A stretch of DNA of 62,927 nucleotides, filler included, from Collodictyon triciliatum (lineage: Eukaryota): the NCBI GenBank assembly GCA_043381765.1. It is 7 parts of 6 records of this genome, joined end to end, with 100 filler letters (N's around TTAATTAATTAA, not from the genome) between each part and the next. Parts side by side here need not be neighbours in the genome. Positions count along the whole stretch, not along the records: positions 40,625 to 54,052 come from JBHJMP010001987.1; 6 more parts are not named here. One strand, 5' to 3'. The position numbers were made by a program, and so were the translations under genes. The first letter of the stretch is position 1, and every line of letters begins with the position of its first letter. Below the pieces are notes generated by a model, which did not search any database, was not told the DNA's origin, and worked only from the letters and a program-made list of their open reading frames with translations. Below, piece after piece: positions 1 through 62,927 of this stretch.

Positions 1-110
1 TATGTATGTATGTATGTATGTATGTATGTATGTATGTATGTATGTATGTATGTATGTATGTATGTATGTATGTATGTATGTATGTATGTATGTATGTGTG
101 TATGTATGTA
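1..110. repeat. (TATG)n microsatellite, probably intronic in the UBR gene
   Basis: Direct observation. Confidence 0.97.
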
Positions 111-158
111 TTTGTTGATGATTTAATTTCATCGCCATTTTACTTGTCTAATAAAAAG

Positions 159-2071
<1,913 letters not shown>

Positions 2072-2639
2072 ATCTTGCTCCCATTGATGAATAAAACTTC
2101 GTGGACACATTAAAAGAAAGGATAAAAAAATAATTCATAGATATGATTGACATTCGATTCGAAGACAACCTCACTACATCACATATATATGAATGTGAAC
2201 GCCAAGGTAGGCGGCAATCGACAGGTCTTGAAACATCTAGATAACTTGTTTGGTGAGCCCTGGATAGCCCAAATTACATTATCAATATTAGATCTTGTAT
2301 TTGCTAAGTTTTTTATATTACATTTAGTCAAAACAAGTCTCTATTTGAGATAATCAGCTGACGCGTATATTTTCCACATGAAGACGAAACACACTTTCAC
2401 ATGATCACCTTTGCTGATCGGAATCATCAAAGCCCCGCGCCGCTGCGGACTTTGATTTCAGAGCAGCCGAAAAGAACACAGCACAACCCATCACAACAAA
2501 ACAAACCCAAAACATAAAAGCCTTACAAAGCGCCTCTTATTTGCCGTAGATCAGGAAGGAGGCTGTCGCTCTAGAAGGCTCCCTCGTGCTGCTGTTTGTG
2601 TGTTTGGATTCCTCTTGAAAGAAAAAAAATTCAAGGCGG

Positions 2640-5600
2640 ATGTTTTCGACCGATCATGATGAACAGGAGGCAACAGAGCCTGACGAGATCAACGGCTCCT
2701 CGAACCCGGGTTTGTTTGCTCCTAAGAGGTCTCTTGTATATATATATACGGGCATGATTAATCACTAGAATCATTTGGAAATACAAAGATGCCTATGGGA
2801 TGATCCCTTCCATTCATTTGCAAGCGTATATAGATCCCACAAAGAATTCCCTCTCTCCAACCATACCCTCTGTTCAATCAATACATTCCCCATAGCAAGT
2901 TCCTTCCAAGTTTCCCCCATTATCTTTCCTCTCAGAAAATGTCGAATTCATATTTTTATTTGATTTTGAACTCTTTTAATGCGGTTTCCTCTCAACTGCG
3001 TCAAACCCACAATAGCAGTGTATTCTGACTTCTCGCAGGTTTTTTTTATTTCCATACTTGATACTTCTATCATACTCCTTGGTATATTTATTCTATCTAT
3101 TTTTTTCATCTGAAACCATCCTGAACTAAAATCCGCGATAGTAAGGTCGCTTTGAGATTTTTAACGAGAAAATTACATTCAGAACCCACTACAGCCTCCA
3201 TTCCTTCAAGATACCGTAGATGTATGATTCAAATCGATCATCTACCATAAAGTATTCAAGACGTTCATTTACTAAAAATAACTAGTCACTCTTAAAAAAA
3301 ACACCCAATTATATCTTTTCTTCACTATTTTTTACATGAAGGCCTTTAATCGAAAATTGTACTTTATGACTAATATTTCTTTTAGCTTTGCTAACTTAGT
3401 AATTATCACCACTTGAACCCATTCAATTTGAAGCCTCGGGCTCTGCAACTTGATTCAACCACGCACAAAAGACAGAGGCTCGCGCCGTCGCCTCTCTTTC
3501 ATGGCAGCTTCGAATTCGGAACACCGGGATTTTTGGGCAACCTGGAACTCGAAGCGAGCAAACAATCACAGCACCTTGACTACAGCTGCTCTATACAAGG
3601 AAACACATTCACAGATAACTCATCTGCAAGTTCCCCTGCCTTTTTTACTCACGACATTTCCAGAGGCTTTGAAAAGGTGCATGTTTCATGTGTCAATTAT
3701 GTTGACAAGGAACCCTTCCCAGAAGATTCTTTCTTATACACCCCAGCGCGCCTAGTTAGTCATCGTGCTGCTTCTCACATGGTGAGAAGATTATTTCAAT
3801 TTACATTTATGGATTCGACAAATATACTGGTATATAGTCTCTGTAGCGTGAATTTTGTTTTCAGCTATGGTATGATAAAGGGTTTAATTGAAAATAACAC
3901 ATACTACCTCGCAAATATGGTTGATGTGTTTTAAAGAGCGATTATCTTTCAAATGAACTTTAATCAACCACATACTTTATTTTCTAGGATTACACTACTT
4001 GCCACAATTGTGAGTGCAAGGGAAGACCTTGCGGGTCCAATTTGGCAGTTGATTGCTCTTGTGGCCGAAGCCACAGTGGCAGACTATCATTTTCCTACGA
4101 TCAAAATGGCCTACTTAAAGTTACGTCAATACAAAAACTATTGGACAGCCAACTGTCAATCAGACACTGGAGTGATTCATACTTTGAAGATACGTGGATA
4201 TCTGAGTGCTCCTTCAAATGTCGCTGTGGATTAGAATGTCCAAACAGAGTGGTGCAAGGGGGACTCAGGCAAAATCTCCAAATTTTTCGAACCATCGATG
4301 GATGGTATTCGCTTTAAGCATTCGCCTTCATACTTTCTTTAATCGCAAATTATTTGGTCCTCTTCTTCCTCTTTGGTATTTTTTCGCCATAATAAGAATA
4401 TATACATGTATAAAGAATAAGTTAACCTCTTATACTATTCGTTTATATTTCTTACAGAGAGAAAAAAAGAAAAAAGAAGAGACCAAGCATCTTTGCATAT
4501 GATGCAACCATTTCATTCTTTATAGTTGGGGCGTGAAAACTTTGAGTCAAATATGCCAAGGAGAGTTTGTCGTCGAGTACGGTGGTGAGTTGCTTACCGT
4601 CAGAGAAGCTGAAGACAGGATCGAAATTGGGGATGCAAAGTAAGTGAATTTTTTTTTCAATTTCACCCGCATGTTTATCATATCTTTCTATGATACTGTG
4701 GGCTTTTCTCCGCATAAGCAAAGTGAATGAAAAACATCTCGAGTGGTTTTCAATCCCCTCTCTTCTATGAAAGATAGTGTTGAAATATCATTTATATATG
4801 CGTGAATGCTCAAGAGATATGTCGCAACGATAACAGCAACAAAAAATATCAATACAACAGGATTGAATACACCTTTTTTCTTTGGAGAAAGCTAAAAGGA
4901 GGAAAATTCTCTTCTCGGTTTGTTCTGGATTCGACAAAGTATGGAAACGTGTCACGTTTTATTCGGCATTCGGTATGAAATAGAAATGAAGCGATTCACT
5001 TGTTAGTTTGACTATGTACTAAGAGAAGACCCGATGTGTATTCTAGCGATTCGTTTAAAAATTTTTCATTGATGCCTACTATTTCTACATTCACTTTTTT
5101 TTTTTTACATATATCAAGATGCATTTATTTATATTATACATTTGTATACTTGTACAATGATTAAAACGTTTATTGAAATAAAACATTGAAGCTATGATTG
5201 ATAGTACACATCACCTAGGGAAATCCCAATCTCGTCCTCGTCAAAGTTGTTTTCGATGATGCAGAAGTCGATCTTTTTCATGTTGCCTTTTTCGCCGCGC
5301 GGGATATTGAAGCAGGGGAAGAATTACTCCTTTACACGTGAGTTATGTGATTCTCTCGTGTTACCAGATATGTATAAAATTAAAATCATCCTTGTTATAT
5401 GTTCTATCAAAATTTTGTACCTTCTGGATTCACTTTCGTTAAGAAACCTCCATTATTGATTGGTTTTCATTTCTAAAGAGGGCATACAGAATCTAAATCA
5501 CTTTCAAACACTGCAACATTTGACCCGACTCCGCACGGACTTCAAAACGTGAGTAAATCAAAACTAAGCGACACAATTAGAAAACATAGCCAGGGCTCCG

Positions 5601-6762
5601 AATCGGCAGACTCTCACGAACAAACAGTACGCGTAAGTAGTAGCTGATGCACATGTTTCATCTAAACCACAGTTTATCCAATTATTTCTCATTCTTTACC
5701 ACTTCCCCGTCCACCATAGCTACTTCTATAAGTTTTTTCCCCATTCAATTTCCACCACTCCTCATTTACTCAATTATTCGTCCATTCAGGACCTTCTAAT
5801 CTCTATGACTGATTCCCAAATGACCAATTGTGCATCATTTGCATTATCTGTGATATTAATCATATTACTCGTAGGCTATCGATGTCTCTGAAAATACACG
5901 TCCTCTCTCGGGTTTCCATTTCGACTGACATATATTTTCCAGTTCTTTCGACTATTCCTGTTTTCTTCCCGACTTTTTTCTCCTTGATGAATAGATCCGC
6001 ATATTTATGTCTAAATAATTGACAGAACAATCGTTCTTCACGTCGACAACTCAAGATATCGCGCAAGGCATGAAATTCTGAAAAAAAAAAGTTGCCCTGC
6101 AATTCCGACCATTTGTTGCTGAGTTATTAATTTTTTTCTTTTACTTGATTTAAGGCATCTACGCTTCTCGGGACCATTTCTTCACTGAGCTTGCTGAGTT
6201 TTTGAAAAAGAAGGACAAGGTCATAAAGAGTACTAGAATTGCAGGAAAGCAAGTAGATCTCTTCATTTTTTATCATGAAGTTATAGCACGCGGAGGACTT
6301 CAAGAGGTCTTGCTCCGTTCCATCATATACATCTATCCTTTTTCATGCACATAAAATATCCCTACAAATGCATATATAAGGACAATTTTTTTCCTGCGTC
6401 CATGATGGGATGTGATAAAGCACTCATCATTTTACGAACCAGTTTTATTATGAGCTGACTTGATGTTCATACTTTTGAATGTATTTATGAATTCCCCATG
6501 TACCTATCTGCTACACGCAACTCAGGTGATTAGTAGTAGAAAATGGAAAGAGATTTCGAAGGCACTTGCCATTCCAGTGACGGCAACGAGCGCAGCGTCC
6601 GAGCTCCGCAGAAACTACGCAAATTACCTGTATGAGTTTGAGCAATGGATGATATTTGGGAATCCAAATCCACCCGAGATTTCATGCAACAAACATTACA
6701 ACAAAGAGCACGCCCACCCACACGCACTTGGGCACCATCAGCACGAACGAAGTGCGACGTAA
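2640..6762 (+). CDS. Pre-SET/SET (SUV39/G9a-like) plus C-terminal ARID protein, multi-exon; SET motifs degenerate; 5' exons uncertain
   Basis: [18 protein letters not shown], pre-SET cysteines ([31 protein letters not shown]), [42 protein letters not shown]. Phase-compatible linker exons lead to ARID exons 6155-6306 and 6526-6762 ([47 protein letters not shown]). Confidence 0.85.
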
Positions 6763-7589
6763 GAACACAAAAATGCCTAATTTTTCTTTCATGTTATGCA
6801 CTTTTCTTTTTCTTTTTCTTTTTCTTTTTTTTTCATTTTCATTTTCATTTTCATTTTCATTTTCATTTTCATTTTCTTGCCCAAGAAAAAAAGCAAGAGC
6901 AGGAAAGAAATCTTAATATGACACCCATTTTGCACTCTTTTGATTCTTTGGAGCATTTTTTTCTAGTAGAGATGCTTTTTCTTATTATGTGTGCTCGTTC
7001 CTCCATCTATATGCTTTCGGTGCGTGTAATCCACTTGACTGATTCTTGCTTTCGTACGCGCCAGAGCCGACAAATACCACGTTGTCTTTGGGAATTCAAG
7101 CACAGAATAGAAAACAGTAGGGGAAATCAAACAAGAAAAAAATGCAAAGGCACAAAGATGAGGATTCATGGCCAATCCGCCCGCCTTTGCATCGTGGCGA
7201 TATAAACCTGAACAACACAGGGATTTGTGCAGAGAAAACAAACGGCGCAATCATGATGATGCCACCCCTTATGTGGAACAATAGCGTTTGCGCCGTCCAT
7301 TCGAACCTTTATCCTTTAAAGAACCGGCTGCTTTTCTGTCAATCGATGCGAGGCGATGATGTGTCTGTGTTGTGGGCGATCGGAAATGCACCCAAGGAAA
7401 CACAAAACCCGTCAAAAGACACACCCAAGTTGAAGATCGAGCTTCGTGACTTTGAAACTAAATGAAAGCAACGAGGAACTCTTCACAAGCCAGAGCTGGT
7501 GGTGGGCTTGAATGTCATCCAGCTCTTCGTCTTGGTGAGGCGTACCCCGCTTCGTTTCCTTGGTTTTTGTTTTGTTTTGTTTTGTTTTG

Positions 7590-7620
<31 letters not shown>

Positions 7621-7719
7621 CTCCGTCGGTTCGCTTCTTTCCTCTCGGCTGTCCTCTGCCAAGACACCGAACCGCAGGGAAAGACTGATTTCGATTTTTG
7701 TTCGACAGTTTGTGCCAGC

Positions 7720-9671
7720 ATGAGGCTTCCCTCCGTCACAGAGTTTATTCCAGAGTTATTGGACGAGCGCCTGGCTATTGCTTGCGCGACCGCTTCTATA
7801 CTGCTCCATGTGGTTAACTATAACCTAACAGCCCATATAGAGCATAATACCCGCATTTTCACAAAGGTTCGAACATGTCACACGCCATTTTTCCCGACTG
7901 AAGTTCAAAATATTACTTGACAATTATTTTTCTGTGAGGCCGAAAGAAAAAGAAAACAGCTCATTTCCATTGACTCTGGTTCTGTCGAAGGAGCACCTTA
8001 AGACTCTAACCTCCAGAATAACATTTGTTAACCTAGTAATTTGCTAGTCATAATCGGTGGTCTAATGAATGTTTTGATACCAACCATTAGATACTTGGCA
8101 AAAATGCAGTATACTTCTATGCGGTATACCTCGTCCTTAGTGCCCTTGTGCGAGATGCATTAATCGAAGCAGCCATCAATGCAGATTCCCAAAAGGTACG
8201 ATGACCGCTTACATCCAAGTAGTTATAAGTTCAATAGAATAGTCAATTATCATATTTTTTTCTCAGCGAAATGTTTAATCCTATATTGTACACAGACGAG
8301 TTCGAAATTAAAAAGAAAAAAGAAAAAAGAAAAAAGAAAAAAGAAAAAAAGAAAAAAAGAAAAAAAGAAAAAAAGAAAAAAAGAAAAAAAGAAAAAAAGA
8401 AAAAAAGAAAGCCAGATTAAAGCTTAAAAACCAAATTGTTCCTCCAAACAAGGTTTCTCTCTTGGAAAAAGAGGTGGCCAGTCTTGTTGGATCTACTCTG
8501 CTGGGGGTGGGTGTTATTCTGAACTTGTGGACACTCCAAGCACTTGGCATCAAAGGGATGTACAACGGAGTACGAATTATCTTTACAATTATTATGCATA
8601 TTAAACTCTGATGAAAAAATTAATACATGTGAAAAAAAGGTGAAATCAAAACCAATATCTTAACAAGCTTGAAAAATGTATACGGTCATTTATTTATTTA
8701 TCTAAATTATTAGAAACATTATGTAATTGTATTTTTCCCAACCTAATTTCTATAATAAATAGGATTCATTTGGGCACTTGATGGAGGCGCCAGGTTCTAA
8801 TCACATATCCTACCCATATTCAATTCATAAAAGGCCAATTTACATATCATCAAATCACAAGAGGGTAGAGATAAAGAAGCATGGCAGAAACGTCATATGA
8901 AGCCAAATACCCATAATATGAGAACTAGAAATACCTAATTTTCGGTCTTATCACCAGTGACTGGTGGCCCCTACCGATACTTAAATGATCCCCAATATGT
9001 CGGAACCTTTATCTGTTTCATCGGACTTGCAATTAGCTCACAATCCCCGGTTGGCATCGGTTTGTAATAATCTTTAGTTGATAGGTTCTATGCTTTGGAT
9101 TATTATTTGAAGAAATATATGTTAGGAAAATATACATTGAGGTTTACAATTCTCGCACTTAATCTCGCTCTTTTCGCTTACAATATGACCACGTTTCTCC
9201 TTGATTTTTTCTTTCTGAAAGTGGCATTTTTTTGACTAAAATAAAAAAATCAAAAAAAATGTAAAAGGAAACAACACAAAATCATCCCAACACACTTTTA
9301 TAGCTTTATCCTTGTATGTCGGATTCGTATTCTACGTCTCTGCTGTCTTCGTCGAGGTCTGGTTATGTTGACCATGTTTTTTCTTCGAACTTCATTTAAA
9401 ACAAAAACAAAAAATTAACACCAGATACACTATGAAGAAGTCGCACATATCGATAGTCTATTTTAATATCTGATACCCCGTCATATTATGAAAGTCGTGG
9501 TTCTATGTTATGCTTTATATCCATGCTACATTTTCATAGTTTTTTTCTCGTGCTCATATTTCTACGAATTATTGGTGCGGTGATAACCGTTCTCTCTCAC
9601 ACATTAACACATAGACACCGCACATGAACAAGATTTACGCTGCCAAGAACTCTAAGGAGAAGAGGAAATAA
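7720..9671 (+). CDS. PEMT: Phospholipid (phosphatidylethanolamine/N-methylethanolamine) N-methyltransferase, PEMT/OPI3 family, 7 exons
   Basis: Not visible as one ORF. Splicing gives AHIEHNTRIFTK|ILG..ALGIKGMYNG|DSFGHLMEAP|VTGGPYRYLNDPQYVGTFICFIGLA..VE|TPHMNKIY, matching PEMT/Opi3 (ALGxxGxYxGD, VTGFPFxxxxNPMY, EEPFTxxIY). Confidence 0.88.
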
Positions 9672-11263
9672 ATGAGCCGCCTCATCGAGATGTTGGGCCT
9701 TGGAAAAAATAATTATGCACGTTGAATATCCGCACACTTTATTGTTTTCTTTCGTTGGAGGCGTCTGGGTGATAGGGGTGTGCGGAAAGGAAAGAAAGGT
9801 GCTTCTGTGGTGGGAACTGGTGGAGGAAGAAGCGCACCACGATTGGATACACGAGACCCGCAAGCTCCACCCTCAGTCGAGTATCCAGAAATAGTATTTA
9901 TGCAGTCCAACGCTGTCTTGATAGACCTACAACGCGTTTCCATGGCCTCGCGGTGGGACCAGTGTCAGCCTACATAGGGATAATGTGACGCCATTCTTCT
10001 GGGTATGGCCATTGGGTACAAGCTATTGCGTTCTTGTTGTGTGTCGTCTGGCTCAAAGCAGGTATCAGCTTGTATCGCTAGGTATGCAGGCAGCTTCACT
10101 TTACCATGTTTTAAAGACTCGCGTCCAGAATTGTATAATACCTACGTACCGAGAAAACGGCACATCCGCAAAAGGAAAAGGCTGCCCCACTAAAGACCAA
10201 TGAGGCTTTGTGCAAGTGCGTCACCAAACAAACGAGAAAAAAAAATCGAAAAGCCTTATTTATTTCGAGGAAAATGGGGTGTTTTTCCTTTTTGTTTTGT
10301 TTGAACCAAACCGACAAGCAATGCCTTTGTCTTTTCAATATGCTTGACTGAATTTCTGAAGGGATAGGGTTTCAATGGAAAGAATTAAAAAAACCAAGGG
10401 AATTGCGAAAAGCGTTGTGCAAAACGCCAAGAAAAATGCGTTCTGAATACGGGGATGACTTTCATTGAAGAGTGCTGAACACAGTCCAAAAAAAGATGCA
10501 AAACAAATAACCATTATGGAACAATTCATCGCAAACGGTATTTGAATTTATGAAATTTCATTACATTCCGCCGAAACCGAAACAAAAGAACCAAAGATGT
10601 CGTGAAAAGCACTCATACAGGTCAAATGACATCCGAACAACCAACAACACAACACAACACAACATAACAACAACAACAATGTTAATGCTTTGCAGCCACA
10701 TCGCCGGTGACGCACAGTCCACAATCCGCCGCTTTCGCGCCATTTCCTGTCGGGACGGAATCGCACGCACCCGGCGCATTGGAAAAAAACCCCACACAAT
10801 CTTTGAAGCAACGCAATCCCCAGCAAAACACAGCCTTCTTTTTCATATTAAAATTCGAATCCCAAAAGTCCCAACAACTATATAAAAATCAAAATCCCCG
10901 TCCCAAAAGAACCGACAAGAACCGACAAGAAAACCTGAAGGAACCAAGAGAAAATCAAAAGGAAAGAGAAACCACTGCCCAGGCCGGCCGCCGCCATAGA
11001 AACAAACCAAATCCGCACAGGGTATTTATGTCCCGCTCGCGCTTTCTCTCTTCTCCTAGCGAAAACGAGCTATTCTCCCGCAAATCATTCAGAATCCTGG
11101 GACGCACGGCTCGGTGCTCTCATATCCATGACCAAATGCTGCCCGTCAAAGCACACAGCACAAAAAATGCAAAACACTCCAGACTCAAAATACAAGGCAC
11201 TCTCTCACGATCGATCCTTCCTTCCATCTGCTCGCAAGTCCAGACACGCAAAGACCAACACAG

Positions 11264-12489
11264 ATGAAGTCCAAAATCTCTGCCGACACATCCTCCGAGG
11301 CAGCTTGCGGCAAACGCTCGGTGAAGCCCCGACACGCCCTGCACGGTATTGCAAAAACAAAAAACAAAAAACAAAAAACAAAAAACAAAAAACAAAAAAC
11401 AAAAAACAAAAAACAAAAAACAAAAAACAAAAANAAAAACAAAAAACAAAAAACAAAAAACAAAAAACAAAAAACAAAAAAACAAAAAACAAAAAACAAA
11501 AAACAAAAAACAAAAAACAAAAAACAAAAAACATAAAGGAGTACACTTGACCACGAATACCACTTCATTAATTGGACGCTAAAAAACGCCTCGCCATCAT
11601 GAACGCACCAGGTATCCCATGGTCAGAAGAGGAGCACCAGCGCTTCCTACTGGGACTGCGGCACTACGGCCGAGGTGAATGGCGCCTCATCGCAAAGCAC
11701 TACATAAAGACTCGCAGCCCAGGCCAGGTCGCCAGTCACGCACAAAAGTACTTCAAGCGCATCGAGCCCTGTGCAGACCCTGACGCGCTGGCCAAACGCA
11801 GATGGTCTATCCACGACATGGTTGGTTGCTGCCATTCACCTGTCATCCCCCTGTACTCAGCAACCTGTCATCCCTCGCTACTCAGCAACCTGTCATCCCT
11901 CGCTACTCAGCAACCTGTCACTCAGCAACCTGCCAACCATTGCACACAGGAACTGCGAACCGCCTCCGGCCTGCAAGCAGAGAGTCCAGCCTGCTGGCCC
12001 GTCCTATCGCGTCCGCGAGATGAGACCGACATTCGCAACGCAACGGCCACCGCAGCCATGGCGATGGCGGCCCTGAACGACGAGTCATTTGCCGGGCCCA
12101 AAGCAAAGAATGCACGGGTCGCACAGCGAGAGAATCGGTTGCCTTCGTCCAAATCCCCTCCGTCTGCGTCGCCCGCACTTTCGTCTTCGTCTTTATCCTC
12201 GTCTTCATCTTCATCTTCATCGCCATCTTTGTCCGCCTCTGCAACAGCAACAGACGCGCAGACGCACAGCAGCAGCCCGGGCGATGCAGCCGCGTCAGAG
12301 GAATGGATGCGCGCTCTGCCCTCCTTCTGCGTCCGCACTCCCGCACACACGTACTCGTTTGTCCTGCCCGCCCCAAACATCCCCGCCCACTCGGCAGCTG
12401 ACACGCCGTCGCCCTCCCATACGCCGACCCTCACGTCAGGACTCTCGCCATTCCCCGTCTCTCTGCCCCTGCAAAGGCCTGCGCACTGA
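11264..12489 (+). CDS. SHAQKYF-class single-repeat Myb transcription factor
   Basis: Exon 11264-11345 joins 11612 in phase 1: GIPWSEEEHQRFLLGLRHYGRGEWRLIAKHYIKTRSPGQVASHAQKYF..RRWSIHDM, then a Ser/Pro-rich tail. Probable second, in-frame intron at 11821-11949. Confidence 0.92.
11353..11533. repeat. (AAAAAAC/AAAAAC)n tract in Myb intron 1
   Basis: Direct observation. Confidence 0.95.
11856..11934 (+). repeat. 25-nt minisatellite CTCAGCAACCTGTCATCCCTCGCTA (2 full + 2 partial copies)
   Basis: Copies start at 11856, 11881, 11906 and 11921. Confidence 0.9.
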
Positions 12490-13179
12490 ACCGTTTCATT
12501 CCACTTTATTCCATCCGTCCATCCGTCCATCCATCTATCCTATCCCATTCTATTTTCCTCGCCTCTCCCTGGCGACTCTGCTGTCTCTGTAAAACTCGGT
12601 TCCGCACCCTCAACCCTGCAGACAAAGGCCCTGTCATCCTCGCAGTCACAATCCCACCAGCCTGGCAAACATGCATATGCACACGCAAGCAATACCCAGC
12701 AAATAGTGCAGGCAAACAGCCCGTATGTTAATTTCGCTAGAAGTGTCCTCGGGGGCAAATAAATCTAGACGCACCCAACCCACCATATGCCTCCTCTTAC
12801 TTTTCACTCTTGCCCACGCAGGTTCTGAGATTGCAAGCACAACCTCCCCCTTTTTTTTCTGTTCTTTTTTTTTTCTCCATCAATTTCCATGCGGTAATGC
12901 ACACGCGCCCCCACTCGCCTGTCACGCCTTCATGGCGTGATTCATCACATGACGTCACACTATTTCTTGCATGAGGTTGCACGTAACTAAGTTGCTGACC
13001 GCGTGGCCGAATTCATAGACTCATGTTTTTGGGAAGTGATTGACTCCCTTTTCTCCCAACAAACCCGGAAGCATTTCTTTCCCGCTGACTGATACGGCCG
13101 CGCGCTCCTTGTCAAGAAAGTTGTGTCCATAATCCCGTGCCCCATTTCCTTTTCGTCCTTTATGATATCAAACATGAGC

Positions 13180-13365
13180 CTATCGGCGTTGGTATGAGGC
13201 TGAGTGCGCACCAGAAGGCGTTGGTTGATAGTTGGCAGACGATGTCATCAAGCGATATTGCTGCGGGCCCTTCTTTAATATGTACCCTTCATTGTTCAGG
13301 TTCTCCAAAAACTGCTCAAAATCTGGGATCGGTAGATGCATCGACTCAGCAACCATCCGGAGCTC
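13180..13365 (-). CDS. MCM8: MCM8 helicase, terminal exon (winged-helix tail); rest beyond contig end
   Basis: After a TTGCAG acceptor: ELRMVAESMHLPIPDFEQFLENLNNEGYILKKGPQQYRL, matching the MCM8 C-terminus (QLRQIA..DFENFIGSLNDQGYLLKKGPKVYQL). Confidence 0.85.
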   Translation of the reverse strand, partial: ELRMVAESMHLPIPDFEQFLENLNNEGYILKKGPQQYRLMTSSANYQPTPSGAHSASYQRR

Positions 13366-13369
13366 CTGC

Positions 13370-13446
<77 letters not shown>

Positions 13447-13546
13447 NNNNNNNNNNNNNNNNNNNNNNNNNNNNNNNNNNNNNNNNNNNNTTAATTAATT
13501 AANNNNNNNNNNNNNNNNNNNNNNNNNNNNNNNNNNNNNNNNNNNN
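13447..13546. other. Artificial contig spacer N44-TTAATTAATTAA-N44 (also 26985-27084, 40525-40624, 54053-54152, 57738-57837, 61382-61481)
   Basis: Identical 100-nt structure with a six-frame stop palindrome occurs six times; genes break off at these points. Confidence 0.99.
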
Positions 13547-13747
13547 AAAAACAATAAAAAACAATAAAAACAATAAAAAACAATAAAAAACAATAAAAAA
13601 CAATAAAAAACAATAAAAAACAATAAAAAACAATAAAAAACAATAAAAAAAAACAATAAAAAACAATAAAAAACAATAAAAAACAATAAAAAAAACAATA
13701 AAAAAAAACAATAAAAACAATAAAAAAACTATGAGAAGGGCACAGCC

Positions 13748-16700
13748 ATGGCCACCCGTCGCCCAGCCCCGCCACAGTCACAGTCACAGTCGCCTTCGCC
13801 TTCGCCTTCGCCTTTGCCTTCGCCTTCGGCCAATCAGAATCCACGCCCGATCGCCACCGCACCGCCGCAGACTCAGCGCGCAGCAGCGACGCCAGCCACG
13901 CCTTTGAAAGGAACGTCGCAGTCTGCGCCGAACACGCCGCTCCAAACAGCAGACCATTCGGGCTTCTACGACTCCATCAAGGCGCTCGGCCGTGGCGCTT
14001 TCGGCGAGGTTTTTCTTGTCAAGGAGAAGAAGTCCGGGAAGCTCTATGTCATCAAGAAGGTCAACCTCGAGATTCTCCGACCGAAGGAGCGCGTTCTGGC
14101 TGAGGCCGAGGTCTCCTTTCATTCTCATTCTCATTCTCATTCTCATTCTCATTTTATTCTCATTTTCATTCTCATTTTCATTCTCATTCTCATTCTCATT
14201 CTCATTTTCATTTTCATTTTCATTCTCATTCTCATTTTATTCTTTATTCTTTATTCTTTATTCACTTAATCCTTCATTCTCCAACGGCGCCATGTTTCAT
14301 GGGACTGTCTAATCACTGCACCGATTTCCTATGTTCCGTTTCAACGAATCACTCAATCGTTCCCATCGGTTAGGTCGAAATCCTCTCTTCCATGAAGCAC
14401 CACCCGCACATAGTGGCGCACAAGGAGAGTTATATCGACAGAACAAATAACTTATGTCTTGTTTTGCAATATTGCGATGGTGGCGATCTTGCTCAGGCCA
14501 TCAACCGTGCCAAACAGAATGAGACAAACTTCGCGGAAGAAGTAACAAATCCTTTATGAACTCACTTTATTTTTTAACGACATAATTGCGATTGTTTTTG
14601 ACGGCTCGTGTTGCTTCTTCTTTTTGGGAAAATAACTTATGAATTTTTTTAGACCAAAGCCGACGTCTTTATTTTGCTTGATTTTTTTTTTAAAAAAAAA
14701 TTTCAAATATGCAGCAAGTTGTCAATTGGATATGTCAACTGGCGTCTGCTCTTTCATATATTCATGCCAACCACATTGTTCATCGTGATTTAAAGACGTC
14801 AAATATCTTTCTCACAAAGAAGGATATCATCAAGCTAGGTGGTCTTTCAGTTATCTTAGTATTGATTAATGTCTCTATGTCGCAGTATCGAAGTCCATAG
14901 CTCAAAAACGATGGAAGTGGGTAATTATGCCACATTTTTTTCTTATCTTAATTATTTGTAGGGGATTTCGGGATATCCAAGATTCTAGAAAGCACGACTG
15001 ACCTAGCAATGACAGTGAGATTCAGACTTTAAAAATATCATCAAATGATCAAATGGTATAAATTGAAGATTTCATATATTTAGATGGTCGGCACCCCCTA
15101 TTACATGAGTCCAGAAGTTTGCCAAAACCAACCGTATGTTCACACCTTGTTATGCCTTTGTATAAATCATATTTTATAACCACCCTCCTTCATTTCTTTA
15201 ATAATTACTTGTGCAGGTATAATCAAAAATCTGATGTGTGGGCTCTTGGGTGTTGTATGTACGAAGTATGCACTCTCCAGCGAGCATTCGGAGCAGATGT
15301 AAAGAAAAATAAAGAATATATATTTATATTTGCTACTGTCATCTATTTTTATTTTTATTTTTTCGATAGCCTTCTTCTGAATGCTTTGATATTCATGAAT
15401 TTAGAGTTTGATGGGCCTTGTCTTCAAGATTGTCAAGGAGCAGCATCCTCCGATTCCAACCCGATATAGCGCTCAGCTTCGTGAGGTTTGTATTGGTGTT
15501 CACTTGGCTAAATTTTGTGCACTTGTAAAAACAACCGAGAAAAATAATCATATTTTCAAATGTCTCTTCGTAACAAATTATGACCATTTCCAGCTCATCG
15601 GCTCTATGATGGCAAAAAACCCACGGGAGCGCCCCTCAACAGAACAGATATTTCAATTACCCTATGTGAAGCAACATATGACCACGTTTCTTTTGGAAAC
15701 CCAGTGAGTCATGTCTTTTTTTTTTCTTCCATTTCTTTTTGTAATTCATTTGACATCATACATTCTTGTAACTTACATCGTAAATATACAAACCATGTAA
15801 AAACTTATATCACATTGCCGTTCATACAATTACTCCAACGACAAATTTTATCGCAAGATTCTTCGACTCGAAGGTCATCCCATCAAACCCGACTCCACAA
15901 TCTCATGTGCCAGGCAGTTCGATTCCTACTCCGGGAACAGGACATGGGCACAAGGATGTTTCAGTAATGACCTATATGCTACCATATTTAATGTTTTGGT
16001 TTCTATATTTATCACAACATCTTGGGAATCATACCCACATCTTACTATGATGAACATGTATCTCATGTTATGAATGACAGTTTGCACCAAATCAATTTTT
16101 TTTTTTCACGCCAAGGTTTACATGATGTCACAAATCTATAGGACTATTGCTTGCTTCATCATCTTGTATTTAAATGATATTTAATCATCAGAAAACTGAA
16201 CCAAAGGCAACCGCTGGGAATGTCCGACAGACAACACTCGAGCAAAAAAAAGGAATCCCAGAAAGGGTATAATCCGATTAACAATAAGTGACAAAGAAAT
16301 ATGACCCAATAACCGATATTAAAGCAGCTATATGCTCTTTGTATCATACAGAAACAGCCCAATCCTTCTTCCATTCCAACTCCAGTTCATGTTGTCGTTC
16401 AAACTCAAGTAGCAATCAACATTTCAACGCATATATAATTTTTTTTTTGCTACACCACGTTCATAGTATTTCGTTCCTATCAATTACCAGTAGTTTTTAT
16501 TCATGTTTTTTTTTTCCCATTACTAATTGTATTTAAACAGCCCTTGAAGGTCATGCCTCAAGCAAAACTTGTGGAAAGCAATAAAGCAACGCCAACTGGT
16601 GGCCTGAACGCACAAAGTAAAGGCCACAAAACCCGCTTCGACGATAACTCTGGCGATGAGGACAGTTCTTCTGTAGAAGAGTCCATCGAATTTGAAGGCT

Positions 16701-17611
16701 CTGAAGATGAAGGCTCTTCAGACAACCACTACGAAGATGATTTCGAGTCAGAATCTGACGATGAGGTTTTCTTAAAACGTGTTCATCAGACCCGCACCGA
16801 AATGTGTTTTGAAGAATGCTTATTTTTTCCCCTCTTCCTCTCTTATCAACATGCAGATAGTATTATGTTCGAAAGATAGAATAACGACAAATTGAATTTT
16901 TTTCAGACCTTGATTGCTGCAGTTCGCAAAGACTACCAACGTAATTTGAAGCAGAACAGCACAATGCCTCAAAAACCATCGACGGTGACACCAGCACAGC
17001 CAGCCAGGGCAAAAGTAGAGCCAAAGAAGCCAAATTCAAACTGTAATAATTTTTTCTTCTCAATAACTGCGAAGACGATACGCGAAGTACAACCGCAATT
17101 TGCTTTTTTTCTTTTTTTCTCTTTCAAAATGGCCCACAAGAAAATCCTTTGCTCTCACCAGATGATGAACAAATTGTTCGGATTAATCCAACTGAAGAGC
17201 AAGCCATGCACCGAAGAATCCAGAATATGTAAATCACAACGATAGATGAGTTATCAGAATACCTTGTTCCAGACCGTTTGTATGGCAATTAACATGTTAA
17301 AAACTTCATCTGCAGGCGAGCAGAATGTGAGAAACACTTTGGGCCAGAAAAATTTACCAAGCTCTACAAGCTTTTTCAAGACCAGGAAAAAACATCTGGA
17401 ACTGAATTCAGGCAGATACTTTTGATTTCTTGTTGTAGCATGTATACTTTATTGTCGCCGTTGTCGTTTTGAAAAGCACATAACATCACACGCTTACCCA
17501 CACGCCAACAGGAAGCAGATAGAGGAGCTTATCAGCTCAAATGACAGCAAATTCGGGCGGATGATTGAAGAAATTGTTTTTCTCGAAAGCCAACGCCTAG
17601 CAAAGTCTTAA
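13748..17611 (+). CDS. NIMA-related (NEK1/NEK4-like) Ser/Thr kinase, about 15 exons
   Basis: [68 protein letters not shown], an acidic linker, and a NEK-type C-terminal helix [28 protein letters not shown]. Confidence 0.95.
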
Positions 17612-18051
17612 TAATACTACGTACCGTAACAAGCACAGCCAGAATTCACCCCGAATACTATTTCATCGCTTTAAAGAAAAAGTACTATTAAATCGAAACC
17701 GATTTGAGAGTGGTGTTGAGAAAATAGAGTCTGTGGCTCTGAATTAAGCCCCGGACTTTGAAATGCAAAAATAGTTGGTTTACGATATAAAGCAAATAAA
17801 AAGTAAAAAAATAAAAAATAAATAAGTGGGTCAATAGGACAAGAACACATTTCATCCCGCCTGACATGGCAAATACCGAGGCATTCAGAATGACTCATCT
17901 GTTATGTGTGATTGTTAAATTATAGCACGATTAAGCAACCCTCCTCCAAACTGATTGACAGTATAAAGTGGAAAAACCAAGAGAATTACTATATCCAACT
18001 TTCTCCCACCAAAACACAAATATGTAATGTGGGTTGTTTCGAGTGTGTTTA

Positions 18052-18429
18052 TTAACCGCGCAGAGTGTTGCTGGCATCTTCGAGATTCCGCGCTTCGGCA
18101 TCGTTGAGTGGGAAGGGATTCTCATGGAACGCAGCTACACACAGAAATAATAGTAAGCATAGACTTGACGCCACAGCCTCTAGGCTCCGTTTCAAAAGAA
18201 GAGAGTGTACGATGTTCTTCTTTTTTTTAAGGCCATCACACAAACCGATAAACTCTGATAAAGTCGGGCGGATATCTGCACTTTTTACTATCGGGTTTGT
18301 TGCGGTTGCGTATTGAACCAGACGAATTATGGTATTGAAAAAGAACGGCGAGTACGGTGGCAGGACAGAGTTCAACATCTGATTATGATAGAAATAACAA
18401 TGTGCCAAGGTTCAAAAGAAAGGAAGAAA

Positions 18430-18527
<98 letters not shown>

Positions 18528-21500
18528 ATAAAAGCAGATGCAGCTGGTGGCTGCGGGCCAGTATGAAATCTTTCATTCGGAATTAGTTCCATGATATGAC
18601 GGAACCAACTTACCCTGTTGATAAAATGTCGGGAATACGCAGTGTCTGCCGTTCTGAGCCACTTTTCGACGGCTTCTAAGGTCTATTAATATGATAAATG
18701 ATTATTTTCTGCTTTTGGGAAGAGCATCAATATAATATATATATTTAGAAAAAAAGCACTTTTCTTTTGTCGGCATTCACCTGTTCGACATAATTGTTGG
18801 TGATTAGGTCAACAAAAAGATCCAAAATCTCTTTCTGTAATTCAATCTACCAAAGTATTATAAAAAGTGCATTAACGCGCACTGATAAAATGACATTTGA
18901 GTTGGAAAATTAAACAACAAAAAAAGGAAAAAAGGAAAAATATGGGAAACCCTCTCAAAGTGGATTACCGATCTGGAGCCTTCTTTCTTTGAAGTTTCCT
19001 CCAATAGCAAAACAAGGAGTTTCAAAATAGCACCACCTTGGAAACGATGCATCGGAATGAGCTGTTCAAAAAAGAAAGTGGGATAAATATATTGTATCGT
19101 GAGCACTCAGATCTTATGCAAGCGAGCGTACGGTCAAGTATCAAAGAAATAGGGTTACCAACTTTTTTGAGTAGAATAACATAGGTGGAGTGGGTCGCGG
19201 CGTGGTGGTTTGATAAGAAAAAGCTTTGGTCCTCAATACTCAGAACCAGCCAATTGACAAGGCCGATTCGAATTATGGGATGGCTTGATTTGGTTCTTGA
19301 GTCAAGGTCATCGTAATTGTCAATATGTAGAGACGAATTGTGATGTGGTGAAATAAATATTTCAACAAGAGTGGATACTGAAGCTGTGAGGTGATTGTTT
19401 CGATATGAGGAAGCATTTCGGTTCCCGTCACTATGAATAGTGTTTTTCATTTTTAATTTTGTTCATCAGTATTGCGCATAATATTGCCCATATGTAAGGT
19501 AGAAAGTGTCCTTTATCTAATTATGAATTTGTCTCACGATTTTTTCGGCATATCGGAACCACTAAGGATAATGCATTTAGAGTCTCCTGAAATCCTCGCA
19601 TTAAGAGAGCTCCCTGAATTGATATTAAGACGCTGATGTAAATGAAATGTCCAATCATGTGATTTCTGGAAAGCAAAAGGATATTTGAATCAAAGTTCAG
19701 TTGGTCGACAATCTTTCTTATGTACCGCACAAACCTCAACAACATCAACTTTCCCTGTTTCAAATACACGACAATCTTCGACACTGGACGCAAAAGCGAG
19801 AATGAAGTTATACTTTTCGGTCACACCCATGGCTATTTCTCGTCGATTGTTAAATAGGTCGCGGACCACAACCTCTTTTGGTGCAGGTTAGCAAGGAAAT
19901 AAAATAAAATATAGCTTAATCTGTTGTGCATAGCGATTGTCCAGGAGAGGCCATAATCAGGAAATCACAGACCCAAGAATCTAGGATGTCTCAAAAGCCT
20001 GACTGGGGGCGGGTTTGTCTGAGAGTATTGTCGATGAATCTAATGAATAGTCAAACCCTTAATATATAGGATGATAATATTTCATAAAGAAAATCAATTA
20101 TCCACGATGCATACAAGCATTTTAGACCTTTTCTTGCCGTTATTGATGGATATACATCATGCTATATTTATTGAACTACAAGCCTTGGATATATCTGCCG
20201 AATTTGTTGTCCCTGACTCAATTATCGATGTGATTCCAGCAGCAGCGTCGGGGTAGAGCATAGCCTCGGTAAAAAGTAGGGATAGCTTCAAGGATAAATT
20301 ACTCCTGGATAGATATCATCTTGGCATTAGATACGTAGCATACTTTCAATTGAGGTTTGGATGAGTTCCATGCTCACATGACACTGCTTTCGATCACTAT
20401 TTTAGTGATAATCCATCATTCAAAAGAAAAAAAAAACGTACTGTCTGAGAGCAACCGCTTCAACCTCTTGAATCAATCGACGATATGAATGACCGTCTGG
20501 AGATTGAGCCAAACGGTTTAATAGAGCCTTTTTTTTTCAGATGAAAGAATGTTGATTTATTTAGTGTAACATAAACCTTGACACAGCAGATTTGAGCGGA
20601 ATTTTGCATCATGGGTTTATGTGCATCAGTAATGTGAAAAAAAAAAAAAAGAAGAAGGAAAGAGGGATGCCAGATGTAAACAAAAAACCGAACCTGAATG
20701 TAGGTGTATGTGTGCTGCCCATTGCTGCAGAACGACTGGATGATTGTGTTGGATTTAGGTTGATTAGAAAAGAATTCACAAGCTTCGGATTGCGTGTAAA
20801 TACACCAACATTCTTTTTTAAATTTATATTACATATATTTTCTGCATTATCTACGTCCCACTCCTGTGAAAAATTTCACTGAGCATATGCAAAATAATTC
20901 AAAGTATAGCTAAATGTAAGAAAGGCATCTCACTGCAAAATCCTCGATTTGGAGTCGTAAAGTACGTTCATCTTTTGCTGATGATATGCGCTTCAAATGT
21001 TCTTTAATTGGGACAATAAGGAGCAAAACGTAGTTTAAGTAAGATCTTCGAGAGTCAAAAAGGTTGATTTAAAATCGTGTAAACATGATCAAACCTAAGA
21101 TAACGTTGTTGAAAACCATAAAATTTCCTGCTGCTGTACTGAGGGAGGCCATTTCGGTGTGATACCCAGCATCCGAGGTCAGCTAATTATTATTATTTTA
21201 GTTCTTTTTTATAACATTTTTTTATCGAACACCTCGCACAAATCAACTCTCACTGCGAAGTAGATATGCCATTTTGATGCTCACACTAAGGCTGCATCAT
21301 ATCATATTAAATTGCAAGTGCAAATAAGAGGTGAACTATTACCTGGATAGCAAGGTTTAACATAAGGCAATTTTTGTGCATTTCTGACAACTGGTAAATC
21401 ATATTGCGCCAGTATTCCTGACCAATCATCTCCTTCAGCCACTCTGGAGCGGACTTTCATGATTAAAGTTAGCAAGTAATGGGGTATAATACTAAAGTGG

Positions 21501-22236
21501 AGATCAAATATAAAAATAAAAATAAAATAAAAATAAAATAAAAATAAAATAAAATAAAATAAAAATAAAATAAAAATAAATGAAAAAATGTAAAAAAGAA
21601 AAAGAACATGAAATGAAAAGAAAATGAAAAGAAAATGAAAAGAAAATGAAAAGAAAATGAAAAGAAAATGAAAAGAAAATGAAAAGAAAAGAAAAAGAAA
21701 AAGAAAATTACTCACCGACATAGCGGCAAAGATCTGGTCTGTTTTGTTTGGATCAAAGTGTTTGACGACCATTTGGCGAAAGTTTGAGCGGATCGACTGC
21801 TCCACTTGGTCAGGGGCCATTCCAGTTGCCTGAAGCCAGTCCGAAAGCACATTGCACATGACAGGGACACCACGATATGAGGACGAGAAACCTTCGATCG
21901 CATCCTATCAAGGCCGAAGTGAAAACATCACCCGGACGCAGCAAAACAGACAGAGAGGCGTTTGGATAGCAGATCGTGCCAGCGAAGCGGTTCTTACCTC
22001 GGGGATGCCGGAAAGATTGATGAAACGAACGAGCGACTGGAAAACATCGCGCTGGAAGATCGCATCTGGCTGTCTCAGCTTGGACAATGCCTCTCTGGCC
22101 AGACGTGTTTGTATTCAGGGTTCGCTCAAAAAAAAAGCTTTGACACGACAGAGTGGAGAGCCGGAGTGAAACACACATACCTCTGCTCGTCGAGTTGTGA
22201 GCTCGAGCCCGCGTCGCCCGGCGCTTTTGCTGACAT
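18052..22236 (-). CDS. NELFCD: Negative elongation factor C/D (TH1-like), about 15 exons
   Basis: Spliced product PDAIFQRDVF..CNVLSDWL..VKHFDPNKTDQIF..APEWLKEMI..WRNMIYQLSEMHKNCLMLNLAIQ|LTSDAGY..NGQHTYTYIQ..NPPPVRLLRHPRFL..PPYSPFF is colinear with recalled human NELF-C/D motifs. Confidence 0.92.
18415..18528. repeat. (GAAA)n microsatellite in a NELF-C/D intron
   Basis: Direct observation. Confidence 0.95.
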
Positions 22237-24591
22237 GGCGCTTGTTTGTGAGGTAGTCGTCTTTGTGTAGGACTTTGGGGAGAATACTTTGGTCGGTTTT
22301 CCGGTCGTTGCTTCAGTGCAAGAATGCGCGATTCAAATCGCCTGTAAGATTACTTGCTTTTGGTGATGCCTCGACTGTGAAAAAAAGGAAAGAAAAGAGA
22401 GAATAAAACCAACGAAAACCACAGTGCAAAGCTTACGGCTACAATAATGAATAAAAACTCTTTCTAGCAATAAAGCGGCGCATGTATCACGCGGGGGCAC
22501 GCAGAATTACGGTCTGATATTGCGACAGAGAAGACTAAAGACGCATAAAATGCTTGTAATACGCTTACGTGATGCGTGGCTTGCATGTTAAACGCGGGGA
22601 TGCATTGAATCTACAATTGCCTCGCGTAAACATAGAAGTGTGCTTTCAGAGTCAGACTTTCGACTACGCCAACATTTTGTGGGGTAACAAGTGCAAAAAA
22701 TGCTCGGCTTTGGCCTTATCGAGTGCCAACTGAACCCACACTCGAACTTTATCTATTTCAGCTGGTATAACTGAATCCGAGACATAAAAGAAAAAGTATT
22801 CCTAGGTGGGGGTGTTACAACGCGGATATCAGTTGAGATGTTTGCATGAATAAAATGACCGAAGCGACTCAAAAAGTGATGCACATTCTTCGTGAAGGAG
22901 CAGAGAAAAAGTCTCACGTGCAGCAAATGAGGATTTTCTATGGTTAGCCCTAGCAGAGTCTTGATGCTTTCCTTAGCGAGCCGACCATCAACAGAAATCG
23001 CACCTTTACTCGCCATCAGCTACGATAGGAGGATGCATGTACATGACTGGCCAGTGGCGCATCGCAAACGCCTGAATGGCCTGCATCGGCGGATAGATTT
23101 AATACATGCAGCTATTAGGACGGCTTTTTGCTTTTCTTATTTCGACGGCGGCTTTGTCGAGTCCTGTCAACACATACCTGACATTTTTGCATTTCTCGAG
23201 TGATATCGCATCTTCTTAAAAGATAACTGATTATTTGTCAACATTTTGCATTAAATAATATATTCTATTTAATTACTTGAATATTAACAAATGGAAAAAG
23301 ACTAGAACATCAGATTATGCCGAATATATATAAAAGCCACATATAGATAATCATAACGAACTTCTTTATCAATCCAATTTTCCAGAAAGAGAAATATTGA
23401 GCCGGAGAATGGAATATGAATAATCTGCTTCAACCTGGCGAGTCAGTGTGGGCACAACAGCGGCAAAGGCCGCGCAAGGCAGAGGCAGAGGCAGAGACAG
23501 AGACAGAGACACACGGGCCCCAACACGCTGGCCCGCCTGAACATCCGCCTGCATGAAAATCACGCCGAACGTGTGCCACCCGGAAGCAGATCTCTCTTAG
23601 CGAAGCCACACCATTCCTCAACCGATTGCGACTCTGCAACAGACAAGCCACGAGTCAGATTTAGAAAACTCGACATATGGGACACTTTCAGAAGGATTAG
23701 CTAGGAAGTTGAGAATGCTGACAGTAATGGAAAGATCGACTTCAAACCTTGCTCCAAATCTCAAGGAAGTAAAAAGTTGCGCATGACTCTTCAAAAGCCT
23801 TCCTTTTATCTCTTAGTTTGTTTCTGTTGGCTTCAGTTTATTTTTTTGTACATCTTTTCCAGCCTGTAATTCGATGTCCTTCCTCAGCTGGTGCACCTCG
23901 GAGAAGATTATGGTTTGTCTGTAGTGGATGGATGTCTGATTCAATATTTTCCCTATGTGCTCATGGCTATTCAGAATAGCTGCAGAAGGGTGAAGTATCA
24001 TAAATCTTTTTCTGATGGAAACATAAAGAGTATTCCACGGTCAATATGTGAACTGAAATAATTGTAGTTATCGCAACCCTGATTCTGATTCAATGTCAAT
24101 TATTTTCTTTGATAAAGTTTTCAACTCTCAGTGAAACAAAGTTAGCTCTTTCAATCATGTCATCTAAAGGAAATGAACTTTAATACACTGGACGCCCTAA
24201 ATTTATTTACCCAAAATAGCAATTAGAATTCTTACTTTTTTATTCTATTGCATTTTTCCATTTGTTTATATAATTGCAGCTTCATATTACAGCCATATGT
24301 ATCCAAGCTCGAATTAGACTTTTCGAATGATTGTAATTTGGGGCTTCGTTTTTTTAAAGTTGGAGAAATTCTAAAGCAAGAAAATGATGAAATAAGATTT
24401 ATTATTCTAGTACAGATTGACCAATAAGTATCATTAAAAATTATCATGGCGAAATAAATAATCGAGTGATTTATCATCATCTAAATGTTTTTTTTTTAAA
24501 AAAAATAATGCAATCGCGCGATTTGTAATTGCATTCTCACAAGATAAAAGTACATAATAATACATATTCACGAATTGTATTGACAGAAAAC

Positions 24592-26984
24592 ATGGAGGAA
24601 AACTCGGGCCTCTCTCTAAAAAGCATTGTCTTTGGTAGGTAATCCAAATATTAATTAATCAAATGCCCTTCTAACAATTTCTCTTGCAGTTTGTATTATG
24701 ATGAGCCAACTCTTGTCCACTGCATGCCAAGCTTCCTCGATTTATACTTCTGGAGAGGGGCACCTTAATCAAGTCCGAGCTGTATCCATTACCCCCGATG
24801 GCACAAAAATCGTATCGGGAAGTGATGACAGAACTATAAAAATCTGGAATCTTTCTGATGGAGCTTTAATTCGAACTATAAATGGTCATACAAATTTGAT
24901 TTGGAGTGTCACAGCTACCCCAGATGGCTCGAAAATTATCTCTGGGGCTGCTGATGTTACGATTAAAATCTGGAATCTATCTGACGGAGCTTTGATTCGC
25001 ACATTGTCTGGTCATGCTGATACAATTTACTGTGTTTCTGTGACTCCTAACGAATTAATGTTAGTCTCTGGAAGTGCTGACACAACTATTAAAATTTGGA
25101 ATCTCGCCAATGGCTCTCTTATTCGCACGTTAAATGGGCATACAAACTTTGTACGTAGTGTTGCTATTACTCCTGACAGCCTAAAAATTGTATCGGGAAG
25201 CTCAGATAAAACTATCAAAATATGGAATCTTTCCGATGGAACCTTAATTAACACACTGTTTGGACATACCAGTAATGTGTGGAGTGTCAGTATTGCTCCA
25301 AATGGTTTAACAGTAGTATCTGGAAGTCAAGATAATTCAATCAAAATTTGGAGTCTTTCTGATGCAGTTTTGATTCGTACATTAATTGGTCATACAAATA
25401 CTGTTTTCAGTGTTTCTGTTACCCATGATAGCTCAAAAATCGTTTCTGGAAGTTGGGATAAAACAATCAACGTATGGAATATTTCGGATGGAAATCTAAT
25501 TCGCTCATTAATCGGACACCTTTCAGGTATTTTCAATGTTCACGTATCTAATTATAGCCTAGAATCTGTTTCTGTGGGCCATGACCGGACTGTGCGACTC
25601 TGGAATCTCTCTGACGGAAGCCCAATATACTCGAAAGGCTCGAGAGTAACTTCCATCGTGACATCCTCTGCCAAATCGATATTTATTACAGGGCATTCAG
25701 ACAACATCATCAGATTTTGGAGTTTGTCAAATGGAAATTTCGTTCGTTCGATGGCTATTCATTCTGATATTGTAAATGTATTGATACTCATTGCTGATAA
25801 CTCTAAAGTCATATCTGGAAGTTCAGATAAAACAATCAAGTTATGGAATGTCGATGATGGTTCTTTGATTCAATCATTTCAAGTCCATACGGAATCGGTG
25901 AACTGCGTCGCCATTACAAATAATGAAAAGATTCTAGTTTCTGGTAGCAGCGATAAAACCATCAAAATTACAAGAATGTCTGACGGAAATATAATTCGCA
26001 TATTAAATGGACACACTGAAATAATCACAAGTGTAGCTTTAACTCCTGATGGCTCAAAAATTGTTTCTGGAAGTTCCGATAAAACCATCAAAGTCTGGAA
26101 TTTTAATGACGGAACATTGGTACAAAATATAAATTTTCATACTGATGCAGTTAACTCTATTTCAATTACACCGGATGGAGCAAAAATTGTCTCTGCAAGC
26201 AGCGATAAAACAATCAAAATTACGAGCATTTTGGATGGAAGTTTAATTCACACTCTTAATGGGCACACAGGAATAATCAAAAGTGTTTCGATATCTCCGG
26301 ATGGTTCCAAGATTATTTCTGGAAGTAGTGACAGTACAATTAGAATTTGGAGCCAATCAAGTGGAATAACAATTAATATCATGAATGAACATGGAATTAC
26401 GATTAATGGAATATCAGTTCTCTCAGATGGCTCAAAATTTTTGTCAGGAAGCGACGATACAACAATGAAGATGTGGTATTTTCCTGATTTCAGCTTGACT
26501 TTGACGGTTTCAGGGCACAGCAGCTCAGTCAATAGTGTTGCTTTCAGCCCTGGTAAAACTAAAATTGTGTCTGGAAGTAGCGACAACACAATTAAAATTT
26601 GGAATTATGCTGACGGTTCTCTATCGCTTTCGATAAATGCCCATAAAAATTCTGTCAATAGTATTATTATTTCGGCTGATGAAACAAAATTCGTGTCAGG
26701 AAGCAGTGATAGCACCGTAATAATGTGGAATTTTTCGGATGGTGCTCAATTAAAAACATTTATCGGACATACCGCTGCTGTTCGAAGCGTTGCAATATCA
26801 TCAGATAATTCTGTGATTGTATCAGGAAGTGATGACATGACTATAAATATTTGGAAAGTTTCAGATGGAATTTTAATTCGCAACTTATCTGGGCATACGA
26901 AAGGAATAAATTCTGTTTTTATCACGCCTGATGAAACAAAAATTATTTCAGGCAGTGCTGATTTTTCCATAAAGATATGGAATT
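24592..26984 (+). CDS. Signal-peptide-bearing protein with at least 18 WD40 repeats; truncated by contig end
   Basis: Exon 24592-24634, 55-nt intron (GTAGGT..CTAAC..GCAG), then an open exon from 24690. Leader MEENSGLSLKSIVFVCIMMSQLLSTACQA precedes ~42-aa repeats GHxxxVxSVxITPDGSKIVSGSxDxTIKIWNLSDG. Confidence 0.9.
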
Positions 26985-27298
26985 NNNNNNNNNNNNNNNN
27001 NNNNNNNNNNNNNNNNNNNNNNNNNNNNTTAATTAATTAANNNNNNNNNNNNNNNNNNNNNNNNNNNNNNNNNNNNNNNNNNNNTTTTTCTCTTTTTTCT
27101 CTTTTTTCTCTTTTTTCTCTTTTTTCTCTTTTTTCTCTCTTTCTCTCTTTCTCTCTTTCTCTTTCTCTCTTTCTCTTTTTTCTTTCCTCTTTTTTCTTTC
27201 CTCTTTTTTCTTTCCTCTTTTTTTCTCTTTTTCCCTTTTCTTCTAATATCTTTCTCTTCCTTTCCTTATTCTTTTTATATCTACAATCGTTTCCCCAG

Positions 27299-28077
27299 AT
27301 GCTTAGAAGATGCATCATTAATGTCAGCGTTCGAGGACTTTAAGGATTTGAAGATACTATGCCAAACGAAGGTCTACAACGAGCGAGTATTGCTGGTATC
27401 CAAGTGCCACGGGATTGTGAAGGATTTGGTTAGTCATTCTATTCTGTGTTAAAAGACTGTCATTTGAGTGTGATACCACTCGACAGCTTATTGGCTTAAT
27501 ATCTATATTTTTGAAGTCCAGAGTGAAAAATAATTCCCTCCGATGCAACATCACTGGTTTCTTAAATTTGTCGCAATTTAATCATGATGTTGATTTGCAT
27601 GCTAATTTAATCATTACACCATCATCATTTATTACATTAATACGCAGGAGAGATTATTGGAAAAGATGATGCTTGTTTATTCAAACATACAAAAGTACGA
27701 AAAAGGGCTTGATTCACCCATTCCATTCCAGACAGCACCTGTATCCACGTTCTGTACGTAATTGTACTCGCATACACATAAAAATGGCATCGCAAAACGC
27801 GTAGATTGAAGCACCTATTTAAAGTTTTAAAACTGTATGTTTGCCTCTAGTGAACTGGTGTGAACAGATCCGCTCCATGCATGCTAAAGAGCTGGAGGCG
27901 GTTCAAGCCATTCTTGACAAGGTTCTTACAAGTTCGGACAGAGCAGATTCGGTATACTTCCTCACGATGCTGCAGATGGAGCCGCACATAGACACCACTT
28001 TAATCCATCAAATATCATGCTTTGCCGCGTCAGAAACGAATTTCCTCATACCCACAATCTCGAAACCGCAATCTTAG
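27299..28077 (+). CDS. CINP-like (CDK2-interacting protein family) 3' exons
   Basis: Three phase-compatible exons give PIPFQTAPVSTFLNWCEQIRSMHAKELEAVQAIL..VYFLTMLQMEPHID, resembling the CINP tail (PLFHTWPTTHF..MYRKELLLK..SYLSMWLHQPYVE). Confidence 0.55.
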
Positions 28078-49124: not shown

Positions 49125-52100
49125 ATGAGGTTGAAATCAAAGTCTTTTGCAGATATCTTGTTTTTGGGTGTGTTTTTAATTGGAATTATTTTATGGATTT
49201 TTGATTGAATTAATTGAAACCGAACCCATAGGATTATAAGGAACATATATTTAGGATTGATACTCCACTGCCAAGTGTGCCTTGTTGAGGGACAAAATGA
49301 ATTGATTCGCACACTCAATGCTCATACCGATGGTGTTTACAGTGCTACTATTACTCCTGATGGCTCAAAAATTGTATCTGGAGGTTCTTTTATTGATCCA
49401 AGTATCAAAATTTGGAATCTTTCTGATGGAAATTTGATTCGCACGCTGACTGGTCATGTCAGTTATGTTATGAGTCTTGCTGTTACTCCTGATGGCTCAA
49501 AAATTGTTTCTGGAAGCGATTTATCAGATGGCACAATCAAAATTTGGTATCTTTCTGATGGAGCTTTGGTTCATAAATTAACTGGTCAAATTAATTATAT
49601 TGTTTACCGTGTTGTTGTTACTCTTGATGGTTTAAAAATTGTTTCTGGAAGCCGGGATAATACGATCAACATTTGGAGTCTTTCTGATGGAGCTTTGATT
49701 CGCACATTGAATGTTCATACTAATTCTATTATCAGTGTTAGTGTTACCCCTGATGGTTCAAAAATTGTTTCTGGAAGTTATGATAGTACAATCAAAATTT
49801 GGGATGCTCCTGAATTAATTTGTTCTGCTGGTCATTTTTTTTATTTAGGTTCAAAACCTTGTCAATTATGCCTATCTGGAAGCTATAGTGCTGGAGGAGC
49901 TTCATATCGTTCATTATGCGAAGCTGGCTCATACAATCCGTCCACTGGTCAAGCTGCCTGTATTTTATGCGCAGCTGGCACATACAATCCATCGGCTGGC
50001 TCTACAATTGATAGTGACTGTCTTTTATGCGCAGCTGGCACATACAATCCATCGACTGGCTCTACAAGCGTTAGTGCATGTCTTTCATGTGCAGCTGGAA
50101 CATATAACCCATCAACTGGTCAGAGTTTATGCATCTTTTGCGAAGAAGGATAGTTCAACAACAAAACAGTCAAGCATCATGCCTTAATTGTGAACATGGA
50201 ACATATACTGATATACGTGGTCAGACATCATGTTTTGATTGCCCATTAGGTTTTTACAATAAAAAAACAGGAAAATCATTTTGCACCCCTTGCAGCCCAG
50301 GGACATATTCAAACTCTACTAAAGCAACATTTTGCTATGAGCGCCCAGCTGGTTCTTATAATCCGAATGTTGCATCCAACGGTATAAGCAGTTGTCAGCT
50401 GTGTCCACCAGGAAAATTTTCAACAAAAACTGGTGAATCAACATGTTAACTTTGTAAATCTGGTTCGTACAACCCATACCTTGGTCAGACTGGGTGCATT
50501 AATTGTACTGATGGAACATACAATCCACGATTTGGCTCCAGTTTGAATTCTTCATGCATTCAATGCCCGAAAGGTACTTATGGAAATGAGCAAAGAGATG
50601 AGTGCTTTTTGTGTCCAGCTGGTACATTCAACAATAAAACTGGTTCATATGATGAATCATCATGTGTTTCATGTACAAATGGAAGCTACAGCCCAGAAAG
50701 AAGCTCATCATGCAGCCTATGCTTATCAGGATTCTATCAAAAAGAAGGCATCACAAAAGACTCAGAATCATGCTACCCCTGTCCAAAAGGCACACACAAC
50801 TCAAAGTCCGGCTCATACGGAAATAAATTGTGTGTTGAATGCTCACAAGGTACTTGGAATAATATTGATGGTCAAGCATTATGCACAGCATGCCCAGCTG
50901 GAACATTCAACAATAAAACTGGTTCATTCAACGAATCATCGTGTATTGAATGTCCAAAAGGGAGCTACAGCTCGGAAAGAAGCTCATCATGCAATTCTTG
51001 CCCTACACGCTCAACAACGAACAAAGAAGGCTCTCAATCAATAGGTCAGTGCGGATGCATTTATTCTTATGTATCATTCAATGACATGTGCACATGCCCT
51101 CCAGGACAGTTTGAGGATGGCAATAAATGTGTTCCATGCAGAGTCGGCTCGTACAAATCAACAAATGACACAAATTTCTGCTCTCCATGTGGCGATAAAT
51201 TTACCACAAAAAATAATGGCTCGATGAACTCAACTGATTGTGTCTGTAGTAATGGGTTTGAATTGAGAAACTTCACTTGTGAGTGCAAACCTGGATGGTA
51301 TGAAAAGCAGAAAAGCTGCTATGAATGTCCACTGAGTATTTATAACGAAAATCATGGACTAAGCTTTTGTAGAGATTGCCCAATAAACTCATATACGAAT
51401 ATGACTGCTTCAGCTTCAATATCAGATTGCAAGTGCCTTCCATATACATATCTCGACTCAAAGACCAAGCAATCCAAAGATTGTCCAACAGGCTTTATTT
51501 GTGATGGAAGCAGTCAGCCGAGTGTCGCACCTGGATACTGGCAAGCTCCTACATCAAATGGAGAATACATCGCTTACAAATGTTTGAATGAAAATGCTTG
51601 CAATGGAGGGAATAACACATGTGCTGAAGGTTATACAGGAGCTCTGTGCAGTGTTTGTGAACAGGGTTTCGGTAAAACTGGCGTTAATTGCACAAGATGT
51701 CCCAACCAAGGAACGAGCGGGGTTTTAGTATTCCTCAGTATTGCAGTACCTCTGCTATTTGTCTTGTTCATGATAGAGCAATCAAGACAACCAAAGACGG
51801 CAAAAATTCAGATCCTAAAAACACTTGCATCTCATTTTCAAATTCTATCATATCTGGCAAACTTTGATGTCGACTGGAGTTACACTATAATCTCAATCAT
51901 GAAAATTCCAGCCGTATTTTCATTTTCATTATCAATAGACACATATCCTATGGAATGCAGATTTGAAATGACAATCTATGATAAAGCTCTGTATTCGATG
52001 ATAACACCTTTGATTCTGATAGGAGTAGTTCTTTTTATAGTCACATCCAAAACAGTATGGAAATTAAAAACCAATCAAATGAATAGCAGGGATGTTACAT

Positions 52101-52912
52101 TTTTCAAAATCAATCAAGAATTTATTTTTTCCATGCTAGTCATGCTGTTTTTTGTTCATCCCACGATTATGTCGTCAATATCAAATATCCTACGTTGCGA
52201 GGGGTTTGGTGATGGAAGTTACTTGAAGGCTGACATGTCCATAATGTGTGATGATGCAAGTTATATGACTTGGAAAAACATATCTCTCGTTTATGTAGTT
52301 CTGTATTGCTTTGGTGGGCCTTTTATTCTGGCTGCATACATGTTTTACAAAAGGTCCTCATTGATTAATCCAGCTTCAAACACTTACAACTTGCTCCGAT
52401 TTTTGGTCGACGGGTACACGGAAGAGTGCTTTTACTGGGAAATCGTGACTATGGTTCAAAAGCTTCTAGTTGTTATGATAAGCATTTTCTTTTCATCAGC
52501 CTTGCAAATTTACTTTGGATTGTGGTTACTGTTATTGACAATCTCATCGTCCTTTTATTTCAAACCATTCAAGTCCAATGTGCTCAGGAAGTCACAACTT
52601 TACTCAATATCGGTCCTTTACTTTACGTTGATGACAAGCCTTCTGTTCAGATTTACAGACCTTAGTATATTTTCCGAATATATTCTTGTGGCACTAGTTG
52701 TTTTGTTGAACGGAATGATTGCAGCTGCCTCTTTACTGAAAGCTGGACCTGCTGTGTTCATGTCTTTCATGGGGAAAATAGAGTCATTTGTAGAGCCAAT
52801 TTATGAATTCCTGTTTGAATCATCTGCTATCACTTACATGAAAAACAAATGGATTATTGCCAAAGAAGAACAGGAAATGAAGGATTTAAATGATTCTAAA
52901 GCCTCTATTTAA
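49125..52912 (+). pseudogene. Signal peptide + 4 WD40 + Cys-rich (GCC2/GCC3, ephrin-receptor-like) repeats + multipass membrane domain; disrupted
   Basis: Exon 49125-49167, intron, exon from 49255. Lesions: TAG 50151-50153, a 1-nt deletion at 50169-50170, TAA 50447-50449. CxxCxxGTYN repeats run across all three. About 9 hydrophobic segments with KxLxxHFQ, YLKADMSIMC, FLVDGY..FYWEIV..QK and KPF motifs. Confidence 0.85.
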
Positions 52913-52917
52913 ATAAT

Positions 52918-53024
52918 CACTCAAACTCACTCACTCACTCACTCACTCACTCACTCACTCACTCACTCACTCACTCACTCACTCACTCACTCACTCACTC
53001 ACTCACTCACTCACTCACTCACTT
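52918..53024. repeat. (CACT)n microsatellite directly after the receptor-like gene stop
   Basis: Direct observation. Confidence 0.95.
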
Positions 53025-53564
53025 AATCATCCATCTGCTTTTTTCTCTTTTTAGCAAATGGGAATGTGACTGTGATTTGATTGCGTGAGATGATACAAAG
53101 AGATTTTCTCAATAATAAATGATAATAATAATCACATAAATCAATTCGCTTCTTACCCTGATAATTCAGTATGTAAGACTACCTTTCTTTGGTTTCTTTT
53201 CAACATTATTGAGAGAAAACAAAGCCGAGGAAACTGCCTTCGCCTCTAGGACAAAAATGAGCTGTGGACGAGACAGTGGGAAACCCCGGATTGTGTGGTT
53301 GGAGTTTTGTGTTTTGGGTGGAAAGAAAGAGAAAAAGAAAAGGAAAAAGAGAAAGAAAATAGAAAGGAGAGAAAGTATTCTCACACACAGACTATTCTAC
53401 CCGAAGTGAATGAGCTCCAACGCGATTTCTGATTGTATTCGAGACTGACAGAAGAGCGGATAAAGTTGTCGGGTCGATGAAAGTACGCACATAGCAGTTA
53501 CTTCTCAAATCGATTCTGACGAGTCCATTCGACCATCTATCCCAGACAAGGTTTACATCCTATT

Positions 53565-53978
53565 TCATTCCACAGGATGAGTCTTTTGAGGGGACAACGA
53601 GTCGCTTTCCTTTCGTTTCTTGCTGGGCGACTCAGACAAAAAGCGATGCATCGTCGTTTGTCTGGTATTATCGTAAGTGGTGCTTGACCGTCCCCTGGTT
53701 TCGGAACCATGCGTAGCCGGCAGTGGACTTTGCTTAACCGGAGTATGGATATGCGTTTGTGGTTTTAGAAACATACGCTTCTGCTTGCTCGGACTGTCTT
53801 TAGTGTGTTTGAGGTTCCAAGCTTGGATTCGACCTGTGGTGTTTGTTTTTGCTCCTTGGTTCTTGGTGCGACGGACTGGGCAGCGTAAACGAACTATCTT
53901 TGGTGGGCGCTGGTTCTTGTGTTGCCTTCGCTTTGGAGTATCCTTTCGGATAAGTAACGAAGACTGCCTTGAGGCCTC
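53565..53978 (-). CDS. Terminal exon of an unidentified nuclear protein with PIP-box-like motif and CDK sites
   Basis: CATAG acceptor, then a 137-codon open frame containing TPKR, SPSK, TPVK, SPQK, QTTMHRFL and PSKKRK, ending TGA. Confidence 0.5.
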   Translation of the reverse strand, partial: EASRQSSLLIRKDTPKRRQHKNQRPPKIVRLRCPVRRTKNQGAKTNTTGRIQAWNLKHTKDSPSKQKRMFLKPQTHIHTPVKQSPLPATHGSETRGRSSTTYDNTRQTTMHRFLSESPSKKRKESDSLSPQKTHPVE

Positions 53979-54239
53979 CTATGTTAACCATATTCACGTC
54001 AGTCTGAATGGGTAGTTTAAGGGGGGATTTCTTTCGGGGTTTGGAGATGCGCNNNNNNNNNNNNNNNNNNNNNNNNNNNNNNNNNNNNNNNNNNNNTTAA
54101 TTAATTAANNNNNNNNNNNNNNNNNNNNNNNNNNNNNNNNNNNNNNNNNNNNCCCTTTTATTCGAGCCTGCGATTAATCTTGCTTATTTCTAATAATTGA
54201 AATCATAGTACGATGATTACTTTAATACATTTTTTTCCT

Positions 54240-54288
<49 letters not shown>

Positions 54289-54318
54289 TGGTGCACTGAC
54301 ATTTGCCGCTCTAAACAG

Positions 54319-55267
54319 AGGCATAGCTTCGTCACTATGTGTCATTCCGTGCAATTTCTTCAAGGGGCATTAAAGAAGGCTTTAGCGGAGAAGCGAATGA
54401 GGGATTTGAAAGTGAAGGTATACCAAGAATGAAATTCATAATAAAAAAGCGACGGAATCGCGTCATTCATTAATTTTTAATCATACAGTCTTTATGCTCG
54501 AGTCTTCATGTAAATAGATTGATGTATTGATTCAAAAGCCAATACATTCTGGATCGATATCCTTGTTTGAAATCCGCAATGAAATTAAGACCTAGTGAAT
54601 AATCTGAAGGTCATCACCATCCAAAAAGTGTGGAGAGGGCACATGAGTCGAAAAATCTCCAGGCTTCATATTTCATCCAGCATGGAAAAGTTTTGGGTCG
54701 ATATATTGAACTACTGGAACGCCCTTTCTGCGCCATATGCAGAGCGGGCTCGATTTTGGTTGCTGTTTTCTCACCCGACTTTCAAAACACTCATGGTGAC
54801 CTTTTAATCAATTGCTCCTTCGTTATTGCAACCACAACCCAGTTTCATCCTTTAGAAGCGATTGTAATATTTCCTGTTTGTGACCTGAAAACATATTGCT
54901 TCTTTCTCTTTTTCTTTTCTAATTTGTATAGATTCTCCGTTTCCAAGCTGAAGAGCTTGCTCAAGTACAACGAGGATTCGACACTGCTCAAAACCAACGG
55001 CAGACCACGCTTCTCTCACAAGAAAAAAAGCTGCTTGTGGAGAAGCTTGCCAACACACTCAACTCGGCCAAAGACTCGCCCAATCTTGGGCAGGACAAAG
55101 TCATCGTGATGAGAATAGCAAAGAAATGGGGACTGGATATCCGCCAATCCATCACGGGAATCACACAGCTGACGAGCAGCAGCATGATTGCTCTTGGTGA
55201 GCGATTATGGACAACCCCGAGCTTTGCCCATGAGAGTGCGCTGCTTGTCTGGTCGTTGCTTGGTTAG
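54319..55267 (+). CDS. 3' exons of a protein with IQ motifs followed by a DUF3490/NACK-C-like domain
   Basis: VQFLQGALKKALAEK, ITIQKVWRGHMSRK, then ILNYW..ERARFWLLF..KKWGL..LGERLWT..HESALLVWSLLG*, mirroring the plant kinesin-7 tail (IIELW..HRTYFFLLF..KWGI..LANRLW..ESAxxVAKL). Confidence 0.65.
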
Positions 55268-55649
55268 GACTCGTGCTCCTCTTTCACCTTGGCTCTCTCC
55301 TTGCCGAGTGGCAGGCGTTTCATGTTTCCTTTTCTACTTCTTTTCTTCTTTTACTGTTATTTCTGGCCTGCTTTGTTGTTCTGCTGCCCTTTGAGGGCCT
55401 TAAAGCATGGCTCTGCGCCTCCCTCCCTCGATGCGCCGCGTTTGTGGACGCCCGGATGTGTCGGTTGCGTGTTGGTTGCCTCTCTCTGAGTTTGCCAGGA
55501 GGTGGTCTTCATGAAGCAGATGCACTCACGAGTCAGACACGTTCACTGCACAGCAGCACGCACGAAGCAACTGTAAAAAAAAAAGAAAAAGAAAAAGAAA
55601 ATAAACAACAACAAAAAAAAAACATAGCGCGCTCACGGCAGAACCCAAA

Positions 55650-56300
55650 GATGGCCACCGCATCGTCAACGTCGCCAGCAACTGCGTCGTCTTCCGATGC
55701 AACTGCGCACACGGTATCCTTCTCCACTTCCTCCACACTTTCCAGCGGACCTGCGCGTGAGTTTGTCGCCCGTCCTTACAAGTCCGTCGCCTCGCATCCT
55801 CCCGCCTCGTCCACATCCTTCTTCGACAGGCAGCCCGTGCCGCAGACAGCGACTTCTTTGCTCTCTGCCGAGACTTTGATCATACCTGCGAGCGAGCAAC
55901 AAGTTTCGCCCCGTCTCCGCAGCTCAGGCACTTCTGCAAGCTTCCCTGTGGATCTGGTCCGATCAGCGCCCGTTGTTTCACACGCCTCTCACACCAGGCA
56001 AAGCACGGCCCAGCCGGTATGGACGGAATCCAGCAGCTCTGACTCTGAAGCGGACGATTCCTCGGGCTCGGAGACAGAAGGCAGCCTGATGTCCTCAAAT
56101 CCTCCCTTGACGTGGGCTGCTTTGTCCAAAAGTGCATCGCCGCTTTCCAACACGGCGGGAAAGCAGCCTGCATCGCTTTATGAAAAGCCGCAGAAAGCTG
56201 CTGCCCATTCGATGAGATACTTTGAGGTCAATGTCGGGGCGGAAATGCGTCGCATATTTGATGATGTGCGTGGGAAGCTTCCCTCGATGGCTGCCGTAAG

Positions 56301-56331
<31 letters not shown>

Positions 56332-57611
56332 GTTGATGGTAATGAGTACGACAGAGGTCTGGTGAAGGAGCCGTCTCTCATTCAGACAAAAACACGCACC
56401 CCCCTCAGGATTTCGGATGATGTTCCAAAGTCGATGGGTTCGCCTTACATATATGAACCACCACAATCGTCTTTGTCAGTTGGAACGAACCCTGATTTAT
56501 GGCCACACAACCGCACATCACCCAGTTCTGCAAAATCACCGACTTCAAGTTTGCAAGCTACCCAAACAACACCAAAATCGACAAGTGAGTTCAAACTGTT
56601 ATTCCTTAAAAAAAACGAACATACAAAAAAACAACAATAATTATTCAAAGTCTTATAAAATCCATAAATCGATTTCTTCAGGGCACGATCGAGTAGCCAT
56701 GATACCTCTGAAATAATCTCTATCATAGGATATTTGATGTATATACATACACCAGTTTTATTCGGCAAATGTGTAAATGGTAAAGGGTACTCGTTTTCAC
56801 TTTGACATCAATATTTTCGAATAGAAGGAGAAACCAGTTATCTTCAAAAACACGAGTGCGGTGACGAGGATGATGTCATCGACCCTGATGACGAAGTTGC
56901 TCGTGTCAACCAAAAGTATATCAATACATTCCTCAAGCGCTTCGGTCAAAACGAACATGAGGATTTTACTCGAAGGCCTCTCATCAACTTCGACTCTGAC
57001 AGCGAGGAGGGCGAGGGAGATGTGCATTCCAGAGGCGAAGAACATGAAGAAGACGGCGAAGGTTCGGCAATACCAAATCAAGAGGCAAGTGCACCTGCCC
57101 AGCCCAGAAATAAGAAGGCGGGACACATTTCAGTCTCTGTCGCATCACAGCCATATGCGTCTTTCTTGCCAACCGTGGTTCCCTTTCTTGACATCGATAG
57201 AGCCCTTGGTGGGATTGATTTGGACGAGCTTCTGTCTTCTTTGGAGAAGAATCCTTACATTATATCCGACCATTCTGAAAGTACTGGCGAGGCGGATTCA
57301 TATGCGTTTCTGAAGGATTCGAAAAATCCCGAGTCCTTTGCTGAGGATAATCCGGATGATGGCACCGTCTTCCACTCGCGTTTGTCTGCATCTGTTGGAT
57401 TTGGAGCTGGCAAAGAAAGGCCGATGCAGCCGAGCATCTTGTCGAAAAGCGGTATGGAACAAAAGAAAGAAACAGTACGCAATCGGAAATCAATCCACGA
57501 ACAGCTGCGGCGGGATAGATGCTCGCAACCGAGCAGAGAAAGGGACTTTTCTCGCGGAAGTGACGATGATTCGGACGGAGATGATTCTGAAGGCGATGCG
57601 GAAGTTGACGC
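55650..57611 (+). CDS. 5' exons of a large Ser/Pro/acidic low-complexity protein; truncated by contig end
   Basis: ATG 55650 open to a GTGAGT donor near 56585. Phase-compatible exon from about 56825 is open to a GTAAGC donor at 57612. GC-rich relative to flanks. Confidence 0.7.
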
Positions 57612-57954
57612 GTAAGCAATTTCAAAAGCACCCAAAAAGAATATAGGCGGTTGTCATGTAACGGATTACAAGTATTAACTTTTGTTGCTGTTTTTACTTC
57701 TTTGCGCACTCCAACCTCCTCAGGTTTTGGGCAAGGGNNNNNNNNNNNNNNNNNNNNNNNNNNNNNNNNNNNNNNNNNNNNTTAATTAATTAANNNNNNN
57801 NNNNNNNNNNNNNNNNNNNNNNNNNNNNNNNNNNNNNTTATGTGGGTGCGATACTTGAAGGCTTCTACTGGAAGATCAAATCGCTATCCTTTTTTTCTTT
57901 TACACTTATTACTTCCTCCAAAACTTAATCAATCGATTAATTCTATCCTGAAAG

Positions 57955-60656
57955 GCGAGGAAGTCGTATGCTTGGTTCGGGCTCTCGAGGGAATATAAAT
58001 ATCCAGGATTTGGCGCCGTCTGTCAGGGTGAATGCGTTGCTTGATATTTGTAGTAATATGGTTATCTTTCAGTTACCCATTCAGATATTTTTTTTAAAAA
58101 AAAAATCATCATAGCATCTAATCGTTTTTTTTGGGGGAAATTAGTCCACTTTTTACGTCTCGAGTCGGCCACCACCACTAAAGTTCGACCCTCGAAAGTA
58201 TTTTGGTAGGACACCCGATATTATAGAATATTCGACGCATTTTATAATCATCCTGCATGCCATGCCTATTTATAATTACCGCCTTTACATCTAAAACTAC
58301 CAAACCAAAAAACATAAAAGAGCGGGTGGTTAAGACAATGAGCCTTCCACCGAAGCCAACAAACTTTCCAGATATATTTCAAAGGCATTTACTAGAAAAA
58401 GGTATGTAGTGATTCTTTTACGATGCTCTAAAAGCTACATGTCTGAACATGTCTGAAATATTTAATAGACTGGCAGAGTGAAAGGGTTTCATTTTTTTTT
58501 TATTATTATTATTAATATCCAATGTTTCACCTTCACTGTTGTTAGAATCTATTGATATCTTTCGGGATATGTTTTGGCTTGTCCATTGCCTCTTTTTCCA
58601 ATGCGAGTCAGAGAACCATCAGGAGAAGCTTGTTGAAAGCCTATCTTCAAAGTTTATTCAAATGTTTATGCCACTTCAGCACAGGGATGTTTTCATGCAG
58701 GTTCTATTCTTTTCCCAGTTTTTATTTGAACAAACTGCAAATAGTTGACATTACCACTCACTTTTTTTTTCTCTTTTGTACGGCCAGTACTACCCATTCG
58801 CTATTGCATACTCTATCTGTAATTGCTTCATAGAGAACTTCGCGACCGACAAGGTGCATGTTTCTCTGAGATAGAATCGAATTCAATAAGCTTTCATATA
58901 TGTTGTTTTTCAATATAATTTTCTCTTTGTTATATCGCATTCGTATCCATCCGGCTGCGATAGGCCGTTCTCTTGCGTGTTTCGCTTGAATCGACAGATT
59001 TTCTTTTTCTCTTTTCGCAGAGCTTATTTGGAGTGGACTTTAGACGTGACATTCTCCACATTTCGGAACTTTTGTACAGTGGAGTGCGCTTTTCCGACGC
59101 ATATATCAGTGAAATCGAGCGACAGGTTTTTGCAGGAAAGCTGAGCGCAACAGGACACAGTGACCTTCCCTTTCTTGGTGACACAGGCTCGCGTCAACGA
59201 AGAAGGAATAGCGAAATGTCGTCCAGCGGCAACATAGACATGACGTGGGTTCAGGACCACATTGCCAAAATGGAGCATGGTACTCGTAAGTGACGATTAC
59301 AGAAATAATAATATGATAGAAATAAAATGTGACTCTTTCGAACCAGCCAGCCCATTTACAACTTTTAAGACTCATATATTTCCCCTATTTTTTCCCTGCA
59401 AATTAAACGCTCCCTTTGCCAGCGCCTCGCGTAAGTCAATTATTACATCATATCTAGCGCCAATTTACAATATATGAGATTCCGTAGCTCCAACATGTCT
59501 TTGCATAGTCTGCGCCGGAGAAATTGGATGTCCTGGATGAGGCGATTGCAGTGAATAGGCTGCTATTTGAACAGAAAATGGTGATACTCGGACTCAATAT
59601 TATTATCGCAGACACATATATGTATTAACCTGAATAAGAAGTAAAGAGACGCCCTTTAGATATTGTCAATGTTGCTGTTCAAGGAAAAGCGTGTACTGAC
59701 TTTAATCAATCACTCAATCAACGATAGCCCGAGGATTTGGTTCCCAAGAAAAAGCCACACCGACAAATGCCCTTATCCAGCATGCGTCAATTGAGTCCTC
59801 TTGTGCAGGATTATCTCGTAGGACAGAAGCGAGGAAATGCGCGTGCAATTCTGAAAGGTGATCTGATGCATTTTCTTCTGCATGTATCTAATATGCATGC
59901 TTGAGACATCAATTGATCTTTTGGATTTGTTCACTGTCATCAAAAGCAATCAATGTCACGCTTCTGTTAAAGGCCATTCGCCTCACTTCATACCGTGACT
60001 AACCATATCCCCCTGGCGCTATGTTAAGACATTCACAGCATGCTTGAAACCCGGCACAATGCCAACAAAGCTTCAAAGGATGAGCCTGCGAAGTCAGAAA
60101 CAGTTGCAGATAGGCAACGTGGAGAGGTTGACCCAGTGGAAGACGCCAAGAAGCGTGAGGTTTACTACAAGCGATTGCACGAAGGATATGCACGCACAAA
60201 AGTCTCTTGCACGAGGGATGTTGGCCAGATTCACCGCGATTTGAAGCAAGGGTTTCAAAGTTTGGAGGAGTCAAAGCAAAGGGTGCTGAAAGGTGGAGAA
60301 GCTTCTGTGAGTTTTTTTTTCTTCCTTTTGTTTCTGATGCAGGCGTAAGAACGCATGACGATTGAATGACCAAAGCTTTTGTAGTGTGGCCTAGTCATTG
60401 GATAGATAAACATCTGTTGGTGGCTGACTAGCTCAACCTTGGTCTTATTTTATCCGCAAGTAACATGTCCAACTGATAAATACACTAGGTAAGTCATCTC
60501 ACTATGAAAATTATGGAACACCAACAAAGACGTAAGGAGGTTGTGCAGCGAAATCTTCAGAAGATGGGCTACATCGCTCATTCCGACCAAAAAGCACACG
60601 GCAATGCCACTGCGTCTGACTACGACGTAACTGCCTGGAAACATCTGACAGAATAG
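57955..60656 (+). CDS. FAM227 (FWWh-domain)-like protein, 3' part, about 11 exons
   Basis: YKYPGF..ESIDIFRDMFWLVHCLFFQ..QEKLVESLSSKFIQMF..RDVFMQ|YYPFAIAYSICNCFIENF..LFGVDFRRDI..YSG..SPLVQDYL follows FAM227 motif order. Confidence 0.75.
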
Positions 60657-61481
60657 CCTTGTGCGCTGCTGTGTACACACCTAGGCATACTCAATGACAA
60701 TTCCATTTGCTTTTCTTCATTCGGGTCATACTCTGGTAATTACGCCAGGCGCAAACACGCTTCTTGTATCTCCTCTGTTTCAGCGCATTTTCGTCTGGAA
60801 AGAACAAGTCTAAATCAGCTGCTAGTTTTTCAGGCACTATCTAATAAACAGGAAAATAATTCGTGATGCACGCAACGTACGAGCGCCATCTCTTGTGATG
60901 GGTACTGGGTGTGCTTGATGAAGGGGAAATGAATAATATGGTCTACAGGAAGATGATTGGATTCATAATTCATGCGAAGCTAAAAAAAAAAAAAACATAT
61001 ATGAACCAATCAATGGAAAGAGAAAGTAAAACTAGCAATTATCAGAGCTATGACAATGCAAACCAGATTACAGGACGTGGCTATGACTTTCTCTTTCTCT
61101 TTCTCTTTCTCTTTCTTTGATTTCTGTCGTTTATCATTCTGCATATAACTGTTCCTCCATCGTTCAGTATTTCGCAAATTCGAGATTACATATACGCGAC
61201 TTCGATTCAGTACCCTCCCAATATCTCTCTCGCATGTCCTGATGAAAATTCCTAGCATTTCATCGAAGGTCTCCAGGTATCACGGAAGAGAACCGATGCG
61301 ATGTAAAAAAAAAAAAAAAAACTCTTTATAGCAGTTGTTTTATTTATAAATAAAATATCATTAATTTTTTATGTACCTATANNNNNNNNNNNNNNNNNNN
61401 NNNNNNNNNNNNNNNNNNNNNNNNNTTAATTAATTAANNNNNNNNNNNNNNNNNNNNNNNNNNNNNNNNNNNNNNNNNNNN

Positions 61482-62204
61482 CAGACTTTGCTGTGGGCTG
61501 CCTGCTTTTGATGAGCGACTTTGGTGTGACGATGTTTCCTTCTTCATCCTTGACAACAACGGGCGGTGCAGATTGCTCGGAGGCAAACGACTTTGTGCTC
61601 ATGCGCACGCTTTTTGAGGCCATTCCAGTCACACGGGACGATGCGCTGAAAAATCGCAGCATATGGAATTGACAGAGGCCATGTTTATATTTAAATGCAA
61701 GTGGCGTGTATAATGCATTCATGTATGTATGTATGTATGTATGTATGTATGTATGTATGTATGTATGTATGTATGTATGTATGTATGTATGTATGTATGT
61801 ATGTATGTATGTATGTATGTATGTATGTATGTATGTATAATATAGTAGTATGTGTATGTATAGTATATGTATGTATGTATGTATGTATGTAGTATGGTAG
61901 TATGTAGTTATGTATGTATGTATGTATGTATGTAGTATATATGTATGTATTGTATGTTTGTATGGAGTATGTAGGTATGTATGTATGTATGTATTATCGT
62001 GTATGTATGTATGTATGTATGTATGTATGTATGTATGAATGAATGAATGAATAGATATATGAATGGATGAATCTCAGGCGTAAAACTTACGTAAACTTCG
62101 ACTGAGTCTTCAAAACATTCGGGTTGATGCGGCTCTTCTGTGAGCTCAATGAAGACGACATGCGGTCAGACTTCTCCATAGTTGTGCTTCTCAAATTCCA
62201 ATTT
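61482..62204 (-). CDS. Two N-terminal exons (62204-62091, 61645-61482), possibly axonemal dynein intermediate chain DNAI4/WDR78/IC138-like
   Basis: Phase-2 GT-AG join gives a Ser/Lys-rich leader then PVVVKDEEGNIVTPKSL, resembling the VxVxDxxGxDVTPxxL motif of WDR78. Single short motif only. Confidence 0.45.
61720..62050. repeat. Degenerating (TATG)n intronic microsatellite
   Basis: Direct observation. Confidence 0.95.
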
Positions 62205-62214
62205 CTGAAGAAAA

Positions 62215-62927
62215 ATCAATAAAACAATCAATAAAAACCCAATAAAAACCCAATAAAAACCCAATAAAAAAAAATAAAAACCCAATAAAAACCCAATAAA
62301 AATCAATAAAAAAAAAACCCAATAAAAAACCCAATAAAAACCCAAATAAAAAAAAAAAAAAAACCCAATAAAAAAAAAAAAAAAAAAAAAAACCCAATAT
62401 AACCCAATCACAACCCAATTTAAAAAACCCATAAAAAACCCACATAAAAAAAACCATAATAAAAAACCCAATTCAATAATCCAATCACGAAAAACCAAGT
62501 TAAACACCCCATAAGAAACCCAATAAAAAACCCAAATAAGAGAAAATACCCAATATGAAACCCAATAAAAACCCAAGAAATCCCCAATTAAAAAAAACCC
62601 AATAAAAAAACCCAATAAAAACCATAAAAAAACCCAATAAAAAAAGCCCCAATTAAAAAAAACCCAATAAAAACCCATTTGTAAAAAACACCAATAAAAA
62701 ATCCACTAAAAAAACCCAATAAAAAAACCCAATAAAAACACCCAATAAAAAACCCATAAAAAACCAATAAAAAACCACAGCTAAAAACCGCAATAAAAAA
62801 ACCCATATAAAAAACCAAGAAAACCCAATAAAGAACTTCATAAAATAAAACCCATATAAAAACCCAATAAAAAAACCCAATAAAAAAACCCAATAAAAAA
62901 ACCCAATAAAAAAACCCAATAAAAAAG
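62215..62927. repeat. Degenerate (AAAAACCCAAT)n tandem array
   Basis: Direct observation; variable A-run length and many substitutions. Confidence 0.9.

Follow-up and report, generated by a model that had tools for sequence, protein, structure and literature searches.

Does the gene at 49125-52912 (gene 1) of the freshwater protist Collodictyon triciliatum encode a surface receptor that carries WD40 repeats outside the cell, and is such an architecture new? An earlier note had proposed this, reading the gene as a signal peptide, HET-E-like WD40 repeats, a Cys-rich stalk and a multipass membrane domain. We analyzed gene 1 within its window, i.e., the whole stretch of 62,927 nt of assembly GCA_043381765.1 along which all positions are counted (Table 1). 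Our results indicate that gene 1 is probably a genuine in-frame fusion of a leader-WD40 part with a protist modular surface-protein part, and that this copy has most likely become a pseudogene very recently or contains local assembly errors.

Table 1. Features of gene 1 and of the second WD40 gene (gene 2) in the window
Feature	Position	Strand	Description
Exon 1 of gene 1	49125..49167	+	43 nt; ATG at 49125, first 14 codons and one leader base (MRLKSKSFADILFLG)
Intron 1 of gene 1	49168..49254	+	87 nt, GT (at 49168)..AG (ending at 49254), phase 1, AT-rich; splice inferred from sequence
Leader remainder	49255..49292	+	exon 2 starts at 49255; signal-peptide-like (..LILHCQVCLVEG); cleavage likely after VEG
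Four WD40 repeats	49302..49820	+	42-44 codons each; Pfam PF00400 E 5.1e-36, 4 stretches
WD40 units 1-4	~49302-49433, 49434-49565, 49566-49694, 49695-49820	+	approximate unit bounds
Stalk part A	49821..50150	+	Ephrin_rec_like units (E 6.6e-14), frame 0, contiguous with WD40; unit at 49908 without first Cys
Candidate cryptic intron	50070..50488	+	GTTAGT..CAG, 419 nt; coding-like repeat sequence
Lesion 1	50151..50153	+	in-frame TAG
Lesion 2	50166..50172 (about 50170)	+	frame 0 to frame 2; a single missing base explains the shift
Stalk part B	50168..50446	+	frame 2; Ephrin_rec_like E 4.3e-23; unit at 50333 without second Cys of CxxC (CYER)
Lesion 3	50447..50449	+	in-frame TAA
Stalk part C	50450..51577	+	Ephrin_rec_like E 7.3e-45; carries 13 of 14 N-x-S/T sequons
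DUF7630 (PF24633)	51578..51700	+	small Cys-rich beta module adjoining the first membrane helix; E 1.8e-6, 28.4 bits, cutoff 27
Membrane domain	51707..52747	+	about nine helices; outside beta-hairpin loop with invariant Cys pair
Tail and stop	52748..52912	+	helical, inferred cytosolic; TAA at 52910-52912
Second WD40 gene (gene 2)	24592..27040	+	leader MEENSGLSLKSIVFVCIMMSQLLSTACQASS, 43-nt exon 1, 55-nt phase-1 intron, at least 17 WD40 units

The proposed domain order is encoded in one frame, the three lesions excepted, and the WD40-Cys junction lies where that frame is uninterrupted. Specifically, an open frame of 311 codons (49218-50153) covers the last part of the leader, the four WD40 repeats and the initial Cys units. 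Splicing of intron 1 gives a product that starts with MRLKSKSFADILFLGLILHCQVCLVEG followed by QNE, which matches the previous reading of the leader exactly. Exon 2 lacks an in-frame ATG ahead of the second WD40 repeat, and an upstream exon is therefore needed for initiation. The leader was called a signal peptide by hand rules only, on the basis of three K/R in the n-region, a best 12-residue hydropathy of 2.24 and small residues at −3 and −1. Beyond the WD40 repeats, the many Cys repeats and sequons noticed earlier were borne out by 18 CxxCxxGx[YFW] units, 69 Cys in 626 ectodomain residues and 14 N-x-S/T sequons, 13 of which fall within the 423 ectodomain residues nearest the membrane; Pfam recognizes Ephrin_rec_like (PF07699) in each of the three stalk pieces.

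All three lesions reported for this copy were recovered (a TAG, a 1-nt deletion and a TAA), and all lie within 299 bp. Two stops and a 1-nt deletion in so short an interval most likely reflect a very young pseudogene or local assembly errors, and this copy may be dead. At the deletion, the translation reads NNKT and then QASCLNC, where intact units elsewhere (at 50603 and 50882) have FNNKTGS... A ciliate-type reassignment of TAG and TAA was considered and rejected, given the frames of 793 and 820 codons without such codons, plus the frameshift.

A doubtful but serious alternative is that the gene is intact and encodes a working WD40-capped receptor, with the lesions arising from local assembly or consensus errors, strain polymorphism or spliced-out repeats. 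The clustering speaks for this, as three lesions confined to 299 of 3,698 coding bases have a P of about 0.019 under random placement, and so do the remaining 820 codons, which are open where a shuffled sequence would hold ~54 stops. Likewise, variation among the WD40 units is patterned rather than uniform, and in comparison with ~85-95% identical environmental contigs, 23 of the 40 differences listed are synonymous third-position changes (P = 0.0014 versus 1/3), with 104 further differences outside the list. Splicing could also rescue the frame, since within the scanned ranges just one in-phase GT..AG pair, 50070-50488, would remove all lesions and restore a regular repeat unit. However, as a candidate cryptic intron this stretch has a low prior probability, because it consists of repeat sequence of coding character (Pfam E 4.3e-23 for a segment within it) and does not resemble the AT-rich introns identified here. 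Moreover, two of the lesions are substitutions and the third is a deletion, a mixture that a single error mode would not usually produce, and a cysteine has been lost in each of two further Cys units (at 49908 and 50333). Pieces identical to gene 1 were found in the contigs of four metagenome runs, each from a different study; none of the contig pieces listed for these runs covers 50151-50153, ~50170 or 50447-50449 (83 further pieces lie outside the list). JGI metagenome contigs contained no match to an exact pattern placed over the frameshift site. The sequencing runs listed number 12, all DNA or guessed-DNA metagenomes with 5-9% of sampled words and no RNA run among them.

An assembly chimera, in which a WD40 gene and a Cys-rich/membrane gene were wrongly joined at about 49800-49830, is very improbable. 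The window is draft sequence with numerous N gaps, and many WD40-matching metagenome contigs diverge at 49798-49806, although these 85-95% matches are probably other WD40 genes. Against a chimera, there is no gap near the junction, the 311 codons through it contain no stop, and in run X2 a single contig links 49774 (WD40) with 50875 (Cys repeats), a weak hint at 85% likeness with 41 letters on the shorter side. As far as the sequence can tell, the in-frame WD40-to-stalk fusion is real.

On which side of the membrane would the WD40 part lie? A hydropathy scan found no membrane helix between the WD40 repeats and the disulfide-type repeats, so that the WD40 part must face the cell exterior or the lumen, provided that a protein is produced; with this proviso, the suggested display of the repeats on an external disulfide stalk holds. 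The least probable reading of all, that the WD40 part is cytosolic because the N-terminal hydrophobic stretch is no signal peptide or translation starts elsewhere, would suit canonical eukaryotic WD40 propellers, which are overwhelmingly cytosolic or nuclear, and the single sequon in the 190 residues of this part, but it is contradicted by the absence of a helix before 626 residues of 11% Cys repeats (extracellular modules, hence the same membrane side), by the lack of any other in-frame ATG upstream of repeat 2 and by the recurrence of the leader-exon structure in a second WD40 gene. Sequon density was dropped as a sign of secretion for WD40 parts, as it proved not distinctive: the values per 100 residues were 0.53 for gene 1 and 1.17 for gene 2, whereas among 236 homologues the median was 0.34 and the highest value 1.47.

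This second gene (gene 2) lies 22 kb from gene 1 along the window and matches it in exon 1 length (43 nt) and in intron phase; its frame is open for 793 codons and ends at an N gap. The matching leader exon in front of a WD40 array suggests that a local family of leader-bearing WD40 genes exists. The closest WD40 relatives of gene 1 include fungal NACHT-WD40, cyanobacterial STAND and Reticulomyxa NB-ARC proteins (≤53% identity), and some bacterial WD40 relatives open with signal-peptide-like leaders. Canonical, self-similar WD40 repeats of the STAND/NLR type are known to act as intracellular sensors. Word-indexed protein searches returned WD40/STAND matches only, at ≤53% identity for the WD40+Cys piece of gene 1 (among longer proteins) and at ≤46% for the gene-2 array, indicating that the organism's own proteome seems to be missing from the searched collection. 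In the ESM Atlas, the WD40+Cys piece likewise found WD40 clusters only (score 0.86).

We examined the four repeats of gene 1 at the DNA level, where they had been described as near-identical. The quoted 25-mer does recur, four times in gene 1 (with 0, 0, 3 and 2 mismatches) and once in gene 2 (1 mismatch), against an expectation of zero such matches from 100 shuffles; for whole units, which share 73-75% nucleotide identity, the description was overstated. In the unit alignment, the SGSxDxT turn is longer by two inserted codons in units 1 and 2, and a single additional codon follows GQ in unit 3, so that 3 of the 4 units bear indels relative to the 42-codon register kept by gene-2 units. Pooled pN and pS were 0.269 and 0.233 in gene 1 (overall dN/dS 1.19) versus 0.366 and 0.714 in gene 2 (dN/dS 0.22). 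Judged by pS, the gene-1 repeats are the younger set; relaxed constraint would also produce a dN/dS of 1.19. Nonsynonymous change in gene 1 is concentrated in segment 10-20, after GH (pN 0.422 versus pS 0.137), whereas the scaffold segment 21-31 shows the reverse (pN 0.114 versus pS 0.273). The most variable codons, 12, 14, 30 and 32, form two pairs around the conserved V13 and D31 (n = 4 units).

The comparison with HET-E holds in one respect and fails in others. As published, the hypervariable codons of HET-E form the pairs 7/9 and 25/27, and internal DNA identity of its repeats reaches up to 100% (Paoletti et al. 2007). The geometry is shared by gene 1, whose variable pairs 12/14 and 30/32 likewise sit beside conserved residues, in the d-a loop and the b-c turn (n = 4 units); the unit identity of 73-75% and the absence of NACHT or NB-ARC are not HET-E-like. 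Specifically, Pfam found only WD40-type and Ephrin_rec_like domains in the N-terminal piece of gene 1, with no NACHT, NB-ARC or HET domain. The setting differs as well, since HET-E/HNWD repeats are cytosolic, whereas those of gene 1 follow a secretion-type leader and number only four.

Four blades alone cannot close a propeller. The single-chain model of the WD40 part, which has 3 Cys in 190 residues, reached a pLDDT of about 77-93 over residues 1-170, and the fold model joins two WD40 copies as a ring. The homodimer model scored 0.71 versus 0.01 for the best of 3 controls, with at least 95% contact agreement among runs, a partner pLDDT of at least 84 and a modelled interface of residues 2-20 of one copy against 139-171 of the other. 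This mark was reached by 21 of 30 solved one-chain pairs and by none of 23 solved single chains (17 of 29 and 0 of 30, respectively, for eukaryotes). The score may, however, stem from the model's memory of closed propellers.

For the remainder of the protein, the earlier count of about nine hydrophobic segments was reproduced, as both a hydropathy scan and an AlphaFold2 model (pLDDT 86.3, pTM 0.80) give about nine helices. In a phmmer search of 1.84 billion representatives, the membrane domain had 6,983 relatives at E ≤ 1e-3, 68 of them reaching E ≤ 1e-30, with full-length matches to the domain at the C-termini of long proteins. A word-indexed search with the membrane part among proteins of near length found none at E ≤ 1e-3, the family emerging in the exhaustive HMMER search, and a protein scan of JGI metagenome contigs with this part returned no relative. 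Rigifila ramosa EukProt transcripts P0002, P0003 and P0013 provide examples (family E 2e-62 to 1e-43, 30-35% identity). The family's invariant Cys pair corresponds to C227 and C244 of the 464-residue piece of gene 1, in which two Gly and one Trp are likewise present.

Seven top relatives were scanned for domains, revealing TIG in 5, RCC1 in 2, FG-GAP in 1, Ephrin_rec_like in 5 and DUF7630 in 4. Thus gene 1 and this protist family share the membrane domain, DUF7630 directly before it and Ephrin_rec_like upstream, but the scanned relatives carry N-terminal TIG, RCC1 or FG-GAP where gene 1 has WD40, and the frame of gene 1 is interrupted. On these domain matches, the stalk and membrane unit is not new, the family already including other beta-propeller ectodomains (RCC1 and FG-GAP). 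Of the proposed novelty, what stands is the cap: WD40 occurs in none of the 150 closest membrane-domain relatives, a stalk or membrane part in none of the 120 closest WD40 relatives, and the same order in intact form in neither set, so that the WD40 cap appears to be the unusual part of gene 1. Our literature searches found no published description of Ephrin_rec_like/DUF7630/multipass protist proteins and no paper on DUF7630 (PF24633), which is present in 12 of the 23 members of an alignment of the gene 1 piece with 22 relatives.

The description of the membrane unit as GPCR/TRP-like did not find support at the level of fold. About nine helices fit neither the six-helix pore-loop fold of TRP channels nor the seven-helix fold of GPCRs. 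Foldseek returned 0 matches to the PDB at E ≤ 1e-3 for the membrane-domain model, a PDB sequence-profile search gave nothing below E 0.16, and the best hit of VIA-align wide, Hrd1 (Z 8.3, rmsd 5.9, 195 aligned), is at noise level for helical bundles. The sole link is the Pfam family TRP (PF06011), which is matched by 5 of the 23 aligned members (best E 5.7e-8) but not by gene 1's own membrane domain at E ≤ 0.1. As the match runs through homologues, the link is indirect, and the membrane domain may be tied, remotely, to Pfam TRP of the fungal Pkd2/Flc type. Fission yeast Pkd2, Trp663 and Trp1322 are proteins that we take to be members of PF06011.

Known receptors of similar plan were compared with gene 1. 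Fission yeast Pkd2 is described as having a signal peptide, an extracellular domain, a modelled transmembrane domain of ~400 residues and nine helices, and a cytosolic tail (10.1101/2022.08.11.503631), and it is reported to be calcium-permeable and stretch-activated (PMC9727806). Gene 1 shares the plan of nine membrane helices behind an extracellular N-terminal domain (AlphaFold2 model); its ectodomain consists of WD40 and Cys repeats, in contrast to the Ig/ML-like lipid-binding domain of the yeast Pkd2 type. The cysteine repeat modular proteins (CRMPs) of Apicomplexa and ciliates are described as combining a signal peptide and adhesive modules at the N-terminus with an EGFR-like Cys-rich region and, at the C-terminus, several membrane helices (nine in Toxoplasma and Plasmodium); their N-terminus is out and their C-terminus in, and they are proposed to be contact sensors that trigger exocytosis (PMC9670195). 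The likeness is one of published domain plan only, and CRMP caps are MAR or Kringle where that of gene 1 is WD40. A plant precedent for an outside WD40-type propeller on a Cys-rich domain is the receptor kinase CRINKLY4, the ectodomain of which comprises an N-terminal WD40-type propeller followed by a TNFR-like cysteine-rich domain (10.1101/2020.08.10.245050). As described, however, the CRINKLY4 propeller is monomeric with seven blades, each pinned by a disulfide, whereas gene 1 has four canonical GH..WD blades without such disulfides, and the single membrane helix and kinase of CRINKLY4 contrast with a nine-helix domain and no kinase family in the Pfam scan of gene 1.

Under the in-frame fusion that we favor, the 3′ three quarters of gene 1 would derive from the very large protist family (Ephrin_rec_like, DUF7630, the domain of about nine helices and the cytosolic tail), and the 5′ quarter from the local leader-bearing WD40 family (43-nt leader exon, phase-1 intron and four repeats). 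Translation of gene 1 would yield an extracellular, glycosylated disulfide stalk topped by a four-bladed WD40 half-propeller. In the proposed mode of action, two such proteins could join head to tail to complete an eight-bladed ring, ligand would bind to the variable repeat positions of the top face, and the signal would pass inward by way of the nine-helix domain. A broader scenario, speculative and rather unlikely, is that a freshwater protist lineage moved canonical NLR-type WD40 sensors into the secretory pathway and, in gene 1, mounted a half-propeller on a Pkd2/CRMP-like nine-helix transducer; a ligand on the hypervariable top face would then govern whether two half-propellers pair as an eight-bladed ring and, through this, how the membrane domains pair or gate.

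The value of these findings is limited by the interrupted reading frame of the gene 1 copy. If true, the scenario would mean that NLR-style recognition has a counterpart outside the cell. With leader-bearing WD40 repeats present both in a long open array and on a receptor chassis, protists would be seen to redeploy an evolvable binding module extracellularly, and the large, unstudied Ephrin_rec_like/DUF7630/nine-helix family would gain a member with a ligand surface that can be read from its variable positions.

Gene 1, the receptor-like gene at 49125–52912, carries the leader MRLKSKSFADILFLGLILHCQVCLVEG, which is completed by exon 2 (starting at 49255). It resembles a cleavable signal peptide in its three basic residues, in its hydrophobic core, where the best 12-residue stretch has a hydropathy of 2.24, and in the small residues at positions −3 and −1. 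Exon 2 holds no in-frame ATG upstream of the second WD40 unit and, therefore, exon 1 is needed. After the leader, four WD40 units (Pfam E-value of 5.1e-36) run contiguously into Ephrin_rec_like cysteine repeats within one open frame (49218–50153). The final frame (820 codons, 50450 to the stop at 52912) adds Ephrin_rec_like units (E = 7.3e-45), then DUF7630 and, at the C-terminus, a hydrophobic domain. In total, there are 18 CxxCxxGx[YFW] units, 69 cysteines in 626 residues and 14 N-x-S/T sequons. This confirmed the domain order that the earlier note had read from the DNA: in the DNA, the fusion of WD40 repeats, stalk and membrane domain is genuine, and its product would carry the WD40 repeats extracellularly.

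In addition to gene 1, the window contains gene 2, a second leader-bearing WD40 gene, whose spliced, signal-peptide-like leader (MEENSGLSLKSIVFVCIMMSQLLSTACQASS) is followed by 17 or more WD40 units; the open frame spans 793 codons and ends in an N gap. The exon length and phase common to both genes speak for the spliced leader being a genuine feature of the family. Elsewhere in the window, neither a Cys-rich nor a membrane part was found. Gene 2 may encode a secreted multi-propeller WD40 protein. The window is eukaryotic and AT-rich, with plentiful microsatellites and N gaps; the numerous short N gaps mark it as a draft assembly. Its other intron-bearing genes include, judging by motifs, the putative ones listed in the table. 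Microsatellites and low-complexity tracts are unusually dense throughout (e.g., 1219–1629, 11400–11550, 14100–14270, 27041–27340, 29450–29600, 42450–42700 and 61426–62073), and a (CACT)n tract (52921–53023) lies directly 3′ of the gene 1 stop codon.

Features of genes 1 and 2 and of neighboring genes in the window
Feature	Position	Strand	Basis or detail
SHAQKYF-class Myb-like protein (putative)	11572–12489	+	motif
NEK-like protein kinase, intron-split (putative)	13724–15469	+	motif
Gene 2	24592–27040	+	ATG at 24592, 43-nt exon 1, 55-nt phase-1 intron
Glucosidase II alpha-like gene, multi-exon, own signal-peptide-like start (putative)	29220–34000	+	motif
Gene 1, exon 1	ATG at 49125, 43 nt	+	sequence
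Gene 1, intron 1 (GT..AG, 87 nt)	between exon 1 and 49255	+	sequence
Gene 1 lesion, TAG	50151–50153	+	frame cut
Gene 1 lesion, shift to frame 2, explained by one missing base	near 50170	+	frame cut
Gene 1 lesion, TAA	50447–50449	+	frame cut

The three lesions are confined to 299 of the 3698 coding bases (P ~0.019 under random placement). The remaining 820 codons are open (~54 stops in shuffles), and two Cys units each lack one cysteine. At the frameshift site, FNNKT is followed by QASCLNC; two intact units (50603 and 50882) have FNNKTGS instead. One in-phase GT..AG pair (50070–50488), if spliced, would remove the three lesions together and restore a regular unit, but this candidate intron is ordinary repeat coding sequence. 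This copy is most likely a young pseudogene or a local error state. Among the metagenome matches listed, no read, contig or RNA covered the lesion sites.

Four metagenome runs (X1–X4), from four studies labelled freshwater, freshwater, lake water and subsurface, contain pieces identical to the window as well as diverged ones. Specifically, contigs matched gene 1 with 100% identity at 49263–49515, 50240–50390, 50820–50972 and 50988–51246, and pieces with 85–95% identity span much of 50600–52735 (run X2). Therefore, the organism or close relatives inhabit such waters, and gene 1 has close paralogues or orthologues. Among 40 differences listed between gene 1 and the diverged pieces, synonymous third-position changes account for 23 (P = 0.0014; 104 further differences lie outside this list), so the family was under coding constraint until recently. 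One X2 contig runs from the final WD40 unit (49774) straight into a Cys repeat that lies 1100 nt further along (50875). This contig, whose shorter side measures 41 letters and whose likeness is 85%, may come from a relative with a shorter stalk and the same WD40-to-Cys-repeat order; alternatively, it may be an artefact of the repeats.

With the last 464 residues of gene 1 as query, exhaustive HMMER searching yielded 6983 relatives at E ≤ 1e-3, of which 1838 passed a threshold of 1e-10 and 68 one of 1e-30; most are 1000–6000 residues long and have the matching part at the C-terminus. Six of the ten top relatives looked up were Rigifila ramosa transcripts and four were NCBI/JGI, Logan or JGI records. 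Upstream of the membrane domain, Pfam analysis of seven top relatives revealed TIG (5/7), RCC1-type propellers (2/7), FG-GAP (1/7), Ephrin_rec_like (5/7) and DUF7630 (4/7). In alignment A1 (the gene 1 piece and 22 shorter relatives), DUF7630 matched 12 of the 23 members, Ephrin_rec_like 6 and TRP PF06011 5 (best, 5.7e-8), with DUF7630 the sole Pfam match of the gene 1 piece itself; ESM Atlas indicated the same families. The stalk and membrane domain are thus a known, very common design. Fungal Pkd2, Trp663 and Trp1322 are presumably PF06011 members.

The confident AlphaFold2 model of the membrane piece built with A1 (pLDDT 86.3, pTM 0.80) comprises a small beta module, ~9 membrane helices and a long C-terminal helix, with an invariant Cys pair on a beta-hairpin loop. 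Foldseek found no similar solved fold at E ≤ 1e-3, the best VIA-align Z (8.3, Hrd1) fell within the stated helical-bundle noise, and a PDB profile search returned nothing under E 0.16; the "GPCR/TRP-like" label given earlier to this unit is, therefore, unsupported by fold. By family, the nearest described relatives are the nine-helix fungal Pkd2/Trp663/Trp1322 (10.1101/2022.08.11.503631). By design, judged from the published domain plan (PMC9670195), the nearest would be the CRMPs, proposed contact sensors in Apicomplexa and ciliates.

A single-chain model showed beta blades for residues 1–170 of gene 1 (pLDDT ~77–93 per block) and low confidence for the Cys part without an alignment. In a homodimer model, two copies paired head to tail, scoring 0.71 versus 0.01 for the best of three controls (contact agreement between runs ≥95%, partner pLDDT ≥84), with a mark reached by 21 of 30 solved one-chain pairs versus 0 of 23 solved single chains (17/29 versus 0/30 for eukaryotes). 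The N-terminal strands (residues 2–20) pack against the partner's last blade (139–171), closing a predicted eight-bladed ring that may just be the model's memory of closed propellers.

The gene 2 WD40 units (mean pN 0.366, pS 0.714, pooled dN/dS 0.22) are old, diverged at synonymous sites and constrained; those of gene 1 (pS 0.233, pooled dN/dS 1.19) are much younger. Variation in gene 1 is uneven, with pN 0.422 versus pS 0.137 in the post-GH stretch and pN 0.114 versus pS 0.273 in the TPDGSKIVSGS scaffold. Conserved V13 and D31 are flanked by the four codons that vary most (12, 14, 30 and 32), the same pattern as the variable pairs 7/9 and 25/27 of HET-E reported by Paoletti et al. 2007. Indels relative to the 42-codon register in three of the four units count against function. 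The repeat pattern is compatible with diversifying selection, which is unproven because four units preclude a site test and surface loops are, to our knowledge, the most variable region in any WD40.

Neither WD40 query had a phmmer match (E ≤ 1e-3) among the 150 membrane-domain relatives listed, and neither the Cys-rich nor the membrane part had one (E ≤ 1e-2) among the 120 listed WD40 relatives. In ESM Atlas, the junction piece retrieved only WD40 clusters. The closest WD40 relatives (≤53% identity) were cyanobacterial STAND/TIR/NACHT, basidiomycete NACHT-WD40 and Reticulomyxa NB-ARC proteins. What sets gene 1 apart is its WD40 cap: the cap is new, the chassis beneath it very common. Propellers outside the cell have precedents: plant CRINKLY4 is described as bearing a WD40-type propeller atop a TNFR-like Cys-rich domain (10.1101/2020.08.10.245050). 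Several bacterial WD40 matches begin with signal-peptide-like leaders, and RCC1 and FG-GAP propellers already occur within the membrane-domain family. The earlier note's interpretation, a new receptor architecture, was partly supported: it held for the fusion and the predicted outward placement of the WD40 repeats, and fell short on the common chassis, the precedents and the interrupted copy. RCC1-type propellers are normally nuclear or cytosolic. Since the presumed ectodomains of two Rigifila ramosa relatives (P0003 and P0013) contain them, bringing "intracellular" propellers outside may be a general habit of this membrane-domain family.
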